Assembly (NCBI GenBank): GCA_030838445.1
Contig: JAUZFQ010000015.1
Span: forward strand, 11,001-75,000
From: Pyrinomonadaceae bacterium
Lineage (GTDB): Bacteria; Acidobacteriota; Blastocatellia; Pyrinomonadales; Pyrinomonadaceae
Length of the DNA stretch: 64,000 nt
Direction: 5' to 3'
Shown: positions 1 to 64,000 of the stretch, piece after piece
Layout: each line of letters opens with the position of its first letter
How positions within the stretch are numbered: the stretch's first letter is position 1
Translations under genes and position numbers: made by a program
Notes under the pieces: generated by a model
Databases searched by the model: none
Seen by the model: the letters and a program-made list of their open reading frames with translations, nothing else
Told to the model about the DNA's origin: nothing

Positions 1-500
1 GCACGCCCAAGTCTGCGGGCGGCGCGGCCTACTTCCCGAACCACGTTCTGCTGACGCAGGACAACCGCCCCGTCCGTTTCTACGACGATTTAATGAAGGA
101 CAAGATCGTCCTCATCAACTTTCTGTTCACCACCTGCAAGGGCGCGTGCTCGCCGATGACGGCCAACCTCGCGAAGGTGCAGGAACAACTCGGCGCGCAC
201 CTCGGCAAAGAGGTCGTGATGCTCTCGCTCAGCGTTGACCCGGAGACGGACACGCCCGCCGCGCTGAAAAAATACGCCGACAGCTTCAAGGCCAAACCGG
301 GTTGGTATTTTCTGACGGGCAAGAAGGAGAACCTCGACTGGGTGCTCCACAAACTCGGCGGCTACGTCGAAGACAAAAATCAACACGGCCTTAAACTCAT
401 CCTCGGCAACGAGGCAACGGGCGAGTGGGTCAAGCTGCACGCCATGTCGAACCCGACCGAGATCGCGGCGGCCGTCTTGAAGTTGTTACCGGCGAAGTGA
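1..500 (+). CDS. SCO1/SenC-family thioredoxin-fold (copper chaperone-type) protein, 5' end cut by the window edge
   Basis: Frame 3 is open from nt 3. It shows ...VLINFLFTTCKGACSPM..., a CxxxC motif in SCO1/SenC context. The listed ORF 93..500 begins at an internal Met. Confidence 0.75.
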   Translation, partial: TPKSAGGAAYFPNHVLLTQDNRPVRFYDDLMKDKIVLINFLFTTCKGACSPMTANLAKVQEQLGAHLGKEVVMLSLSVDPETDTPAALKKYADSFKAKPGWYFLTGKKENLDWVLHKLGGYVEDKNQHGLKLILGNEATGEWVKLHAMSNPTEIAAAVLKLLPAK

Positions 501-546
501 TCTGAGATGATGCGACAACTTTTGTCGTCGAGGTCATCAACAACAC

Positions 547-2169
547 ATGCGCCCCTTTCGCCGTCGCCTCAAACTCGCTCTGGCCGTCGCCGCCTGCGTC
601 ACTCTAATCTGGCTGGCGTTCGGCGAGCGGGCGGGCGGCGCGCAAAGCGGCGGCGGTAAGCAAGAGCTAACGCCGCAGGAGAAACGCGGCAAGCAGATTT
701 ATCTCAAGGGCGAGGGCGACGGCGGCGCGGAGATCAAGGCGCTGCTCGGCGGCGACAAACTCGAAGTGCCCGCCTCCGCTTTCCCCTGCGCCAACTGCCA
801 CGGGCTGCGCGGTGAAGGCACGCGCGAGGGCGGACTCCAACCACCGCCGATCAACCCGGAGACGCTCGCCGCGCCGCACACTTCCGCGCTGACCCGCCGC
901 GAACGCGCGCCCTACACCGACGCCACACTCGCACGCGCCATCAACGCCGGACTCGACCCTTCCGGCGCGCGTCTCCACCCCGGCATGCCGCAGTATGAGA
1001 CGACGCCCGCGCAGACGGCCGACCTCATCGCCTACCTCAAAAAACTCGGCAAGGAAACCGACCCTGGCGTTGACGACAAGCAAATCAAGATCGGCGCGGC
1101 GTTGCCGTTGACCGGCGCGCTCGCGCAGGTGGGCGAGGACGTGAAGGCCACGCTCACGACTTACTTCGCAGAGGTCAACGCGCAGGGCGGCATCTACGGG
1201 CGGCAGATCGAACTCGTCGTCGTCGATTCGCGCGGCGAGCCTGCCGCGACGCTGGCTGCAACCGAGCGTCTGGTCGAACGCGAAGGCGTCTTCGCGCTCG
1301 TCGCCAGTTTCGACTTGGGCGCGAACGTGGCGACGAACGATTACCTCAAGCGCCGAGAGGTCGCGCTCGTCGGCCCCGTCACGCTCTCGCCGCGCCTGTC
1401 CGTCCCGCCGAACCCGTTCGTCTTCTACCTGCTCCCCACCTTCGGCGAACAGGCGCGCGCGTTAGTTGACTTCGCCGCTGCGAAGTTCGCGCCGCGCACG
1501 GCGCGCGTCGTGATCATCTCCACCGACAACGAGTTTGACGCTGACGCGCGCGCTGGCGCGACGGCGCAAGCGAAACTCCACCCGTTGCAGATCGTGGCGG
1601 AAGAGACTTACGCGGCGGGCGGTTTTCGGGTCGAGGCGGCCATCGAGATGATCGCGGGGAAGAAACCCGACGCGGTCTTCTTCTTCGGCAACGCCGAACA
1701 GTTCGCGCAGTTGACGCGCGGGATGGAAGCGGCGAAGTTGAACAACGCGCTGTTCAGTTCCGTGGTGATGATCGGCCACAGCGCGTTCGACGCGCCCGCC
1801 TCGCTCGCGCCGCAAATTTTTCTCGCCTACCCGGCGGCCTTGCCCGGCGCGGACGACTTCACCGAGTTCGTCAACGCCATGCGCAAGGCGAACGTCAAAC
1901 TCGGCAGCCCGGCGTTTCAGGCCGTCGCCTATGGGGCGGCGAAGACGTTCGTCGAGGCGACGAAACTCAGCGGCCGTCAACTCTCGCGTGCCGCGCTGCT
2001 CTCATCGCTCGAAGGATTGAGAGACTTCAAGACCGGCGTCGTCCCGCCGCTGACCTTCGGCGCGAACCGGCGCGTCGGCGCGAGCGGTTCTTACATCGTC
2101 GGCGTTGACCTGACGAAGAAGCAGTACGTCCCACTCGGCGCGCGCCTCGTGCCGAAGGACAAGAAGTGA
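547..2169 (+). CDS. Fusion protein: N-terminal signal/TM segment, mono-haem cytochrome c domain, and type-I periplasmic binding protein (LivK/branched-chain amino acid binding-like)
   Basis: Hydrophobic N-terminus, CANCH haem-binding motif (FPCANCHGLRGEG), then IKIGAALPLTGALAQVGEDVK...GGIYGRQIELVVVDSRGEP, typical of PBP1 ABC substrate-binding proteins. Confidence 0.7.
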   Translation: MRPFRRRLKLALAVAACVTLIWLAFGERAGGAQSGGGKQELTPQEKRGKQIYLKGEGDGGAEIKALLGGDKLEVPASAFPCANCHGLRGEGTREGGLQPPPINPETLAAPHTSALTRRERAPYTDATLARAINAGLDPSGARLHPGMPQYETTPAQTADLIAYLKKLGKETDPGVDDKQIKIGAALPLTGALAQVGEDVKATLTTYFAEVNAQGGIYGRQIELVVVDSRGEPAATLAATERLVEREGVFALVASFDLGANVATNDYLKRREVALVGPVTLSPRLSVPPNPFVFYLLPTFGEQARALVDFAAAKFAPRTARVVIISTDNEFDADARAGATAQAKLHPLQIVAEETYAAGGFRVEAAIEMIAGKKPDAVFFFGNAEQFAQLTRGMEAAKLNNALFSSVVMIGHSAFDAPASLAPQIFLAYPAALPGADDFTEFVNAMRKANVKLGSPAFQAVAYGAAKTFVEATKLSGRQLSRAALLSSLEGLRDFKTGVVPPLTFGANRRVGASGSYIVGVDLTKKQYVPLGARLVPKDKK

Positions 2170-2251
2170 AACCTGACCCGCCGCTCTCATACTGATCACG
2201 ACGTCTCAACGTGATCCGAAGTCGCAGTTAAGCTGTGCTGCGTAGACGCCA

Positions 2252-3196
2252 ATGACGCCCGCTTCGTCTGACTTGGAACAAAAGCCCGCCGCCGCGACTC
2301 TAAGGGTTTTAATGCTTCACATCAAAAATCTGAAGAAGACTTACGCGAGCCACGTGCTGGCGCTGAAGGGCGTCAGCCTCGAAATTACTTCGGGCATGTT
2401 CGGGCTGCTCGGGCCGAACGGCGCGGGCAAGACGACGCTGATGAAGATACTCGCGACGCTGCTCGAACCCGACTCCGGCGCGGCCGAGATGAACGGCGTT
2501 GATTTGATCGCCGACAAGGGCGGCGCGCGGCGGATGCTCGGCTACTTGCCGCAGGAGTTCGGGTTGTACCCGTCGCTGACGGCGACGCAGACGCTCGACT
2601 ACTTCGCCAAGCTCAAAGGCGTGACGGACGCGAAAGAGCGCACGGCGTTGATTGACGCGCTGTTGGAGCGCGTCAATTTGTCGGCGTCGCGGAAGCAGAA
2701 GGTCGGCGAGTTTTCGGGCGGGATGCGTCAGCGTCTCGGCATCGCGCAGGCACTCATCGCGCAGCCGTCGCTCGTCATCGTTGACGAACCCACGGCCGGA
2801 CTCGACCCCGAAGAGCGCGTGCGCTTTCACAATTTGCTCTCCGACACCGCGGGCGAGAACCGCGTGGTCATCCTCTCCACACACATCGTCTCCGACGTGT
2901 CGAACCTGTGCGGGCAGATGGCGATCATCCGGCAGGGCGAAATTCTCGCCGCGCGCACGCCGCGCGAGGCCGTGGCCGAACTCGCCGGATCGATCTGGGA
3001 AGCCGTCGTGCCGCGCGAAAGCGTCGCGGGGTTGAAGTCGCGCCTCCGCACGATCTCCACGCACATGTTCGACGGGCAGACGCGGCTGCGCGTCGTCTCG
3101 AAGGGCGCGCGGCCGGGCGACGAGTTCACGCCCGCCGTCCCGACGCTCGAAGACTATTACCTGCATCTGGTCAGCCAGACGGGGAGCGCCGCGTGA
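2252..3196 (+). CDS. ABC transporter ATP-binding protein
   Basis: Walker A GPNGAGKTT, signature FSGGMRQRL, Walker B LVIVDEPTAGLD. An alternative start is possible at 2312 (MLHIKNLKKTY). Confidence 0.9.
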   Translation: MTPASSDLEQKPAAATLRVLMLHIKNLKKTYASHVLALKGVSLEITSGMFGLLGPNGAGKTTLMKILATLLEPDSGAAEMNGVDLIADKGGARRMLGYLPQEFGLYPSLTATQTLDYFAKLKGVTDAKERTALIDALLERVNLSASRKQKVGEFSGGMRQRLGIAQALIAQPSLVIVDEPTAGLDPEERVRFHNLLSDTAGENRVVILSTHIVSDVSNLCGQMAIIRQGEILAARTPREAVAELAGSIWEAVVPRESVAGLKSRLRTISTHMFDGQTRLRVVSKGARPGDEFTPAVPTLEDYYLHLVSQTGSAA

Positions 3197-3197
3197 G

Positions 3198-5030
3198 ATG
3201 AGGAACCCCGCACGCACGCCTTTCGCCGCCGTCTTCTACAACGAGTTGTTGCTCAGCTCGAAACGCGTCGTCCCCTACGCACTGATGGTGCTGTTCAGCG
3301 CGCACGCCGTCCTATGGTGGGGTTGGAGCGCTGCCGCGCAGTACGGCTGGGCGACGAACGGCGACTTCAACATCGTCAGAAACTTTCAGGGCTTCTCATT
3401 TCTACTGGGGCTGCCGATCTTCACCGCCGTCATCATGGGCGACCCCGTGATCAGAGACGTGCGCGCGGGCGTCGAGCCGCTCATCTTTTCCAAGCCCATC
3501 AGCCGCGCCGCCTACCTGCTCGGAAAATTCTTCGGCAACTTCTTCGTGCTCCTCTGCTGCCAGTCGGCCTTCGCGCTGACGATGTTGCTGTTGCAGTGGT
3601 ATCCCACGACGCGTCTCGTCGTGCAGCCCGTGCGCGTCTTCCCCTACTTCAAACACTTCCTGTGTCTCGTCGTCGTCTCGCATCTCTTGCTGGCCGCCGT
3701 CTACTTCACCGTCGGCACGCTCACACGCAACGCCAAGATCGTTTACGCCGCGGCCGTCTCTTTCTACCCGCTCTACATCGGCTATCAAGTGCTCGTTTTG
3801 AGACCCTTGCCCGAGCGTTGGCGCGTGGCGCTCGACCCCATGCTGATGAGCGCGGGCAGCATCCCGCGCCCGCTCTGGGAGGACGCGGCGAGCGTCAACC
3901 GGATCGTCGTCACTTACAGCCCGGACATGATCGCGAACCGCGTCTTGATGCTCCTCTTCGCGGCCGCCTGCCTGACGTTCCTCTACGCCCGCTTCGTCCG
4001 CTCGGCGCGACTCTCCAAGCACGCGGGTGATCAAAGCGGCGTGACGATGCTCAACCTCGCGCCCGCCGCCGAATGGCTCGACGCCGGGGAGAGTTCGCGC
4101 GCGGCGCGCGACGAGGCGCTGGCGGAAGTCGCCCCTACGGCGGAGAAAGTGCCGCTACCCGTCGTCAACACGGCGGGCGAGGAATTTCAAACGAACCTGA
4201 GAAAGTTGACGGCGGCGTTGATGCTTGAGTTCCGACTCCTGCGCGCCGAACGCAGCCTCGTGTTGATCGTCCCGCTCGTCGTGTTCCTCTCGACGCTGGA
4301 GGTGACCTTTTACGCAGTCAACGCGGACATCTCCTACAGCGCGACTTACGCGAGCAACACGGCGCAGTCGGTGTCTCTGTTTCTCTATGCGATCACCATC
4401 TTCTACACGGGCGAGGCCATGCACCGCGACCGGGAGTTGCGGATCGAGCCGCTCCTGTGGAGCGCGCCCGCCCCGAACTACGTGTTGCTGCTGGCAAAAT
4501 TTCTCGCGCCCGTCGTGCTCAGCCTCGTGCTCGTCGCGCTCGTCGGCCTGACGGCAAACGTGGTGCAAATTTATCGCGGCCACGCGCCCAACGAGGTCGC
4601 TGCCTACCTGCTGGTCTACACGTTGATCCTGATTCCGAGCGTCGTCTTCATCACCGCCGCGTCGGTGCTGGCAAACGTCCTGCTGCGTGACAAGTACCTC
4701 GCCTACGCGGCAAGCATCGCGACGGGCGGCGGGCTGTTTTACCTTTACAGTCAGGGCTACAACCACTGGCTCTACAACCCGGTGCTCTATCAACTCTGGA
4801 CATACGCCGATCTAAACGGCGCGGGCAGCAACCGTGCGCGCATCCTGACGCACAGAATTTACTGGCTCGCCCTCGCCGCCGCGTGTCTCTCGCTCGCGCT
4901 CGTCTGCCTGCGGCGCAAATCAACGAGCGGACTGCGGGGCGACGCGCGCAGCCGGGCGGCGTTGACCTTAGTCGTCTCAATCGCGATAGCGGTCGCAGCA
5001 GGCTACGTCATCGTTTCAACCGCGCGTTGA
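3198..5030 (+). CDS. Large polytopic ABC-2-type transporter permease (about 12 predicted TM segments in two halves)
   Basis: Starts 2 nt after the ATPase stop. Long hydrophobic segments occur in two blocks separated by a charged linker. No catalytic motifs seen. Confidence 0.6.
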   Translation: MRNPARTPFAAVFYNELLLSSKRVVPYALMVLFSAHAVLWWGWSAAAQYGWATNGDFNIVRNFQGFSFLLGLPIFTAVIMGDPVIRDVRAGVEPLIFSKPISRAAYLLGKFFGNFFVLLCCQSAFALTMLLLQWYPTTRLVVQPVRVFPYFKHFLCLVVVSHLLLAAVYFTVGTLTRNAKIVYAAAVSFYPLYIGYQVLVLRPLPERWRVALDPMLMSAGSIPRPLWEDAASVNRIVVTYSPDMIANRVLMLLFAAACLTFLYARFVRSARLSKHAGDQSGVTMLNLAPAAEWLDAGESSRAARDEALAEVAPTAEKVPLPVVNTAGEEFQTNLRKLTAALMLEFRLLRAERSLVLIVPLVVFLSTLEVTFYAVNADISYSATYASNTAQSVSLFLYAITIFYTGEAMHRDRELRIEPLLWSAPAPNYVLLLAKFLAPVVLSLVLVALVGLTANVVQIYRGHAPNEVAAYLLVYTLILIPSVVFITAASVLANVLLRDKYLAYAASIATGGGLFYLYSQGYNHWLYNPVLYQLWTYADLNGAGSNRARILTHRIYWLALAAACLSLALVCLRRKSTSGLRGDARSRAALTLVVSIAIAVAAGYVIVSTAR

Positions 5031-5037
5031 CCAAAAG

Positions 5038-5061
5038 AAAGGCCACCCGAAGGTAGCCTTT
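5038..5061. terminator. Bidirectional hairpin between convergent genes
   Basis: AAAGGCCACC-CGAA-GGTAGCCTTT (9/10 bp). On the minus strand it is followed by TTTCTTTTGG, and it lies 57 nt downstream of the giant gene stop. Confidence 0.5.
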
Positions 5062-5118
5062 GATATCGTTTCTCATTCCGCACAAGACTCTCGCCCCGCG
5101 TTCATTCGAGCGCGAAGA

Positions 5119-8100
5119 TCAAGGCGACTTCCCGGCGCGATCCCACGTCGCCCGCCCGCCGTGGAGGGTGAAGGCGATGCCGTTGATCGTGCGGTTCGCC
5201 AAACCGATCTGTGCCGCAGGGACTTCAAGCCTGACCCACTGGCCGACGGGCGGCAACGCGCCCATGTAACGGCGCGAGTCCGTGCCGTCCGTGCCCCAGG
5301 GAATGTAGTTCGCGCCCCAGTACGCGCGGTGATCCCATACCCCGTCATTCCATTGCAGCATTATCTCGTTCGGGATGTTCGCCGGGTCGAGGTAGATGTA
5401 GGCGATGAGCTTGTCGTTGGCGTTGATCGCCAGCGTGGTCGTCGCGTTGTAGAAGTAGTGCTGATGGATGCCGCCAAAGATGTTCGATTGGTGCGCGGCC
5501 GTGCCGGAGAACGGCGGCGGGTTGGTGCTCACCCAGTTCCAGCCCTCGAAGTCGCCGCCGCTGACCGCGCCCGCAGGTAGAGCATCTTCGACATACACCA
5601 CCTCGCCCGTCGTCGGCGGCGTGGGAGTTGGTGTCGGCGTCGGCGTGGGCGTCGGAGTTGGCGTGGGAGTGGGAGTTGGTGTCGGTGTTGGTGTTGGGGT
5701 CGGCGTCGGCGTCGGGGTGGGCGACCCCGACGAGGACTTACCGGTACGATCCCAGGTGGCGCGACCGCCGTAGAGTGTGAAGGCCATCCCGTTGAGCGTC
5801 TTGCCTTCGAGGCCGAGTTGCGCCGCGGGCACTTCAAGCCTGACCCACTGGCCTGCCGGTGGCAACGCGCCCATGTAGCGACGCGAAGCCGTGCCGTCCG
5901 TCCCCCACGGAATAATGTTCGCGCCCCAGTAGGCGCGATGCTCCCAGATGCCGTCGTTCCATTGCAGCATGATCTCCGACGGCACGTTCGCCGGGTCGAG
6001 ATAGACATAAGTCACCAGCCGCTCGCCGCTATTGACGGGGAAGGTGCTCGTCGCGTTGTAGAAGTAGTGTTGATGCGTGCCGCCGAAGATGTTCGACTGG
6101 TGTGCGGCCGTGCCGGAGAACGGCGGCGGGTTGGTGCTCACCCAGTTCCAGCCTTCCGCGTCACCGCCAAGAGCGCCGCCCGTCGGAACGGCGTCTTCAA
6201 ACCACACCACGTCGCCGCCGGGTGTGGGCGTCGGCGTGGGAGTGGGCGTAGGTGTCGGCGTCGCGCTCGGCGTCGGGGTGGGCGTCGGGGTTGGCGTGGG
6301 TGTTGGAGTTGGTGTCGGTGTCGGCGTCGGAGTTGGGGTCGGCGTCACTGACCCGTTTGATTTGCCCGCGCGATCCCAGGTGGCGCGACCGCCGTAGAGC
6401 GTGAAGGCCATGCCGTTAAGCGTCTTGCCTTCGAGGCCGATCTGACTGGCCGGGACTTCGAGCCTGACCCACTGACCGGCGGGCGGCAGTGCGCCCATGT
6501 AACGGCGGCTGGCTGTGCCATCCGTACCCCACGGAATAATGTTCGCGCCCCAGTAGGCGCGGTGCTCCCATACCCCGTCGTTCCACTGCAACATCATCTC
6601 GCCGGGAGTGTTCGCCGGGTCGAGATAGACGTAAGTGATTAACTTGTCACCGGCGTTGACCGCGAGTGTGCCGGTCGCGTTGTAGAAATAGTGCTGGTGC
6701 GTGCCGCCGAAGATGTTCGACTGGTGCGCGGAGAGGCCGGAGAACGGCGGCGGGTTCGTCCCCACCCAGTTCCAGCCCTCGCTATCTCCCCCCAGAATGC
6801 CGCCCGTCGGCACTGCATCCTCAATCCAGATCACATCGCCCAACGGCGTCGGGGTCGGGGTGGGTGTCGGCGTCGGAGGAGGCGGCGTCGGCGTCGGCGT
6901 AGCCGTAGGGGTAGGCGTAGGTGTCGGTGTTGGGGTTGGCGTGGGCGTCGGAGTGGGCGTCGGAGTGGGCGTAGCTGTAGGTGTGGGCGTTGGAGTTGGT
7001 GTTGGTGTCGGAGTTGGAGTAGGCGTCGGAGTTGGTGTCGGAGTAGGCGTCGGGGTCGGAGTGTTGTTGACGACGACGCTCACCGGACTTGAAGTCGTGG
7101 AAGCTCCGGCGGCGTCGGTGGCTTTGGCGTTGATGGTGTAGCTGCCCGCTGCGACGTTGTTCCAGGTGAACGTGTAGGGCGCAATCGTGTCCGTGCCGAG
7201 CAGCGCGCCGTTGGCGTAAAACTCTACCTTGCCGACCGCGCCCTCGGCGTCCGTGGCGTTGGCGGCGATGGAGATGCTGGCCGGGGCGGTGAAACTCGCA
7301 TTGTTGGCCGGACTCGTGAGACTGACTGACGGGGGCGTGTTGGCGGGCGGCTGCGCTCCCCCGGACGCCACTTTCACGGTCAGGAAATTGGTCGCTTGAT
7401 TGGCGACGTTCGATTGCCCGGTGAGGTACACGTTGCCCGCCGGGTCAATCGCCATATCGTAGACGAGATCGTTCGAGAACCCTGTGGGGCGATGCACCCA
7501 CTCGCGCGTGCCGTCGGGTTTGTACTTGATGGTCGTGAAGTCGTAGTCAGCCCCGGTCTGCGATTGGAGCGCGACGTAGGCATTACCGGCGGCGTCCAAG
7601 ACCAACTGGTTGTCGCCGTCCCACTTGCCCGGGCTGCCGTAGGTGCGTTCCCACAGCAGCGTGCCGCTGGGGTCATACTTGAGCGTGACGGCATCTGCGT
7701 TCTGAAAGTCGGCTTCGAGCGAGTCGCCGGTGGCGTAGATGTTGCCGCCGTCGTCAATGGCGATCTCCCTGATGATGTCGTTGTCGGGCGCGCTCCAGTT
7801 ACGACTCCACAGGAGCGAGCCGCCGCCGTTGTATTTCAACAACAGGAAGTCGCGCCGGTTGTCGCCCGGCCAGTTGAAACCGAAGACGCAGACGTTGCCC
7901 TGCTTGTCGAGCGCGAGGCCGTTGGCGGTCTCGATGTCGAACCCCGTTTCACTCTCCGGCGCGTCGAATTGCGCCGCCCACAGAGTGTTGCCCGCCGGGT
8001 CGTACTTGACGGTGTAGATGTCTTGCTCGCCGCCGCACGTGGCGGTCGTGACGCTGCCGGTGACGTAGATGTTGCCCGCCGCGTCCACCTCCAAATCTTC

Positions 8101-11100
8101 CGCGCCCGCGCCGCACTGGCCGTAGCCGTCGAAGCGACGCACCCACGCCTGCGTGCCGTCGGGGGCATACTTCACGGTGGCGTAGCCGAAGCCGATCCGG
8201 GAGTTGACCGGGCCGCCCGTCGAGTAGCCGGTGACGTAGACGTTGCCCGCCGCGTCTAGTTTGAGGCTCGTCGCCTGATCGTCCCGGCTCGCCGTCCCGT
8301 CGTAATACTTGACCCACAACTGTGTCCCGGCGGAGTTGTATTTGATGGTCACGTAGTCGTACTCGGTCAGGTCGCTATACGCGTAACCGGCGACGTAGAC
8401 GTTGCCCGCGCCGTCAACGGCGATGGCGGCCGGGGCATCTATGTAACCGCCCGCGCCCGCGAAGCGACGCGCCCACTGCTCCGCGCCCGCGGCGTTGTAC
8501 TTGACCGTCACGATGTCTTTGTCGGCGTCGTCGCCCGCGGCGTTGTTGGACGTGCCGGCGACGTAGACGTTGCCTGCGCCGTCAACAGCCACGCGCGCGG
8601 CCGCATCCGCATCGCTCGCCGCGCCGTTATACGACGCGCCCCATGCCGTGGGCGGGGCATTCGGATCGGTCGGCGTCACTCCCGGCGGGAGCGGCCCGGC
8701 CGCCTCGAAATTTTGCGACGCGCCGGGGGGCAGACCGCTCCAACTCGCCGAGGGCGGGGCGAACGTGTAATCGGTCTTCGCGGGCGACAGTTTGAGCGCC
8801 GCGCCCTGCGACAGCGGGCCGACGGAGTAATTGCCGCCCGCGTCCGTCAGCGCCGTCCGCACCACCTCGCCCGTCGCAGTGCGCGTAACGGTCAACGTCA
8901 CGCCCGCGATGGGGATCGACTTCTCCGGCGTGCTCAGTTGGTGGAGCACGCGCCCGGTGATGTAGAGAGTCGGATTCGGGTCAACGAACTTCAAGATGAC
9001 GGTCGGCGAGTTGGCGCTGCGCGCCTCGGCGTCGTCGACGGCGACCGCCCAGAAGTTGTGCGTGCTCTCACGCGTCTCGCGGAAGGTGACGCTGTAGGGC
9101 GCGGTCGTGTCCGTCCCGATGAGCGCGCCGTCAGCCCAGAAGTTGACGCGGTTGATCGCGCCGTCCGTGTCGGTCGCCTGTGCCGTAATCACAACGTCCG
9201 TGTTGATGGCGACCTGTGCGTTGTTCGCCGGACTGGTGATGCTCGCCGTCGGCGCGACGTTGGCGACGACAGAATTGATCGTCACGTTGACGGGACTCGA
9301 CAACTTGACGTTGCCGGAGTTGTCCACGGCCTTGACCGTGAGCGCGTGCGCGCCCGTCGTGGGGTTGTTCCAACGGAAGGTATAGGGGGCGACGTAATCG
9401 CTGCCGAGCAGGATTGAGTCCGCGTAGAACTCGACGGCCGTGACCGTGCCGTCGGAATCAGTGGCCGAGGCGTTGATGTTGACGTGGGTGACGGCGTTGA
9501 ACGTCGCGTTGTTGGCGGGGCTGGTGATGGCCGCGGTCGGCGGGTTGTTCAAGGGCGTCGGCGTCGGGGTCGGCGTGGGCGTGGGCGTCGGGTCTCCGGC
9601 GCGGCGGATGCTCACGTTGTCGAAGAAGGATTTATTCAAACTCTCGCCGTTGCCGGAGGCGACGAACAGCCCGGCGTAGGCGTTAGTCGGCAGCGCAATC
9701 GTCTCCGTCGCCGCGAGCGTATACGTCTGGCCGTCGGGCGAGACGTAACATTTGAACACGTTGCCGGTGCGGTTGATCTTGAGCCAGTAAGGCGCGCGAC
9801 CAGCGCCGCCGTATGTCCACGTCGTCGGGTTGTTCGGCTCGTAACGACGATAGACTTCCAGCCCGTCGTAACCGCCGACCACGTTCAGGGAGATGTGACG
9901 CGCGCTGGCCGTCAGGCTCTCGCGGAACATGACGCCGGTGAGACTGATGTTCGATGTGTTGTCGAGACGCGAGACGCGCGCGACGATCTCGCCGTCGCCG
10001 TTCAGAGGTTGGAAGGTGTAGTGGAACGAATCGGCGGGCGAGCCGTGGACGATCTGGCCTGCGCCTTCGACCGCGATGTTGCCGCCGTACTGGTTGGCCT
10101 TGCCCGCCACGCCGACCGCGCCGATGTCTTGATCGAGCCAGGGGGCGGCGGGCGGCGCAGGCGGCACGGGGAAAGTTGATGTCGGGAAAGGGCGGTATAG
10201 CGGATCGCCGAGGTAGACCATGTGCCACTTCAGCCAGAGCGTGTGGCGAAGCAGCGCGTCGCCGACGTTCGCGCCGCGAAAGAGGTCGCGGAGGATGCCG
10301 TCAACGCGCGGCTGTGCTTCGGTGAACGGTTCGGTGATCGAACCGGCCGTGACGGTGAGACCGTGCGCGATGGCGTTGGGAATCCAGCCCGTGCCGCCGC
10401 GCGGGTTGTTGGCCGCCGCGCTCTCTAGGTGGAAGCCGATTGAACCTTGCGCCCAACTGAACGCGTCGTTATACAGGAGCAGGCTGTGCCAACCGGCGTA
10501 GAGCGCGGCGTTGTCACAACGCGGGGGTGCGGGCGACGTGCCGAACAGAGCCTCGTAAGAATCTTCGATAACGTCGAAGCCCTTCTCGCGCGCAAACTCC
10601 GCCGCGCGGAAGATGTTCCAGTCAGGCTCAAGGTAGCCAACGTCGGCCTGCGTGTAGACCAACTGTCCGCGGTTGCGGTCGAAGCAGCCGCGCCCGCGCA
10701 ACCCTTGTGTCTCCGCCGTGATGGCTTTGTCTACAAGTCCTTTGGCGAGGGCGGCGCTCGGCGCGTCCAGACGCCACACCGAGTAGACGTTCTTCGCTCC
10801 AGCCTCATCGCGGTAGTTGGCGAGCGTGTGCAGAGGCGTGTAGATGTTCGCCTGCGTCTGCTGCTCGGCGTAGTAGGGGTTGTCGAGAGTTGAAGGTTCG
10901 ATCTCGTCCCACACGTCGGCGAGAAATTGATCGAGCGAACGGCCGCCCTCCGGCTGTCCCTGCGGCGGGGCTTCCCCGATCTCGAAGGGGACTTTGAAGC
11001 TGTTGACGATGTAAAGAATGTTCTGCCGCCCCACGAGGTTGAGACACTGTTGGACGGGAGCTTTGACGGTGCTCAAAAATTCGGCGTAGCTGAGATAGAC

Positions 11101-11463
11101 GGGCGACGAGGGCGAGACGGCGCACTTGCGCGAGGCCGGGATGTTGCGCCGCGCCATGTAGTAGGCGGCCACGTCGGCCGACTCCGCGTCGTTCTCGTTG
11201 TAGACGACGAGCACACGCTCGTTGAGCGGTAAGTTGACGGCGAGAGGTTGGACGGGCGGCGCGTTCGCAGCGTTCGACGCTGGCGACGAGGCAGCGCGTG
11301 CGCTTTCGTTTGTCCCGCGCGCGGTGTTGGTGTTGCTGTTGGCGGCGGCGCGCGCACGCGCCCCGGAGAGGGTCAAGGCGAGCGGGAGGTTGACCACGAG
11401 CGCGAAGGCGGCGCAGAGACGCAACAGTTGCCCGACGAGTCGCCGACGAGGCGGGTGAGACAT
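5119..11463 (-). CDS. Giant secreted multidomain protein: signal peptide, N-terminal domain resembling the TIGR03790 family, ConA/DUF1349-like domain, Ig-like domains, CarboxypepD_reg-like domain, SBBP-type beta-propeller repeats, and 3 copies of an unknown C-terminal domain
   Basis: Single 6.3-kb ORF. The likely start is ATG 11463, preceded by GGAGG (11471-11475), rather than 11493. It has a hydrophobic signal, repeated [10 protein letters not shown] motifs (SBBP-like), Ig-like modules (ITSPANNA...VEFYA...APYTF) and Pro-Thr linkers. Confidence 0.85.
5609..5722 (-). repeat. (Pro-Thr)n linker-coding hexanucleotide repeat
   Basis: The plus strand reads GTGTCGGCGTCGG-type repeats (GVGV in the antisense frame); the sense frame is PTPTPT. 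Confidence 0.9.
6221..6346 (-). repeat. (Pro-Thr)n linker-coding repeat
   Basis: Same repeat type as 5609-5722. Confidence 0.9.
6845..7063 (-). repeat. Longest (Pro-Thr)n linker-coding repeat (about 73 codons)
   Basis: Same repeat type, interrupted by a few Ala/Pro codons. Confidence 0.9.
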
Positions 11464-11587
11464 GATCTTTCCTCCGATGCCGATGTAACGCATTTGATAA
11501 AGGATAGAAACGCTTAATGCGAGTGTTTTTCCGCAGGCGGCGCGGCGTCCGAACGCACGGGGGCGGGCAAAGCCTGACGCGCGTGAC

Positions 11588-11989
11588 TCAATTAGTTTCG
11601 GGCGGGACGCTGACCATCTTCCGCAGCAGTTCTTGCAACGCGCGGCGCGGGTCGGAGCACAGCCCGGCGTGCACGGCCGACGTTTGCACGATGGTGCTGC
11701 GCGGCGCGACCAGCCAGTCGAAGCGAGCGCGGCGCGGCAGGCGGCCGATTGTGCCGCCGCCCTCGCCCCCCTCGCAGATCAAGCGTATGGCTTCGAGGTG
11801 CGCCCGCAACTCGTTCACGTCCAGACCCGGCGCGAACGCCGCGAGTCGCCGCTCGTCCAACTCGAACGCGGCGTTCAGGAAGTCGGCCGTCTGGCACGAG
11901 AGGATGACGCCGACGTTCATAAACTCTTCGCGCTCGGCGTGCGGCACGACGCGCACGACGGCGTAGTTAAACGAGTGACGCTCTGACAC
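11588..11989 (-). CDS. DUF3037-like small protein (tentative family assignment)
   Basis: N-terminus [25 protein letters not shown] matches my recollection of DUF3037. The likely start is GTG 11989, preceded by GGAGG (11996-12000), rather than ATG 12046. It overlaps the upstream kinase stop by 23 nt. Confidence 0.55.
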
Positions 11990-12767
11990 GCGCTGCCTCC
12001 TCGGCGAAAAGTCTGGGCGGTTCGAGCCGCTGCACAAGGTAGTCAACGTAAGCCCGCCGGAACTCGCCCGCGCTCGGGAACGTCGTGTCCGCGGCGAGCC
12101 ACACGTCGGGGATGAGCGAGACGATCTCGCCGACGACTGCGGGCGTCAGGCGGGCGGCGAGCGTCTCGTCGAGTTCCTCCAGCAGCGTCGCGGACGGCAG
12201 CAGGATGTGGTCTTTGATGAGTGCGAACGCGCCGCGGCTGCGCTCAAGGTAGTTCGCCCAAGTGTGATGAAAGTAGAGCGACGCGCCGTGGTCTATGAGC
12301 CAGAGCCGCTTGTGCCACATGAGCATGTTGGCGTTGCGCGGCGTGCGGTCAACGTTCGTCGTGTAAGCGTCGAACCAGACGACCGTGGACGCCAGTTCGG
12401 GACTCAGCTTCTCGACGAGCGGATCAAAGGTGACCGAACCCGGCAGGTAATCGAGCGCGAGGTTGAGTCCGACGCTCGCCTTCAAGAGGTCTTGAATCTC
12501 CGGGTCGGGTTCTGTCCCGGCGAGCGCGGCGTCGAGTTCGACGAAGACGATCTCGGGGACGGGCAAGCCGAGCGCACGGCCGATTTCGCCCGCCAAGAGT
12601 TCCGCGACGAGCGCCTTCGGCCCTTGCCCCGCGCCGCGAAATTTCAGCACGTAGAGTCCGTCGTCGTCCGCCTCGACAATCGCGGGCAGCGAACCGCCCT
12701 CGCGCAGAGGCGTCACGTAACGCGTCGCCGTCACCGTTCGCACATTCAGAGTCAAACTATCTTTCAC
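11967..12767 (-). CDS. HipA-like / PI3-4-kinase-fold Ser/Thr kinase-like protein
   Basis: YVLKFRGAGQGPKALVAELLAGEIGRALGLPVPE, followed by a catalytic-loop-like NVDRTPRNANMLM and LIDHGASL (HipA-type D.H..N and DxG equivalents). Confidence 0.6.
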   Translation of the reverse strand: MKDSLTLNVRTVTATRYVTPLREGGSLPAIVEADDDGLYVLKFRGAGQGPKALVAELLAGEIGRALGLPVPEIVFVELDAALAGTEPDPEIQDLLKASVGLNLALDYLPGSVTFDPLVEKLSPELASTVVWFDAYTTNVDRTPRNANMLMWHKRLWLIDHGASLYFHHTWANYLERSRGAFALIKDHILLPSATLLEELDETLAARLTPAVVGEIVSLIPDVWLAADTTFPSAGEFRRAYVDYLVQRLEPPRLFAEEAARVRASLV

Positions 12768-12797
12768 CCCCGAATCCGGCCGACTCCAACAACTTGA

Positions 12798-13811
<1,014 letters not shown>

Positions 13812-13834
13812 ATTTTTACGACCCGCGCCGCCCC

Positions 13835-14602
13835 CTAGTTAAACTTTCCCAACTCCGTCACACGCGCCTCTTTCGCGGCGACGGCAACCCGGTTCGCCTC
13901 GGCCAGAGTAAAACGTTTTTCGTAAAACGCCTTCCCGATAATCACGCTGTCGATCCTGCCTTCGCACGCAAACTTCAAACGCTCAATCTCCGCGAGCGTC
14001 GACACGCCGCCCGAAGCCGTGACCGCCACGCCCGACGAGAGCGCGACCGCGCACGTCTGCTCGACGTTCACCCCTTCAAGCATCCCATCGCGCGCCACGT
14101 CAGTATAGACGATCCGCGCGACGCCCGATGCCGCCACGCGTGCGGCGAGTTCGCCCGCGCTGATCTCCTCCTGCTTCTCCCACCCGCGTGTGACCACCCG
14201 CCCGTCCCGCGCGTCAATCCCCACGGCGACGCGTTCGCCGAACAGCCCGATGAGTTCCGACAGCAGTTCCGACGACTCGACGACAAGCGTGCCGACGACG
14301 ACCCGCGCCGCGCCGTGTTCGATCATCACGCGCACGTCCGCCACGCTACGCAAGCCGCCGCCGAACTGGACGGGCACACGGACGGCCTCGATGATGCGCC
14401 GCGCCACCTCCCGGTTCGGCGATGCGCTTTCGGCGAACGCCCCGTCGAGATCAACCACGTGCAGCATCCGCGCGCCCGCCGCCTCGAAGCTGCGCGCGAT
14501 CTCCACCGGATCACCGTCGTAAATTTTGGCCTCCGCCTTACGCCCCTGCGTCAGACGCACGCATTGCCCGTTTCTCAAATCAATCGCTGGAATAATCAAC
14601 AT
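13835..14602 (-). CDS. hisA: ProFAR isomerase HisA
   Basis: [20 protein letters not shown]..., (beta/alpha)8 HisA/HisF signature, in his operon context. Confidence 0.9.
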
Positions 14603-14608
14603 CTAATT

Positions 14609-14664
14609 TCTCACGCTTAACTTCTCACGCTTCATTTCTCACGCTTCATTTCTCACGCTTCATT
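14609..14664 (-). repeat. Four tandem 14-nt units (minus-strand AATGAAGCGTGAGA) filling the hisN-hisA spacer
   Basis: Plus-strand units tctcacgcttcatt at 14651-14664, 14637-14650 and 14623-14636, plus variant tctcacgcttaact at 14609-14622. The first unit contains the hisN stop codon. Confidence 0.95.
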
Positions 14665-15438
14665 TTTGACGTGGCCGAGCACGGTCTCGAAGAGGAGGCC
14701 GTTAGTGGAGATGGCATTGCCCCCGCGAATTGTGCGTCGGCCGCCCCAGTCTGTGAACGTCCCTCCGGCCTCTTCGAGGATGGGCAAGAGCGGCGCGCAG
14801 TCCCACACGTTCATCACCGGGTCGAGCATCACCTCCGCGCGCCCGGTGGCGACGAGGACGTGCCCGTAGCAATCGCCCCACGTGCGCCGCGCGCCCGCCG
14901 CCTGTTCCAAACGGCGCGCCGCCTCGCCGAAGCCGTAACGCTCGCACGTCCCGAAGTCAGTCGAGAGCAACAGGGCATCCACGAGCGTCGGCGTGGCGGA
15001 GACGCTCGCGCGCGTGTCGTTCCAGAAGCAGCCCGCGCCCCGCGCCGCGTAGACGATCTCGCCGAGCGCGGGCAAATTGACGACGCCCAGGCAAACCTCT
15101 TCCGCGATCTCCAAACCGATGAGCACGCCGTAGAGCGGCACGCCGTGGACGAACGAGTAAGTGCCGTCAATCGGATCAATGATCCACTGCCTGCCGGACG
15201 AACCAGCGCGCGTCTCTTCCTCTTCGCCGAGCACCGCGTCGTGCGGAAATTTTTCTTCGATGCGCGCGCGGATGAACCTTTCGGCTTCGCGATCCGCCTG
15301 CGTCACGAACGAGCCGTCGGCCTTGCGTTCGGGCGTGAAGGGTCGCCGGAAGTGGCGCAAGGTAATCTCGCCCGCCCCGCGCGCGAGTCCGACGGCGAAC
15401 TCCAACAACTCTTCCAATCCCGTTTCATCCTGTTTCAT
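14653..15438 (-). CDS. hisN: Inositol monophosphatase-family protein, probable histidinol-phosphate phosphatase HisN
   Basis: IMPase motifs WIIDPIDGT and WDCAPLLPILEEAGG. It is embedded in the his operon, where HisB is dehydratase-only. Its start overlaps the hisIE stop. Confidence 0.7.
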   Translation of the reverse strand: MKQDETGLEELLEFAVGLARGAGEITLRHFRRPFTPERKADGSFVTQADREAERFIRARIEEKFPHDAVLGEEEETRAGSSGRQWIIDPIDGTYSFVHGVPLYGVLIGLEIAEEVCLGVVNLPALGEIVYAARGAGCFWNDTRASVSATPTLVDALLLSTDFGTCERYGFGEAARRLEQAAGARRTWGDCYGHVLVATGRAEVMLDPVMNVWDCAPLLPILEEAGGTFTDWGGRRTIRGGNAISTNGLLFETVLGHVKNEA

Positions 15439-16136
15439 TTCGCGCCCCGCTTCCCCTCACGCACGGCCAGTTCCGACTCGATCTCTTCCAACCCGACGCC
15501 GCGCTCGACCAGCAGCACGAGCAGATGATAGAGCAAATCCGATACTTCGCCGGCGAGCGCGTGCGCGTCTTCGTTCTTCGCCGCGATGATCGTCTCGGCC
15601 GACTCTTCGCCCACTTTTTTCAAAATCTTATCCAACCCCTGCTCGAACAGATAGGTCGTGTACGCGCCCGCGGGGCGTTCCCGCCGCCTGCTCTCGATCA
15701 GCGCGTACAGCCCCGCGAGTGTCGCGCCGAGCGAACGCGGGCGTCTTGTCTTAACGTCGCCTTCGCTCTCGCCGAACTCATTCACACTTTCGATCTTGAG
15801 TTCATTCGCACTTTCGATCTCGTGTTGAAAACATGAACGCGCGCCCGTATGACACGCCGGGCCTGACGGCTCGACGAGCGCGACGAGCGCGTCGCGGTCG
15901 CAGTCAACCGCGACGCCGAGGACGCGTTGCGTGTGGCCGGAAGTTTCGCCCTTATGCCAGAGTGCGGCGCGCGAACGCGACCAGAACCACGTCTCCCCCG
16001 TGTCGAGCGTGCGCCGCAAACTCTCCGCGTTCGCGTAGGCGACGGTGAGCACCTCGCGCGTCGCCGCGTCCTGCACGACCACGGGGACGAGGCCGCGCTC
16101 GTCGTACTTCAAATCCTCCAACGCGTATTTCGTCAT
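15435..16136 (-). CDS. hisIE: Bifunctional phosphoribosyl-AMP cyclohydrolase / phosphoribosyl-ATP pyrophosphatase HisIE
   Basis: [23 protein letters not shown]...[17 protein letters not shown] (HisI) followed by [21 protein letters not shown]...[13 protein letters not shown] (HisE). The true start ATG 16136 overlaps the hisF stop (ATGA). The Arg-rich 113-aa extension in the ORF track is spurious. Confidence 0.9.
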
Positions 16137-16927
16137 CGCACCACGACTCCCCTCCCACGCAAGTATTGTTTGACCTCCGACACCTTGTGCTCGCCGAAAT
16201 GAAAGAGCGACGCGGCGAGCACCGCGCTCGCGCGCCCCACGGTGAGCGCATCGTAAAAATGTTCGAGCCGACCCGCGCCGCCGGAGGCGATGACGGGCAC
16301 GCGCACCGCGTCGGCCACGGCGCGCGTCAGTTCGAGGTCGAAGCCGTCGCGCGTGCCGTCCGCGTCCATGCTCGTCAACAGTATCTCGCCCGCGCCGAGT
16401 TGTTCCGCGCGCGCAGCCCATTCGACCGCATCCAGCCCCGTGTTGCGCCGCCCGCCGTGCGTGAACACGTCCCACCCGCTCGTCGCGCCGTTGCTACTAC
16501 TGCTGCTGCTGCTGTCGCCCGTCACTCTCCGCCGCGCGTCAATGGCGACGACCATGCACTGGCTGCCGAAAGTTTCTGCTCCCGCGCCGATCACTTCGGG
16601 GTGTTCGACGGCGGCCGTGTTGAGCGTCACCTTGTCAGCCCCGGCGCGCAGCACCGCGCGAATGTCTTCGAGCGTGCCGAGGCCGCCCCCGACGGTGAAC
16701 GGGATGAACACCTCGTCGGCCACGCGGCGCACGAGTTCAGAGACGATGGCGCGTCTGTCCGAAGAGGCCGTGATGTCGAGGAACGTCAACTCGTCCGCGC
16801 CCTCCGCGTCGTAACGCTTCGCCTGTTCCACCGGATCGCCCGCGTCCACGAGCGACAGAAAGCGGATACCTTTGACCACGCGCCCGCGATCAACGTCGAG
16901 ACACGGGATGATCCGTTTGGCTAACAT
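16133..16927 (-). CDS. hisF: Imidazole glycerol phosphate synthase cyclase subunit HisF
   Basis: [20 protein letters not shown]... plus conserved HisF motifs. It contains an unusual poly-Ser insertion ([15 protein letters not shown]). Confidence 0.95.
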
Positions 16928-17560
16928 CTAGCTCGCACCCGCTTCCAACCCGGCGAAGTTTTTGAGCAGGCGCAAGCCCGCCGCCTGACTCTTCTCCGGG
17001 TGAAACTGCACGCCGCACACAGCCCCGCGCGCCACGACCGAAGCATAAGCCGCGCCGTATTCCGTCTCTCCCAACACGACCTCGCGCGCCTCAGGCTCGC
17101 AATAGTATGAATGGACGAAATAGAAAAACGTCCCTTCCTCAACGCCCGCTAACAACGCATGAACGCCCCGCTGCACGACCTGATTCCAACCCGTCTGCGG
17201 CACTAACAACTCCTTCGGGAAACGTCGGACACGACCGCCGAGCAACCCCAACCCCTGTGTCCGCCCGAACTCCTCCGACTCTTCAAACAACATCTGCATC
17301 CCCACGCACACGCCCAAAAGCGGAGTGCCCGTCGCGGCGCGTTCGCGCACGAGTTCGTCGAAGCCGCGCGCGCGCAGCGCACTCATGCACGCGCCGAACG
17401 CGCCGACGCCCGGCAGCACCAAACGCTTCGCCGCGCGCAGCACGCGCTCGTCGCCGCTCACCAACGCCTCGCAATTCGTCGCCCCGAAAGCCTTCTCCAC
17501 CGAGCGCAGATTGCCGACGCCGTAATCAATGATCGCCACTTCCGCAACGCGCACGCTCAC
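16928..17560 (-). CDS. hisH: Imidazole glycerol phosphate synthase glutamine amidotransferase subunit HisH
   Basis: [31 protein letters not shown] (catalytic Cys), FHPEKS. Confidence 0.9.
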
Positions 17561-18165
17561 AAACTCCCCTTCGTGCTCGGCACGCCTTCGACGCGCGAAT
17601 CGAGTTCCACCGCCTGCCTGAGCGCGCGCGCCGTCGCCTTAAACGTCGCTTCGAGGATGTGGTGCGTGTTGCGCCCGCGCAGCAGATCGAGGTGCAAGTT
17701 GCAGCGCACGGCTTCTGCAAACGAACGCCAGAAATGTTCGGCCAACTCGACCGAGAAGTTGCCGATGGCCTGTCGCCGCGTCTCCACTTCGTAGACGAGG
17801 TAGAAGCGTCCCGACAGATCAACCACCGCTCGGCACAACGCTTCGTCCATCGGCACTATGCCTGCGCCGTAACGCGTGATGCCGCGCTTGTCGCCGAGCG
17901 CTTCGGCGAACGCCTGTCCGAGCGAGATGGCGACATCCTCCACCGAATGATGATCGTCAATTTCCAGATCGCCGCGACACTCCACTTCGAGATCGAAGAG
18001 GCCGTGGCGCGCAAACAAGTCGAGCATGTGATCGAGGAACGGCACGCCGGTCGAGATGCGCCCCCGCCCCGTGCCGTCGAGATTGATCGAGACACGCACG
18101 TCGGTCTCTTTCGTCTGCCGTTGAACTCGCCCCGTGCGCGCACGCGTTTGCAGTTGAGTGCTCAT
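17557..18165 (-). CDS. hisB: Imidazoleglycerol-phosphate dehydratase HisB (monofunctional)
   Basis: [16 protein letters not shown]...GVPFLDHML...[11 protein letters not shown]...[12 protein letters not shown]. Confidence 0.95.
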
Positions 18166-19310
18166 AATTTTTCTCTCACGTTTGCCAGAGGTGAACTTGC
18201 GACTTCTTCACCGTCGCCTTCTCCCGGCGATTGCTTTCCTTCGTCGAATATTTCCTGCAACGCCGACAGGAGCAGATCGTTCTCGCGCGGCGTGCCGACG
18301 CTGACGCGGAAATAGTCTTGCAGCAACGGGTAGCCGCTCACGTCGCGGATCAGGATGTCGCGCTTGAGCAGTTCTGCAAAGACGCGGCGCGGCGCGAGCG
18401 TGGAACGCACGACCATGAAGTTCGCCTCCGACGCGACCGGCTCAAGTCCCTCAATTGCACGCAGACCTTCACACAGCCGCCCGCGCTCGGCGACGATTTG
18501 CGTGATGAGCGGTCGCAGTTCCGTCTCGTACAACTCGACGGCGACTTCCGCAATCGTCTGCGAGACGACGTTGAGGTTGTAGGGCAGCACGGCCTTCGCG
18601 ATCTCTCGCGCGAGTTCCGGCGCGGCCAGCAGGTAGCCGACGCGCAACGCCGCCAACGCCATCGCCTTCGAGAAGGTGCGAAACACGACGAGGTTCGGGT
18701 GTTCGTGCAATAGCCTCACGACCGTCCGTTCGGAAAACTCGAAGTAGGCTTCGTCAACGGCGACGAGTCCGCGCGAGACTTCGAGCAGCGAGACGAGTTC
18801 CGCATCAACGATCCTGCACCCCGTCGGGTTGTTGGGCGAGCAGATGATCGTCACGTCCGGTCTGTCCGACACGATCTTTTCGCGCAGGGCGGCCGTGTCG
18901 TATTTCAAACGCGCGGCGAGCGGCACGCTCAACACGTCGCCGCCGAGGACGGTAGCGACCTGCCGGTAGAGCGCGAACGTCGGCTCGCTGATGAGCACGC
19001 GCTTGCCCTCGCTGACCGTCACCATCAACAAGGATTGAATCAATTCGTTCGAGCCATTGCCCGCGATGATGCCGTCCGCGCGCCACCCGGCGAAGGCCGC
19101 GAGCCGCTCGTGCAAACTCGCGGGCACGAAATCCGGGTAGCGCGACCACGCGCGCCCGCCGAGACGACGCAAGCTCTCCTCCCTGATCCGCTCCGGCGCG
19201 TCCCACGGGTTCTCGTTCTGGTTGAGCTTGACGGCGGCGCGCTCCGGCGTCAGCGTGTAAGCACGCAGTTCGCGCACGCGCGGCTTGATCGTGTCCAACA
19301 AATCGGGCAT
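18162..19310 (-). CDS. hisC: Histidinol-phosphate aminotransferase HisC
   Basis: Class-II aminotransferase motifs (LNQNENP..., [23 protein letters not shown]). The preferred start is ATG 19310, with AGGAG 8 nt upstream; the ORF track starts at 19364. Confidence 0.9.
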
Positions 19311-19369
19311 AGATAATCTCCTGCAACTACCTTTCGGCCACGTGCGGCCGCCATAAACTTTCACGCCGC

Positions 19370-20667
<1,298 letters not shown>

Positions 20668-20671
<4 letters not shown>

Positions 20672-21309
20672 CCCGCCACTCCTTTACGTAACCCCCGGCT
20701 CAACGCTTCGATCAGACGCGACACCGCCGTCGGCTTCAGTTGATAGCTCGCGCGGTTGACCACGAGACGTGCTGACGACTCCGCGATCACTTCCACCACT
20801 TCGAGGCCGTTCTCCGAGAGCGTCCGCCCTGTCTCCACGAGGTCAACGATGCAGTCGGCGAGGCCGAGCACCGGCGCGAGTTCGACCGACCCGGACAACT
20901 CGATGATCTCGACCGGCACGCCGCGCGCGCCGAAGTGCGCGGCCGCGATCTGCGGATACTTCGTGGCGACGCGCAGCGCGCCCGTCACCGGGCGCGACTG
21001 TCCCGCGTGGGTCGCGACGGCGATCCTGCAAAAGCCGATGCGCAGGTCGAGCGGCTGCAAGAGGTCTGCGGCGGATTCGAGCAGCACGTCGCGCCCGACG
21101 ACGCCGCAATCCGCGATCCCGTGCTCCACGTAGACGGGCACGTCCGACGGCTTGACGAAGACGAAGCGATACGCGCCGCTCTCGTCTTCAATCGCCAGAC
21201 GCCTCGACTTGAGCGCCGACCCGCTGACGCTGACGCCGGAGCGCGCCAGCAGTTCGAGCGTCTCGTCCTGCATTCTTCCCTTCGCCACCGCGACAGTTAA
21301 TTCCGGCAT
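20668..21309 (-). CDS. hisG: ATP phosphoribosyltransferase, short form HisG
   Basis: 213 aa (LTVAVAKGRM..., DLVETGRTL) without the C-terminal regulatory domain. It is paired with hisZ. Confidence 0.9.
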
Positions 21310-21318
21310 CCGCTTTTC

Positions 21319-22452
21319 TCACCCCGCGTAGTTAATCAACACACGCTCGCCCCGCGCGCGCCGTACCCGCGCGTCAACTAAAATCTCTGACGGTTCAATA
21401 GCAGCCTTGTCATGAAGCGCGCGAACATTTGCGCCGACAGTTTCATCCGAAGTCGCGACGCCCTTCTTGCGCATGAGCACATCGGTCAACGCGTCGAGGT
21501 CGAGGACGAAACCGACCGCCGGTTCAGCCCTGCCGAAGTTTGCCGTCAGATTGTCGTAACGGCCACCGCCGCCGACGCGCGCGCCCGCGCCCGCCACGTA
21601 AATTTTGAAGGTCAGGCCGGTGTAATAATCGAGTCCCGACACGTCTCCGAGATCGATGTCGCAAACTTCGTCCAAGCCCAACGCGCGAACGATGCGCCAC
21701 AAAGATTCAAGCTCGTCGAGCGCAACGAGCGAGCGCGGGTTGGTGATGATGCGCCGCGCTTCGTCGAGTATCTCGCCCTTGCCGGAGAGTTGCGTGAGGC
21801 GCGAGAAGGAGATGCGTTCGCGCTCCGTGGTGTCGAAGTGCGAGAGGAATTTTTGCAGTTCGGCTGCGTCGCGCGTGTCCACGAGTTGCCGCATTCGCTC
21901 GCGTTCGGCGTCGTCGAGCGTCAGGTGTTCGGAGATGCCGCTAAAGATTTCGACGCTGTTGATCGTGATGCGGTAGTCGCCGCCGAGGTTCAACGCCGCG
22001 AGAATTTCCGCCGCGACCGAGAGCGTCTCCGCCTCCGCGCCCCTGCCTCCGACGCCGATCAGTTCGCAGCCGAGTTGTTTGTTCTCGCGCCTCCATTCGG
22101 CGTGAGTCAGTTGCCGCTGGTGGAACACGGGCGACGCGTAGCAGAAACGCAGCGGGCGCGTCTTCTCCGCGAAGAGCGTCGCGGCGGCGCGCGCCACCGA
22201 AGAGGTCACGTCGGGTCGGAGCGCGAGCATCAGCCCGTCGCCGTCCGTGAAACGGAAAGCACGGTGCGCCGCCTCGTAACCCATCCCGCGCTCGAACAGC
22301 GCGAGGTAATCAACGCACGGCGTCGTGATCTCTTCGTAAGACCAGCCGTCGAACACGGCCATGATCGTGTCTTCGACGCCGCGCCGCAGACGCGCCTCCG
22401 CGCCGAAGTAATAACGCATGCCGCCGGGAATTTTTGAGAGTGGCTCAATCAT
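21319..22452 (-). CDS. hisZ: ATP phosphoribosyltransferase regulatory subunit HisZ (HisRS paralogue)
   Basis: Class-II aaRS-like core (FRFTDGDGLMLALRPDVT, GGGGRYDNL) lacking an anticodon-binding domain. It lies immediately upstream of the short hisG. Confidence 0.85.
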   Translation of the reverse strand: MIEPLSKIPGGMRYYFGAEARLRRGVEDTIMAVFDGWSYEEITTPCVDYLALFERGMGYEAAHRAFRFTDGDGLMLALRPDVTSSVARAAATLFAEKTRPLRFCYASPVFHQRQLTHAEWRRENKQLGCELIGVGGRGAEAETLSVAAEILAALNLGGDYRITINSVEIFSGISEHLTLDDAERERMRQLVDTRDAAELQKFLSHFDTTERERISFSRLTQLSGKGEILDEARRIITNPRSLVALDELESLWRIVRALGLDEVCDIDLGDVSGLDYYTGLTFKIYVAGAGARVGGGGRYDNLTANFGRAEPAVGFVLDLDALTDVLMRKKGVATSDETVGANVRALHDKAAIEPSEILVDARVRRARGERVLINYAG

Positions 22453-22480
22453 AAAATCGTGTGCGCCGCCCGCACTGCTC

Positions 22481-22541
22481 TTAAAACAAAAAGAAGAACC
22501 CGCTGCCGACTCGTCGCGAGACAGTTGGCAGCGGGTTCTTC
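22481..22541 (-). terminator. Intrinsic terminator hairpin plus U-tract in the his leader (candidate attenuator terminator)
   Basis: Perfect 15-bp stem GAAGAACCCGCTGCC (22541-22527) / GGCAGCGGGTTCTTC (22507-22493) with a 19-nt loop, followed by TTTTTGTTTT. It ends about 30 nt before the hisZ ATG. Confidence 0.7.
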
Positions 22542-22566
22542 GGTAACGAAGCGTGAGTCTTTTTAA

Positions 22567-22701
22567 CTACTCACGCATCTTTTCGTGGGAGTCCACAAAA
22601 ACCGGCGCGCTGCCAGCATGGCGATGATGGACGCCATGATGCAAAGCCCCGCCGGTATGTTGGGCGACTGTGAAAAATTGCTTCGTATAATTCCGATTCA
22701 T
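22567..22701 (-). CDS. Candidate his operon leader peptide (44 aa, 7 His)
   Basis: The unlisted small ORF ATG 22701 to TAG 22567 encodes MNRNYTKQFFTVAQHTGGALHHGVHHRHAGSAPVFVDSHEKMRE. It lies between a promoter-like element and the terminator, upstream of hisZ. Confidence 0.6.
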   Translation of the reverse strand: MNRNYTKQFFTVAQHTGGALHHGVHHRHAGSAPVFVDSHEKMRE

Positions 22702-22713
22702 AAAAGTTTGAAT

Positions 22714-22743
22714 TTTATACTTGACCGCCTGACCCCATGTCAA
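22714..22743 (-). promoter_or_regulatory. Sigma-70-like promoter for the his leader/operon
   Basis: Minus strand TTGACA (22743-22738), 18-nt spacer, TATAAA (22719-22714). The leader ATG lies 12 nt downstream of the -10, so the 5' UTR is very short or near leaderless. Confidence 0.5.
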
Positions 22744-22803
22744 ACACCTCCGCCCCGATCAGTTCAGGGCAGACGCGTCGCGCTCGTCTCGTCGTTCCAA
22801 GAC

Positions 22804-25800
22804 TCAACAGCGGGGAGTGGTCGTTAACAGAGCGTCGGCTTGAGCCTGTTCATGTAGTGCTGCTGTCGCCGGTAGTTCTATCAACGGTAATTTTGTCACC
22901 GGCTTAACTTCAACGGCGGCGCTTCGTAAAACCTGGCCGACGGCTTCGGAGTCAAGAAACGTCGTGCACTGCTGTTCGTCGTGAATACCTGCGGCGATCA
23001 ATTTGACGATGGCGGCGGCCTGCGCGAAGGCTTCGTGCGCGCCCGCCGCATCGCCCGCACGCGCGCGCAAGCGACCCATGTCGGCATGTGTCTTCCACGC
23101 TTCGACGGGGACGGGATGCGCGGCGAGTCCGGCGAGCGACTCGCGCAATTCGACTTCGGCCTCCGCGTCGTCGCCGCGACCCGCGGCGATCCGGGCGAGC
23201 AGCCGGTGTGCGACCGCGATGTACTTGTGCGCCTCGTAGCGCGTGGCGATCTCAAGCAGCGAGCGCGCGCGTTCGTGCGCGTCGTCGAGTTCGCCGACGG
23301 CGATCAGGTGTTCGCACTGCCCGGCCTGCAAACGAATTTGATAACGCCAGCGAAACCACGCGTCGCGCCGGAAGATGTCTTTCACTTCGCGGAACGACTT
23401 CACCGTCTGGTCGCTCTCGCCCGCGTGCCTGTGGTCAATGCCGAGGTTGATCAAAGAGTTGGCCTGCGCTTCGAGCACGTTGGCCTTGCGCCCCACCTCC
23501 AGGCCGCGGCTGTTGTACTCGCGCGCGCTCGCGAAGTCCTGCATCTCTCGATAGACCCACCCGATGCAGTTTGGGATGCGCGGCGACCAGAATTGCTCGC
23601 CGTTGCGACGCGCGATCTCAAGCGCCTCGTCGAACGTCGCCAGCGCTTCGGACAGGCGACCCTGATTGCCGCGCACCATGCCGAGGACGAAATAACTTTC
23701 GAGCAGCAGGAAACCGTCGCGCAGTTCGCGCGCGAGTTCTTGCGCCTCCTTGAGCATCTCTTCGGCCGCCACGTAATCGGTCTGGAAGAAATAGAGTATG
23801 CCGCGCCACGCCAAGCCGGTCAGCAAAACTTTCTGATGATCCAGCGTGCGCGCGTCGGCGATGATCTCGTCGAGCATCGTCTTGGCTTCCGCCAGTTCGC
23901 CGTAACCGAGGTTCTTGAGGGCGATGACCTGCATCGCCTCGATGCGGAGGGCGGCGCTGCCCGACCTTTCGGCGAGCAAGAGTATCTCGTCGGCGCGCGC
24001 GGTGATCTCGTCCAAACGGTGCGAGTAGAAGAGCGTCATCGTGAGCGCGTTGAGGGCGGCCGACTCTTGCGCGGTAGACTTGAGGGCGCGCGCCTGCGTG
24101 AGCATCTCCGTGTAGTCGTCCACGGCTTCGGCGAAACGTCCGAGAGAAAGGTTGGTCGAGCCGCGCTTCTGGTGAAGCTCTAATAAACTCTTCGCCTTGT
24201 CCTCGTCCGTTAGTTTCTCCGCGAGTTCGATGGCGTGCGTGTAGTGTTCGGCGGCCTCGGTGTTGGCGTACAGCCGCACGGCGTTGTTGCCCGCGTGGAG
24301 GAGAAACTCGACGGCGCGCTCGAAGGCGCGACCGCGCTCGAAGTGCATGGCGAGTTGAGCGGCGATGCGCGGCGACTGCTTGCCGTAGTGCTTGACCAAC
24401 TGCTCGCCCGCCTGACGGTGAAGCAGGATGCGACGCTTGCTGACCAACTCGGCGTAGAGCATGTTCTGGTAGAGCGCGTGGACGAAACGGTAACGCGTCA
24501 CGAGCGACCCGTCGGGCAGTTCGTCTTCGCCGAGGGTCACGATCAAACGATGCACCTTGTCCAGAACGGCGAGGCGTTCTTCCGTTTCGAGGTCGTCCGC
24601 TCCGAGCAATTCGGCGACCACGGTTGAGAGAAACTCGTCGCCCGCGACGCTCGCATACTGGAGCGCGCGCCGGTCGTCTTCGCCGAGCGTTTCGATCTTC
24701 TTGCGGATCATGCTGCGCACGCTCTCCGGCGTCTCCACGTCCATCTCGGAGAGCGGGCGTGCGAGCGACCAGCAGTTGTCAATCTTCGCGATCTCGCCGC
24801 GCTCGGCGAGAAACTGCAACAGACCCGTGGCAAAGAGCGGGTGTCCCTCGGTCTTGCCCTCGACGAACGAGGCGAACTCCGGCGGGAAATCGTTCGGCGC
24901 AAAATGCGCGTCGAGGTACTTCGCGATGTGCGTCTCGTTCAGAGAGTCGAGGGCGATCTCCTCGGACAGACGACGCGCCTGCATTTCGAGTTTGTACTTC
25001 TTGAGCGGGTGCTCGCTGAGTTCCACTTCGTCGGCGCGCAGCGTACCGAGCATGAGCAGACGTTGGTCGCCGATGCGTTGACTGAGGTGGCGCAGCAGGT
25101 CAATGCTCGAAGGATCAGCCCACTGCAAATCTTCGAGGAACAAGACGACGGGCGAAGCGGAAGCCAACGCCGCCAGCGCGTCGCCCATCTCACGCAGCAT
25201 CCGCTCTTTGGTCACGTTCGCAGGGTCTTGCTGTTGCTGCTGCGACATCTCTAAGGCCGTCGTCGAAACTAGGGCCGAAGGAAATTGCAAACACCACGTC
25301 GGCGCGTAGGTGCGGAGCACGGCCGCCACGCGCTCGCGGTGTGGGGCGTTGAGCAGCGCGCCGATGGCGTCGAGAAACGGCAGGTAAGCCTCGCCCGTGC
25401 CGTACTGCTCGACGCAGCGGCCGCGCGAAAAGAGCAGCCCCGAATACTGCCTGCGCGAGCGGCGCATGAATTCGTCAACGAGCGAGGTCTTCCCGATGCC
25501 GGGTTCGCCCGTGACGAAGACGACGCGCCCCGCGCCACCGATTGATTGACGCAGCACCTCGTCCAGCCTACACAGTTCGGCCTCGCGCCCGACGAACGAC
25601 TCGGATTCGTTGTTGGCCGACGAAACTTCGCTGGCTTGCGTCAGCGTGGAAACATACCCGGTGGTTCTGCCATGCAGCGAGTTCAAAGCGTCGGCCAGTT
25701 CCGCGGCCGAAGCGTAGCGTTGCTCCCTGTCCTTCGCCAGCGCGCGTTCGACGATGAGATCGAACTCGAAGGGGAGTTCCGGTCTCGTCCCGCTCGGCGG

Positions 25801-26583
25801 CGGCGGGTTCGTCGAGGCGATTTCGTGCGCGACTGAAAGGACGCTCGTGCCGCGGAAAGGCAGACGCCCCGTCGCCATCTCGTACAACACGCAACCGAGC
25901 GAAAAAATGTCGGAGCGCGCGTCGAGCGGTTCGCCGCGCGTCTGCTCCGGCGACATGTAAAAGATCGTCCCGACGACGACGCCCGCGCCCGTCAGGTCAA
26001 TACGCGTCGGCGCGGTCTGCGCGAGCGGCGTCAGCAGCGTCTCGCGGTCGTAGCCCGCTGACGCGTCCATCAGTTTCGCCAGCCCGAAGTCGAGCACCTT
26101 CACGTGGCCGCGCCGCGTGAGCAGAATATTCTCCGACTTGATGTCCCGGTGAATGATGCCGATGGCGTGGGCGGCGGCGAGCGCGTCCGCCACCTGCGCC
26201 CCGATGTCGAGCAGGAGCGGCAGCGGCAGATGGCCGCGCGCGGCCGTCGCGCGCAACGTCTCGCCTTCGACGTATTCCATCACGATGAAGTCGAAGCCGT
26301 CGTGGTCGTCAACCGAATGAATGGTGACGATGTTCGGATGGTTGAGCGCGGACGCCGAACGCGCTTCACGCGCGAGGCGCAGGCGCGCGATGGCGTCGCG
26401 CGTGGCGTCGCCGGGTAAGAGTTTGATGGCGACGTGGCGGCCGAGCTTGGTGTCCTCGGCTCGATACACTTCCCCCATGCCGCCCTGTCCGAGTTTCTCG
26501 ACGATGCGGTAATGTTTTATCGCCTGCCCGATTTGGAGGAAGTTCATTAACGCGTCTTCTGCGGCGAGGCATAAACGATCCAT
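22804..26583 (-). CDS. Ser/Thr protein kinase fused to an AAA/STAND-type P-loop NTPase and C-terminal TPR repeats (PknK-like architecture)
   Basis: Kinase motifs GQGGMGEVYRA, AIKLL, HRDIKSENILL, DFGLAK. P-loop VFVTGEPGIGKTSL, followed by a long helical-repeat region. An alternative start is at 26547 (MNFLQ...). Confidence 0.85.
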   Translation of the reverse strand: MDRLCLAAEDALMNFLQIGQAIKHYRIVEKLGQGGMGEVYRAEDTKLGRHVAIKLLPGDATRDAIARLRLAREARSASALNHPNIVTIHSVDDHDGFDFIVMEYVEGETLRATAARGHLPLPLLLDIGAQVADALAAAHAIGIIHRDIKSENILLTRRGHVKVLDFGLAKLMDASAGYDRETLLTPLAQTAPTRIDLTGAGVVVGTIFYMSPEQTRGEPLDARSDIFSLGCVLYEMATGRLPFRGTSVLSVAHEIASTNPPPPSGTRPELPFEFDLIVERALAKDREQRYASAAELADALNSLHGRTTGYVSTLTQASEVSSANNESESFVGREAELCRLDEVLRQSIGGAGRVVFVTGEPGIGKTSLVDEFMRRSRRQYSGLLFSRGRCVEQYGTGEAYLPFLDAIGALLNAPHRERVAAVLRTYAPTWCLQFPSALVSTTALEMSQQQQQDPANVTKERMLREMGDALAALASASPVVLFLEDLQWADPSSIDLLRHLSQRIGDQRLLMLGTLRADEVELSEHPLKKYKLEMQARRLSEEIALDSLNETHIAKYLDAHFAPNDFPPEFASFVEGKTEGHPLFATGLLQFLAERGEIAKIDNCWSLARPLSEMDVETPESVRSMIRKKIETLGEDDRRALQYASVAGDEFLSTVVAELLGADDLETEERLAVLDKVHRLIVTLGEDELPDGSLVTRYRFVHALYQNMLYAELVSKRRILLHRQAGEQLVKHYGKQSPRIAAQLAMHFERGRAFERAVEFLLHAGNNAVRLYANTEAAEHYTHAIELAEKLTDEDKAKSLLELHQKRGSTNLSLGRFAEAVDDYTEMLTQARALKSTAQESAALNALTMTLFYSHRLDEITARADEILLLAERSGSAALRIEAMQVIALKNLGYGELAEAKTMLDEIIADARTLDHQKVLLTGLAWRGILYFFQTDYVAAEEMLKEAQELARELRDGFLLLESYFVLGMVRGNQGRLSEALATFDEALEIARRNGEQFWSPRIPNCIGWVYREMQDFASAREYNSRGLEVGRKANVLEAQANSLINLGIDHRHAGESDQTVKSFREVKDIFRRDAWFRWRYQIRLQAGQCEHLIAVGELDDAHERARSLLEIATRYEAHKYIAVAHRLLARIAAGRGDDAEAEVELRESLAGLAAHPVPVEAWKTHADMGRLRARAGDAAGAHEAFAQAAAIVKLIAAGIHDEQQCTTFLDSEAVGQVLRSAAVEVKPVTKLPLIELPATAALHEQAQADALLTTTPRC

Positions 26584-26762
26584 GAATTTGTGTCACGGGC
26601 GTTGATCGTGGAAAGCGTCTGGACTCCTCTGCGAATCCCTCGCTTCCCCGATCCTCTTCCACGCACAACGATGAGCCGGCACCCATACCAGTCCCTATTT
26701 GTATACGCGAGAAAAACCACCCGACGGGATCAACGGATGCCGGTTTCTTCCGGCTGAGAGAC

Positions 26763-26813
26763 GAAAAGGGGCGGCCGGATGCGTTGATATTCCACGCACG
26801 CGACCGCCCCTTC
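26763..26813 (-). terminator. Probable intrinsic terminator downstream of the GH5-like gene
   Basis: Minus strand AAGGGGCGGTCGCG...CCGGCCGCCCCTT followed by TTCGTC. The stem is imperfect, with an inner TGCGT/ACGCA helix. Confidence 0.4.
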
Positions 26814-26836
26814 GGCAGTCAGTTATAGATTGACTC

Positions 26837-28006
26837 TTACATCGCCGCAGTCGTGTGCGTGCGTGAAGCCTGTGCTTTGAGTTTGCCCGTGAGCCGCTTG
26901 ATGAGTTCCACTTCGGCGGCGCGGTAGGGCGTGCCGTCGGTGCGAAAGACTTCGTGAAACCAGATCGCAGGCTCTCGATCAACGTAAGGATGCCGCCACG
27001 AATCCCAGGGCAGGTGCGTCTGCGATTTGCCCTGCACCAGGCCCCAGTTGATCGCCGCGACGTTGTAACGTTTGGCGATGGGAAGGCTGCCCTCGAACGT
27101 GCTGCCGTTGCCGCGCGCCATGTATTCGGTGCAGAGGATCGGACGGTTGTAGCGTTGAAGCTGTTTGATGCGCCGCTCGAAACTCGCCGGGTCGTCGTAA
27201 TTGTGAAACGAGATGATGTCGGAGAGGTGTAGTTGCGTGATCTCCATCGCGCCGATGTCGCGCGGGTTCGACCAATCGCCGCCCTTCCAGACGCCGGAGG
27301 TGAGCGGCTGCGTCGCGCCCGCCTCGCGCGCCCACTGGAACGCTTGCGGCAGCAGGGCGAGAACGAGTTCGGCCTTGTTCTTCGGCTCAAGGGCGCTGTA
27401 GGCCGGTTCGTTCATGTTGTCCGGCTCGTTCCAAATGTCCCACGCGAGGATGCGCCGGTCGTCCTTAAACGCGCCGACGACGCCTTTGACGTAGGCCGCG
27501 AGGCGCGGGTACTCGGCGGGGTCTTCGAGCGCGACCTTGCCGGGCGACTGCATCCAGCCGGAGTTGTGGACGCCGGGACGCGGCTCGCGCTGTTTGCCCG
27601 TGGCGGGAAAGGGATCCCAGCACGAATCGAACAGGACGAACATCGGGCGAATCTTGTGCTTGTCGGCGATGCGTAGAAACTCTTCGATGCGCCGCTTGAA
27701 GCCCTCCGGGTCTTGCTTGTAAGCGAGGTCGTGCAGGTACACGCGCATCGTGTTCATACCGATGTCCTCAGCCCAGCCGAGTTCGAGGTCAATGCGCTTG
27801 GGATCGAAGGTGTCGGCCTGCCACATCTCAAGCTCGTTGATGGCCGTCGCGGGGTTGTAGTTGCTGCCGACGAGGAACGGCTGCCGCTTGTACCACTCGT
27901 TGGCCTCCGCCTCCGTCCACCTCGACGAAGGCGCGGCGAAAGCGGCGTGGCATAACAACAGGACGACGACGAGCGCGCGTGCGGCTTTCAAGCGTGAAAC
28001 GTGCAT
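26837..28006 (-). CDS. Secreted glycoside hydrolase, GH5-like TIM barrel
   Basis: Signal peptide, then NTMRVYLHDL and the ILAWDIWNEPDN (NEP acid/base) motif typical of clan GH-A / family 5 enzymes. Confidence 0.7.
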   Translation of the reverse strand: MHVSRLKAARALVVVLLLCHAAFAAPSSRWTEAEANEWYKRQPFLVGSNYNPATAINELEMWQADTFDPKRIDLELGWAEDIGMNTMRVYLHDLAYKQDPEGFKRRIEEFLRIADKHKIRPMFVLFDSCWDPFPATGKQREPRPGVHNSGWMQSPGKVALEDPAEYPRLAAYVKGVVGAFKDDRRILAWDIWNEPDNMNEPAYSALEPKNKAELVLALLPQAFQWAREAGATQPLTSGVWKGGDWSNPRDIGAMEITQLHLSDIISFHNYDDPASFERRIKQLQRYNRPILCTEYMARGNGSTFEGSLPIAKRYNVAAINWGLVQGKSQTHLPWDSWRHPYVDREPAIWFHEVFRTDGTPYRAAEVELIKRLTGKLKAQASRTHTTAAM

Positions 28007-28185
28007 GTTTTTCGAGACTCCGTGATAAGCCGTTAGGTGTGAATTCGATCCTGCCCGCCATCATACATCAGGGCGCAAATCAGTTGGGACGATTATGCGA
28101 TTCAAAAGGAAGAGAGTTTCCTTTCCCCTAGAGCACTTTTCTGTTGACTGACGTGCAAGCAAGATAACTCAACGCAGAGACGCAG

Positions 28186-28225
28186 AGGGGGCGCAGAGAG
28201 TTGAATCGTTCTCTCTGCGCCCCCT
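28186..28225. repeat. Perfect 15-bp GC-rich hairpin built from CGCAGAG heptamers
   Basis: AGGGGGCGCAGAGAG (28186-28200), 10-nt loop, CTCTCTGCGCCCCCT (28211-28225), preceded by two more CGCAGAG copies (28172-28185). There is no U-tract on either strand. Confidence 0.8.
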
Positions 28226-28288
28226 TTCTGCGGGCTGGTCTCTACACCGAACGGACGGCGACTTGTACGGTCTCTGACTTGCCGCCCC

Positions 28289-29422
28289 TTAGTTCGCGCA
28301 ACGCGCTTCGATGATCAGCTTGGCCTTGCGCGCGAACTCGGCCGCCCATAGCTCCGGCGACTGGTCGCGCTCGTGGTTGCGCGAGGCGCGGAACACTTTG
28401 GTGATCAGGCCGTCGCTCTTCTCGGCATCGAGGAGGCGTTGTAGGCCGTTGGCGAGAAGTTGCCGACCCGCTTCGCTGATGTTCGCATCGCCCACGCTCT
28501 TGGCGGTCGTGGTGCAGCGGCCGCCGCTGACGCGGATCGGGTCTTTGCCGCTCCACCCTTTGAGCGTCGCCTTCTTCTCGCTGGAACTGGAATAACCCCA
28601 CGTCGAACCCATGTCGCTGACGTAGTACACCGCGTGTCCCGGCTCACAGGTCAGAGTCTTGTCATCGTTCTTCTTCCACTTGAGACAGGAGAACTTCTGG
28701 TTGTCGGTCTTGGTGTCCCCGTGATCAATGAAGGCGAGCCACAGCTTGTAGGCGTCTATCTCGGCGCGGGACGTCTCGCCTCCTTGGAGTAACTTCGACA
28801 GCGAACCGGAGATCGAACCCGAATCTTCGTCGCTGCAACTGGTGTCGATCCCTTTGCCCAGGGGGAGTTCGATCCCGGCGGCTGGTTGGAAAGGCGAAAA
28901 ACTCGCGCCCTGAAAATTGCTGGTCAGACTCTTCTCGCAGTCCGGGCAGGTGACGTCTGCGACCCACTCGTCGTCTGCAAAGAAACCCAACGCCTTCGAG
29001 AAACGCGAGGACAGGAACTCGCCGTAAATCTCGCCGTTGCGCTTCTCTTTCGCCTGCCCCTTGAAGTGTGGCTTCACTTTAAAACGGATGGGGTTGCCGT
29101 CCTCGTCCACCACGCCCGGCACGGAGCAGTGGAATTTTGGCGTCGTGCCCGATCCCTTGGTCGGCTTCTTGTCCGCGACGCACTTGACGGGCATCGCGAG
29201 TCCGTCAGCGTCAACCGGCGGTGCGCCGAGCCGGGGGCTGTTTTGAGGGTTGTAGCCGAGCACCGGGTCGTAGCCGGGATCGGGTTCTTGCCAGACTTTA
29301 GCCTTCCGCTCGGCGAGCGCGCGCTCTTCCGGCGTGAAGCATGGGTGCTGTGCTTCAACCGACGACGCCACGAAAAGAAGGAGAAGATAAACGACGAAAA
29401 TCCGGATCGGCTGACGGAACAT
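28289..29422 (-). CDS. Secreted Cys-rich protein of unknown function with a protein-kinase-like catalytic-loop motif
   Basis: Signal peptide MFRQPIRIFVVYLLLLFVASSVEA and 12+ Cys residues. Motifs IRFKVKP, EIYGEFLSSRF, FIDHGDTKTDNQ and VSDMGSTWG are arranged like kinase beta3-Lys, alphaC-Glu, HxDxxxxN and DxG. Confidence 0.6.
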   Translation of the reverse strand: MFRQPIRIFVVYLLLLFVASSVEAQHPCFTPEERALAERKAKVWQEPDPGYDPVLGYNPQNSPRLGAPPVDADGLAMPVKCVADKKPTKGSGTTPKFHCSVPGVVDEDGNPIRFKVKPHFKGQAKEKRNGEIYGEFLSSRFSKALGFFADDEWVADVTCPDCEKSLTSNFQGASFSPFQPAAGIELPLGKGIDTSCSDEDSGSISGSLSKLLQGGETSRAEIDAYKLWLAFIDHGDTKTDNQKFSCLKWKKNDDKTLTCEPGHAVYYVSDMGSTWGYSSSSEKKATLKGWSGKDPIRVSGGRCTTTAKSVGDANISEAGRQLLANGLQRLLDAEKSDGLITKVFRASRNHERDQSPELWAAEFARKAKLIIEARCAN

Positions 29423-29441
29423 AGACGCTCCCTTTCACCTC

Positions 29442-29519
29442 AAGATCAGTTGAACTACATGAGAAGTAAGATCAGTTGAACTACGTGAGCAGTAAGATCA
29501 GTCGAACTATGTGAATAGT
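29442..29519. repeat. Three tandem 26-bp repeats upstream of the secreted Cys-rich protein gene
   Basis: aagatcagttgaactacatgagaagt (29442-29467), aagatcagttgaactacgtgagcagt (29468-29493), aagatcagtcgaactatgtgaatagt (29494-29519). Confidence 0.95.
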
Positions 29520-29618
29520 AATCTCATCCTCTCTTAAATGGCAAAACTAGGAAGACGTTTTACCGGCGTAACTGCCGGGAAGTTTCAACCCACTTCATCC
29601 CTCCTTGAGCCTCACGGA

Positions 29619-31022
29619 TCAGCGCATGTAGGGCGCGACGTTATCGGCGACAACTTTCAACTCTTCGTTCGTCAACGGCAACTTGCGGCGCAGTCTCGCC
29701 CAGCGGAGCGATGTCGGCGGCGCGTCGGCCGTGGCCGCGGCGTCCGAGCCGTACAGGATGCGCTTGAGTCCGATCTGCCGGATGAGCTTGGCGATGGCCT
29801 GCATCGTCTCGTCCGGGTCGCCGGTGATCGCCGCGGCGGCCTCGACCTCCGTCAGATCGAAGTAAAGATTTTTCGTCCGCGGGTCGCCCGCGCTGACGGC
29901 GTCGGCGAACACGCGGAGGGCGTCAGGAGTGAACTCGTTGCCGCCCCAGAGGTGCGCGATCTGGACGGGGACGTCGGGGGCAGCCGGAAGAAGTTCCTTC
30001 AGGAACACCTCTGCCTGCTCGCGGCCATAAGGCCGCACGTGCGTGTGAACGACGAGCGCCAGCCCCAACTCGTTCGCGGTGCGGAAGACGCGCCGCACTT
30101 TCTCAAGGTGCTCAGGGTTGAGCACGTCAACGCGGGAGCTGCGGAAGTGAAGTTTCACCCCCTTCATGCGAAGCTCGCTCGCGCAGCGGCGAATTTCCTG
30201 AACCGCATAGTCCCTGAGCGGACTCACGCCGCAGAAGGCGACCAGACGGTTGGGATAGCGCGCCACCTGCGCGGCCACCCAGTCGTTCTCCGCACGCGTG
30301 TTCGCGTACTCGTCGCCCGGCCACTTCCTCCGGCTGGCAAAGAAGTAAGCGACGGAGAGCACCGCCGCGCGCTGGATGCCGGTCTCGTCCATGTCGCGTA
30401 TGAGTTGGTCGGCGGTCAACGGCACGGCGAACGGCGGCGGAGGGATCGGCGTGGCCTGTTCGGTCTCGATTCGCCAGACGCCGCCCGCGTCCTTTTTGAG
30501 ACCGAGGACGAAATGCATCCGGCTCTCAGGCGACTGTCCGGAGACAACAACGCCGACTATCTGCGCGACCGAATCGCCCACGGCGAACGTGTGCGGAACG
30601 AAACGTGACGCGGGGTCGTAGGAACCGACCAACCGCCGGATGTCATCCCGGCCGCGTACCCACGGTTGGCTCTCGGCTTGCACGTCGAGCATCTGCGCCG
30701 TGTCCGTGTAGATGTCGCCGATCTCCTCCTTCCCCATGATCCGGTTGCGCTCCTGAACGACGTGATTCAGGCCGGGCGGCAGATCGGCGACCGGGGGCAG
30801 CGTCGGCCAAGGGATGGCAGCCCTCGGCCCTACGATGTGCTGGTGGTGATCAACGCGCGGCACTATCGCCGAACGCTCCGTGATGCGCGCGAGTGATGCG
30901 TCAACCCGCGAACGCGCCGCGGCGGCGGCTTTCTTAGGAACTGACTTCTGTTGCGCGACGCTATGTGTGCAGCCGATGACGAAGAGAAGGACGGGGGCAA
31001 GGGCGCGAGGGGTGAAATGCAT
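29619..31022 (-). CDS. Secreted metal-dependent amidohydrolase-family protein with an inserted SnoaL/DUF4440-like module
   Basis: Signal peptide, HxH motif (VDHHQHIV), later VHTH and ILYGSDAAA (metal-ligand Asp). The middle segment resembles NTF2-like domains. Confidence 0.7.
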   Translation of the reverse strand: MHFTPRALAPVLLFVIGCTHSVAQQKSVPKKAAAAARSRVDASLARITERSAIVPRVDHHQHIVGPRAAIPWPTLPPVADLPPGLNHVVQERNRIMGKEEIGDIYTDTAQMLDVQAESQPWVRGRDDIRRLVGSYDPASRFVPHTFAVGDSVAQIVGVVVSGQSPESRMHFVLGLKKDAGGVWRIETEQATPIPPPPFAVPLTADQLIRDMDETGIQRAAVLSVAYFFASRRKWPGDEYANTRAENDWVAAQVARYPNRLVAFCGVSPLRDYAVQEIRRCASELRMKGVKLHFRSSRVDVLNPEHLEKVRRVFRTANELGLALVVHTHVRPYGREQAEVFLKELLPAAPDVPVQIAHLWGGNEFTPDALRVFADAVSAGDPRTKNLYFDLTEVEAAAAITGDPDETMQAIAKLIRQIGLKRILYGSDAAATADAPPTSLRWARLRRKLPLTNEELKVVADNVAPYMR

Positions 31023-31219
31023 GAATGACTCCTACATGGCTCGGCGGTATGGCTACGATCAGATGACTCATTGAAGACAGAAATTTCAACGACACCGTTG
31101 AGTCTCAGTTATCCCTTTTTGGGGGATGAGTCAACGCACTGTAATCAGTGGGTCAATGCCAAAGGAATACGCATCGCAGACCTGATCTTGTTCCATTTCA
31201 TTTCATGCAACAGAATCCG

Positions 31220-34200
31220 CTATTCCACACGCACGCGGTCACTGCCGCCGCGCCCGAAGGTTTCGGGAGAGTACATCTCTTCGGCCTTCGCGGGCGGCAC
31301 GACGAAGAGGCCGGGCGTCGTCGCACGCGCGAAGTAGCTGTACTCATGCACCCCTTCCCACAACAGCGACGTGAAGGCTTCGACGCGCTCGTCGCGCAAA
31401 TTCTGGTGCTCGTACCACCTGCTGCGCCCGTACCAGTAGAAATCATAGATGCCTTGACCGCCGCGATTGACGCTCGACTCGGTTGATTCCGGGGGCAGTT
31501 GCTCGGTGGTGGCGAGCGCGCTATTTAACGCTTCGAGACCGGCGGGCAGCGGGTCAACGAGCGCGACGTGGTAACGCCGCGCCGGGTTCGACATCGTGAG
31601 CCTGACGCGCACGCGCGCGCCCGCCTTGATGCGCCAAGTGCCGTCTGCGTCGCGCCGCACGTCGGCCGGATCGTCGAGCGCCTCGTATTTGCGTTCGACG
31701 CGGAAGCCGTAATCGGCGGCGGCGAGTGTCAGGTTCGCGGGCGCGTACTTCGTCCCGATGCGGAAGTAGAGCCGCCCCGCGCCTTCTTTGCCGATGGTCA
31801 GGTTGACGGGCGCGGCCGTCGTGCGTTCGACGAGAGTGGACATGGGCAGGTTGAGTTGTTGCCGATCAACCGAACGTCCCTTGAACGCCTGCTCGCCCGC
31901 GTAACCGCCGCCGAGCCACACGCGCGCGACGAAATCGGGCGTCGTGCGCTCGTAGGTGTTGAAGTAACGGTCGAGCGCGAGCAGGATGAAAACGTTCTCC
32001 TGCGTGTTAGACCAGCGCCCACGCTTGCGTTGCGAGAGCAGCCCGCGCACGAGTTTGGGGATGAGGTCGCTCTGTGGTTGGTCGCCGATGAGGGCTTCGA
32101 GGATCACGCCGTCGGCGCGCCTGTCGGAATGGAGAATGGTGTACTCGCCGTCGCTGTAGGCATCAGCGAAATGCGCCGCGCCCGCCGTCTCGGTGACGCG
32201 GTTGTTGAGGTGGCGCAGGATGGCCGCACGCTCATTCACGGAGGCGTTATCGGCCGCAGAGAGCACGGGCAGCAGCCAGCCGAGCGACTCGATGGAGAGC
32301 TTTTCGACGCCGCCCGCCTCTGCGATGAGTTTGCGCGCACGAGCGCCGTCGCGGTCTTTCATCAGCGCGCGCACGTAGAGCGCGTAAGCACGGATCGCGC
32401 GTTTCGACTCGATGCTGTACTCACGCGGAATCTTGCTCTCGATGTCGCGCAGGTAACTTTGCGACTTGCTCAACATCTCGGCGGGCACGGCGAAGCCCTT
32501 GCTCTCTGCGCGCACCAGCGCGTGCGCGACGTGGATGGAGACGTATGGGACGGAAGCGTTGCCGCGTCGCCAGAAGTCGAAGCCGCCGTCTTCGTTTTGC
32601 AGCCCTTGCAGGCGTTTGAGATCAACGCTCATCGAGTCGCGCATGGCCTGCGGCGTGGGGAGGTCTTTCGCCTTGAAGGCGGTGAGCACGTCTTTGAGCG
32701 CGGCGAGCGCGAGGACGCGCGAAGAGACCTGCTCGGCGCACTCGTAAGGATAGTTGACGAGGTAGATCACGGCGTCGGTTAGTTCCTGCAACTGCGTCGA
32801 GGCGGTCGTCACTTCGAGGCCGCCGAAAGTCTGGACGACTCCGGCCGGAGCTTTGACGGGTTGCGAGATCGCGCCCGTGTCAATCACGCCGTAGGTGGCG
32901 AAGGCTTCGGTCGTGGCGGGCGTGTAGACTGGGAACGCGACGAAGGCGGCGTCGGCCTTGTCGCCCGCGGCGGCGGCGATTTGAAAACGCGCCATGCCGG
33001 GTTTGACCGCCGCGATGGGGAAGCGAACTTCGACCCGGTTGTTGGCGGGCACTCGCACGCGACGACCCGCGCCTTCCGTCAGGTCGGCGTTTGATGAACG
33101 CACGGCGACGGCGACGCTCATCGCCGCGTCGGTCTGATTTTGCAGGATGACGGGGAGTTCCGCGCGGTCGCCGAAGTTGAGAAAGCGCGGCGCGGAGGGG
33201 CGCGCCATGAGCGGCTGGCGGGCGGTGATGCTTGATTCGCCCGCGCCGAATTGTTTGCCGCCCGCGACCGAGACGGCCATGATGCGATAGCGCGTCAGGT
33301 TGTCGGGCAGTTTAACTTTCACTTGCACGCGCCCGTTCGCGTCGGTCGGGAGCGACGCGGCGAAGACGGCGAGGGCGTTAAAGTTTTGACGAAGCTGGAT
33401 CATATTCTCCGCCTCTGACGGCATGCCTTCGGGCATGGGCGTGGGGGCGGGCGGCGGCGCGGCAGATACTTCAACAGTCTCCGGCGCGGCGGCAATTATA
33501 TACATTGCATCACGCGCGCCCAGCGGCAACTGCATGACTTTGCTCGATACGATGCCCCGGCTTCTCTGTGCAACGCCGCCCGCGCCGCCGCCTGAGTCGT
33601 ACACCATCTTCTCTTTGACCTCGGCGGGGTTTGCCAGCTTCAGCAACGCGCGCGAATGATAGTCGTTCACGTCTTCGTCCCGCCGCGCGTAGAACACGCC
33701 GAGCGGGTCGGCGAGACTGTAAGCGGTCAGCGCGAGCACGGATTCGTCAACCACGACGACCGCCGTGTCCGTGCCTTCGACGGAGCGGCCTGCGGCGTCT
33801 TTCACTTCGACGTCAACGAACGTCTCCGCCCCCGGTTCGAGCACCGACTCGCGCGGCGTGGCCTTGACGCTCAGCCGACGCGACGCGGGCGGGATGTCCA
33901 GATTGATTTCACCCGTCGCGTAAGCCGGGCGCTTTGGAACGTTCGCCATCTCGACGCCCGCGTCGTCTACGCGCGTCGCCGCGCCGACGAGATCAACCTG
34001 CACGTTGACGTTCGGCGTCATCGCCTCTTCAAGTGGGATGCGCAGCGTGTGGGAACTCTCGTTCATCGTGAAGCGTTCGGTGCGGAGCAGGCCCGAACGC
34101 CTGAGCGTCAAGACGCCCTCGGCCGGGACGAACGGCGACTGCACGAGAATCTCCGCCGTCTCACCGCCACGATAACTTTTCCGGTCGGGGATGAGTTCGA

Positions 34201-37200
34201 CCCGCTCCTGCGTGACCGTGCGTTGCGGCGGCGTCTTCCCGCCCGCGACCCACAGCGACAACTCGCTCTCGTTCAAACGCTCGCGCTCGTCGCGCACGCG
34301 CGCCCACAGGCGATACACGCCGCCTTCCTTCGCCTGAAAACGCACGCGCACGGCCTCCCCGCCGCTCTTGATATTTTGCTCCTGCGCGTCCTGTTCCCGC
34401 TGCTGCCACGTACCTTTCTCGTAAACGTATTCGAGACGCACGAGACGCAAACTCACGTCGCGGTTAGAGAGCGCGCGACCGTCAAGGTCGGTGACGATTG
34501 TTTCGATGTCGAAGACCTGACCCTTCTGGACGAACGTTCGCGCCGAACGTAGGCCGACGTAAACGTCCGCCGGGTGGACAAGCATCGTCGTCGTCGCGGC
34601 AAACGTCTGGCGGTTGACGTCCTGCACGCGCGCCTCTGCGGTGACGCTCGACGGCCGTGCCGGTTGCACCCCGTCAAAATCTATCCGCAGCGTGTGCTTG
34701 CCGTCGGCGTCCGTGCGCCCTTTGAAGAATTGCGTGTTCCCGCCGCCGTCATACCGTTCGCTGCGCCACCACGGATAGAACGTCCCGAACGTGTAGTCGT
34801 CTCGCCCCGGCGGCGTGTAGTTTGTCGGCCGCGACGAGACAGTCCAGTTAACTTCCGTGTCGGGCAGGCCGCCGCCCGCGAAATAGGCCGCGGTGCTGGT
34901 TGCCGTCGCGAACGACCCGACGAAGTGTGGGGCTTCCGAAGCGCGCGCCGTCAGCTTGAATTCGGGGCGACGAAATTCCTGCACCTGAAACTGGTGCGTG
35001 TGCTGGCTGCCGCTATCCGTGAGTTCAAAGGAGAGGTTTGTGCCGCCGAGATTCATCGTCGCGGGCAGTTGCAATTTCAGGTTGAACCCGGCGAGGGCAT
35101 TCAGCTTCACGCTGCCCTTCGTGATCTCGTTGCCCTGCGCATCTCTCAACACGTAGTTGGCAACGTCGCCCGCCGACGGCGCAAACATCTCCGTGTCGCC
35201 CGTCGCGGTTAAGTTGATTTTACGAATCCAGCCTTTGACGTTCACCTCTTCGCCGGGGCGGTACAGCTTGCGGTCGTCGAAGACGTACCAGCGCAGGGTG
35301 TCGCTCGAATCGGCGCGACGCCAACTGAGGTTCTCGCGCGGGGCGTAGTAGTTTGGGTAGTAATACTGGGGCAGGATCGCGACGTCGTCGCCGCGCCGCG
35401 CGACGAGCAACGCACCCTCGTCCTTCTTCGGATCGGGCGCGGCCGTGAAGGGGAATTGCGCGAGGCCGTCCGCCCCGGTCGTGCCCGTGAGGTTGTCGGG
35501 CGAGACGGTCAACTCCACCCCGGCCAGCGGCTTTCCATCCGCGAGCGAGTTAGCCCACGCGACGAGTTCATGTTTGTCGGCAAACGCGTCCAGCCCGATC
35601 CCGGTCGCCTGCACCCACGCTTCGGCGTAGTTCTGCCGGTAGGCGTTCGGGTTCACACGCGGATTGCGTTCGGGCGCGCTCCCGGCGGGTTCGACGCGGA
35701 CGAAAACTTGCCCGTACCCGTTCGTTAGGGCGGGCGAGAGATCAATCGAGGTCTCTGCTAGTTCGTCCGCGGCGGCTTTAACTTCGATCACTTCGTCGGA
35801 GACAAGTTTGCCCGGCGGCGTCGGCACGACATTCTGGCGCGTGCGCACGCCCTGATAGCGGCGAAACTCCGGCCAGTCGGCGGGCGTGACCCGGTAGAGA
35901 GTGACCTTGAGCTTCGGGTAGTTGACGCTGTAGACCGTGAAGGCGCGCCGCCCCGCCGGGTCGAGCACGGCGAAGCCCGCCCCGGTGGCGAAGAGACGCG
36001 GCGCAGCGGTGTTGACCTTGAAGGTGAAAACGTTCTCGCCCGTGAGCGTCTGCCCGAACGTGTCGGAGATGGAGCGGTCGAGCGTGACGGTGTAGGTCGT
36101 GTTGCTGCGCTTCGCGCCTTCGATGTAGATCGAGTTGTAGCGACCGCTGATTTTCACGCCCGGAATGTCGGGCTTGATCGTGACCTGCGCAGCGCTGAAT
36201 TTCGCCTCGTCCAGTTGGTTGTTGAACGTGAGGCGCAACCCGTCGAAGGGCGAGCACCTCTGCTCGTAGCCGCACGCGGCCTCGATGACGCGCAACGCGC
36301 CGTAAGTCCTGAAGGCGAAGCTCTGCTCTTTGACGGTCGTGCGCGGGCCTTCGGCGGAGGGCGTGCCGGGCGAGACGACGATCTTGATATTCGTGTCGGG
36401 AGGGAGCGCGTCTTTCGTCGCCCCGTTTGCGCCCACGGCACGCAAGGCGAGCCAGCGTCCCGCCTGCGCCTGCTTGCTGAAATAACCGACCGACGGATCA
36501 GCCGCGATCTCTTCTTGCGTCGCAAGGCGCAGTCGCGCGCCGATGTTGACGGGTTGCAGCTTGATGAGTTCGAGCACGCGCGCGGCATCAACGTTCTGAT
36601 CGAACTCAATGAACATCAACGCGTCGCGCGATTGACTCTGACCCTGCGGGTAAAAAGTTTTCACCGTCGGGGGCGGCGTGGCGAAACTAAAAGTTTTAGT
36701 TTCCGCAAGCGCGTTGCCGAGCGCGGATTTCGTCCCGGCGGGAACGGTGACGGTGTAGTCGGTCGCCATCGGCAGCCTGCCGCCTTCAACACGCGGTTGG
36801 AACGTGAGTGTCTGCGCGCCGAGCCAACGCCATGCGCCCTCCGGCTGCGGCGTCATCCTGACGGGGACGCTCGTCGCCGCTTCTTCCTGCGATGAGACCG
36901 CGACCATCGGTTGTGAAAACGTGATGCTGAACGCTGGGGCTAACGTGACTTCGCCTTCCGGCGCGAAGCGCAGGACTGCGAGCGGCGTGTGCGCGTGAGG
37001 CGAGACGGGCGGCGCGTTCGGGGGCGGCGGGGCGAACGCCGCCTGAATAATTTCCCCCGCGCGGGGCGGCGGCAATGAACGCTCGCGGAGTTTGAAATCC
37101 TGCGCGTCGTTCGCCTCCGGCGCGAGATTAGGCAAACGGTCGAGCAACTTTTTAGTCTCCGCCGCGGACAAAACTTCGGCGGGCGCGAGCGGATCGGACG

Positions 37201-37378
37201 CGGGGCGTTCGGCCTGTTCCCTGCCCTCGCTCAGCCGGAAACGCAGCCCGTTTTGCGCCACCGTCTCCCCCGCCTCCTGCCCGTTCCCCTCCGCAGCGAC
37301 GCCCACAGGTGGCGGGGCGAGGAGCGCGAAAATGATCGTCAAAGTCAACAGGCGTGTCGGCGCGTGCTTGATTTTCAT
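31220..37378 (-). CDS. Bacterial alpha-2-macroglobulin family protein (2052 aa) with thioester motif
   Basis: Signal peptide, repeated MG (macroglobulin) beta-sandwich regions, and thioester-region sequence VNYPYECAEQVSSRVLALAAL (CAEQ at 32729-32740). Confidence 0.9.
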   Translation of the reverse strand: MKIKHAPTRLLTLTIIFALLAPPPVGVAAEGNGQEAGETVAQNGLRFRLSEGREQAERPASDPLAPAEVLSAAETKKLLDRLPNLAPEANDAQDFKLRERSLPPPRAGEIIQAAFAPPPPNAPPVSPHAHTPLAVLRFAPEGEVTLAPAFSITFSQPMVAVSSQEEAATSVPVRMTPQPEGAWRWLGAQTLTFQPRVEGGRLPMATDYTVTVPAGTKSALGNALAETKTFSFATPPPTVKTFYPQGQSQSRDALMFIEFDQNVDAARVLELIKLQPVNIGARLRLATQEEIAADPSVGYFSKQAQAGRWLALRAVGANGATKDALPPDTNIKIVVSPGTPSAEGPRTTVKEQSFAFRTYGALRVIEAACGYEQRCSPFDGLRLTFNNQLDEAKFSAAQVTIKPDIPGVKISGRYNSIYIEGAKRSNTTYTVTLDRSISDTFGQTLTGENVFTFKVNTAAPRLFATGAGFAVLDPAGRRAFTVYSVNYPKLKVTLYRVTPADWPEFRRYQGVRTRQNVVPTPPGKLVSDEVIEVKAAADELAETSIDLSPALTNGYGQVFVRVEPAGSAPERNPRVNPNAYRQNYAEAWVQATGIGLDAFADKHELVAWANSLADGKPLAGVELTVSPDNLTGTTGADGLAQFPFTAAPDPKKDEGALLVARRGDDVAILPQYYYPNYYAPRENLSWRRADSSDTLRWYVFDDRKLYRPGEEVNVKGWIRKINLTATGDTEMFAPSAGDVANYVLRDAQGNEITKGSVKLNALAGFNLKLQLPATMNLGGTNLSFELTDSGSQHTHQFQVQEFRRPEFKLTARASEAPHFVGSFATATSTAAYFAGGGLPDTEVNWTVSSRPTNYTPPGRDDYTFGTFYPWWRSERYDGGGNTQFFKGRTDADGKHTLRIDFDGVQPARPSSVTAEARVQDVNRQTFAATTTMLVHPADVYVGLRSARTFVQKGQVFDIETIVTDLDGRALSNRDVSLRLVRLEYVYEKGTWQQREQDAQEQNIKSGGEAVRVRFQAKEGGVYRLWARVRDERERLNESELSLWVAGGKTPPQRTVTQERVELIPDRKSYRGGETAEILVQSPFVPAEGVLTLRRSGLLRTERFTMNESSHTLRIPLEEAMTPNVNVQVDLVGAATRVDDAGVEMANVPKRPAYATGEINLDIPPASRRLSVKATPRESVLEPGAETFVDVEVKDAAGRSVEGTDTAVVVVDESVLALTAYSLADPLGVFYARRDEDVNDYHSRALLKLANPAEVKEKMVYDSGGGAGGVAQRSRGIVSSKVMQLPLGARDAMYIIAAAPETVEVSAAPPPAPTPMPEGMPSEAENMIQLRQNFNALAVFAASLPTDANGRVQVKVKLPDNLTRYRIMAVSVAGGKQFGAGESSITARQPLMARPSAPRFLNFGDRAELPVILQNQTDAAMSVAVAVRSSNADLTEGAGRRVRVPANNRVEVRFPIAAVKPGMARFQIAAAAGDKADAAFVAFPVYTPATTEAFATYGVIDTGAISQPVKAPAGVVQTFGGLEVTTASTQLQELTDAVIYLVNYPYECAEQVSSRVLALAALKDVLTAFKAKDLPTPQAMRDSMSVDLKRLQGLQNEDGGFDFWRRGNASVPYVSIHVAHALVRAESKGFAVPAEMLSKSQSYLRDIESKIPREYSIESKRAIRAYALYVRALMKDRDGARARKLIAEAGGVEKLSIESLGWLLPVLSAADNASVNERAAILRHLNNRVTETAGAAHFADAYSDGEYTILHSDRRADGVILEALIGDQPQSDLIPKLVRGLLSQRKRGRWSNTQENVFILLALDRYFNTYERTTPDFVARVWLGGGYAGEQAFKGRSVDRQQLNLPMSTLVERTTAAPVNLTIGKEGAGRLYFRIGTKYAPANLTLAAADYGFRVERKYEALDDPADVRRDADGTWRIKAGARVRVRLTMSNPARRYHVALVDPLPAGLEALNSALATTEQLPPESTESSVNRGGQGIYDFYWYGRSRWYEHQNLRDERVEAFTSLLWEGVHEYSYFARATTPGLFVVPPAKAEEMYSPETFGRGGSDRVRVE

Positions 37379-37735
37379 GCGAGTTAATTGCCTTTGTTTG
37401 CTTTATAACTGTGGTTGTCGCGCGCGATTGGGAGCACCGGATGAACGCGCCGACGCCAATATTCTTGCGCGGGTCGTGTTGCCAAGATTATTTCGAGGCG
37501 CGAAAAATCGTTGGCTTATTTCTATGACATTGAGACACGAAAGAGGTTTAAGACGAACTTCGCCTGACTGCGTGCATTACGATCAGTTAAATTTTGAAAG
37601 GGCGAGAAGTTATTTTCCATGAACTGTCTCGGTGAGACGAGTTAAGAGAACTTGAGGGAGGGATAATACCCGAAAGACTATTCCTGCAACACTGCCGACT
37701 TGAACTCTCGACCTTGGGGTTATCAATTCAAGTCT

Positions 37736-38761
37736 TTAATCACTCCACCTTTTAGCCACTTCCCCGCTATAGAGGTCTCTTTTCACGGCGATTCGCTGTA
37801 CGTACACGCGCGTCGTCGAACGATTCTGATGATCCAGCGCGTTCTGCGTCGCCGTAATGTCGCCCGTAAATTCCGAGACGATGCGCGCGAAGGTGTGCCT
37901 CGTTCGGTGCAAGTGGAAACCTTCGATGCCAGCCTCCCTCGCATACTTCTTCAGATTCTTGACGAAGCAGTGCGAAGTCAACGCCTCGCCCGGCTTCCCC
38001 GCCCGGTCATGCCTTGTCCACAATGGGGCGTCCGACTTGAGCGCGTGCTCCCTCCCGGCCGCCGCGAGATAGTCGATCAGTGCCTCGCCGACCTGTGGCT
38101 CCTTCACCTCCCTACTCCTGTAGTCGCCGCCCTTCGCTCTGTACTCCAGCACGAGCGTTTCGCCCACCCGCACGTCTTTACCCCGTAGTGAGATGGCCTC
38201 GTTCCTCCGCAGCCCCGTCGCCAAGTAAAGGAGCAGCAGCGCGTAGTCTCTTTTCCCCACGATGCCGCCCTCCTTTGAACGTGCCCTTACCGCTCCGATC
38301 AGTTTCCTCACTTCCTCATCCGACAGGGCTTTGACCGACTCAGTCTGGTAAGGCTTGGGCGCTTTGGGGCGGGCGACTCGCGCGGGGTTGCGTCGGACGT
38401 ACTGCCCGACCTCCGGGTCTTTCATCGCCCAAGAGTAGAAGGAAGAAAGCAGGCAGGCATGCTGGTAGACCGTCCCCACGCTAATTCCCTTCCTTTCTAG
38501 CTCCCGCAGCCAACCCTGCACGTCCCCCGGCTCAACCTCACCGGGCAGTTTCCCGATATAACGAAAGAAGGAGAGGACGATGCGCTGCTTGTCCCTGAGA
38601 AGGTCTTGGCGTCGCTCGCTCTCGCCCGTCGTAGCAGACGCCCAGAGCGAGACCGCGCCCTGTAAGACGACTTGGAGGCTTGCTGCTGCCGGAATGAGGG
38701 CTGTTTGGGGCTGTTCAGAGTCCATTTTCGGACTATAACATGAAAATCTGGATGGGTACAC
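37736..38761 (-). CDS. Tyrosine recombinase / phage-type integrase
   Basis: N-terminal SAM-like core-binding domain. Catalytic residues sit in GLRRNEAISL (Arg), HLHRTRHTFA (HxxR) and STTRVYV (Tyr). Confidence 0.9.
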   Translation of the reverse strand: MYPSRFSCYSPKMDSEQPQTALIPAAASLQVVLQGAVSLWASATTGESERRQDLLRDKQRIVLSFFRYIGKLPGEVEPGDVQGWLRELERKGISVGTVYQHACLLSSFYSWAMKDPEVGQYVRRNPARVARPKAPKPYQTESVKALSDEEVRKLIGAVRARSKEGGIVGKRDYALLLLYLATGLRRNEAISLRGKDVRVGETLVLEYRAKGGDYRSREVKEPQVGEALIDYLAAAGREHALKSDAPLWTRHDRAGKPGEALTSHCFVKNLKKYAREAGIEGFHLHRTRHTFARIVSEFTGDITATQNALDHQNRSTTRVYVQRIAVKRDLYSGEVAKRWSD

Positions 38762-38871
38762 AACTGATGCGTTTGTGTATACAACGTAAGAATTTAATAT
38801 AAATTTACTTATCCTAAGTGTAAAATGGCCGCTCGTGTAACATCATTTCTATCCGCGATTATTATCAGACA

Positions 38872-39657
38872 TTGAGAGCCACAAGACGCCGACAGCGTAA
38901 ACCAGACCCGCTAGCCTCAGCACAGGCTGTCCGTTCTATCATCGGACACCTGCGTTCAGCACTGCCAGAGATCATCCCTCACAAAGACAAGGAGTTGATT
39001 CGACTGCTCCGCGCTGCCCGTCATATTCAGCGTTACCGCGCGACTGATACCAATCGTGGCCGCCCTGGCAAATGGAAGCGCGAGGAGTTACTTAGCGTAG
39101 TTGCACGACTGGAGCACATCCTTGACCGTGAAACATCTTCGCACATCTCCCTCGCGAGTTTCGTAGAGCATTATCTGCGGCTGCTCGATTTCCCTACCGA
39201 TGTGGTCGAGGTGCTCGAAAAGGGTGAGATTAATCTTTTCGAAGCCGAGCAGCTTGCGCGGGTCACTGCCGGACGGCTGGAAGTCACGTCCGGCCAAGCA
39301 AAGCGCACGCGTGGAGAACTTCTCTCCTCCCATTTGCAAACAAAGGCTTCCGGCGACCGGCTCCGGAAGCGGGTCAATGAACTGCTCCGCACTTCAATCG
39401 CAAACACAGGAGATGGCACAGTTGATATCCCTGCGGCTAATCCGGAGGATTTAGAGGACTTCGACCCTTATGACTCCACGCACCTGTTCTGGGAGCAACT
39501 CAAGCAACTGGGCTTCGCCTTCAGGGCGATCCGACGTGAGGATGTGACTGATGAGGAGATTGAAGAATTATTGAAAGCCAGCGAGCCAATCTTGGCGACT
39601 TTGAACAGAATCCAGCGCCGTCGAGAGCAGATGAAGTTTATCAAAGTGGAGTTGTAA
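38872..39657 (+). CDS. Hypothetical protein with ParB/KorB-like HTH segment (tentative)
   Basis: TTG start. The segment SLASFVEHYLRLLDFPTDVVEVLEKGEINLFEAEQLARV resembles the ParB HTH region. No ParB/Srx N-terminal GxxR motif was recognised. Confidence 0.4.
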   Translation: MRATRRRQRKPDPLASAQAVRSIIGHLRSALPEIIPHKDKELIRLLRAARHIQRYRATDTNRGRPGKWKREELLSVVARLEHILDRETSSHISLASFVEHYLRLLDFPTDVVEVLEKGEINLFEAEQLARVTAGRLEVTSGQAKRTRGELLSSHLQTKASGDRLRKRVNELLRTSIANTGDGTVDIPAANPEDLEDFDPYDSTHLFWEQLKQLGFAFRAIRREDVTDEEIEELLKASEPILATLNRIQRRREQMKFIKVEL

Positions 39658-39842
39658 TGGATGCCCGTTTAGTAAAGTATGTGAAAATTGGCTAAAAAGA
39701 GCCTCCTTTCAGTAAAATTTTGCAAATTTTGCAAATGTTCCAGGGACTAAGGCTCGCATTGTTTGGTGAATAAACTCCTTATCTTTTCCCCATCGTAAGC
39801 CAAGGTGTTTGATAGAATTTTTGAAAATTTACGGTGGAGCTA

Positions 39843-40889
39843 CTAATCACTTTTTGTCCGTAGTGTTTGGTGCGTGCAACGGGCTACGCCTTTGTCGGGG
39901 CCATTCGGGTACCACCAGCCGGTTGCGCCGCAATCAGGGCACTGTGAGGCGTCAATGGGCGGCTCGGAGGATGTTTCTGCGACGACCTGCTCTTCGAGTT
40001 GTTTCTTGTCGAGTTTCCATAATCTACGCCGGAGATGCTCGGTGAGAAACGCGGGCACGGATGAGACTGTGGTGCGGGCGGCCGCGATTTTGAGTTCTGC
40101 CGAGAGTAGTTCAAAGAGAGGCTCCCAAGCCTGATTGTTGGATTCTTTGCCCGTCAGTTCCCTTTCCGCCTCGCGGAGCGATTTGGCGAAAGCCTCATCA
40201 TCAAAAAATTTTTCTATAGTCTTAAAAGAAGTCTTAGGAGGGCTAGAAGTATCAGTGTTCTCAACAGATAGACCCCTGTCACCCCTGTCAGATTCTGACC
40301 CCTGTACCATGTGTAGATCTTGCACTGTCACACCCCTGTCACCCCTGTCACCCCTGTGCCCCTTCTCAATGCCCACCTCTTCCGGCAAATAAACGGTAAA
40401 AAGATTGCCGCCATGCTCCCCTCCCTTTTCTTCAACCGTAACCAGACCGGATAAAACGAGCCTCTGGAGATGCGCGCGGTAGGTGTGGCGGGTCATGCCG
40501 GCACCGCGCATCACTCTGTCTGTAGGAATACGTTCAGATCGTTTGGGGACGATAGCTCCACGCGTCTGTGAATAGAGATAATCGTAGAGCTGTTTACCTT
40601 TACCGGTAAAGAGTCCGGCCGGAATCGCGTCGCGCACGACGGAATTCGCCACGCGTGCGAAATCTCTTTTGGGTGCTGCGTCCCCTGTCACCCCTGTCAC
40701 AGGGGTGACAGGGGTGACAGATGTCACAGGGGTGACGTCTGTGACAGGGGTGACAGGGGTTGAAATCTCTTCGGGCTTGATTAGATCGTCGTGAGGCAAA
40801 CGCAACGCTGTCGGTACCATCAGGCCGAGCTTCTTTTTGGGCTGTGGGCTGCGTAAAGAGCTGGCAGGTTTGGGTTTAGTCTCTCCCAT
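39843..40889 (-). CDS. Putative replication-initiator-like winged-helix protein with C-terminal Cys cluster
   Basis: wHTH-like segment LYDYLYSQTRG...MTRHTYRAHLQRLVLSGLVTVEEKGGEHGGNLFTV, plus C-terminal CPDCGATGWW...ARCTH. It is the last gene of the xis-parA-rep operon and carries repeat arrays inside its coding sequence. Confidence 0.45.
   Translation of the reverse strand: MGETKPKPASSLRSPQPKKKLGLMVPTALRLPHDDLIKPEEISTPVTPVTDVTPVTSVTPVTPVTGVTGDAAPKRDFARVANSVVRDAIPAGLFTGKGKQLYDYLYSQTRGAIVPKRSERIPTDRVMRGAGMTRHTYRAHLQRLVLSGLVTVEEKGGEHGGNLFTVYLPEEVGIEKGHRGDRGDRGVTVQDLHMVQGSESDRGDRGLSVENTDTSSPPKTSFKTIEKFFDDEAFAKSLREAERELTGKESNNQAWEPLFELLSAELKIAAARTTVSSVPAFLTEHLRRRLWKLDKKQLEEQVVAETSSEPPIDASQCPDCGATGWWYPNGPDKGVARCTHQTLRTKSD
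40273..40357. repeat. Cluster of six CCCCTGT(C/A) iteron-like motifs (period 9 within sub-clusters)
   Basis: Motif copies at 40273, 40282, 40299, 40333, 40342 and 40351 (plus strand), all in the same orientation, inside the Rep-like ORF. Confidence 0.9.
40682..40759. repeat. 33-bp perfect palindrome plus a further run of the same 9-mer in inverted orientation
   Basis: CCCCTGTCACCCCTGT-c-ACAGGGGTGACAGGGG (40682-40714), followed by repeated (A)GGGGTGAC units up to 40759. On the coding strand this encodes VTPVT repeats. Confidence 0.9.
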
Positions 40890-40897
40890 TGATTACC

Positions 40898-41713
40898 TCA
40901 TTTAACGGCGGAAATCTTCTGCCGGGACATTTGTAGCCGGTCTAGAACCTCTTCGGTCAAACTCCAAAGCTGGTCGGAAGCACGGTGCGACTTGGCGTAC
41001 AAGACGGCCGGTAGTTTCTGTGACGGTGCTTCCGCCACTTTTGAGTAATCGTGCAAGTTGGTGTCGAACACGTGGCCGACAAGGCCGATGGCGGCTTCTA
41101 CTGCACTGCGTGACTCCGCGGACAAGTTGCGTTGCGGTTTATAGAGATTTATCACCGCTCCGAGCATTTGGAGGCTGGAATTGACATTTTTTCGCACCTG
41201 CTCGATGGTGAAGGCTAAATCGGAGAGACCTTGCAAACCCATCGCGTCGGAGGCGCAGGGGACGATGACAAAATCGGAAGCGTAAAGCGCGGCAGTTAAT
41301 AGCTTTCCGAGTTGCGGCGGGCAGTCTATGAAGACCAGATCATAGCCTTTGCCGTGCTCCTGAAGTTGATTCCTAAGGCGGTGCGTCAGGTAGTCCGGTT
41401 GCATCTCGAATCTGGCGAGACGAATGTCGGCCGGAACGAGGTCAAGCCCTTCGACAGGGCTTTCCAGAATGGCGTCATCGAGGGGAAGTGGCTCGACTTT
41501 GACGCCCGTCGTGGATTCCGGCTCGATCAGGACATGAGAAAGCGTGGCCTCGTAGACGTCCGAATCAACCCAAGAGGACGTTAGATTTCCTTGCGGGTCG
41601 GCGTCTATCGTGAGGGTCTGGTGACCTCTCAGCGCGCAGCAGGCGGACAATTCGCGGCAGACGGTGGTCTTGCCGACGCCGCCTTTCTGGTTGGCGATGG
41701 CGATGGTGATCAT
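40898..41713 (-). CDS. parA: ParA/Soj-family partition ATPase
   Basis: Deviant Walker A IAIANQKGGVGKTT and Walker A' DADPQGN. Its start overlaps the xis stop (ATGA). Confidence 0.9.
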   Translation of the reverse strand: MITIAIANQKGGVGKTTVCRELSACCALRGHQTLTIDADPQGNLTSSWVDSDVYEATLSHVLIEPESTTGVKVEPLPLDDAILESPVEGLDLVPADIRLARFEMQPDYLTHRLRNQLQEHGKGYDLVFIDCPPQLGKLLTAALYASDFVIVPCASDAMGLQGLSDLAFTIEQVRKNVNSSLQMLGAVINLYKPQRNLSAESRSAVEAAIGLVGHVFDTNLHDYSKVAEAPSQKLPAVLYAKSHRASDQLWSLTEEVLDRLQMSRQKISAVK

Positions 41714-41928
41714 GCTGCGATTCCTCTGCGTACTTTTTCGGCGTCCTCAAGCACGCGCTCTATGTCACACTTTTTGACTAACTTGATGCGGGTGTCCAGG
41801 ACGTCTGTCAGTGTCTGGATTTGGTATGAGCGGATGATGCGCCAAAGGGTGGTTCGTGAGACGCCGAGCATCTCCTGTGCGGCGGTTAGGGTCAGAGTTT
41901 CGTCATGCTGTTTGGCAATTGCCATCAT
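41710..41928 (-). CDS. Excisionase/MerR-superfamily helix-turn-helix DNA-binding protein
   Basis: 72 aa with LTAAQEMLGVSRTTLWRIIRS, typical of Xis/AlpA-type HTH_17 proteins. Confidence 0.7.
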   Translation of the reverse strand: MMAIAKQHDETLTLTAAQEMLGVSRTTLWRIIRSYQIQTLTDVLDTRIKLVKKCDIERVLEDAEKVRRGIAA

Positions 41929-42239
41929 TACACCTCGTAAGTGTTGAATAAGGCGAGAAAGCGTCTTTTACAGCGAATACCGTCAGATGTCAATAGATAC
42001 GTTTCAACTTGCAGGCGGGAAGCTTGGGTGGAGCAGGGAACTCAGCGCTTTACGGCGAAGCGTGCGACGGCGATTGATAGGTTTCGGATTCGCTCAGGGT
42101 GTTTATGGATCGTAATGCAGAACCGCGTTGGGCGGTGCGGTGGCATGAAGATATCAACCGACGGTTGTGACGGTCGAAACCTGAAATCGTCATATGTAAA
42201 TAGAGCCGGTTATTACGTCCTGTTATTACTACGTCCTGT

Positions 42240-42374
42240 TCAGACTCCATGCTCGATCTCCCGCGCCAGCCCTGCCTTCACCATCTTCCAATCGCGGTTA
42301 ATCGTAGCCGCCGAGATGCCTAACCCTTCCGCCTCTTCTTCGTTTCCCGGTCGCCCGCGAAACGTTTTGTCCAG
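42240..42374 (-). pseudogene. Remnant of an ECF sigma factor (region 4 only)
   Basis: The 44-codon fragment LDKTFRGRPGNEEEAEGLGISAATINRDWKMVKAGLAREIEHGV aligns by eye with the C-terminus of the intact ECF sigma at 51783-52388 (...[31 protein letters not shown]). It is preceded by an in-frame stop, and no regions 1-3 are present. Confidence 0.5.
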
Positions 42375-42829
42375 TCAATGCATTAACACGTAGAGGGCAG
42401 TTGGCAGCATACCGCATCCCCTTACGGAGATTTTTTCCGCCCCAGTACCTAGACACCCACATACCTCACACGGCGGGCGTGCCCCTCACGATGGCGCGCC
42501 CGCCGACCCCCTTCTATTGGCGCGCCGAAGGAGTCGTTAATATGTCGAGCAAAAAGTGAATAGTTTGCCATGCGGACGCATGCGCCACCGCCCGGTAGCT
42601 AATACAGGGGCGTCGCGCATGGTGGAGTTGTCGCGTGCGGCGTGCCTGAACGCGCCGCACGCGATGCGTCTAGCCCGACTCCGCAAACTTGGACTACAAT
42701 GCGACGGCGGGTGACGGGGCGTTGTCGCCCCCGGCGACTGACGTGTGAACCAACCCGGCCGCGCGCCGCATCCGCCGCCGGAGACGTGGCGTATACGCAA
42801 GTTCGCGCACGGGTCGTCGCACAATCCTC

Positions 42830-45800
42830 ATGGTCATCAAAGACAGCACAAGCCAGTCGCCCACAGAAGATCGCTTCCGCGCCATCCTCGAACAGTCGCC
42901 GCTCAGTATCCAGATCATGTCGCCGGACGGGCGCATCCTGCGCGTCAACCGCGCGTGGGAAGAGTTGTGGGGCGTGACGCTCGATCAACTCGAAGGCTAC
43001 AACATCCTCGAAGACCGGCAACTCGTCGAGAACGGCATCATGCCTTACATCCGCCGCGCCTTCGCCGGGGAGGCCGTCGAGATGCCGCCCGTGCTCTACG
43101 ACCCCGACGCGACCATCCCCGACATCACGCGCCACGCCGAGCCGCGCCGCTGGACGAAGGCCGTCGCCTACCCGATCAAAGACGAGGCGGGACGCGTGCG
43201 CGAAGTCGTCCTCATGCACGAAGACATCACGGGGCGCATCTCGGCCGAAGCGAACTTGCGCGAGAGCGAGTCGCGTTACCGCGCGCTCTTCGAGACCACG
43301 CTCGACGGCATCATGCTCGTTGACGATAGCGGCCACTACGTTGACGTCAACGAGAGCCTCTGCCGCATCCTGCGCGCGCCGCGCGAGCGACTCGTCGGCG
43401 CGCACTTCGGCGACTACATGCTCCCCGAACGCTACGAGGAGGCCGCACGCGCCCTCGCCTCACTCGGCGAGACGGGCGTGTTTGCCGGTAACTTTCCGAT
43501 GCGCGCGGCCGACGGCACGGTGGTCGAGTTAGAGTGGAGTTCGCGCGCCAACGTGATGCCCGGCCTGCACGTCTGCGTGGCGCGCGACGTGACGGGGCGC
43601 AAGCAGGCCGAAGAGTCTCTGCGCGAGAGCGAGTCGCGCTACCAGCGCGCGGCCGAGTCGGGGCGCGTCGGCATCTGGGACTTAGACCTGGAGACCAACG
43701 ACCTCTACCTCTCACCGAACCTCAAGGCGCTCGTCGGTTACGGCGACGACGAACTCGCCAACGACCTCGACGCGTGGTGTCAACTCGTCCACCCGGACGA
43801 CAAAGAGAAGGTGATCGCGGCCACGAAGGCGCACGTCGAAGGCACAGTTCCGCGCTACGAAGTCGAAGTTCGCCGCCGTCATCGTGACGGCCGCTATCTC
43901 TGGTTTCTCGCGCAGGGCGTCGCGCTCAGAGACGCCGCGGGGCGTGCGTACCGGCTGACAGGTTCGGACACCGACATCACCGCGCGCAAGCAGGCGGAAG
44001 AATCTCTGCGCGACAGCGAGGAGCGTTACCGCAACCTCTTGGAGAACGCCAACGACATCATCTACGCGCACGATCTACAGGGCAACTACCTCTCGATCAA
44101 TCGCGCCGGGGCGGAGATCACGGGCTACACGCGCGAAGAGATTCTCGGCGGGTTGAACATCGCGCGCGTCGTCGTGCCGGAACATTTTGAGCGCGCCAAA
44201 GAGATGTTGCTGCGCAAACTTCAAGACCCCAGCCCGACCGTCTATGAACTCGACATCGTGACGAAAGACAATCGCCGCCTGACGCTCGAAGTGAGCACGA
44301 GAATTTCTTACGTCGGCGGTCAGCCCGCGGCGGTCGAAGGCGTGGCGCGCGACGTGACGGCGCGCAAGCGCGACGAGGCGGAGAAGACGCGTCTCGCGGC
44401 GTTGCTCGAAAGCCAGCGGCGACACTTGCAGGCGATGGTCGGCAACGTGCCGGGTGTGGTGTGGGAGGCGTGGGGCGTGCCTGACGAGTCGAGCCAGCGC
44501 ATCAACTTCGTCAGCGACTATGTAGAAACTCTGCTCGGCTACACGGTTGAGGACTGGCTCGCCACGCCCAACTTCTGGCTCTCTATCGTCCACCCCGACG
44601 ACCGCGAACGCGCCGGGCGCGAGGCGGCGGCCACCTTCGCGAGCGGCCGCCTGGGCACGAGCAGATTTCGCTGGATGGCGAAGGACGGCCGCGCCGTCTG
44701 GGTCGAGGCGCAGTCGTCGGTCATCCTCGAAGACACGGGTCGCCCCGTCGGGATGCGCGGCGTAACGATGGACATCAGCGAGCGGATGCGGCAGGAGGTC
44801 AACGAACATTTTCTCGCCGAAGCGAGCACCGCGCTCTCGTCGTCGCTTGACTACGAGACGACGCTTGCCACGGTCGCACGCCTCGCCGTCCCGCAGTTTG
44901 CCGACTGGTGCGGCGTTGACATGGCGGACGAAGACGGCCTGCTGCGGCGTCTCGCCGTCGCGCACGTTGACCCCGCGAAGATCGAGTGGGCGCACGAAAT
45001 CTACCAACGCTACCCGCCCGACCCGGCCGACCCGCAGGGGCTTTATCATGTCCTGCGCACGGGCGAGTCGGAGTTCTACCCGGACATCCCCGACGACATG
45101 CTCGTCGCGGGCGCGCGCGACGCGGAGCATCTTGAGATCATGCGACAGGTCGGCTTCGGTTCGGTCATGCTCGTGCCGCTCAAGGCGCGCGAACGCGTGC
45201 TCGGCGTCATCACTTTCGTCAACACGGAGACGAGCCGACGCCATGGTGTGGAAGACCTCGCCCTCGCCGAAGACCTCGCGCGGCGCGCGGCTCTGGCCGT
45301 CGAGAACGCGCGGCTCTATCGCGCGGAGCGGCAGACGCGCGAGGCGGCCGAACGCACCTCTGATCGGCTCGCGCGCCTGCAAGCCGTCTCCACCGCGCTC
45401 TCGCAGGCATTGACGCCGCCACAGGTCGCCACGGCCGTCATCGAGCAGGGCATCAGTTCACTCGAAGCGCACGCGGGCACGGTGGTCTTGCTCGACGAGA
45501 TGGGCACGCAGTTGGAGATCATCACGACCGTGGGATTTCCGTCGGAGGCGATCAAAAACTGGGAGCAGTTCGCCGTCGAGTCGCCCGTGCCGCTCGCCGA
45601 CGCCGTGCGCGAAAAAATGCCGGTGCTTGTCGAGTCGTTTGCCGACACGCACGCGCGTTACCCGATGCTCGGCCTACTCGCGTCGGTCACGGGCAGTCAG
45701 GCGCTCGCCGCCCTCCCGCTCAACGTCAAAGGCCGCACCATCGGCGCGATGGGCTTGAGCTTCCCGCGCCCGCAGCGTTTCGGCGAAGACGATCTCGCCT

Positions 45801-47068
45801 TCATGCTCGCGCTCGCGCAACAGTGCGCGCAGGCGTTGGAGCGCGCACGCCTCTACGAGACCGAGCAGCGTCTGCGCGCCGACGCGGAGACGGCCAACCG
45901 GCTCAAAGACGAATTTCTCGCCACCGTCTCGCACGAACTGCGGACGCCTTTGACGGCCATCGTCGGCTGGTCGAGCATGTTGCGCACCGGCGACTTCGAC
46001 CCGCCCACGACGGCGCGCGCCATCGAAACCATCGAACGCAACGCCTTGGCGCAGACGCAGATCATCGAAGACCTTCTCGACGTGTCGCGCATCATCACGG
46101 GCAAGGTGACGCTCGATGCGCGCCCCGTCGAACTCTCTCTGATTGTCGAAGCCGCGCTCGACTCGGTGCGCCCGGCTGCGGCGACGAAGGGCATCACGCT
46201 CAAGTCCGACGTGGGCGCGGTCGCCGGTCTCACGGCCGTGTGGGGCGATCCGGCGCGGCTGCAACAGGTGATGTGGAATCTGCTCGCCAACGCCGTCAAG
46301 TTCACGCCCGCGGGCGGCGAAGTCGCGGTGCGACTGAGCCGCTCCGAGTCGCACGTACGGATCAGTGTAGCCGACACGGGGCAGGGCATCAGTCAGGAGT
46401 TTCTCCCCTACGTCTTCGACCGTTTCCGTCAGGCCGACGGCACGATCACGCGCACGCACGGCGGCCTCGGCCTCGGCCTGTCAATCGTGCGCCACCTCGT
46501 CGAAATTCACGGCGGCACGGTCACGGCCGAGAGCGCGGGCGAGGGGCGCGGCGCGACCTTCACCATCGAACTCCCTGTTGCCGAGGGCGACCGGCGCGGC
46601 GGCGCGGCCGAGGCGCAAAAACTTTCGGCGTCGCTCGCGGAAGTCGCAGCCGCCGTCAGCCCCGTCTCGGAACTCGCAGACCTACGCGTGCTGATTGTTG
46701 ACGACGAGCCGGACGCGCGCCTCTTGCTACAGACGATCATGGAGCAGAGTGGCGCGTCGGTGCGCGCGGTGTCGTCAGCCGCCGAGGCGTTGACGGCGCT
46801 CGGAGAGTTTCGGCCGGACATACTCGTCTCGGATATCGGGATGCCGCACGAGGACGGCTACGCGCTCATGCGCAGCGTGCGCGCGCGCAGCCCGGAAGAG
46901 GGAGGCCGGATTCCCGCCGTCGCCCTCACGGCTTACGCGCAGGAAGAAGACCGCATGCGCGCGCTCCTCGCGGGCTTTCAGGTTCACGTGGCGAAGCCGA
47001 TCAATCCGCAGGAGTTTGTCGCGGTGGTGGTGGGGCTGGCCGGGGTGACGAGCCGGAAGAAGAGTTGA
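42830..47068 (+). CDS. Hybrid sensor histidine kinase with multiple PAS and two GAF domains, HisKA, HATPase_c and a C-terminal receiver
   Basis: Repeated PAS modules separated by coiled linkers (LRESESRYR). H-box SHELRTPLTAIVGW, G-boxes GGLGLGLSIVRHLVEIHGG, and receiver VLIVDDEPD...SDIGMPHEDG...K. Confidence 0.9.
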   Translation: MVIKDSTSQSPTEDRFRAILEQSPLSIQIMSPDGRILRVNRAWEELWGVTLDQLEGYNILEDRQLVENGIMPYIRRAFAGEAVEMPPVLYDPDATIPDITRHAEPRRWTKAVAYPIKDEAGRVREVVLMHEDITGRISAEANLRESESRYRALFETTLDGIMLVDDSGHYVDVNESLCRILRAPRERLVGAHFGDYMLPERYEEAARALASLGETGVFAGNFPMRAADGTVVELEWSSRANVMPGLHVCVARDVTGRKQAEESLRESESRYQRAAESGRVGIWDLDLETNDLYLSPNLKALVGYGDDELANDLDAWCQLVHPDDKEKVIAATKAHVEGTVPRYEVEVRRRHRDGRYLWFLAQGVALRDAAGRAYRLTGSDTDITARKQAEESLRDSEERYRNLLENANDIIYAHDLQGNYLSINRAGAEITGYTREEILGGLNIARVVVPEHFERAKEMLLRKLQDPSPTVYELDIVTKDNRRLTLEVSTRISYVGGQPAAVEGVARDVTARKRDEAEKTRLAALLESQRRHLQAMVGNVPGVVWEAWGVPDESSQRINFVSDYVETLLGYTVEDWLATPNFWLSIVHPDDRERAGREAAATFASGRLGTSRFRWMAKDGRAVWVEAQSSVILEDTGRPVGMRGVTMDISERMRQEVNEHFLAEASTALSSSLDYETTLATVARLAVPQFADWCGVDMADEDGLLRRLAVAHVDPAKIEWAHEIYQRYPPDPADPQGLYHVLRTGESEFYPDIPDDMLVAGARDAEHLEIMRQVGFGSVMLVPLKARERVLGVITFVNTETSRRHGVEDLALAEDLARRAALAVENARLYRAERQTREAAERTSDRLARLQAVSTALSQALTPPQVATAVIEQGISSLEAHAGTVVLLDEMGTQLEIITTVGFPSEAIKNWEQFAVESPVPLADAVREKMPVLVESFADTHARYPMLGLLASVTGSQALAALPLNVKGRTIGAMGLSFPRPQRFGEDDLAFMLALAQQCAQALERARLYETEQRLRADAETANRLKDEFLATVSHELRTPLTAIVGWSSMLRTGDFDPPTTARAIETIERNALAQTQIIEDLLDVSRIITGKVTLDARPVELSLIVEAALDSVRPAAATKGITLKSDVGAVAGLTAVWGDPARLQQVMWNLLANAVKFTPAGGEVAVRLSRSESHVRISVADTGQGISQEFLPYVFDRFRQADGTITRTHGGLGLGLSIVRHLVEIHGGTVTAESAGEGRGATFTIELPVAEGDRRGGAAEAQKLSASLAEVAAAVSPVSELADLRVLIVDDEPDARLLLQTIMEQSGASVRAVSSAAEALTALGEFRPDILVSDIGMPHEDGYALMRSVRARSPEEGGRIPAVALTAYAQEEDRMRALLAGFQVHVAKPINPQEFVAVVVGLAGVTSRKKS

Positions 47069-47119
47069 CGGGAGCGACGGGTTTTAGACTGAGAGAAAAT
47101 TTAGCGCGATGAGCGTCCG

Positions 47120-47506
47120 TCAGGTTGGCAGGTAGCGACTCACCACGTCGCCGATGACGGCGAAGTCAATCGGCTTGCTGACGCATTCGACGCACCCGGC
47201 GGCGACGGCTTTGTGCCGGTTCTCCACGTCGCAGAAGGCCGACACGGCGACGATGGGGATGTCCTGCGTCTTGTGTTGCGCTTTGATCCGGCGGGTCGCC
47301 TCATAGCCGTCGAGCACGGGCATGCTCAAGTCCATCAGGATCAAATTCGGGCGCACCTGCGGCGCGAGTTCCACCGCTTCCTGCCCGTTGACGGCCTCGA
47401 TCACCAGACAATTCTTCATCTGCAACATCATCCGCATCAACTCGCGGATGTCACCCGAATCGTCCACAACGAGAACCGTCCTATTGTCCGGCTGCCCCTT
47501 ACTCAT
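47120..47506 (-). CDS. Single-domain (CheY-like) response regulator
   Basis: VLVVDDSGDIRELM...ILMDLSMPVLDG...VAVSAF...KP. The preferred start is ATG 47506, with AAGGAAG upstream. Confidence 0.85.
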   Translation of the reverse strand: MSKGQPDNRTVLVVDDSGDIRELMRMMLQMKNCLVIEAVNGQEAVELAPQVRPNLILMDLSMPVLDGYEATRRIKAQHKTQDIPIVAVSAFCDVENRHKAVAAGCVECVSKPIDFAVIGDVVSRYLPT

Positions 47507-47811
47507 CGGCCTTACTTCCTTTTGCGACCTGTTTAGTGAGTTACTTTGGGGAGAACTTAGCACGGCTCACCCTTCACGACAAGATGATAAATAGTCGCCC
47601 GCCGCCGCCGCGAACTTAACGCGCCCCGCGAGCCGCCGCAGATGATTAGTGCCATCCCGGTGAAGAAAATGACACCGGTCGCTGTTAAATTATAAGCACG
47701 CACCACAGAGGCTCAGAGCGCACGGAGGGGACACGGCGAAGTCCCAAGTTCCATGTGTTGATTAGACGCTATAGAATGGCCTGAAACGAAAAGAAAGAAG
47801 AGAATCAAACT

Positions 47812-48855
47812 ATGCTAAAGACACGCGGATATGCAGCCGAGGCGGCGACCACGCCGCTCGCACCGTTCGACTTCGACCGCCGCGAACCCGGCGCGCACGA
47901 CGTACTCATCGAAATACTCTACTGCGGCGTTTGTCACTCCGACATACATCAGGCGCGCAACGAGTGGGAAAACTCGATCTACCCGATGGTTCCCGGCCAC
48001 GAGATCGTCGGGCGCGTCGCGCGCGTCGGCGCGGAGGTGACGCGCTTCAAGGAAGGCGACCTCGCGGGCGTCGGGTGTTTCGTGGAATCCTGCCGCACCT
48101 GCGAGAACTGCAAGGAGGGCGAGGAGCAACACTGCCTGACTCACCTCGTCGCCACTTACAACGGAACTGAGCGCGACGAGCAGACGCCGACCTACGGCGG
48201 CTATTCAAATCAAATCGTCGTTGACGAAAACTATACCTTGAAGATTCCCTCGAACCTGCCGCCGGAGAACGTCGCCCCTTTGCTCTGCGCCGGGATCACG
48301 ACGTATTCGCCTTTGCGCCGTTTCAACGTCGGCGCGGGGCAGCGCGTCGGGGTCGTCGGCCTCGGCGGTCTGGGGCACATGGGCGTCAAACTCGCCGCCT
48401 CGATGGGCGCGGAAGTCACGGTCTTCAGCACCTCGCAATCGAAGGAAGAGGACGCGCGACGCCTCGGCGCGCACCACTTCGTCGTGACGAAAGACCCGCA
48501 GAACCTCGAACCGCTCGCGGGCAAGTTTCACTTCATCCTCGACACCGTATCGGCCACGCACGATCTCAACATGTATCTCAACCTGTTGCGCCGCGACGGC
48601 ACGATGGTGCTCGTCGGCGCGCCGGAGAAGCCCTCGGAAGTGCCCGCCTTCTCGCTCATCACGAACAACCGCAAACTCGCCGGTTCGATGATCGGCGGCA
48701 TCCGCGAGACGCAGGAGATGCTCGACTATTGCGCCGAGCGCAACGTCTCTTCCGACGTCGAAGTGATCCCCATCCAGCAGATCAACGAAGCCTACGAGCG
48801 GACGATCAAAGGCGACGTTCGCTATCGCTTCGTCATTGACATGAAATCGTTGTGA
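47812..48855 (+). CDS. Zinc-dependent NAD(P) alcohol dehydrogenase (cinnamyl-alcohol/YahK-like)
   Basis: [15 protein letters not shown], structural-zinc Cys cluster [27 protein letters not shown] Rossmann motif. Confidence 0.9.
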
Positions 48856-48910
48856 GCAACGCGAAGCGCGCGTTGACGGCTGGCCGACAACGACGACGCG
48901 GGAGGGCGAG

Positions 48911-49897
48911 ATGCAAAAACGAAAATTAGGCAAGGTGGGGCTTGAAGTCTCCGCGATGGGCTTGGGCTGCATGGGGATGTCGGAGTTTTACGCCGGGCGC
49001 GAAGAGGCGGAATCAATCGCCACCATTCACCGCGCGCTGGAGTTGGGCGTCAACTTCCTCGACACGGCCGACATGTACGGCCCTTTTAAAAACGAGGAAC
49101 TCGTCGGTCGCGCGATCAAAGGCCGACGCGCGGAGGTCGTGCTGGCGACCAAGTTCGGCAACATGCGCGGCGACGACGGGAGTTTCCTCGGCGTCAACGG
49201 TCGCCCCGAATACGTGCGCTCGGCGTGCGAAGCGAGTCTCAAACGTCTCGGCGTCGAGATGATTGATCTCTACTACCAGCACCGCGTTGATCCGAAGACG
49301 CCCATCGAGGAGACGGTCGGCGAGATGAGTCGGCTCGTTGAGGAGGGCAAGGTGCTGCACCTCGGCCTCTCCGAAGCGGCGTCCGAGACGATTCGACGCG
49401 CGCAGGCCGTTCACCCCATCGCCGCGCTGCAAACGGAATACTCTTTGTGGAGTCGCGACCCGGAAGACGGCATCCTCGACACCTGCCGCGAACTCGGCAT
49501 CGGCTTCGTGCCCTACAGTCCGTTGGGGCGCGGCTTCCTCACCGGCCAACTCAAGAGTTTCGACGATCTGGCGGAGGACGACTACCGGCGCAACTCGCCG
49601 CGCTTGCAGGGCGAGAACTTCGAGAAGAATCTTGAACTCGTCAAACAGATCGAAGAGATGGCGGCGGAGAAAAACTGCACCCCGGCGCAACTCGCGCTCG
49701 CGTGGGTGCTCGCGCAAGGCGACGACATCGTGCCGATACCGGGCACGAAGCGGCGCAAGTATCTGGAAGAGAACGCGAGCGCGCTCGATGTCCGCATCAC
49801 GCCCGCAGACCTCGCGCGCATTGACGAGATCGCGCCGAAGGGAGTCGCCGCGGGCACGCGCTACCCGGCGGCGGGGATGGCCGCCGTCAACATCTAA
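48911..49897 (+). CDS. Aldo/keto reductase (Tas/YajO-like)
   Basis: [45 protein letters not shown]. Confidence 0.9.
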
Positions 49898-49990
49898 CGC
49901 CGCTTGTCTTCGGCGGCTATTCGACGGCGCGGAAAAACGAACGGCCATTTTAACTGAGACACCTAGCGGCAACTTTGACTCAAACGACTA

Positions 49991-50036
49991 CGGCCACGGC
50001 GACGCATTGAGTACGACTCGACGCGTCGCCGTGGCC
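49991..50036 (+). terminator. Perfect 15-bp hairpin downstream of the AKR gene
   Basis: CGGCCACGGCGACGC (49991-50005), 16-nt loop, GCGTCGCCGTGGCCG (50022-50036), then TCTTGTGTG (weak U-tract). Confidence 0.45.
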
Positions 50037-50143
50037 GTCTTGTGTGCCGGTTAGTGAAGCGGGCGACAAGTCGCGGATGGCTCGTCTGACGCATCGCCGG
50101 AAAGAGCGAAAGAGCGTCGGTCGGCAGAGTTAAAAAAACCTTG

Positions 50144-50172
50144 TTGCGTCGCTCACGCACCGCCCCTACAAT
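50144..50172 (+). promoter_or_regulatory. Promoter-like element predicting a leaderless transcript for the ferritin-like gene
   Basis: TTGCGT (50144-50149), 17-nt spacer, TACAAT (50167-50172). The ATG at 50181 lies 8 nt after the -10. Confidence 0.4.
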
Positions 50173-50180
50173 CGGCGCGG

Positions 50181-50771
50181 ATGAACTCTCACGCGGATGA
50201 GCTGGTCAAAATCCTGCGGCTCGCCTACTCCGGCGAGTTGGCGGCGGCTTACGCATATCGCGGCCACTGGCGTTCGTTGAAGGACGTGGCGACGAGAGAG
50301 CGCATCCGCGAGATCGAGAGTGAGGAGTGGCATCACCGTCGGCTGGTGGGGCGGATGCTCGAACATTTGGGCGCGCGGCCGAACCGCGTGCGAGAGTTGC
50401 GCGCCGTCGTCGTCGGGCGCGCGCTCGGCGCGATGTGCCACGTCGCCGGGTGGCTGCTGCCGATGTACGGCGCGGGGAAACTTGAAAGCCGGAACGTCAA
50501 CGAGTACGAGACGGCGGCGCGGCACGCCTCGCGCTCAGGCCGCGCGGAGTTTGTAGACTGCCTGCTCCACATGGCGGAAGTGGAGTGGGAGCACGAAAAA
50601 TATTTTCGCTCGCTCGTGGCGACTCACAGGCTCGGCGCGCGCCTTCCGCTGTGGACGACGCCCGCGCCGAAAGAGGCGATCCGCGCGACCTACCACGTCG
50701 AGTTAGGCGCGATCCCCGAACGATTCAACCTCACCGACGACGAGTTGGCCTTCGAGTCCGACCGCACTTAA
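50181..50771 (+). CDS. Ferritin-like (rubrerythrin/COQ7-like di-iron) domain protein
   Basis: Two ExxH-type motifs in helical context (EIESEEWHH and AEVEWEHEKYF), plus the upstream YSGELAAAYAYRGH. Confidence 0.6.
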   Translation: MNSHADELVKILRLAYSGELAAAYAYRGHWRSLKDVATRERIREIESEEWHHRRLVGRMLEHLGARPNRVRELRAVVVGRALGAMCHVAGWLLPMYGAGKLESRNVNEYETAARHASRSGRAEFVDCLLHMAEVEWEHEKYFRSLVATHRLGARLPLWTTPAPKEAIRATYHVELGAIPERFNLTDDELAFESDRT

Positions 50772-50872
50772 CTTCGCGCCTGCATCCGACCGCGTTTAAC
50801 TTCGCCTTTGAGTCTAACCGCGTTTAACTTCGCTTGAGCATCCGACCGCGCCGCACAACGTCACGCGCTTGG

Positions 50873-51565
50873 TCACGCGCTGGCCTGTAACTCACCCGGC
50901 AAAATCTTATTCATAGTTGCTTCGCTTCGTTCCGCAGTGGCGTCCCATAGTTCGGGGCGTGCGAGAACCTGCTGGCCGAGCGCGGCGAAGGTCGTCGCCA
51001 GCACGAGGTCGCAGGCGTTGATCGCGAACCCGATCCCGACTGCGCGACCCAACGGGAACAAGACGCCGCCGAGCGCGAGCAGCAGCCCCAACCCGCGGTT
51101 TACAGGACGCCACCAGAACAGCGCGAGGCCGAGCGTGATGAGTCCGAGCGGGAAGAACAGCCCGACGGGAAACATGCTCAAAAATAGTGCGGGCGCAGAC
51201 TTGAAAGTCGTCTCAATCGCTGTCGGCGGCACGCCTTCCACGCCCGCGCGCAGCAGCGTGTCGAGTTGGATCACGGTCGTGATGCGCGTCCCGGCCGCCC
51301 AGCCGACGAGGGCGAAGATCGCGCCCACTAAGCCCACGCCGTCCGCGTGCGCGCGGAGCAACTGCGACAGCCCCAACATCGCGGCGGTCATCAAGACGGC
51401 GTTCACGACGGCCAGAAATCCCGCGATAGCGACCGACGTTTGCGTGGGCGCGAAGGGTCGGGTCATCAACCCCGTCGCGGCGTCCGTCAGGAAGGCGACG
51501 GACAATCCGATCAGACTCACGCCCGCGATCACGCGGCGACGGTTGCTGCCCTGCGACTTGTTCAT
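50873..51565 (-). CDS. Integral membrane protein of unknown function (about 6 TM)
   Basis: Six hydrophobic segments and good coding bias. No recognisable motifs; possibly DUF4386-like. Confidence 0.55.
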   Translation of the reverse strand: MNKSQGSNRRRVIAGVSLIGLSVAFLTDAATGLMTRPFAPTQTSVAIAGFLAVVNAVLMTAAMLGLSQLLRAHADGVGLVGAIFALVGWAAGTRITTVIQLDTLLRAGVEGVPPTAIETTFKSAPALFLSMFPVGLFFPLGLITLGLALFWWRPVNRGLGLLLALGGVLFPLGRAVGIGFAINACDLVLATTFAALGQQVLARPELWDATAERSEATMNKILPGELQASA

Positions 51566-51782
51566 GCTCTGCTCCTTTTCTTTTCAAATGCCAATAGTGA
51601 ATTCAACTCGACGCGTTTTTACGCGCCCACGCTCGACCACATCTAGCGTTCACTTAAGGAAGCGACAAGCGCGTCGAAAAGTGTCCACCCCGTTGAAAAA
51701 AATCTTTCACAAGTTTTTTGGGGTGCTACAATCCGCGCGCTTTCGCATTCGACACCTGAAGAGGCGCGCCCGACGCAACCGC

Positions 51783-52388
51783 ATGACGACAGTCTCGCCA
51801 CAGGAGATCACCGGCCTGCTCGCCGATTGGGGCAGGGGCGACCGCGAGGCGTTCGACAAACTCACGCCGCTCGTCTACGCCGAACTGCGCCGCATCGCGC
51901 GTCGCCAGATGAGCCGCGAGCGCGACGGCCACACCTTGCAGGCCACCGCGCTCGTCAACGAGGCGTTCATCCGGCTTTCCGGTCAGGACAACAATTTCAA
52001 CTGGCAGGATCGCGCGCACTTCTACGCCGTCTGCGCGCAGGTGATGCGCCACATCCTGATCGATCACGCGCGGGCGCACGCGCGCGACAAACGCGGCGGC
52101 GGCGCGATTCAGGTTTCACTAAACGAAGCGGCGGCGCTTGCCGGTGGGCGCGCGTCGGAGTTTCTCGCGCTCGACGAAGCCCTGCGTGCGCTCGAACTCT
52201 TTGATCAGCAGAAGGGAAGGATCGTGGAACTGCGTTACTTCGCGGGGCTTGGGATCGAGGAGACGGCGGAGGTGTTGAAGATTTCTCCGACGACCGTCAG
52301 GCGCGAGTGGCGGCGCGCGAAGGCGTGGCTCTACCGCGCGCTCGCTGAGGGGGGCGGCGATGAGACACGACCGCTGGCGACAAATTGA
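51783..52388 (+). CDS. ECF-type RNA polymerase sigma factor (TIGR02999-like, kinase-associated group)
   Basis: ITGLLADWGRGDREAFDKLTPLVYAELRRIARRQM...TLQATALVNEAF (region 2) and GIEETAEVLKISPTTVRREWRRAKAWL (region 4). The 483-aa ORF in the track is an antisense-shadow extension. Confidence 0.85.
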   Translation: MTTVSPQEITGLLADWGRGDREAFDKLTPLVYAELRRIARRQMSRERDGHTLQATALVNEAFIRLSGQDNNFNWQDRAHFYAVCAQVMRHILIDHARAHARDKRGGGAIQVSLNEAAALAGGRASEFLALDEALRALELFDQQKGRIVELRYFAGLGIEETAEVLKISPTTVRREWRRAKAWLYRALAEGGGDETRPLATN

Positions 52389-55371
52389 CGAACTCTTCGC
52401 GGCCGCACTCGAACGCGTTGACGCGGACGAGCGCGCAGCCTTTCTCGCGGAGGCGTGCGCGGGCGACGACGCGCTACGCCGCGAGGTCGAGAAGATGCTC
52501 GGCTTCGACCGTCAGGCCGAGGACTTCATCGAGACTTCGCTCTTCGGTGTGGCCGCGCGCCTGTTGACGGGTCAACTCGACGCGGCAGAGTCGCCGTCGG
52601 TCGCGGCAGATGCAGTTAACATCGCCGCGAAAAAAGATGCGTCGAGGCGGTCGCCGATTCACACGACATCAGGTTCGATTGACGATGCGCGCTTCATTCC
52701 CGGCGACGTGCTTGCCGAACGCTACCGCATCGGCGGACTGCTCGGTCGCGGCGGCATGGGCGAGGTCTACCGCGCCGACGATCTCAAACTCAAACAACCC
52801 GTCGCGCTCAAGTTTCTGCCCGACACGCTCTCGTCCGACGGCGTTGCGCTCGCGCGCTTCTATCAAGAGGTGAGCGTCGCGCGACAGATTTCGCACCGCC
52901 ACGTCTGCCGCGTCTACGACGTGGGCGAGTTCGAGGGGCAGCCTTTCATCTCGATGGAGTTCGTGCGCGGCGAAGAACTCGCCTCGCTCCTGAAGCGCAT
53001 CAACCGGCTGCCGCACGACAAGGCCGTCGAGGTCGCGCGCCAACTCTGCGGCGGCCTCGCCGCCATTCACGACAAGGGCGTGCTCCACCGCGACCTCAAG
53101 CCCGCCAACATCATGCTCGACGAGCGCGGCGACGTGCGCATCACAGACTTCGGCATCGCCGCCCTCACCGAGAGTCTCACAGGCGCGCGCGAAGCGGCCG
53201 TCGGCACGCCCGCCTACATGTCGCCCGAACAACTCGCCGGGCGCGAGTTGACCGTGGCGAGCGACATCTACTCGCTCGGCCTCGTGCTCTACGAAGTCTT
53301 CACCGGCAAGCGCGCGTTCGAGGCGGCGAACGTGGTTGACATGCTCCGCCTGCGCCGCAGCGACACCGAGCCGACCAACCCTTCCAAACTGATCACCGAT
53401 CTCGACCCGCTCGTCGAGCGCGTCATACTCCGCTGTCTCGAACGCGACGCGGGCGCGCGACCCGCGTCGGCGTTGCAGGTGGCGGCGGCTCTGCCCGGCG
53501 GCGACCCGCTGGCCGCCGCGCTCGCCGCGGGCGAGACGCCTTCGCCGGAGATGGTGGCCGCCGCGCCGAAGCAGGGCAGCCTGCGCCCGCCCGTCGCACT
53601 CGCCTTGCTGGCGTCGGTCGTCGTCAGCGTGACCATCGCCGTGTTGTTATCCGGTCGCGTCTCGCTCCACCGTTTCGTGCCGCTCACAAAGTCGCCCGAC
53701 GATCTCAAGTCGCGCGCGTCGGAGATCGCGAAGCGCGCCGGTTACGACGCGCCGCCGCTCGACACCGTGCACGGGTTCAACGCCGAATATGAATACTTTG
53801 AATACGTGCGGAAGCAAGACGCGTCGCCGGATCGTTGGGAGAAATTGAAGACGGGGCAGCCCGCCGCGATCACCTTCTGGTATCGCCAAAGCCCGCGCTA
53901 TCTAGAGGCTTACGACTACTGGCGGATTGACCCCGGCAACCCGCCGAACGATCTCTCCGGCATGTTGCTCGTGAAGCTCGACACCACGGGGCGTCTGACT
54001 TACTTCGAGGCCGCGCCGCCGCAGGTGGATGAGACGGTTAACACGGACGCGAATGTCAACACAAACTCAACCACGAACGTGAACGCGAACGCGAACGCTA
54101 ACTCGCTCGCTAACTCGAACGCGAACGCCAACTCGAATGTGAATACGAACGCGAAAGTTGATGCGAACTCGAATGCGGACGCGAAAGCCGCGCCCGACTG
54201 GTCGCAGCTTTTTCGAGAGGCGGGACTCGACCTCGCCAACTTCCGCGCAACGGAGTCGCGTTGGACGCCGCCGCATCACGCCGACGCGCGGGCGGCTTGG
54301 GAGGGGACGTATCCCGGCCGCCCCGAACTCCCGCTCAAGGTGGAGGCCGCCGCTTACCGCGGCAAGCCCGTCTATTTCGAGTTGATCGGATCATGGCAGA
54401 GGCCGAACCGGCAGACGCCTTTCGAGCCGAGCGTCGCGCAGAAAACTTTCGCCACCCTCCTGCTCACCTTATATTTCGGCGCGCTGTTGCTCGGCGCGTT
54501 GCTCGCCTGGAGAAATTTGCAGTTAGGGCGCGGCGACCGCCGGGGCGCGTTCCGCCTCGCGCTGTTCACCTTCGCATTGCGGATGCTGCACTGGATTTTC
54601 TTCGCGCACCACATCCCGGCCGAGGGCGAAGTCGCGCAAGTCATCGCGGGGCTGGAGTCGGCGGTCTACTGGGCTTCCTTCATGGGCATGATGTATCTCG
54701 CGCTCGAACCGTTTCTCAGGCGGCGTTGGCCGGAATGGATCATCTCCTGGAGTCGTCTGCTCGCCGGAGACTTTCGCGATCCGCTCGTCGGGCGCGACGT
54801 GCTGATCGGGGCGACGTTCGGCCTCGGCGTCGTCGTCGTCAACCACGCCATGGTGCTCGTGCCGCCCATGTTCGGACGCAACCCGCTCTCGATCACTACG
54901 AACTCAAACCTTCTCTACGAGCACGGGCTGCTCGGCCTGAGCAACTTCATCCCACTGCTGATGAATCAAACGGCGGCCTCGATCATGTTCCCCTTCATCA
55001 TCGTCTGCGTCCTGCTTTTCTTCACTATGCTGCTGCGGCGCAAGCGTCTCGGCCTCGCCGCGAGCTGGCTCCTCTTCTATCTCGCGATCAACTTAAACTT
55101 CGGCGACGCGTCGCTGCCCAGCATGCTGCTCGGCGCGCTCCTGCCGACGATCCTGCTCGGCGTCCTCACGCGCTTCGGACTGCTCGCACTGATCGCGACG
55201 CATTTCTTCACGCACATCTTGCCGTTCTATCCCGTAACCACAGACTTCTCCGCGTGGCACGCGACGAATTATCTCCTGCAACTGTTCGTGATGGCCGTGC
55301 TGCTGCTCTACGCCTTTCACACGTCGCTGGCCGGGCAGCCGCTCTTCCGCGGGCGATTCCTCGAAGACTAG
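52360..55371 (+). CDS. Membrane Ser/Thr protein kinase with extracytoplasmic domain, Asn/Ala low-complexity linker and polytopic C-terminal membrane domain
   Basis: N-terminal helical segment WRQIDELFAAALE...; kinase motifs GRGGMGEVYRA, ALKFL, HRDLKPANIML, DFGIA, GTPAYMSPE; one TM segment near 53590; NANANS-rich stretch at 54040-54190; about 8 TM segments at the C-terminus. It overlaps the sigma gene by 29 nt. Confidence 0.85.
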   Translation: MRHDRWRQIDELFAAALERVDADERAAFLAEACAGDDALRREVEKMLGFDRQAEDFIETSLFGVAARLLTGQLDAAESPSVAADAVNIAAKKDASRRSPIHTTSGSIDDARFIPGDVLAERYRIGGLLGRGGMGEVYRADDLKLKQPVALKFLPDTLSSDGVALARFYQEVSVARQISHRHVCRVYDVGEFEGQPFISMEFVRGEELASLLKRINRLPHDKAVEVARQLCGGLAAIHDKGVLHRDLKPANIMLDERGDVRITDFGIAALTESLTGAREAAVGTPAYMSPEQLAGRELTVASDIYSLGLVLYEVFTGKRAFEAANVVDMLRLRRSDTEPTNPSKLITDLDPLVERVILRCLERDAGARPASALQVAAALPGGDPLAAALAAGETPSPEMVAAAPKQGSLRPPVALALLASVVVSVTIAVLLSGRVSLHRFVPLTKSPDDLKSRASEIAKRAGYDAPPLDTVHGFNAEYEYFEYVRKQDASPDRWEKLKTGQPAAITFWYRQSPRYLEAYDYWRIDPGNPPNDLSGMLLVKLDTTGRLTYFEAAPPQVDETVNTDANVNTNSTTNVNANANANSLANSNANANSNVNTNAKVDANSNADAKAAPDWSQLFREAGLDLANFRATESRWTPPHHADARAAWEGTYPGRPELPLKVEAAAYRGKPVYFELIGSWQRPNRQTPFEPSVAQKTFATLLLTLYFGALLLGALLAWRNLQLGRGDRRGAFRLALFTFALRMLHWIFFAHHIPAEGEVAQVIAGLESAVYWASFMGMMYLALEPFLRRRWPEWIISWSRLLAGDFRDPLVGRDVLIGATFGLGVVVVNHAMVLVPPMFGRNPLSITTNSNLLYEHGLLGLSNFIPLLMNQTAASIMFPFIIVCVLLFFTMLLRRKRLGLAASWLLFYLAINLNFGDASLPSMLLGALLPTILLGVLTRFGLLALIATHFFTHILPFYPVTTDFSAWHATNYLLQLFVMAVLLLYAFHTSLAGQPLFRGRFLED

Positions 55372-55441
55372 CGCGCGGTTCGATTGAGTGTCAGTGAGGA
55401 CTGATTCAACGCAGAGATACGGAGAGACGCAGCGAGGTCAA

Positions 55442-55843
55442 ATGAAATTCGCGAAAGTTATATTTTTGATCGCAGGCATCTACGGCCTGCTCGTGCTCTT
55501 GCCGCAGTACTTCATGGAAGAGCAGAACGGGCACAATTACCCGCCGCCCATCACCCACCCGGAATATTATTACGGCTTCGTCGGCGTGGCCGTCGCGTGG
55601 CAAGTGCTGTTTCTGATTCTGGCGAAAGACCCCTTGCGTTATCGCCCGATGATGATCCCGGCCGTCCTAGAGAAGTTGGGCTTCGGAGTCGTCGCCGTGA
55701 TTCTCTACATGCAGCATCGCCTCTCGCCCGTCATGCTCGCGGCCGGTTTGATTGATTTAATACTCGCCGCACTGTTCGTCGCGGCTTACGTCAAGACCGC
55801 CGCTGCCAATCGTGAGCCGGAACAAATGACGAGACCGGATTGA
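55442..55843 (+). CDS. Small membrane protein (4 TM) of unknown function
   Basis: The preferred start MKFAKVIFLIAGIYGLLVLL follows GAGG. Four hydrophobic helices. Confidence 0.5.
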   Translation: MKFAKVIFLIAGIYGLLVLLPQYFMEEQNGHNYPPPITHPEYYYGFVGVAVAWQVLFLILAKDPLRYRPMMIPAVLEKLGFGVVAVILYMQHRLSPVMLAAGLIDLILAALFVAAYVKTAAANREPEQMTRPD

Positions 55844-55953
55844 GTGTGAAGACTTGACGCGTCCCTGTCGTCTTCTTTCACAACGACGCGGGCGGCGTGG
55901 CTGTCTTTACCTTAAGACAGTTTCGCAGCGGTACACAGTTTTGCGCGCCGCTC

Positions 55954-56925
55954 TTATTTCATCTCCCACAGAATCGGCGTCTGCGGGTTGAGCGCGCGTT
56001 CGACGGCGAGCGCGACGAAGCCCATCGTGTAGCGTGCGTTGATTTCGAGGAGCGGGTGCAGCCCGCGCGCGTGTTCCAGCGCGTCCACGCCCGCCGCCCC
56101 GACGTAGCCCTCTCGATACAGCCGCGCTCCGACCACCCGCGCCACGCTTTCGAGTTCCGCCCTGCGCGACGCCTCAATCTTGCGGCCGAGCAAATAACCA
56201 GTGCCAGTGCCCGCGCCGTTCGTTTGCAGATCGCTGATGCCGACGAGTGTGATCTCGCCGTTCGCCGCCACCTCCAACGTCACGCCGTACTCGCGCACGC
56301 GATCAAGCCACGGCTGAAAGATGAGCGGCTCGCTACTAGCGGCAAACTGACGCTGCGCCCACGTCGCCTGTGCCCCTTCGAGCCGCGCGCCGCGACCGAG
56401 CACGCGCTCGCGCGCCGCGAACCCGAACGGACTCTTTATCACCCACTTGTCATCGGCGCGCGGGCAGGCGCGCGCTACCGCCTCCTCCAATTCCGCGAAA
56501 CTCGCGGCGACGCACGCGCCCGGCATCGCAATGCCGAGTTCCTGTTCCAGCGCGTGGCTCCACAGTTTAGAGTTGACCCGCCTGACCGTTTCGAGCGAGA
56601 CGGGCGGGACGCGCGCCCCCACGCGTTCGGCGAGTGCGACCGCGCCCGGCGTCCAACCCCACGGTGTAAAGATTCGCCCCGCCTGCTTCGTCGCCGAATC
56701 AATCACGATGAGTTCGACTTCGCGCCGCGCGGCCTCACTGTGGAAAGACTCTGACGGAGACTCTTGGACGAGCAGCGCGTCTCCCGCCGATGCGAGCCGG
56801 AGCAGGTGCGGCGCGAGCCGCCGGTTGAGCGCGACGAACGAGTGCGGACGCCGGTACACGTTGTTGCCGCGCGCGGCCAGTTCCGTCTCGAAGTCGGCGT
56901 TCATGTACCAGAGTCGCGGAGTCAT
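55954..56925 (-). CDS. ATP-grasp-fold protein (tentative)
   Basis: WVIKSPFGFAARERV..., GEITLVGISDLQT and GAAGVDAL...LLEINARYTMG resemble the ATP-grasp B-loop and C-terminal metal-binding E.N motif. Confidence 0.45.
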   Translation of the reverse strand: MTPRLWYMNADFETELAARGNNVYRRPHSFVALNRRLAPHLLRLASAGDALLVQESPSESFHSEAARREVELIVIDSATKQAGRIFTPWGWTPGAVALAERVGARVPPVSLETVRRVNSKLWSHALEQELGIAMPGACVAASFAELEEAVARACPRADDKWVIKSPFGFAARERVLGRGARLEGAQATWAQRQFAASSEPLIFQPWLDRVREYGVTLEVAANGEITLVGISDLQTNGAGTGTGYLLGRKIEASRRAELESVARVVGARLYREGYVGAAGVDALEHARGLHPLLEINARYTMGFVALAVERALNPQTPILWEMK

Positions 56926-57060
56926 GTTCGTTAATGATGTGTAGTCGCGGCGAGTGCGAAGAATGTTGCTGGCGTTAAGCGAATCAAAGTGCGTCTAGTT
57001 TCTCAGCCTCTCAAATTTCGTTTGCCCTCACGGCAGCTTTTGCGGCAACATCCTGCGCAT

Positions 57061-58182
57061 ATGAATTTATCAGAACTGCCCACGCCCGCGCTCGTGCTCG
57101 ACGCGGCGCGCGTGCGGCGAAACGCGGAGCGCATGCGTGCGCGCGTCGAAGGCATGGGCGCGCGCCTGCGCCCGCACATCAAGACGCACAAGTGCGTCGA
57201 AGTGGCGCGGCTGCAAACGTCCGCGCAGTCCTCCGCGCTCACCGTCTCCACGCTCGCAGAAGCGCGCTGGTTCGCCGCGCGCGGCTTCACGGATTTAATT
57301 TACGCCGTGCCCATCGAGCCGGGTAAGTTCGACGCCGCCATCGAACTCGCCAGAGACTGCGAGCGTCTCGCGCTCATCACTGACGATGTAGATGTCCCCG
57401 CCCTTCTCGATGCGGCGGCGCGCGCCGAAGGCGTCAAGCTCGATCTGTTCCTGAAAGTTGACTGCGGCTATCATCGTTGCGGCGTCGAGCCGGAGACGGT
57501 GGCGGCCTTCGAGATTCCGCGTCGCATCCTCGACGCCTCGCACCTGCGCTTCGCGGGCATCCTCACGCACGCGGGTCATTCATACCACAGCCGCGGCCTC
57601 GAAGAGTTGCGCGACATCGCGCGGCACGAACGCGACTTGATGGTCGAGTTCGCCGCCGCCCTGCGCGAAGCGGACGTGCCCGTGCCCGTCATCAGCATCG
57701 GCTCGACGCCGACCATCTCCACCGTCGAACACCTCGAAGGCGTTGACGAGGCGCGGCCGGGCAACTACATCTTCTACGACGCCTTTCAGGCGACGCTCGG
57801 CAGTTGTCGTTTTGAAGATTGCGCTCTTACGGTTCTGACCTCGGTCGTGCATCGCGATGCCACCCGGCGCAAAGTGGTGATTGACGCGGGCGCAATCGCG
57901 CTCTCGAAAGATCGCGGCGCGGTGGACACAGACCCGTCGTGCGGTTACGGGCGCGTCTATGATGCGGAAGGCAACGATCTCAATTTGCGCGTCGGCGCAC
58001 TTTCGCAGGAGCACGGCATCGTCGAAGTGCCTGACGACGCGACGTTCGACAGTTTGAAAGTCGGCGCGCGTCTACGCATCCTCGCCAACCATTCCTGCCT
58101 GACCGCCGCGCAGCACCCGCACTACAACGTGCTCGACGGCGAACGCATCGTTGACCGCTGGCAGATTCAACGCGGCTGGTAG
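57061..58182 (+). CDS. DSD1-family PLP enzyme (D-serine dehydratase / D-threonine aldolase-like, alanine racemase N-terminal fold)
   Basis: LPTPALVLDAARVRRNAERM...LRPHIKTHKC (PLP Lys) and C-terminal ANHSCLTAA. The start chosen is ATG 57061. Confidence 0.8.
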   Translation: MNLSELPTPALVLDAARVRRNAERMRARVEGMGARLRPHIKTHKCVEVARLQTSAQSSALTVSTLAEARWFAARGFTDLIYAVPIEPGKFDAAIELARDCERLALITDDVDVPALLDAAARAEGVKLDLFLKVDCGYHRCGVEPETVAAFEIPRRILDASHLRFAGILTHAGHSYHSRGLEELRDIARHERDLMVEFAAALREADVPVPVISIGSTPTISTVEHLEGVDEARPGNYIFYDAFQATLGSCRFEDCALTVLTSVVHRDATRRKVVIDAGAIALSKDRGAVDTDPSCGYGRVYDAEGNDLNLRVGALSQEHGIVEVPDDATFDSLKVGARLRILANHSCLTAAQHPHYNVLDGERIVDRWQIQRGW

Positions 58183-58250
58183 CTCGTAAAAATTATAGGG
58201 AGCAACGGACTTGCCCGCTGCCCCCTACATGGGTTCGTGAGTCCGAAAAC

Positions 58251-59339
58251 TTACGCGCGTTTGATGTTGCGCGTCGCAGCGGTGGCGGCTCTGGCGTTCG
58301 TCTCGCCCTGTTTCGACGCGCCCGCATTGGCGTCGCTCGTCGCGGCCGTGGCGTTAGTCTTTTCGATGCGCGCGGAGATGCGTCGGTCGAGGTCTGTGAT
58401 CTGTTCGGGCGTGAGACGGTAGATGTTCGTCTGGTTGTGGTAGAGCTTCGCGCCCGTCACGATGTCGGCGACTTTGAAGCCGTGCCCCTCGGCCTTCGCG
58501 ATCAACTCCTGAATCGTCAAGGCCTGCGGCACGAGCGAGAGCGGCGAAGGCTTCTCTTCGAGCGTCTCCGGCACGCTCGGGGCGAGCGGCGTCTCCATCG
58601 GCAGTTCGTCGCCTGTCTCGCGCTTCATGTGGTTGATGAAATCGGAGAAAGTGATTGCGCCCGTCAACTCGAAGCCGACCTCGAAGGCCGGGCTGTTCGA
58701 CTTGACGATCTGGAAGACGCGCACGACTTCGCCGTCGCGCTCTTGCAGCGACACCTCGACCATGATGTCCACGAAGTATTCCAACCCGCTCGCCGTCATC
58801 GGCAACACGCGGCCGACTTCGTTGTCCTCTTTCGCTTCTTTCCCCTTCGCCGGAATCTGATCCACGATGACGACCGACTTGCCGCTCTCGATGCACAGGC
58901 GGCGCAGGACGCCCTGCAAGATCATCTGGTCGGCGGCGAGTTCTTCGGCCGAAGGCTGCGCCAGCGGATCGTCCGAGCGTTCGCGCACGGCCGCGACCAT
59001 CTCGCTGTGTTTAGCGCTGAAATAGGATGCCCACGAGTCGAGCGCGAAGCAGCCGTAGTTCTGCTCCTGCCCTTCGCCGGAGAGCGCCCAGTCAATGAAT
59101 TCGGGCAGTTCGTCTGGGTGTTCGATTTCGAGGCCGTCGAAGATCGTGCCGTTGCCTTTAAGGAGGCGCGACTTGCGCTCCACGTCGAAAATGCAGAGGC
59201 GACCGAGGCCCGCCTCGGCCATGCTGCGCACGAAGTGGCTCTTGCCGACGCCCGCTCCGCCACGCACCGCCATCACCAGACGCTGTTGACGCGGCCGTCG
59301 ACTCAGCGGATTAACTTTCGGTTTTCTTGTGTTGCTCAT
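58251..59339 (-). CDS. Orphan P-loop NTPase resembling phage AAA_24/Sak4-type RecA-like ATPases, with an extra C-terminal domain
   Basis: Walker A VRGGAGVGKSHF, then CIFDVERKS and CFALDSWASYF (Walker B-like). The start ATG 59339 has AAGGAG 9 nt upstream. The upstream 84 codons in the ORF track lack coding character. Confidence 0.6.
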   Translation of the reverse strand: MSNTRKPKVNPLSRRPRQQRLVMAVRGGAGVGKSHFVRSMAEAGLGRLCIFDVERKSRLLKGNGTIFDGLEIEHPDELPEFIDWALSGEGQEQNYGCFALDSWASYFSAKHSEMVAAVRERSDDPLAQPSAEELAADQMILQGVLRRLCIESGKSVVIVDQIPAKGKEAKEDNEVGRVLPMTASGLEYFVDIMVEVSLQERDGEVVRVFQIVKSNSPAFEVGFELTGAITFSDFINHMKRETGDELPMETPLAPSVPETLEEKPSPLSLVPQALTIQELIAKAEGHGFKVADIVTGAKLYHNQTNIYRLTPEQITDLDRRISARIEKTNATAATSDANAGASKQGETNARAATAATRNIKRA

Positions 59340-59680
59340 CACTACTTGCTCCTTCGGTGTTTCATTTTTTCGGTGACGGTTCTTTGCGTGTTCGCCCGCC
59401 AAAACTTTTACCGCGACGCGCTCGGGAGTGCCCATCGAAAACTTCAAGCAGCACTGGAGCGATAACCTCGAAAACGGCGGCACTGTAACACGTTTCGGGC
59501 GCGAGTGCAACAATATTTCATGGATGAAACAAAACAATTTGAGCGATGAAACGGACAGACCGGCGCGTTTGTCGGCCGTCAACTTTGACAAAGCGGGCGA
59601 GAAAAGTTTTTATAGTTGAGTTAAATTTATCCAACGACACGACACACGGCTAGTTTCATTCCGGCAGCAGAAGAGAGTTT

Positions 59681-61045
59681 ATGGACTTCCACGAAAACAT
59701 ACTCGGCCTCATCGGCAACACGCCGCTCGTCCGGCTCAACCGCCTCACGCAGGGCATCAAGGCGACGGTGCTCGCCAAGATGGAGAACTTGAACCCAGGC
59801 TATTCCGTCAAAGACCGCATCGGCATCTCGATGATCGAGGCGGCGGAGCGCGAAGGGAAACTCAAGCCCGGCGGCACGATTGTCGAAGCCACTTCGGGAA
59901 ACACCGGGATCGGCCTCGCGCTCGCGGCGGCGGTCAAAGGCTACCGCTGCACGTTCGTCATGACGGACAAGGCTTCGGTCGAGAAGGTGCGCTATTTGAA
60001 GGCGCTCGGCGCGGACGTTGTGGTCGTGCCCGCCTCGGCCAAGCCCGGCACGCCCGATCATTACGTCACCACCGCGCGACGCATCGCGGGCGAGACGCCG
60101 AACTCTTTCTACCCGAACCAGTACGCGCACCCCGCGAACCCCGCGGCGCACTACCGCACGACGGGGCCGGAAATCTGGCGGCAGACCGAAGGCAAGATCA
60201 CGCACTTCGTCTCCGGACTCGGCACGGGCGGCTCGATCTCCGGCACGGGGCGTTTCCTCAAAGAACAAAACTCCGCCGTTAAGATCATCGGCGCAGACCC
60301 TTACGGCTCGGTCTTCAAGACCTACAAGGAGACGGGGCAGTTGATTCAGGCGACGCCCTATCTCGTCGAAGGCATCGGGCAGGAGATCATCCCCGATAAC
60401 GTCCATCTCAAATACGTGGACGAGATCATCAACATCACGGATCGCGAGTCGTTCGAGTTGTCGCGGCAACTCGGACGCGTGGAGGGGATTTTCTGCGGCG
60501 GCTCGACGGGAACGAATCTCGGCGCGGCGCTCAAGGTCGCGCGCGACCTGGACGAGTCGGGCGTCGTCGTCTTCATCGTCTGCGACACGGGCGAGCACTA
60601 TCTGAGCAAGCACCACTCGGACGAGTGGATGAAAGAGAAGCGACTCATCGAGCCGCAGAAGATCACGGCCGGACTGATCAGCGGGACGAAGGGGCAGCAA
60701 TCGCCGAAGTCGCTCGTCGCCGTCGCGCCGTCCGAGCGTGTCGCAGACGTGCTGGCGAAGATGGACGAACTCGGCCTCTCCTGCGTCCCCGTGATCGAGG
60801 AAGGAAAGTCGGTCGGGTCTTTGCGTGAGAACCGGATGCTGGCGAAAGTTCTGGGCAACCGCGAGTTGCTGAACGCGCCGGTGAGCGAGGTGATGGGCGC
60901 GAGTTTCCCCATCGTGGATGTTGACGAGAGCGCGGCGAAAGTGTCACGCCACTTGCAGAAGAGTCCGGCGATTCTCGTGGAAGAGTACGGCCGCATCTCC
61001 GGCATCATCACGCGCCACGATCTGCTCGACGCGCCGCTGGTCTAG
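59681..61045 (+). CDS. Cystathionine beta-synthase-type PLP enzyme (CysK/CysM fold plus tandem CBS domains)
   Basis: [19 protein letters not shown] (PLP Lys), [20 protein letters not shown]. The C-terminus carries two CBS motifs. Confidence 0.9.
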
Positions 61046-61084
61046 TTAACGACCGCGCCGCCAACTTTAATCAACCGCTATCTC

Positions 61085-61119
61085 AAAGTCGTCGCCGTTT
61101 CAGATTCGGCGGCGACTTT
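61085..61119. terminator. Hairpin between convergent CBS and Cas4-like genes
   Basis: AAAGTCGTCGCCG, 9-nt loop, CGGCGGCGACTTT (12/13 bp). Short T runs flank it on both strands. Confidence 0.4.
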
Positions 61120-61123
61120 GTGC

Positions 61124-61699
61124 TCAGTCCGCCAACGACTCGTCGCAAAGTTCCCGGTAGCTACAGGCGGCGCAGCGCGCCCGCTCGTCGTGGCTGCGAT
61201 GCACGTCCGACGCCACGCGCGCCTCGCGCATCTCGCCGAGCAGCGCGAGCAACGCCTCACGCAACTCGTCCGTGTAATCCACGCGCAACTCCCTGTCGCG
61301 GTAGCGAATCACCCCGAACGGCACGGACGCGCCCGTCGTCTCCTCGACGAGCAGGCAGTAGCAAGCGAGTTGCATCACGTGCGACTCGTAGGGCACGCCG
61401 TCCGCCGGGCACTTCGTTGACTTCGCCTCGACGGGCACGACGCCCTCGTCCGTCTCGACCAGATAATCCGGCCGCCCCACCAGCCCGTGCCGGTGCGACA
61501 GCAGAGGCTTCTCCTGCCGCTCGCCGCGCGCGTTCAACCTCACGGGTGCGATGCGGCCGACGGGCGCGCCCGTGTCGTTATAGATGACACGCCCCGCGGG
61601 CAGTCCCGCGCGCCGCGCCCCACGCTGCGCCGCCAGCCAAGCGACGGCGGCGACGGCGACGAGCAAGACGAAAATCAGCGACAGAAAATTTATCGCCAT
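61124..61699 (-). CDS. Cas4/RecB-like PD-(D/E)xK nuclease core with N-terminal TM helix (downstream part of a split gene)
   Basis: TM segment INFLSLIFVLLVAVAAVAWLAA; nuclease motif GRPDYLV...VVPVEAKSTK; QLACYCLL; C-terminal CX2CX5C (CAACSYRELC), as in Cas4 Fe-S nucleases. Confidence 0.65.
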   Translation of the reverse strand: MAINFLSLIFVLLVAVAAVAWLAAQRGARRAGLPAGRVIYNDTGAPVGRIAPVRLNARGERQEKPLLSHRHGLVGRPDYLVETDEGVVPVEAKSTKCPADGVPYESHVMQLACYCLLVEETTGASVPFGVIRYRDRELRVDYTDELREALLALLGEMREARVASDVHRSHDERARCAACSYRELCDESLAD

Positions 61700-61725
61700 A
61701 AATTTATCGCTATAAATTTATAGAC
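61684..61725. repeat. Three tandem AT-rich 14-nt units spanning the junction of the two Cas4-like ORFs
   Basis: gaaaatttatcgcc (61684-61697), ataaatttatcgct (61698-61711), ataaatttatagac (61712-61725). The array contains the upstream TAA (61718-61720) and the downstream ATG (61697-61699). Confidence 0.95.
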
Positions 61726-61969
61726 ATTGTGACGCCAGAAGTATGAGACCCGTGATGAGCGCGAGCAGGAAGGCCACGCGCGCGAGCAGGCGCAACTTTC
61801 GCGCCCGCGCCACCTCGCGGCCGTGCGCCAGATGCCACGTCACGCCCTCTGCGCGTCGCCCTTGGCCGGACGCAGGCTCGTGCCCGTCTGCGCGCAGACG
61901 CCACGCCCGCGCGCAATAGACGTACTCGGCCACCTCCGACGCGCGCAGATATTTGCCCCGCCCGCTCAC
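61718..61969 (-). CDS. Cas4-like N-terminal segment (first Fe-S Cys motif) followed by a TM helix (upstream part of a split gene)
   Basis: LRASEVAEYVYCARAWRL...GVTWHLAHG resembles the Cas4/DUF83 N-terminus, followed by hydrophobic LLARVAFLLALITGLILLA. It is in the same frame as 61124-61699. Confidence 0.55.
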   Translation of the reverse strand: MSGRGKYLRASEVAEYVYCARAWRLRADGHEPASGQGRRAEGVTWHLAHGREVARARKLRLLARVAFLLALITGLILLASQCL

Positions 61970-62063
61970 CGTCTCACCTCTGAAATATCAACAAGCTGGA
62001 AAACTTCGCCCATCATAAACCAGCGAAGGAGAAGTCGCCGCGCCGAATTGACGAGGGCGACTT

Positions 62064-62158
62064 TTACAGTATCAACGGGGCGGCAAATTGACAGTAGCGA
62101 CGGGAGCGGCTAAGTGACAGTAAATGCTGTTGACAATCGTCGCCGGTTGGATTAATGT
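62064..62158 (+). promoter_or_regulatory. Divergent control region with repeated T(G/T)ACAGTA motifs and a promoter-like element
   Basis: TACAGTA at 62064, TGACAGTA at 62088 and 62115, TGACAAT at 62131. TTGACA (62130-62135), 17-nt spacer, TAATGT (62153-62158). Confidence 0.45.
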
Positions 62159-62826
62159 CTCCGGCCATGAGCGGACAACTGGAAAAGATACGCGGTCTAA
62201 AATATATCGGGGTCGTCGAACTGGCGTCGCAGGCGGCTCGGATTCTGGCGGAGATCGGCACGACGCAGGATCGCGGCACGGTCAGCGAAATGCCTGACGA
62301 GCGCACGCTCCGTTATTACCTCGCCGAAGGGTTGCTCTCGCCCGCCACGGAAAAGCAGGGCACGGCCTCCGTCTTCGGCTACCTGCACCTGCTCCAACTC
62401 CTCGTCGTCAAGAAGCTGCAATCCGAGCATCTGCCGATCCGCAAGATCAAGGAGTTGGTTGACGGCCGCACCGAGCGAGAGTTGGAACGACTGCTCGGCC
62501 TCGACGCGAAAGCCGGGGCGAAGAACGAAGCCCTTAGTTACCTCGAAAAGCTCCTCACCTCGCCCTCCGCATCCTCTCCCCGCAGCCAGCAATTCAACAG
62601 TCCCGCGGCCGACATGATGCGACCCGTCGCGCCCGCACACGCCGCGCGACAGAGCGCGCCGCAGCAGCAGGGGCAGGCCACGTGGGCGCGCGTGGAGATC
62701 GAGCCGGGGTTGGAGTTGCACGTGCGCGGCGATTACGCGCCGCCGACCGAGACGAAAGGCGTGCGCCGTCTGACGCGCCTGCTCTTGAACGCGCTCGAAG
62801 GGTATCGCGGAAACATGAGAAAGTGA
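62155..62826 (+). CDS. MerR-like HTH protein with Gln/Ala/Pro-rich C-terminal half (tentative)
   Basis: IGVVELASQAARIL...ERTLRYYLAEGLL...FGYLHLLQLLVVKKLQSEHLPIRKIKELV resembles the MerR wHTH plus dimerisation helix. If the predicted promoter is used, the real start is ATG 62167 (leaderless). Confidence 0.45.
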   Translation: MSPAMSGQLEKIRGLKYIGVVELASQAARILAEIGTTQDRGTVSEMPDERTLRYYLAEGLLSPATEKQGTASVFGYLHLLQLLVVKKLQSEHLPIRKIKELVDGRTERELERLLGLDAKAGAKNEALSYLEKLLTSPSASSPRSQQFNSPAADMMRPVAPAHAARQSAPQQQGQATWARVEIEPGLELHVRGDYAPPTETKGVRRLTRLLLNALEGYRGNMRK

Positions 62827-62837
62827 GGAAGTAAAAG

Positions 62838-64000
62838 ATGGGACACCGACTGCCGCAGATCGAACTATTGACGCCGCGCGCGAAACTCGCCGCGGGTCGC
62901 GAACAGACCTTGGACGTGTTGATTCGCATCACGCCGCCCGAACCGCAAGCCACAGCGGACGCCGCGCGTCGTCGTCCCGCGCTCAATTTGAGTCTCGTCC
63001 TCGACCGCTCCGGTTCGATGGGCGGCGCGAAGATACAGCACGCCCGCGAGGCGGCGCGCTACTGCATTGACCAGTTGCTCCCGGCCGACCGCATCAGCGT
63101 GGTGATCTTCGACGAGGCCGTCGAAGTGCTGATCACCAGCCAGCCCGCGGCCAACAAGGCGGCGTTGAAAGAGTCGCTCGCGCACATCCACGCGCGCGGC
63201 TCGACCGCACTGCACGAGGCTTGGGTGCGCGGCGGCATACAGGTCAGCGAACACCTCTCGGACGCAGGCATCAACCGCGTGCTCTTGATCACGGACGGGC
63301 AGGCCAACGTCGGGCTGACGAACGCAGACGAGATCGTGACGCAGAGTTTGAATCTACACCGGCGGGGCGTGAGCACTTCGACCATCGGCATCGGCACGGA
63401 CTTCAACGAAGACCTCCTGCTGCCCATGGCCGAATCGGGCGGCGGCAACGCGTGGCACGTCGAAACGGCCGACGACATGGGGCGCATCTTCTCCGTCGAG
63501 TTGGAAGGACTCATCGCGCAGGTCGGCCACACGGTTACGCTCTCGCTCGTCCCGGCGGACGGCGCGCGCATCGTCGATCTGCTCAACGACTTCGAGTTGA
63601 ACGAGACGGGGCGTTACAAGTTGCCGAACTTGCAGGCGGGGCAGACGCTCGAAGTCGTCGCGCAGGTGCGCGTCCCGGCACGTGAGGCGGGGGCGCGTCT
63701 GCGCCTGCTCGATCTGAAACTCGGCTACACGCCGCAAGAAGCGAAGTCGGCCGAAGTGGTCAGGCAGTTTCTCGAAGTCGAGTTCGCGCCGGAAGAGGAG
63801 ACGGAAGCTCTGCCGCTGAACAACGCGGTCGTCAAGGCCGTGCAGATGTTGATGAACGCGCGGGCGCGGCGCGAGGCCGTCGCCTACATGGACGCGGGCG
63901 ATTTCGACAGTTACCGCGAGGTCGTGTCGGCGAGCATCGCGTCGAGCCGCTCCTCCTTCGCGCCGATGCAAGCCGACGCCGACGTGTTGGCCGAGTTGAG
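62838..64000 (+). CDS. von Willebrand factor type A (vWA) domain protein, 3' end beyond the window
   Basis: ATG 62838 follows GAGGAAG. MIDAS motif LVLDRSGSM (DxSxS), then VVIFD, GSTAL, LITDGQAN, STIGIGTDFNE. The frame is open to nt 64000, so it is absent from the ORF track because it has no stop. Confidence 0.85.
   Translation, partial: MGHRLPQIELLTPRAKLAAGREQTLDVLIRITPPEPQATADAARRRPALNLSLVLDRSGSMGGAKIQHAREAARYCIDQLLPADRISVVIFDEAVEVLITSQPAANKAALKESLAHIHARGSTALHEAWVRGGIQVSEHLSDAGINRVLLITDGQANVGLTNADEIVTQSLNLHRRGVSTSTIGIGTDFNEDLLLPMAESGGGNAWHVETADDMGRIFSVELEGLIAQVGHTVTLSLVPADGARIVDLLNDFELNETGRYKLPNLQAGQTLEVVAQVRVPAREAGARLRLLDLKLGYTPQEAKSAEVVRQFLEVEFAPEEETEALPLNNAVVKAVQMLMNARARREAVAYMDAGDFDSYREVVSASIASSRSSFAPMQADADVLAEL

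Follow-up and report, generated by a model that had tools for sequence, protein, structure and literature searches.

A candidate histidine-responsive transcription attenuator upstream of hisZ in Pyrinomonadaceae

The region upstream of hisZ in the Pyrinomonadaceae genome studied here very probably acts as a histidine-responsive, ribosome-mediated transcription attenuator of the complete hisZGDCBH(A/F)IE-N-(F/A) operon, a reading that draws on sequence comparison and on RNA modelling. A His-enriched open reading frame (ORF) lies between a promoter and hisZ, an intrinsic terminator stands before hisZ, and thermodynamic modelling yields an antiterminator whose formation excludes the terminator. 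Of 159 related loci, about 105 share the order promoter, His-rich ORF, terminator and hisZ, and their leaders fall into at least four sequence subtypes. Computation and comparison demonstrated that the elements exist and are conserved, that alternative pairings are available and that the pairing partners co-vary, and this comparative and folding evidence supports ribosome-mediated his attenuation, the interpretation originally proposed for this DNA. Throughout, the window is the whole stretch of 64 kb that was analysed.

The hisZ leader and its elements

The original prediction had placed a promoter, a His-rich leader ORF, hairpins, a terminator and a near copy of the terminator 3' arm on the minus strand, and all of them are present there (Table 1). 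Chance does not account for the promoter, the terminator or the dense run of His codons. The exact promoter pattern matches once in the 64-kb window against 0.00 expected, as does the pattern of the terminator 3' arm followed by the U-tract, and the HHGVHHRH cluster is the only 8-codon window with at least five His codons in all six frames of the 64 kb. Scans for His-dense windows and for the terminator-arm pattern found the leader nowhere else in the window. A ready-made promoter scan gave no match in the window region because it requires a T at the final -10 position; the TATAAA box was validated instead by the exact-pattern statistics and by its conservation.

Table 1. Positions of the leader elements and of the operon in the window
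Feature	Position	Strand	Description
Promoter	22714..22743	minus	-35 TTGACA 22743-22738, 18-nt spacer, -10 TATAAA 22719-22714
Leader ORF, 44 codons + TAG	22567..22701	minus	ATG 22701, stop TAG 22569-22567
1:2 hairpin (putative anti-antiterminator)	22602..22654	minus	CCGGCG 22654-22649 : CGCCGG 22607-22602; dG ~-26 kcal/mol; apical stem CAUGGCG/CGCCAUG 22638-22617
Main His cluster HHGVHHRH, codons 21-28	22618..22641	minus	proposed regulatory codons, inside the 1:2 hairpin
Segment 2, GGCAGCGCGCCGGUUUUUG	22596..22614	minus	near copy of the terminator 3' arm; predicted 5' strand of the antiterminator
Hairpin B, UUUUGUGG/CCACGAAAA	22580..22600	minus	-8.3 kcal/mol; within the antiterminator loop
Hairpin C, GCGUGAGU/ACUCACGC	22551..22576	minus	-10.8 kcal/mol; encloses the leader stop codon
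Helix (b), CUUCG/CGAAG	22551-22538	minus	present in the window
Intrinsic terminator	22483..22541	minus	perfect 15-bp stem GAAGAACCCGCUGCC/GGCAGCGGGUUCUUC, 22541-22493, dG -36.0 kcal/mol; 5' arm (segment 3) 22541-22527, 3' arm (segment 4) 22507-22493; U-tract UUUUUGUUUU 22492-22483 directly after the stem
Regulated his operon (proposed)	13835..22452	minus	from Pfam matches and ORF coordinates

The leader ORF would encode MNRNYTKQFFTVAQHTGGALHHGVHHRHAGSAPVFVDSHEKMRE, in which seven of the 44 codons (15, 21, 22, 25, 26, 28 and 39) specify His, six as CAT and one as CAC. In the 25 long ORFs of the window, 1.9% of codons specify histidine, 20% of these being CAT and 80% CAC, and GC3 is 0.81; this bears out the earlier remark that the leader prefers CAT against a genomic habit of G/C-ending codons. 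Neither the leader ORF nor hisZ is preceded by a Shine-Dalgarno motif, and only 10 of the 25 long ORFs have one. The leader peptide of the window has no match in a collection of 15 billion proteins, so the ORF has evidently escaped gene calling.

The -10 box and the leader ATG are close together. The sequence TTGACA-N17/18-TATAA[A/G/C] stands before the leader ATG in 99 of the 105 leader-bearing loci. Between the -10 box and the ATG there are 12 nt in the window; the spacing is exactly 9 nt in 47 loci and does not exceed 13 nt in 65 of the 99. With a spacing of 9-13 nt and promoter geometry of the E. coli type, the 5' UTR would be about 0-6 nt long and the message leaderless in type; the proposed position of the mRNA 5' end, near the start codon, is deduced solely from this geometry.

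Folding of the 268-nt leader gave a z-score of -6.8 against dinucleotide shuffles. The 1:2 hairpin, whose apical stem contains His codons as had been suggested, is also the consensus structure of six group-A sequences. It was also flagged as terminator-like, and as a run of five U residues comes directly after it, the hairpin may be a pause site. Hairpin B is kept in group A with one double change. The GUGA/UCAC core of hairpin C is likewise kept in group A and is the equivalent of an inner helix in group B, formed by GGUUGUGA within the ORF and UCACAACC past the stop codon, which covaries in L009 as GAUUGUGA/UCAUAAUU. Helix (b), the third of the structures originally listed, is found in the window but is not conserved in the closest (group-A) relatives.

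The operon downstream of the leader is complete. Pfam matches gave ten his genes on the same strand in the order hisZ, hisG (short), hisD, hisC-like, hisB, hisH, hisA/F, hisIE, an IMPase-family gene and hisF/A. The inositol-monophosphatase-family gene is probably a histidinol-phosphate phosphatase, hisN-like. Homologues of the HisZ of the window, the best of them 95% identical, assign the bacterium to Pyrinomonadaceae (Acidobacteriota, Blastocatellia).

The gene on the other side of the leader codes for a 1259-aa Ser/Thr kinase with AAA_16 and TPR domains (stop codon at 22804), and the hairpin could in principle be a mere terminator of its transcription, with an unseen his promoter and a coincidental His-rich ORF. 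We found no other terminator between the kinase stop codon and the leader hairpin, which suggests that the hairpin probably also stops read-through from upstream. However, the U-tract is followed after just 30 nt by the hisZ ATG (22452, minus strand), with no promoter-like motif in between, while a consensus promoter stands between the kinase gene and the ORF. A tblastn search found a homologue of the window kinase upstream of hisZ in none of the first 80 loci (L001-L080), and the Pyrinomonadaceae-type loci among them retain promoter, ORF and terminator. As the kinase is not conserved beside the leader unit, the unit travels with hisZ and not with the upstream gene, and we consider it extremely unlikely that the hairpin serves the kinase gene only, in agreement with the original prediction. 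Reading the strand of the upstream gene from its longest ORF was dropped as unreliable in high-GC DNA, and the kinase search was used instead.

Conservation and co-variation in related loci

The search of relatives for a His-rich ORF and a terminator before hisZ, which had been proposed together with the original prediction, used 80 hisZ loci from species-representative genomes and 80 further loci from metagenomes. In the genome set the Pyrinomonadaceae-type loci, with HisZ about 54% identical or more, have a single-ATG His-rich ORF, and the cultured Pyrinomonas methylaliphatogenes K22 (L006) is among the leader-bearing loci; the leader is absent in the more distant Blastocatellia and Vicinamibacteria of this set. 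The metagenome set has the ORF in 68 of 79 loci, and most of those that lack a leader either have too little upstream sequence or belong to a lineage with hisZ directly behind another gene. One locus (L082) has retained the terminator and lost the promoter and the His ORF. The leader ORFs of the relatives are 21-46 codons long and contain 5-10 His codons, with a median of 7.

A scan of 36 genome-set leaders located a terminator behind the ORF in 35, the exception being L006, where the U-tract is weak; each of the 63 distinct metagenome leaders has one. In the genome set the strong terminator begins 10-61 nt past the leader stop codon, mostly 23-34 nt, and in both sets its median dG is about -24 kcal/mol and its start about 21-27 nt past the stop codon. 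L006 and three loci in which the terminator arm was mis-defined (L032, L038 and L039) are disregarded in the terminator, duplex and ribosome-mask tables.

The window belongs to subtype A. The ORF of subtype B reads MSF..THHHHGAHHHANHHWHQGSA..., that of subtype C contains MTHHPHTAAHHHHGHHGHARGRVWGD and that of subtype D reads MF.TDRGHHAYWHHHHTGGGLAIV... Subtypes A, B and D share the terminator stem ACCCGCUGCC/GGCAGCGGGU, and just past the His run their ORFs carry a copy of its 3' arm (GGCAGCGCG in A and B, GGUGGCGGG in D) able to pair with the 5' arm. Subtype C has UCACC..CACACGCCGC as the 5' flank of its terminator and GCGUGUGGGGUGA in its ORF. The ORF segment and the terminator 5' arm, the partners in antiterminator pairing, thus change together between subtypes, with the matched pairs GGCAGCG:CGCUGCC and GCGUGUGGGGUGA:UCACC..CACACGC, and in two further loci (L018 and L025) the arm reads CGCCGCC and the ORF segment GGCGGCG.

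The duplex between ORF and arm beats shuffled controls in 27 of 36 loci, with a median z of -2.7. In an alignment of 36 leaders, 82% of the terminator cells are paired, a share that falls to 43-58% on sliding the partner, and nine terminator pairs have changed on both sides, a number reached by 0 of 500 shuffles. The antiterminator helix is 84% paired in the same alignment, and the whole 19-pair antiterminated structure 77%, against 29-51% with a slid partner. The formal covariation of the antiterminator is modest because its core is almost invariant. Although this GGCAGCG core is coding sequence, it is nearly unchanged across the 36 aligned leaders, third codon positions included. One set of close relatives (L081, L083 and L084) keeps the nucleotides of segment 2 (GGCAGC.CGC.GGUUUUUGUGG) in another frame, so that the peptide reads LAARWFLW rather than AGSAPVFV; what selection maintains is therefore the RNA rather than the peptide. 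In L083 the antiterminator contains an A·C mismatch.

These comparisons bear on the possibility that the product of the ORF is a His-rich small protein with a function of its own, such as metal binding, co-transcribed or separately terminated and only incidentally located before hisZ. More than 100 loci have retained the ORF, which is rich in His, and one subtype-D leader peptide is called a hypothetical protein on 24 IMG contigs in the protein collection. However, conservation of amino acids is confined to the His codons, and what follows them is kept as nucleotides, in differing frames among close relatives; the ORFs vary in length from 21 to 46 codons, and the sequences of the subtypes are unrelated except for His. 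The ORF also always lies between promoter and terminator, directly 5' of hisZ. A small protein of this kind is therefore a most improbable explanation.

Another possibility is that the RNA senses uncharged tRNA-His or histidine directly, in the manner of a T-box or riboswitch, and that the ORF is untranslated. The leader is highly structured, as its folding z-score indicates, and T-box(His) control of his operons is found in Firmicutes and Actinobacteria (PMC9413887). Rfam at the gathering threshold, however, gave no match in the window or in six representative loci, neither to the enterobacterial His_leader (RF00514) nor to T-box, and no family matched at E<=10 over 22300-23000. The one result of the Rfam searches, a miRNA match to the terminator stem, was spurious. 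In every subtype an ATG and a stop codon remain in frame with the His codons, which vary between CAU and CAC (176:112 across the leaders), and the ATG is fixed at 9 nt from the -10 box in the 47 loci noted above. Direct sensing by an untranslated leader is thus very unlikely, and we return to the ribosome as the sensor.

Folding with a modelled ribosome and the proposed switch

We folded each transcript up to just before the terminator 3' arm, either free or with a 28-nt ribosome footprint on each His codon or on the stop codon. Our first measure, the pairing of the terminator 5' arm with anything upstream, did not discriminate, giving 0.7 in all states for the window, and the specific probability of pairing between segment 2 and segment 3 was adopted in its place. 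The genome-set medians for this 2:3 pairing were 0.03 in the free RNA, 0.90 with the ribosome on the best His codon (0.59 as a cluster average) and 0.01 with the ribosome on the stop codon. The corresponding values for the window were 0.01 free, 0.62 when stalled on His and 0.22 at the stop codon. The metagenome-set medians were 0.74, 1.00 and 0.06. Before segment 3 is made, segment 2 pairs with the span of the His codons in the genome set (median 0.67). By the thresholds applied, clean three-state behaviour was seen in only about half of the loci, namely 19-22 of 36 in the genome set and 24 of 63 in the metagenome set.

Minimum-energy folds of the window formed the antiterminator only with the ribosome on His codons 15, 21 or 22, and in the masked folds a ribosome on codons 21 or 22 freed segment 2. 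In a relative (L001) the antiterminator formed with the ribosome on His codons up to codon 26. A ribosome late in the cluster covers segment 2 itself, from codon 25 in the window and codon 28 in L001. The suggestion that segment 2 is the antiterminator strand agrees both with the duplex comparison and with these folds, where a ribosome covering the early His codons brings out the antiterminator. Untranslated RNA of subtypes C and D adopts the antiterminator by default, which suggests that in these leaders it is a ribosome at the stop codon, inside the antiterminator loop, that permits termination.

From these elements and folds we infer a transcription start site, translation of the ORF, coupling of ribosome to polymerase and a response to histidine in vivo, and the switch might then work as follows. 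RNA synthesis would start at the TTGACA/TATAAA promoter a few nucleotides 5' of the leader AUG, and a ribosome would load immediately on the very short, SD-less 5' end and trail the polymerase. When His-tRNA is ample, the ribosome would reach the UAG codon and melt hairpin C, and behind it segment 2 (GGCAGCGCGCCGGUUUUU) would return to its partner, segment 1, so that the His-codon hairpin forms again. This would leave the 5' arm of the terminator free to pair with the 3' arm, and transcription would stop at the U-tract before hisZ. When charged tRNA-His is scarce, the ribosome would stall on the first His codons of the cluster and cover segment 1. Once the terminator 5' arm has been made, segment 2 could then take its loop-proximal part (CGCUGCC plus GAAGAACC), and the 2:3 pairing would cover the nucleotides where the terminator hairpin would nucleate, so that the polymerase would read on into hisZ.

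The original prediction had called for folds that test whether terminator and antiterminator are mutually exclusive. They are so in the ribosome-masked folds, but at equilibrium the terminator wins: the terminated fold of the window has -94.2 kcal/mol against -71.9 kcal/mol for the fold in which the antiterminator is enforced, a gap of about 22 kcal/mol, and placing a ribosome on His22 does not remove the terminator from the minimum-energy fold of the full-length RNA. As equilibrium so strongly favours the terminator, the switch could only be kinetic. An antiterminator that acts as a kinetic trap is the paradigm of both the trp and the his attenuators.

This imbalance bears on whether the output of the ORF is intrinsic termination at all, or that alone. 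An ORF that senses His-tRNA might act instead through Rho-dependent polarity, translational coupling to hisZ or a trans-acting small RNA of about 220 nt. The far greater stability of the terminator and the lack of an SD motif at hisZ would suit such outputs, and leaderless Cys-rich short ORFs in mycobacteria do attenuate without a classical terminator switch (bioRxiv 10.1101/834739). On the other side, a GC-rich stem with a U-tract is present in nearly all genome-set leaders scanned and in every distinct metagenome leader. A conserved terminator together with a conserved complement to its 5' arm within the ORF is hard to explain unless the choice between terminator and antiterminator is under selection. 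We therefore consider a different output unlikely, and favour control of his transcription by the terminator.

Relation to known attenuators

The enterobacterial hisL leader (Rfam His_leader, RF00514) resembles the leader described here in its logic. Both have a short His-rich ORF directly after the promoter, mutually exclusive anti-antiterminator, antiterminator and terminator hairpins, a terminator before the first his gene and His codons in the strand of the first hairpin. There is, however, no detectable homology in sequence or structure between hisL and the leader of the window. While hisL has seven His codons in a row, the acidobacterial leaders have 5-10 each, interspersed as HHxxHHxH. 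Unlike that of hisL, the acidobacterial operon begins with hisZ and a short hisG, and the leader ORF is SD-less, with its start 9-13 nt past the -10 box in most members.

It had been suggested that attenuation of this kind was new for a hisZ-first operon. His leader peptides upstream of hisZ have in fact been predicted in the Bacillus cereus group (PMC2965389) and, in another study, in the B. cereus group, Peptostreptococcaceae and Erysipelotrichales (PMC9413887), but the phylum and the sequence family are new. The Firmicutes leaders, known from comparative genomics only, likewise have an ORF with His codons and a terminator and antiterminator before an operon that begins with hisZ. They have 3-5 consecutive His codons, and are set apart from the acidobacterial leaders by their description and not by sequence comparison. 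The origin of the acidobacterial leaders is presumably independent of theirs, as the authors who described the Firmicutes leaders also proposed for their own lineages (PMC2965389, PMC9413887).

The four-segment 1:2/2:3/3:4 logic is that of trpL, and the ribosome-masked folds reproduced it for the window and L001 as well as for many further loci. The amino acid sensed is different, and subtypes C and D would default to read-through in the absence of translation, rather than to super-attenuation. In mycobacteria, leaderless polycysteine short ORFs are Cys-responsive attenuators (bioRxiv 10.1101/834739). Like them, the acidobacterial sensor ORF is SD-less, rich in cognate codons and at or near the 5' end of the transcript, if the end suggested by promoter geometry is correct; unlike it, the mycobacterial ORFs act without a conserved switch between intrinsic terminator and antiterminator.

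No paper on his attenuation or on leader peptides in Acidobacteria or Pyrinomonadaceae turned up in full-text literature searches, and as of 2010 almost no attenuator predicted in Acidobacteria had an assigned function (PMC2965389). The leaders thus form a new, non-homologous and apparently independent family within the known class of His leader-peptide attenuators. This would be the first concrete cis-regulatory RNA mechanism proposed for amino-acid biosynthesis in Acidobacteria, a phylum abundant in soil and poorly studied, and another independent invention of His leader-peptide attenuation. It would also be indirect evidence for coupling of transcription and translation in an acidobacterial lineage.

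We advance more tentatively the broader proposal that this may be the first family of amino-acid attenuators in Acidobacteriota, independently evolved and with a sensor ORF that is in most members essentially leaderless, loading of the ribosome at the 5' end being what couples it to the polymerase. The short spacing between promoter and AUG does suggest leaderless-type initiation of a regulatory ORF outside Actinobacteria. If the sensor ORF is indeed leaderless, tight coupling of transcription to translation and efficient leaderless initiation would both be expected in Blastocatellia. The more than 100 natural variants, in four subtypes, are enough to define a new Rfam family.

Possible leaderless initiation and pausing in the leader

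In the leaders of subtype D, one of at least four sequence subtypes, exactly 9 nt separate the TATAAG box from the leader ATG downstream of it (L097, L111 and 45 other loci), as against 12 nt from the -10 box to the ATG in the window, which belongs to subtype A. This spacing suggests that the regulatory ORF is translated in a leaderless-type way. With start codons crudely guessed, we found a Shine-Dalgarno-like motif upstream of only 10 of the 25 long ORFs in the window, and both hisZ and the Ser/Thr kinase gene upstream of the leader were without one. In this genome, translation seems commonly to start without a Shine-Dalgarno sequence.

The run of five U residues (U5) behind the 1:2 hairpin, the anti-antiterminator that holds the main His cluster, occurs in subtype A only. 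A simple scan marked the hairpin and its U5 run as terminator-like. The site may be a polymerase pause site, synchronising polymerase and ribosome.

Variation upstream of hisZ in relatives

Judged by best-segment HisZ identity (82%), L082 on contig Ga0136614_10004812 is the closest relative among the metagenome loci retrieved; it has only part of the unit. Within its positions 280-611 hairpin C, which encloses the leader stop codon, and the terminator are retained, with unrelated AT-rich sequence in place of the promoter and His-rich ORF. Attenuator degeneration, an insertion or a chimeric assembly could each account for this arrangement.

The spacer between terminator and hisZ is unusually long, about 100-270 nt, in ten loci (L011, L012, L013, L016, L019, L020, L023, L029, L035 and L039). 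These spacers contain low-complexity palindromic inserts (in L016, for example, ttttccatatgtcatttgtcatttctcatt ... aatgagaattgagaaatgacatatggaaaatc), which look like MITE/REP elements, and ggacaggc..gcctgtcc hairpins are also present in them. The inserts sit downstream of the attenuator and leave it intact.

More distant Blastocatellia (L041-L045, L048 and L074) lack the leader and share a TGCTAG(G/C)TT motif about 25-30 nt upstream of hisZ, probably an extended -10 promoter element.

Genes in and beyond the his operon

The inositol-monophosphatase-family gene probably encodes a HisN-type histidinol-phosphate phosphatase. The HipA_2/DUF3037 pair lies just downstream of the operon and a luciferase-like monooxygenase.

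Features of the leader and of the his region in the window
Feature	Position	Strand	Context or basis
Site with U5 run (GCGCCGGUUUUUG) after 1:2 hairpin	22596-22617	-	subtype A only
Inositol-monophosphatase-family gene	14653-15438	-	within his operon, between hisIE and last His_biosynth gene
HipA_2-family kinase gene overlapping DUF3037 gene	11588-12767	-

Follow-up and report, generated by a model that had tools for sequence, protein, structure and literature searches.

In a genome of the Pyrinomonadaceae, the gene of a winged-helix protein carries two arrays of a 9-base word within its own coding sequence, and selection acts on the DNA of these arrays and not on the peptide that they encode. 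Judging from sequence covariation, the word is very probably read by the DNA-binding protein of the same gene; relatives retain the layout but swap the word, which amounts to at least 20 distinct predicted specificities. As to function, we see an even chance that the arrays, together with a neighboring AT-rich element, constitute a replication origin that lies within the gene of its own initiator. A preceding sequence-only reading of this DNA had proposed DNA-level selection, binding sites for an element-encoded protein, and an origin or centromere, and this core inference is supported here by the local confinement of the word, by the homologues, and by the covariation between word and recognition helix.

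Two arrays of one word flank the winged-helix coding segment

The window analyzed is a stretch of 64 kb, in which the gene, P0001, occupies positions 39,843 to 40,889 on the minus strand and encodes 348 amino acids. The exact word (CCCCTGTCA/TGACAGGGG) occurs nine times in the window, counting either strand, and all copies fall within 40,273 to 40,759; the expectation from shuffled sequences is 0.23, and none of 100 shuffles reaches nine. All copies of the word lie inside the open reading frame of P0001, as two arrays to either side of the part encoding the winged helix. Degenerate copies have one mismatch (40,697 to 40,705 and 40,724 to 40,732) or two (CCCCTGTAC at 40,299 to 40,307 and CCCCTGTGC at 40,351 to 40,359), and it is only when these are counted with the nine exact copies that the total reaches 13; the "at least 13 copies" of the sequence-only reading therefore holds for degenerate units and fails for exact ones. 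The genome-wide count that it had suggested yields 19 exact copies in 4.56 Mb, nine of them at this locus, so that the word is locally enriched and not common in the genome.

The promoter-proximal (N) array, at 40,682 to 40,759, consists of nine 9-nt units, namely two CCCCTGTCA units followed by seven in the inverted form, four good and three degenerate. It contains the perfect 33-bp palindrome that had been described at 40,682 to 40,714, which is exact, with 16-nt arms (40,682 to 40,697 and 40,699 to 40,714) that are 100% complementary and one nucleotide between them (16+1+16). In the central (C) array, at 40,273 to 40,359, every unit has the same orientation, with exact CCCCTGTCA at 40,273, 40,282, 40,333, and 40,342 and degenerate units at 40,299 and 40,351. 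Tandem Repeats Finder assigns period 9 to both arrays, in agreement with the periodicity noted earlier. On the coding strand, the N array reads as TPVT...VTGVTG and the central array as DRG repeats, the latter via the rare arginine codon AGG; the translation of the open reading frame over the arrays is TPVTPVTDVTPVTSVTPVTPVTGVTG and HRGDRGDRG...SDRGDRG, in which the VTPVT and DRGDRG repeats of the earlier reading are both seen.

The word is conserved as DNA

Selection at the DNA level follows from the reading of one word in three frames or orientations, from synonymous conservation, from the single word shared within each locus, and from two further observations given below, the covariation of helix and word and the differing words of co-resident copies. 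Specifically, one and the same word is translated as TPV, VTG, and DRG, and in lineages whose period is 10 nt, successive units pass through all three reading frames in turn. Conservation of synonymous codons is 86% over the central array and 46% over the remainder of the gene. A comparison of homologues had been proposed to separate conservation of the DNA motif from conservation of the peptide repeat, and it shows the word kept at synonymous sites, the opposite of a scrambling of the DNA. At all 43 homologous loci, a single locus-specific 8-mer is common to both arrays; within the genes these 8-mers occur 360 times, always in one of the two array zones, and 277 kb of flanking sequence contains just six copies. 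The 26 different 8-mers found across the loci reduce to about 20 distinct words after register shifts are merged, and the units recur every 9 or 10 nt. Among distant homologues, a change to another word affects both arrays at once and the peptide is replaced completely, and in several lineages all units have one orientation and the palindrome is absent.

Word and recognition helix covary in a family of unannotated proteins

More than 2,187 homologues of P0001 exist, all annotated as "hypothetical"; they form 774 clusters at 50% identity and are limited to the class Blastocatellia, and tblastn against public plasmid and phage collections returned no homologue. Across 42 loci, the recognition region of the protein, GMTRHTYRAH in the window, covaries with the word; on this pattern, GMTRHTYRAH would pair with TGACAGGGG and I[SA]RVTFEAN with CAGACTAG. 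Three genomes have several copies side by side, as many as 11 in one genome, and there every word is different, as would be expected for the avoidance of incompatibility. An NTPase gene lies directly upstream in all 42 loci with upstream sequence (ParA in 35, AAA_22 in 7), and no solitary copy of a P0001-type gene was found among them.

The protein begins with a basic N-terminal peptide (aa 1 to 37, ...KPKKKLGLxVPTALRLPHDDLI; coding segment 40,779 to 40,889, minus strand), whose type follows the type of the upstream NTPase and not the word. The winged-helix domain (aa 77 to 167; pLDDT 76 to 92) is encoded between the arrays at 40,358 to 40,681 on the minus strand and is flanked on both sides by array-encoded linkers that are predicted to be disordered; a conserved helical C-terminal domain (aa 231 to 300) and a zinc-ribbon-like tail (CxxC...CxH) complete the protein. 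A first structure model was poor (pLDDT 51), and a truncated, deeper one was better (pLDDT 69).

P0001 belongs to no Pfam or NCBIfam family, and Pfam likewise gave none for 40 diverse members; specifically, there was no Pfam match to RepA_N (PF06970), Phage_rep_O/phage_rep_org_N, Rep_3, or RP-C. No ParB or RHH family or fold was matched either, the fold being a winged helix-turn-helix (wHTH), of which a single domain is predicted, versus two tandem winged-helix domains in Rep_3-type initiators (RepE, Pi, RepA-pPS10). Profile searches of the PDB returned only AraR/GntR-like wHTH proteins (E 0.014 to 0.28). The top PDB matches by Foldseek include RepA N-terminal domains (5kbj, 4pql, 4pt7) at E 0.02 to 0.13, no better than MarR or CodY, and the PDB matches of the better model are still generic wHTH folds. 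A fold search of BFVD gave 37 matches at E ≤1e-3 with probability ~1.0. Leaving generic "helix-turn-helix" entries aside, the informatively named ones are mostly phage replication initiators, replisome organizers, and lambda O, among them lambda GpO-N and replication protein O, with TM scores of just 0.21 to 0.39 for the initiator/O-type matches. A weak match to PHROG 270, "replication initiation protein," has E 0.0024. The label "Rep-like," given to the gene by the sequence-only reading, thus finds no backing in sequence families and retains only this weak fold and PHROG similarity.

An AT-rich element keeps its distance from the central array

The 40-mer of lowest GC content in the gene (0.20) lies at 40,197 to 40,236 and encodes KTSFKT. 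Its core, AAGACTTCTTTTAAGAC at 40,219 to 40,235 on the minus strand, lies 36 nt past the last unit of the central array, and this spacing is the same in all lineages, whatever the word. The sequence of the element is conserved as well, and the genome contains no second copy of it. Where the encoded peptide varies (SF, LI, FI, LY, FF), the DNA remains T/A only; the element also encodes a conserved peptide, KTSFKT..DD, possibly a short linear motif. An internal promoter in the element was considered and rejected, as no sigma-70-like site was found there. No DnaA box was found near the arrays.

The gene lies on a small low-GC island

The host is a soil acidobacterium of the family Pyrinomonadaceae (Blastocatellia), and the array-bearing gene sits on a candidate small mobile element. 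This is a low-GC island of 5.4 kb, at about 37.4 to 42.8 kb of the window, that holds integrase, excisionase-like helix-turn-helix (HTH), and ParB-HTH-like genes. The tyrosine recombinase (integrase) gene is at its edge (37,736 to 38,761, minus strand) and co-occurs with the ParB-HTH-like gene (38,872 to 39,657, plus strand, 261 aa), whose HTH_ParB match is below threshold (E 0.011). Upstream of P0001, with a gap of 8 nt, ends parA (40,898 to 41,713, minus strand), which encodes a Walker-type ParA/MinD ATPase of 271 aa; its start overlaps by 4 nt with the gene of an HTH_17/excisionase-like protein (41,710 to 41,928, minus strand, 72 aa). The parA product matches AAA_31 (E 2e-43) and CbiA, with ParA_partition below the cut-off, and in relatives it has 98 to 100% protein identity with about 85% DNA identity.

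The content of the island fits a minimal integrative plasmid-like element, and no other initiator candidate was found within it. Around 37.3 to 42.9 kb, there is no flanking direct repeat of at least 14 nt that could mark att sites. In Logan contigs, the depth of the island (~7 to 9) equals that of the flanks (~8 to 10), with no signal of excision or amplification, and no circular junction was seen. Depth spikes at 41.3 to 42.0 kb come from cross-mapping of the conserved parA. Three relatives (G047, G153, and G163) are without the module, yet the genes for A2M and the kinase do not stand side by side there, and no clean empty site was found. Near the P0001 locus there are no phage genes, and PADLOC gave no meaningful match to a defense system.

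A proposed origin within the initiator gene

We infer binding, origin firing, and the life cycle of the element in the following form. The arrays would be cis-acting iterons for the winged-helix protein of the same gene, whose winged helix would bind 9-bp units spaced about one helical turn. Oligomerization on the central array would strain and open the AT-rich element 36 nt away, and the conserved C-terminal domain would recruit the host replication machinery, while the promoter-proximal array with its palindrome might serve autoregulation or origin pairing. The array DNA would be tolerated in frame because it encodes disordered linkers, and the P0001 gene forms an obligate operon with the upstream ParA (or AAA_22) ATPase gene.

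The conserved AT-rich element beside the central array favors an origin over a centromere, and the origin reading gains further support from the island's having no rival initiator and from the separate ParB-HTH-like gene, which could serve ParA. It is weakened by the lack of membership in any Rep family and by a winged-helix fold so generic that CodY and MarR match equally well; by the obligate upstream NTPase and the co-travelling peptide, as a partner of ParA (a centromere-binding protein) would show; and by the missing DnaA box, the flank-equal depth, the missing circular junction, the missing plasmid or phage record, and the conserved peptide that the AT-rich element also encodes. A switch in gene orientation, as a signature of an origin, falls at the module in only two of six long contigs, with the global minimum exactly there in both (G000:C197 and G159:C4) and elsewhere in the other four, and the 311-kb contig G127:C3 has no terminal overlap that would indicate circularity. 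In one genome (G015), all 7 module-bearing contigs are ≤138 kb and the five contigs above 200 kb have no module, a pattern that is confounded by assembly breaks at the repeated modules.

A broader, unlikely proposal is that a self-contained two-gene maintenance cassette of NTPase and winged-helix protein is the unit, in which one protein would both initiate replication and hand the DNA to a ParA/AAA_22 motor via its in-gene sites. Its specificity would be easily reprogrammed, with no fewer than 20 orthogonal protein-DNA pairs existing in nature and as many as 11 of them together in one genome, and Blastocatellia would gain their first described replicon family.

Possible alternatives: centromere, operator, or peptide

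Possible, if somewhat doubtful, is a partition centromere, instead of or besides initiation: the arrays would be parC/parS-like, and the winged-helix protein would be ParA's centromere-binding adaptor, with the N-peptide stimulating the ATPase. The P0001 gene always stands directly downstream of the NTPase gene, where parB would be expected, but at 7 of 42 loci this neighbor encodes an AAA_22 ATPase, a type not known to act as a partition motor. Moreover, there is a double dissociation between loci. The window shares ParA (87%) and the N-peptide with L014 and L016, from which it differs in word and DNA-binding domain (46%); with L013, L008, and L017 it shares word and domain (58 to 68%) and differs in ParA (28 to 33%) and N-peptide. 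This is consistent with a centromere adaptor, although the linkage of N-peptide and parA may merely reflect adjacency and recombination at the array. In centromeres (parC of R1, tubC, the omega-binding heptads), short contiguous repeats typically stand in two clusters with units of either orientation, and the arrays resemble this layout, but nothing known about centromeres would require an AT-rich element of conserved sequence at a fixed distance. That many loci are a two- or three-gene cassette alone among ordinary genes also speaks for partition; against it, P0001 is without a ParB or RHH fold and its fold matches lean to replication initiators, and the island would be left without an initiator while already possessing a ParB-HTH-like gene.

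Far less probable is that the arrays are only an autoregulatory operator or roadblock, by which the protein throttles its own transcription without a role in replication or segregation. The inverted repeats and palindrome of the 5' array do look like the Rep-dimer operators of iteron plasmids, and covariation of helix and word is compatible with any model of self-binding; however, about 12 sites are too many for this purpose, and the second array with its AT-rich element, the obligate NTPase partner, and the different words of co-resident copies would all be left unexplained. Finally, selection on the linker repeats (TPV/DRG) or on an mRNA hairpin, with the DNA word incidental, is hardly credible, since the TPVT and RGDRG repeats, recognizable in homologues down to 53% identity, are replaced wholesale upon a change of word, synonymous sites are frozen, a single word is used in three frames and orientations (all three frames in 10-nt arrays), and the palindrome, which could fold in mRNA, is missing from several one-orientation lineages. 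A known RNA was also rejected: the matches from Rfam were all miRNA-like hairpins below threshold, and they are due to the palindrome.

Significance

The locus is a clean natural case of dual coding, in which a function at the DNA level overrides codon choice, to the point that one word is used in three frames and repeats with a 10-nt period extend across an open reading frame. About 20 matched pairs of recognition helix and DNA word on one scaffold should be useful for deriving rules of winged-helix specificity and as orthogonal parts. Acidobacteria are abundant in soil and short of genetic tools, and a candidate replicon or maintenance cassette of ~2.2 kb, native to Pyrinomonadaceae, might provide the core of a shuttle vector. 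In addition, an unannotated protein family of more than 2,000 members, all "hypothetical," is defined and given a testable role.

Comparison with known systems

Among lambdoid phages, iteron type and the N-terminal domain of O covary between relatives, and iteron type and DNA-binding domain covary likewise among the relatives of P0001. Ori-lambda itself lies inside gene O and comprises four 18-bp iterons and 38 bp of AT-rich sequence (PMC3349717). The present locus has the same order of putative iterons and then an AT-rich stretch of ~40 bp in the coding sequence of the putative initiator, between the predicted DNA-binding and partner-binding parts. However, its units are 9 to 10 bp long and contiguous (18 to 19 bp in ori-lambda), one further array precedes the part encoding the DNA-binding domain, and the partner is an upstream ParA/AAA_22 ATPase instead of a downstream P-like loader. 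The host belongs to the Acidobacteriota, and the protein matches neither Phage_rep_O nor any other Pfam family.

In plasmid pAD1, ParA-type partition genes adjoin rep, just as a ParA-type gene adjoins P0001. More generally, RepA_N plasmids (pSK41, pAD1, pTZ2162) have iterons within the rep coding sequence; here, too, the arrays are in the coding sequence, where they encode linkers predicted to be disordered. In RepA_N plasmids, the Rep boxes are central within rep and are bound by the winged-helix N-terminal domain of the initiator, and in pSK41 the segment of Rep encoded by the origin is a dispensable linker (PMC5703833). The present family differs from RepA_N plasmids in having two arrays instead of one, in its confinement to Blastocatellia, and in that the RepA_N Pfam domain was not detected. 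The repABC replicons combine a ParA-like RepA and the initiator RepC in one operon, with an AT-rich oriV inside repC; similarly, a ParA-type gene and an initiator candidate share an operon here, with an AT-rich putative origin inside the gene. In contrast to repABC, no RepB/ParB gene lies between the two, there is no RP-C domain, and the putative origin is iteron based.

Plasmid centromeres differ from the arrays in that the sites described here lie inside the coding sequence of their own probable reader and are accompanied by an AT-rich element, that this reader is a winged-helix protein of ~350 aa with a conserved C-terminal domain instead of a small protein, and that some of the motors are AAA_22 ATPases. 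Nevertheless, like the centromeres of types I, II, and III (parC of R1, the pSM19035 omega heptads, tubC), the locus has two clusters of short repeats, direct and inverted, and, as in plasmid centromeres, the reader is encoded beside the motor gene and its specificity diversifies against incompatibility.

Results

A repeated word in the P0001 gene

The gene of P0001, a 348-aa winged-helix protein (ORF 39843-40889, minus strand), contains nine exact copies of CCCCTGTCA/TGACAGGGG, and these are the only exact copies of the word in the 64-kb window (shuffle expectation, 0.23; 0 of 100 shuffles reached 9). Two further units with one mismatch and two with two mismatches bring the total to the 13 copies described in the sequence-only reading. 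That reading had also proposed a genome-wide count as a check on local enrichment, and 9 of the 19 exact copies in the 4.56-Mb assembly indeed lie in this gene. The units follow each other with a period of 9 nt, all in a single orientation in the central array (40273-40359), while the promoter-proximal array (40682-40759) consists of two units and then seven in the inverted orientation, and includes a perfect 16+1+16 palindrome (40682-40714). The repeat arrays are a real feature of this gene. Elsewhere in the source genome, a tandem pair of TGACAGGGG occurs solely at C57:7448-7465, in one open frame translated as DRGDRG, and could be a chance occurrence or a secondary target.

Selection on the arrays at the DNA level

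Coding-strand readings of the word are GTG ACA GGG (V-T-G) and GAC AGG GGT (D-R-G), and the complement gives ACC CCT GTC (T-P-V). Among ten homologues sharing the word, alignment columns whose amino acid is invariant kept the same codon in 86% of comparisons in the central array versus 46% elsewhere in the gene; the rare Arg codon AGG is among those retained. The exact word is missing from more distant homologues, whose genes have a different word repeated in both orientations at the two array positions (for example, TAGTCTGAC, CTAGTACCAC, GTACTCAGAG, and GGTAGGGGT). In a survey of 44 loci, 43 of them with a complete 5' part, a locus-specific 8-mer was present in both arrays of all 43; 40 have two or more copies per array. 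All 360 in-gene copies of these 8-mers fall into the two array zones, leaving the remainder of the gene free of them, and only 6 were found in 277 kb of flanking DNA. The 26 distinct 8-mers represent approximately 20 truly different words. Some lineages have a 10-nt period, as in CCACCACTCC, whose four copies are translated as HHS-PPL-PTT-PHH; since one 10-mer is here translated in three successive frames, the periodicity follows the DNA helix rather than the codon. Judging from these sequence comparisons, selection on the arrays acts on the DNA, and the DNA-level function suggested earlier is borne out by codon retention, word switching, and three-frame reading.

The winged-helix protein as the probable reader of the word

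In the predicted structure of P0001, the arrays correspond to disordered segments on either side of a winged-helix domain that is predicted with confidence (aa 77-167) and precedes a helical C-domain. Across loci, word and helix-turn-helix recognition region covary: GMTRHTYRAH or GMTRNTFRxH accompanies ACAGGGGT at every locus carrying that word (64-100% core identity), DISTKTLFLN occurs with GAGTAC-type words, I[SA]RVTFEAN with CAGACTAG, INIKTIDxH with CCACCACT-type words, and ISERTL.KN with GGGGTGG-type words. Since it diverges while the word is unchanged, the small HTH protein encoded upstream was ruled out as the reader. Taken together, the covariation and the exclusion of this candidate provide strong in silico support that the winged-helix protein recognizes the word in its own gene, which we regard as highly probable.

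A conserved AT-rich element

Whichever word is used, every lineage carries CTAAGACTTCTTTTAAGAC(T/A)A...GATGATGA 36 nt past the last central-array unit. This is the lowest-GC 40-mer in each gene (0.20-0.30 versus 0.52-0.60 for the genes), and its core is unique in the window and genome. Thr is encoded there by ACT at nearly every locus against a background of 63% GC, and where the encoded peptide varies (SF, LI, FI, LY, FF), the DNA remains T/A only. No promoter-like site was found in the element and no DnaA boxes near the arrays. A known RNA at the arrays was rejected, as Rfam yields spurious hairpin matches only.

NTPase partners and modularity

At all 42 loci with upstream sequence, the winged-helix gene directly follows a same-strand NTPase gene, which encodes ParA at 35 loci and an AAA_22 ATPase at the other 7. 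The AAA_22 (TniB/ORC-like) genes overlap the winged-helix gene start by 11-34 nt (homologous loci L010, 3046-3879; L012, 3019-3852; L049, 595-1392). The ParA of close relatives (window 40898-41713 and loci L001-L006 and L011) shows 98-100% protein identity at ~85% DNA identity, indicative of strong purifying selection, and is under much tighter constraint than either the winged-helix protein encoded downstream (79-96%) or the neighboring kinase. The basic peptide at the N terminus of the winged-helix protein cotravels with the NTPase type, and the word with the DNA-binding domain: the window shares ParA (87%) and the N-terminal peptide with L014/L016 but not the word, whereas it shares the word with L013/L008/L017 but neither ParA (28-33%) nor the peptide.

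The operon sits in a low-GC island (~37.4-42.8 kb; GC, 0.54 versus 0.64) bordered by an alpha-2-macroglobulin (A2M) gene and a PAS/GAF kinase gene. The island also encodes a tyrosine recombinase, an excisionase-like HTH protein, and a 261-aa protein (38872-39657) with a subthreshold ParB-HTH match (E = 0.011; motif LEKGEINLFEAEQLARV). One genome of the same genus (G152) has the same island. In another (G129), the recombinase gene (80% identical) and the ParB-HTH-like gene (74%) lie inverted beside the same A2M gene, where they adjoin genes for an AAA_22 ATPase and for a winged-helix protein with a different word; the ParB-HTH-like gene stays with the recombinase gene when the NTPase/winged-helix pair is exchanged. 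Three other genomes of the genus lack the module at that site, and many other loci consist of a bare two- or three-gene cassette amid ordinary accessory genes. An AT-rich gap with ATTTTGCAA twice in tandem (39700-39840) separates the convergent genes 38872-39657(+) and 39843-40889(-), an arrangement that needs no promoter between them. About 280 nt upstream of the HTH-parA operon, a 16-nt tandem direct repeat (TTATTACGTCCTGTTA/TTACTACGTCCTGTTC; 42210-42241) may be an operator or other protein-binding site. At locus L021, ~10 copies of a repeat containing CTCCACGCGCGTGGAG with a 61-nt period (6230-6790), 1.3 kb downstream of the cassette, look like a CRISPR array.

Family, fold, and genomic setting

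P0001 has no family in Pfam, NCBIfam, or PADLOC. Its more than 2187 homologues (774 clusters at 50% identity), all annotated "hypothetical," come mostly from Pyrinomonadaceae metagenome-assembled genomes; no homologue was found in the plasmid and phage collections searched. The family is patchy: 55 of 151 Pyrinomonadaceae genomes have it, copy numbers range from 0 to 11 per genome, and it is nearly absent from the rest of the phylum (3/301 genomes, all in the same class). Coresident copies in three genomes (G015, G003, and G063) all have different words, a pattern expected if identical words are incompatible. Sequence searches of the PDB returned generic GntR-like HTH proteins only, and Foldseek returned generic winged helices, with the RepA-NTD structures 5kbj, 4pql, and 4pt7 among the top matches (E = 0.02-0.13). 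Among 37 matches to predicted viral structures (E ≤ 1e-3), the informatively named ones, generic "helix-turn-helix" labels aside, are mostly replication initiators, replisome organizers, lambda GpO-N, and protein O, and a weak PHROG match agrees with this direction. We take this predicted likeness to replication initiators as a lead and not as membership.

In the best-matching soil run, island depth equals flank depth and no circular joint of the island was seen. No att repeats were found around the island, nor a terminal overlap of a 311-kb module-bearing contig, and dnaA is located on other contigs than the module. In two contigs, C197 of the source genome (window 5-64 kb) and G159:C4, the module coincides exactly with the global switch in gene orientation, where the cumulative orientation reaches its minimum, and in four others it does not; C197 has ~20 minus-strand genes on the left side of the module and mostly plus-strand genes on the right. 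Every module contig of G015 is ≤138 kb, a size confounded by assembly breaks at repeated modules.

Discussion

We see about an even chance that the arrays and the AT-rich element form a replication origin inside the gene of its initiator. The conserved AT-rich element at fixed spacing would fit such an origin, as would the in-gene iteron anatomy common to lambda O, RepA_N, and RepC and the predicted fold, which leads toward replication initiators. The AAA_22 partners also speak for an origin, the island holds no other initiator candidate, and the separate ParB-HTH-like gene could serve ParA. Alternatively, the arrays might be a partition site only, a centromere, to which the obligate position of the winged-helix gene downstream of the NTPase gene, the N-terminal peptide matched to the NTPase, and the layout of the repeats in two clusters would be suited; we regard this as possible but tentative. 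That the arrays serve as both origin and centromere, a case already included in these two assessments, seems rather improbable. Both models require a self-recognized array and predict diversification. Arrays acting solely as operators are unlikely, and so is an explanation of repeats read in three frames through their peptide or an RNA.

Lambda O, RepA_N, and RepC are known examples of a replicon-maintenance protein with binding sites embedded in its own gene. Novel aspects of the present case are its protein family, the pair of arrays on either side of the segment coding for the DNA-binding domain, how far specificity switching among words extends, the pairing with ParA or AAA_22, and the host clade. 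The layout is that of ori-lambda, where four 18-bp iterons and a 38-bp AT-rich stretch all lie within gene O (PMC3349717); the P0001 gene also has iterons followed by an AT-rich stretch inside a candidate initiator gene. Similarly, the pSK41 origin contains four Rep boxes in the central part of rep, a stretch that encodes a dispensable linker (PMC5703833), and the P0001 gene likewise holds a repeat array within its coding sequence.

Follow-up and report, generated by a model that had tools for sequence, protein, structure and literature searches.

Two adjacent genes on the minus strand of the 64-kb stretch of DNA analysed here (the window) probably form an operon encoding the two halves of a single membrane-anchored Fe-S nuclease of the Cas4 family, the junction between them having been duplicated in tandem in this lineage. 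The upstream gene (ORF A) starts with GTG and codes for 83 aa; the downstream gene (ORF B) starts with ATG and codes for 191 aa (Table 1). The first-pass annotation had described the locus as a Cas4-like nuclease split by one in-frame TAA within an AT-rich repeat, with cysteines for the Fe-S cluster drawn from both pieces and a transmembrane (TM) helix in each. The ORF coordinates are as it gave them. The distance from the ORF A start to the ORF B start is 270 nt, and the two ORFs are therefore in a common frame, with the TAA (61720-61718) and six codons (IYSDKF) between them. The GC content falls to 0.25-0.30 over positions 61680-61739, against 0.65-0.85 in the flanks on both sides. Relatives show AGAGGAG or GGGAGG at the position of the ORF A Shine-Dalgarno sequence, followed by TTG or GTG starts. 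In the upstream regulatory region of ORF A, a 26-nt unit is duplicated in the same lineage. A terminator-like hairpin beyond ORF B is likely to mark the end of the two-gene operon. A weak hairpin at 61698-61676, terminator-like in a scan, was rejected for lack of conservation in relatives.

Table 1. Features of the A/B locus (positions in the window; residue numbers refer to each ORF).
Feature	Position	Strand	Remarks
Shine-Dalgarno-like GAGGTGAG	61973..61980	-	3-4 nt 5′ of the ORF A GTG
ORF A	61718..61969	-	83 aa; N-terminal Cas4-domain piece, then C-terminal TM helix
Cys19 codon of ORF A	61913..61915	-	Predicted first Fe-S ligand
His46 codon of ORF A	61832..61834	-	Predicted motif-I metal ligand; invariant; aligns with the HK of 8d3l_I
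TM helix of ORF A	61733..61789	-	Residues 61-79, LLARVAFLLALITGLILLA; Kyte-Doolittle 2.53
Three tandem 14-nt units	61686..61727	-	Boundaries set by comparison with relatives
Repeat copy 1	61727-61714	-	ATGTCTATAAATTT
Repeat copy 2	61713-61700	-	ATAGCGATAAATTT
Repeat copy 3	61699-61686	-	ATGGCGATAAATTT
Five-codon mini-ORF	61710..61727	-	ATG TCT ATA AAT TTA TAG; read from the sequence
ORF A TAA stop	61718..61720	-	In repeat copy 1; register that of the TAA/TGA of A in single-copy relatives
ORF B ATG start	61697..61699	-	In repeat copy 3; no preceding Shine-Dalgarno sequence
ORF B	61124..61699	-	191 aa; N-terminal TM helix, GLPxGxxxYxDxG motif, PD-(D/E)xK core, cysteine triad
TM helix of ORF B	61631..61687	-	Residues 5-23, FLSLIFVLLVAVAAVAWLA; Kyte-Doolittle 2.80
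Motifs II and III of ORF B	61421..61468	-	G-R-P-D78-Y-L-V ... P-V-E91-A-K93-S; D, E and K invariant
CX2CX5C triad of ORF B	61145..61174	-	C176-A-A-C179-S-Y-R-E-L-C185; invariant
GC-rich hairpin, terminator-like	61091..61116	.	In the gap between ORF B and a convergent cystathionine-beta-synthase-like gene

ORF B scored 42 bits against the Pfam profile Cas_Cas4 (PF01930; curated cut-off 22.7) and 73.1 bits against TIGR00372 cas4 (curated cut-off 65). Only profile positions 53-178 were matched, and the N-terminal quarter of the Cas4 domain is therefore absent from B; among the missing positions, 1-52, are the motif-I ligand and one of the Fe-S ligands. The best 120 homologues of ORF B were all ~188-195 aa long, and its GLPxGxxxYxDxG motif was conserved. 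For ORF B, PADLOC returned nothing but models of Cas4 and a weak match to DruK, implicating no known defence system. ORF A alone gave no family match in Pfam, NCBIfam or PADLOC scans. It contains the motif ASEVAEYVYC19ARAW ... G42..W-H46..H49-G, the residues C19, W23, G42 and H46 of which were invariant or near-invariant. Its homologues form 76 clusters, all of 70-139 aa and none fused. When a combined A+B profile was used, ORF A residues 4-59, including the Cys and the His, aligned to positions 5-59 of 8d3l_I, a type I-C Cas4 of solved structure, in agreement with the Cas4-like assignment made earlier. His46 is the counterpart of the His62 that PMC13621843 quotes for SSO0001.

The residues expected of a Cas4 active site are distributed over the two chains: His46 on ORF A, and D78, E91-x-K93 and Q110...Y114 on ORF B, were invariant in the 22-34 aligned pairs and fusions. 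The CX2CX5C triad of B is predicted to complete an Fe-S cluster together with Cys19 of A, as had been proposed in the first-pass annotation. Thirty-six related loci containing both parts were compared, from Acidobacteriota, Chloroflexota and one DPANN archaeon. Cys19 was kept in 35 of them; the exception, L038, has Ser at this position and its ORF B also lacks CX2CX5C, so that all four cysteines have gone together. The maxima of the Kyte-Doolittle hydropathy in 19-residue windows (Table 1) support the two TM helices as well. That of ORF A has an Arg/Lys-rich flank on its N-terminal, presumed cytoplasmic side, while in ORF B the positive flank QRGARRAG comes after the helix; by the positive-inside rule, this would place the TM helices in opposite orientations, with both nuclease portions in the cytoplasm.

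AlphaFold2 modelling of the joined A+B chain gave a pLDDT of 92.7 and a pTM of 0.88. The model contains a helical hairpin with its turn at the A/B junction: helix 35-79 runs continuously from the motif-I His into the TM segment of ORF A, and helix 83-113 of the joined chain corresponds to the TM helix of ORF B. The top Foldseek matches of the model in the PDB were the Cas4 structures 7mi5_A, 8d3l_I, 4ic1 and 4r5q (TM-score of 0.64 for 8d3l_I, normalised to the target), and A+B is thus predicted to adopt a Cas4 fold. ORF A alone was modelled poorly (pTM 0.37). Since the two chains were covalently joined and the unpaired alignment used as input included natural fusions, the model speaks for the compatibility of A and B, not for their assembly. 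We infer that A and B form a heterodimer with the Fe-S cluster lying between the subunits.

The two-ORF arrangement is not particular to the window. A and B were separate ORFs in all 36 loci and a single ORF in none; A always lay upstream of B, in two bacterial phyla as well as in the archaeon, and in every case A ended as a hydrophobic helix plus stop and B opened with a hydrophobic helix. The frame of B relative to that of A differed by 2 in most relatives, by 1 in some and by 0 in others. Overlaps of 1, 4 and 10 nt were common, with junctions of the type ATGGCGATAA, ATGA or TGATG. Some Chloroflexota also have an in-frame stop, each with a separate ATG 6 nt later, and in one locus (L024) a DUF433/DUF5615 gene pair is inserted between A and B. 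The single in-frame TAA by which the gene had been said to be split is therefore not what divides it: the division is found in all 36 loci, mostly with the ORFs overlapping out of frame, and the frame of the TAA is a by-product of the number of repeat copies. Nor is the architecture, unfamiliar at first reading, confined to this genome. The A+B family comprises 641 cluster representatives (E<=1e-10), and ~99 of the 149 nearest representatives at 50% identity are of the B type. Single-ORF relatives do exist in archaea; these are colinear with A+B and have from 2 to ~10 TM segments at the same place. Both ORFs are under purifying selection, with dN/dS values of 0.13-0.48 for ORF A and 0.10-0.36 for ORF B, and the values were low also in the comparison with a 97%-identical relative. 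Sequence comparison indicates, then, that the A/B split is ancient and conserved and that the gene is not broken.

Database annotation tends to hide this arrangement. At NCBI, ‘hypothetical protein’ is the label of the A genes and ‘CRISPR-associated protein Cas4’ that of the B genes; in addition, some gene calls carry B on, out of frame, across A (P0091, P0197 and P0231). Counts of single-ORF Cas4 proteins, and generalisations on their four cysteines, are therefore slightly wrong for these phyla. Two of these proteins (P0197 and P0231) appeared from their length to be A-B fusions, and were rejected as being such out-of-frame extensions.

The AT-rich junction of the window can be understood by comparison with these relatives. 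Tandem Repeats Finder reported a 14-nt unit present 2.6 times (61686-61721; score 65), and alignment with relatives resolved three units; the triple repeat of the first-pass annotation thus stands, while its limits (61684-61725) were 2 nt off. The unit ATGGCGATAAATTT is present once in relatives, as two perfect copies in the nearest relative (L006) and three times in the window, where copies 1 and 2 show 2 and 1 substitutions, respectively. At 61711, 14 nt are missing from the contigs of other soil metagenomes; these have the two-copy form. In most Pyrinomonadaceae relatives A and B overlap out of frame by 10 nt (ATGGCGATAA), so that the ancestral single unit held the ATG of B together with the TAA of A. 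The frame difference is 2 in one-copy relatives and 1 in two-copy relatives; the two extra copies in the window add 28 nt, and A and B are for this reason in frame, by accident. Both ORFs are still intact because any of the copies can supply a stop and the start comes from the last one. The mini-ORF created by the expansion begins at the ATG of copy 1, which has the ancestral position of the B start relative to the A stop, and ends 10 nt before the ATG of B; it could possibly act as a re-initiation relay. Since B now has no Shine-Dalgarno sequence and lies 18 nt from the stop of A, it could be poorly expressed in this strain. Regarding the reliability of the sequence around the TAA, an independent Logan contig from the run holding 98% of the sequence's sampled words was identical over 61400-62000, in a contig-level comparison. 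The window contains several other short tandem repeats besides the 14-nt unit.

The neighbours of the A/B pair are MerR-like, cystathionine-beta-synthase-like, ClpS and ClpA genes. As the earlier annotation had stated, no CRISPR array is present: no repeat family with CRISPR-like spacing was found within the 64 kb. No cas genes were found near the pair or in the related loci examined. The housekeeping synteny is conserved within Pyrinomonadaceae and within Chloroflexota; clustering of the ORFs of the 36 loci detected no neighbour conserved across phyla, synteny being kept within lineages only, and the context therefore gives no functional clue. No relatives turned up when viral contigs were scanned with the A+B profile.

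Of the four explanations initially offered for the locus, that of a natural two-subunit nuclease held by a TM hairpin appears to fit best, as judged from the split in all 36 loci and the invariant motifs shared between the chains. Relative to the single-chain form, the Cas4 domain would be cut at the outer turn of the TM helical hairpin. A would have a cytoplasmic N-terminus, providing the first cluster cysteine and the motif-I His, and a TM helix at its end. B would have its N-terminus outside; its TM helix would be followed, on the cytoplasmic side, by the Asp, Glu-x-Lys, Q...Y and CX2CX5C motifs. The two TM helices would pair within the membrane and the Fe-S cluster would staple A to B, placing the active site directly at the inner face of the membrane; neither protein would be active alone. 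A start codon overlapping the preceding stop is a classic arrangement for translational coupling, and the ancestral overlap of the ATG of B with the stop of A (ATGGCGATAA) suggests that translation of both subunits would be coupled. In this lineage, tandem duplication of the 14-nt unit, to two copies in the nearest relative and three in the window, moved the stop of A and the start of B 18 nt apart and, by chance, into the same frame.

The remaining readings of the locus are all less probable. A recently inactivated pseudogene, in which a single-chain TM-hairpin Cas4 was broken by a nonsense mutation or by insertion of the repeat, would agree with the two ORFs being in frame with only a TAA and six codons between them, and with the existence of single-chain archaeal relatives. 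It is nevertheless extremely unlikely, since both ORFs are under purifying selection (dN/dS of 0.1-0.5, also against the 97%-identical relative) and every one of the 36 relatives, bacterial or DPANN, has the split, for the most part out of frame; moreover, both ORFs keep a start and a stop of their own, in the register seen in relatives. An artefact of assembly or sequencing has hardly more to commend it: short tandem repeats are error-prone and the depth of the source run was modest (word depth 7.5), but the independent Logan contig of the same run carries the same sequence, the two-copy form occurs in relatives from other samples (L006 belongs to a separate MAG), and the three copies differ in sequence, which assemblers do not invent. 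Read-through or recoding of the TAA, to give a functional single chain of 281 aa, is suggested by the shared frame, the short in-frame linker and the good in silico folding of the joined chain. Against it, the in-frame state derives only from the 28-nt expansion, the one- and two-copy relatives being displaced by 2 and 1; most relatives overlap, the Chloroflexota with in-frame stops each have an own ATG 6 nt later, and there is no conserved recoding signal. As the frames of A and B with respect to each other differ from one relative to the next, read-through is neither needed nor conserved, and it is very unlikely; low-level accidental read-through in the window is possible.

It might also be argued that A and B are independent, B being a nuclease that stands alone in truncated form and A a small membrane protein that is unrelated to it and is encoded upstream by chance. 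B alone does score above the Cas4 thresholds, A alone matches no model, and the DUF433/DUF5615 pair separates the two in L024. Yet A carries the exact N-terminal motif of Cas4, with its invariant Cys and His; B lacks profile positions 1-52, with an Fe-S ligand and the motif-I ligand; A precedes B in 36 of 36 loci, the four cysteines were lost jointly in L038, and the archaeal fusions are colinear with A+B. Independence of the two proteins is thus improbable. A different proposal concerns the repeat alone, and would make its copy number a regulatory switch, with slippage tuning or uncoupling the translation of B through the mini-ORF relay or through an AT-rich internal promoter. Copy number indeed varies (1, 2 or 3) among close relatives and soil metagenomes, the expansion abolishes the stop/start overlap and creates the five-codon mini-ORF, and the same lineage duplicated the 26-nt unit upstream of A. 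The divergence of copies 1 and 2, however, means that the 14-nt repeat is not a rapidly slipping perfect repeat, and the other short tandem repeats in the window suggest a general mutational habit, not a dedicated switch. At the level of contigs, no variation in copy number within the sample was seen. The internal promoter, also raised in the first-pass annotation, is not needed and found no backing: a sigma-70-type scan detected no promoter-like site at the junction, and single-copy relatives have no intergenic space there. A switch of this kind is considered unlikely.

Regarding function, our best guess for the two-subunit nuclease is a housekeeping-like solo-Cas4 role in the processing or degradation of DNA ends at the membrane, acting on incoming foreign DNA or in membrane-proximal repair, and not in CRISPR adaptation. 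A stricter version, in which an obligate heterodimeric, membrane-embedded Cas4 with cluster and active site across both chains acts on DNA at the cytoplasmic face, for example by trimming or degrading DNA that enters during phage injection, conjugation or transformation, is put forward tentatively and is doubtful as a whole; if true, solo-Cas4 would gain a defined role independent of CRISPR. The finding bears on the function of solo-Cas4 proteins in general: a clade of hundreds of 50%-identity clusters is here predicted to be tethered to the membrane, which would narrow the range of places where the enzyme can act. The proposal predicts fractionation with the membrane, mutual dependence of A and B, and an Fe-S cluster bridging the subunits. 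The clade would offer a natural case of a split enzyme domain of small size, the cut lying at the TM-hairpin turn and the catalytic and cofactor ligands being divided between chains, useful for thinking on gene fission and fusion and for split-protein design. The series of one, two and three copies also illustrates that an overlapping stop/start can be duplicated without harm to either gene.

Regarding known systems, profile scores above the thresholds for B, the catalytic motifs and the four-cysteine module of A and B together place the pair in the Cas4 family. A single soluble Cas4 polypeptide of ~160-220 aa is not what is found: there are two ORFs with a TM helix each in 36 of 36 loci. CRISPR-associated Cas4 proteins provide the best matches in sequence and predicted fold (type I-C 8d3l, G. 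sulfurreducens Cas4-Cas1 7mi4/7mi5, SSO0001 4ic1 and Pcal_0546 4r5q), and have the same catalytic and cluster residues. In contrast to these, the A/B locus has no adjacent cas1, cas2 or array, and encodes two polypeptides; its membrane anchor would probably be incompatible with the solved Cas4-Cas1-Cas2 assembly. The term solo-Cas4 (Hudaiberdiev et al. 2017, PMC5704561) covers members of the Cas4 family (COG1468/PF01930/TIGR00372) whose genes lie outside CRISPR-cas loci. According to that study, a Cas4 is encoded in ~90% of the genomes of archaea and 20% of those of bacteria, with many of the genes outside CRISPR loci, and a monophyletic solo-Cas4 clade occurs in ‘many Chloroflexi’. The A/B pair lies outside CRISPR-cas and mobile-element contexts, as shown by its housekeeping synteny and the absence of relatives in viral contigs, and shares with solo-Cas4 the RecB-type PD-(D/E)xK core, the 1+3 cysteines, the housekeeping surroundings, the local synteny and the purifying selection. 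It differs in that a TM hairpin interrupts the domain, and in that bacteria encode it in two genes. The four cysteines reported for all Cas4 proteins (PMC5704561) are held by no single A/B polypeptide. The words transmembrane and split are absent from PMC5704561, a paper on the solo-Cas4 of M. mazei (PMC12501428) never mentions a membrane or TM segment, and a literature search turned up nothing relevant on a Cas4 that is transmembrane, membrane-anchored or split. PMC13621843 (mSphere 2026) deals with a different clade of Cas4-like proteins, in which DUF2779 is joined with a DEDD nuclease.

The closest architecture is that of the archaeal single-chain TM Cas4 proteins (for example WP_052353351.1 of the cultured Methermicoccus shengliensis, and MAG proteins of Thermoplasmatota and Euryarchaeota), which are annotated as ‘CRISPR-associated protein Cas4’. 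They show the same order as A+B (N-terminal Cys/His motif, TM, GxPxG..Y.D, core and CX2CX5C) and are likewise solo, with housekeeping neighbours in L041. They differ in being one ORF with 2 to ~10 TM segments, at only ~27-43% identity to A+B. Either the two genes of bacteria would have arisen by fission of such a single-chain form, or the archaeal single chain by fusion. The iron-staple domains of the AddB/RecB family also have one N-terminal and three C-terminal cysteines, the Fe-S cluster pinning the ends of the domain together, and 4cei, from this group, was a weak Foldseek match of the A+B model. In A/B the staple would join two polypeptides, and there is a membrane anchor in place of a helicase fusion. 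The A/B pair is an apparently undescribed variant of solo-Cas4, split in two and anchored to the membrane.

ORFs A and B (coordinates in the table below) start 270 nt apart and are therefore in one frame; as the first-pass annotation had described, they are separated only by the TAA of A (61720-61718) and six sense codons. The Cas4 assignment initially made is right: ORF B scored above the curated cut-offs for Pfam Cas_Cas4 and TIGR00372 cas4, but its match was limited to profile positions 53-178. ORF A by itself had no match in Pfam, NCBIfam or PADLOC. The Kyte-Doolittle maxima (2.53 for A residues 61-79, 2.80 for B residues 5-23) support two predicted TM helices, one near the C-terminus of A and one near the N-terminus of B, as had been proposed. 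In comparison with ten relatives (Nei-Gojobori), dN/dS was 0.13-0.48 (A) and 0.10-0.36 (B); both are real genes under purifying selection.

Features of the A/B locus in the window
Feature	Position	Strand	Description
ORF A	61969..61718	minus	GTG start, 83 aa
ORF B	61699..61124	minus	ATG start, 191 aa
GC-rich hairpin	61091-61116		3' of B
-10-like	62012-62017		conserved TGGTTTATGATGGGCG block (TATGAT) upstream of A
26-nt x2.2 tandem repeat	62066-62122		intergenic, separating ORF A from the divergent MerR-like gene
Palindrome CAACAG-N5-ACTGTC	62116-62132		conserved

Judged from the sequences compared, the split into A and B is a conserved feature and not a recent event. With the joined A+B sequence as query, 639 proteins were retrieved; the best 120, mostly from Pyrinomonadaceae MAGs and 60-87% identical, were about 188-195 aa long, save for P0091 (231 aa, an over-called ORF) and two shorter entries, and are therefore equivalent to B alone. 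The 76 clusters found with A were all of 70-139 aa and none was fused; some were labelled 'Cas4 (RecB family)' by JGI. In NCBI annotation the A genes appear as 'hypothetical protein'. On syntenic contigs, an 83-aa gene runs 10 nt into the start of a 191-aa gene. When one genome per GTDB species was scanned, 35 loci emerged, belonging to Pyrinomonadaceae, other Blastocatellia, several Chloroflexota families (Anaerolineae, Ardenticatenaceae, Promineifilaceae, Ca. Leptofilum and Caldilineales) and one Diapherotrites archaeon. Wherever both parts are present (36 distinct loci), A closes with a hydrophobic helix and a stop and B opens with a hydrophobic helix; a single A+B ORF was found in none of them. 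The junction was ATGGCGATAA, a 10-nt overlap, in most Pyrinomonadaceae, and elsewhere ATGA (4-nt overlap), TGATG (1-nt overlap) or a gap of 2-10 nt, the frame difference from A to B being 2, 1 or 0. Several Chloroflexota also had an in-frame stop, with B's own ATG 6 nt downstream. In an Anaerolineae locus (L024, bacterium HyVt-591, DRQW01000101.1), a DUF433 plus DUF5615/PIN-like (PIN_10) gene pair lies between A and B (5271-5878), indicating that the A/B pair tolerates physical separation. The inserted genes resemble a toxin-antitoxin module. In a Caldilineaceae bacterium (L040, OZ242006.1, 5905-6729), B was frameshifted over two frames and no A-type ORF was detectable upstream of it; the alternatives here are decay of this gene copy and an indel error of the long-read assembly.

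The AT-rich 14-nt triple repeat reported at the junction is present, although its coordinates move slightly, to 61686-61727 (Tandem Repeats Finder: 14-nt unit x2.6 at 61686-61721; GC 0.25-0.30, versus 0.65-0.85 on both flanks). The single-copy junction of the relatives (...cgATGGCGATAAATTTTCTG...) holds A's TAA and B's ATG inside one 10-nt stretch. Three units are present in the window (ATGTCTATAAATTT, ATAGCGATAAATTT and ATGGCGATAAATTT); its closest relative, the Pyrinomonadaceae MAG locus L006 (B 97% identical), carries two, both perfect, with a 4-nt gap, and all other Pyrinomonadaceae loci have one. In the window, A stops at the first copy's TAA, which keeps the ancestral register, and B starts at the ATG of the last. 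The two extra units (+28 nt) turn the 10-nt overlap into an 18-nt spacer and shift the relative frame from 2 to 0; the 'in-frame TAA' is thus an accident of repeat expansion. The ATG of the first copy is kept, and starts a 5-codon mini-ORF (MSINL) whose end lies 10 nt upstream of B's ATG. The run with 98% of the sampled words gave an independent Logan contig identical over 61400-62000, three copies included, which speaks against the sequence error initially considered. In contigs of three further soil metagenomes (about 94% identical), 14 nt were missing at 61711, corresponding to the two-copy form. These assembled contigs indicate that the repeat is real and its copy number variable among relatives.

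Further short tandem repeats occur in the window at 14604-14675, 15778-15825, 29442-29521, 40677-40765, 50745-50850 and 5606-7068; the types present include 14 nt x4, 24 nt x2, 26 nt x3, 28 nt x3, GC-rich 6/12/18-nt periodic repeats and 9-nt palindromic units (TGTCACAGG/GGTGACAG). This lineage seems prone to short tandem duplications, a tendency that favours a mutational, not regulatory, origin for the 14-nt triple repeat. The in-frame TAA and triple repeat are a local, probably neutral curiosity; they could modulate translation of B.

Four explanations had been offered for the interrupted frame. The in-frame TAA might suggest a recently inactivated pseudogene, but this is contradicted by the split in 36/36 loci and by the purifying selection on both ORFs. 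Read-through or recoding of the TAA, conceivable where A and B share a frame, is contradicted by relative frames of 2, 1 or 0 among relatives. An internal promoter within the repeat was unsupported. A natural two-subunit nuclease is well supported, both by the two-gene arrangement at every locus with both parts and by the sharing of predicted Fe-S and metal ligands between A and B.

Invariant residues were taken from an alignment of 34 A/B pairs and from one of pairs plus natural fusions. On A they are ASE..Y.(Y/F)C19.(R)..W and G42...H46, with the TM helix after; on B, after the TM helix, GLPxGxxxYxDxG, GxPD78Y, PvE91xK93, Q110LxxY114C and C176xxC179xxxxxC185. A would thus hold one Fe-S ligand (C19) and the motif-I metal ligand, and B all other motifs, including C176, C179 and C185, as expected from the earlier proposal that both pieces supply cluster cysteines. 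The Diapherotrites locus (L038, PCWY01000049.1, 1106-1857) has a split A/B pair with a 1-nt overlap, but Ser replaces A's cluster Cys and B ends before CX2CX5C, the triad being absent in all three frames. Such joint loss is what a single cluster built from all four cysteines would predict; L038 is apparently a cluster-free version of the split architecture.

An A+B profile gave two colinear alignments to the solved structure of type I-C Cas4, 8d3l_I (chain 5-59 with A residues 4-59; chain 102-201 with the core). An AlphaFold2 model of the joined chain (mean pLDDT 92.7, pTM 0.88) showed helix 35-79, bearing the motif-I His, running straight on into TM1, a turn at the A/B junction (80-82), helix 83-113 as TM2, and then the beta core. 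Its best Foldseek PDB matches were Cas4 (7mi5_A, 8d3l_I, 4ic1 and 4r5q; TM-score for 8d3l_I 0.64, normalised to target), followed by ACE1, MGME1, RecE and AddAB. Since the modelled chain was covalently joined and the alignment contained natural fused as well as A-only and B-only sequences, the model shows that A and B are compatible, not that they assemble. A modelled alone gave two helices (pTM 0.37), the N-terminal part with lower confidence. Each TM helix is flanked by Arg/Lys-rich sequence on its soluble-domain side, which by the positive-inside rule would fit a cytoplasmic location for both soluble domains. We infer the biochemical assembly and cellular role of A+B.

The Pyrinomonadaceae gene order is ClpA, ClpS, a small ORF, a MerR-like gene, the divergent A-B pair and a convergent cystathionine-beta-synthase-like gene (PALP+CBS). 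A starts with GTG or TTG behind a Shine-Dalgarno-like GAGGTGAG, and B with ATG without a Shine-Dalgarno, which would fit coupled translation. In an alignment of 14 Pyrinomonadaceae loci, the 26-nt repeat was a ~49-nt insertion present only in the window and L006; it brings two further ACTGTCA/ACTGTAA half-sites next to the conserved palindrome. A 446-aa ORF with a P-loop (GGAGVGKS; 58251-59591, minus strand) is syntenic across Pyrinomonadaceae loci; it had no match in Pfam or PADLOC, and its start codon is probably over-called. Gene neighbourhoods in the Chloroflexota relatives are quite different, and across phyla the loci compared had no conserved neighbour gene. As noted initially, the 64-kb window contains no CRISPR array; no cas genes were found in the loci examined, no A/B relatives in viral contigs, and PADLOC gave no defence-system match apart from the Cas4 models.

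An exhaustive HMMER search with B gave 1407 cluster representatives at E<=1e-3, of which 641 reached E<=1e-10. Among the best 149, about 99 were B-type, with a hydrophobic helix N-terminal to the core (median 175 aa), 16-18 were single proteins combining the N-motif and the core with 2 to about 10 hydrophobic segments, one was an ordinary soluble Cas4, and the remainder were fragments. Archaea are the source of the named single-chain forms, among them Methermicoccus shengliensis WP_052353351.1 and proteins of Methanosarcinales, Euryarchaeota and Thermoplasmatota MAGs; their annotation reads 'CRISPR-associated protein Cas4' or 'Dna2/Cas4 domain-containing protein'. One Thermoplasmatota locus had housekeeping neighbours only. 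Two related proteins, P0197 and P0231, were rejected as fusions, being out-of-frame gene-call extensions over A. Such occasional upstream extension of B by gene callers, also seen in P0091 and at locus L005 (4001-4696), produces spurious 214-258-aa proteins and hides A.

Solo-Cas4 proteins, including a monophyletic clade in 'many Chloroflexi', were described by Hudaiberdiev et al. 2017 (PMC5704561), who reported four cysteines in all Cas4 proteins; the words transmembrane and split are absent from that paper. The report on the characterised M. mazei solo-Cas4 (PMC12501428) makes no mention of a membrane or TM segment. In full-text literature searches, incomplete in coverage and providing absence of evidence only, neither a transmembrane nor a two-gene Cas4 turned up. 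The Cas4-like clade that a 2026 paper reported for JCVI-syn3.0 (PMC13621843), DUF2779 fused to a DEDD nuclease, differs in architecture from the A/B pair. By its motifs, scores and predicted fold, the pair is filed as a member of the Cas4 family; it is a solo-Cas4 as Hudaiberdiev et al. 2017 use the term, not a CRISPR-associated Cas4. What is filed as new is the architecture, i.e. the TM hairpin and, in bacteria, the two genes, and this conserved split, membrane-anchored Cas4 clade is a more interesting result than the in-frame TAA and its repeat.
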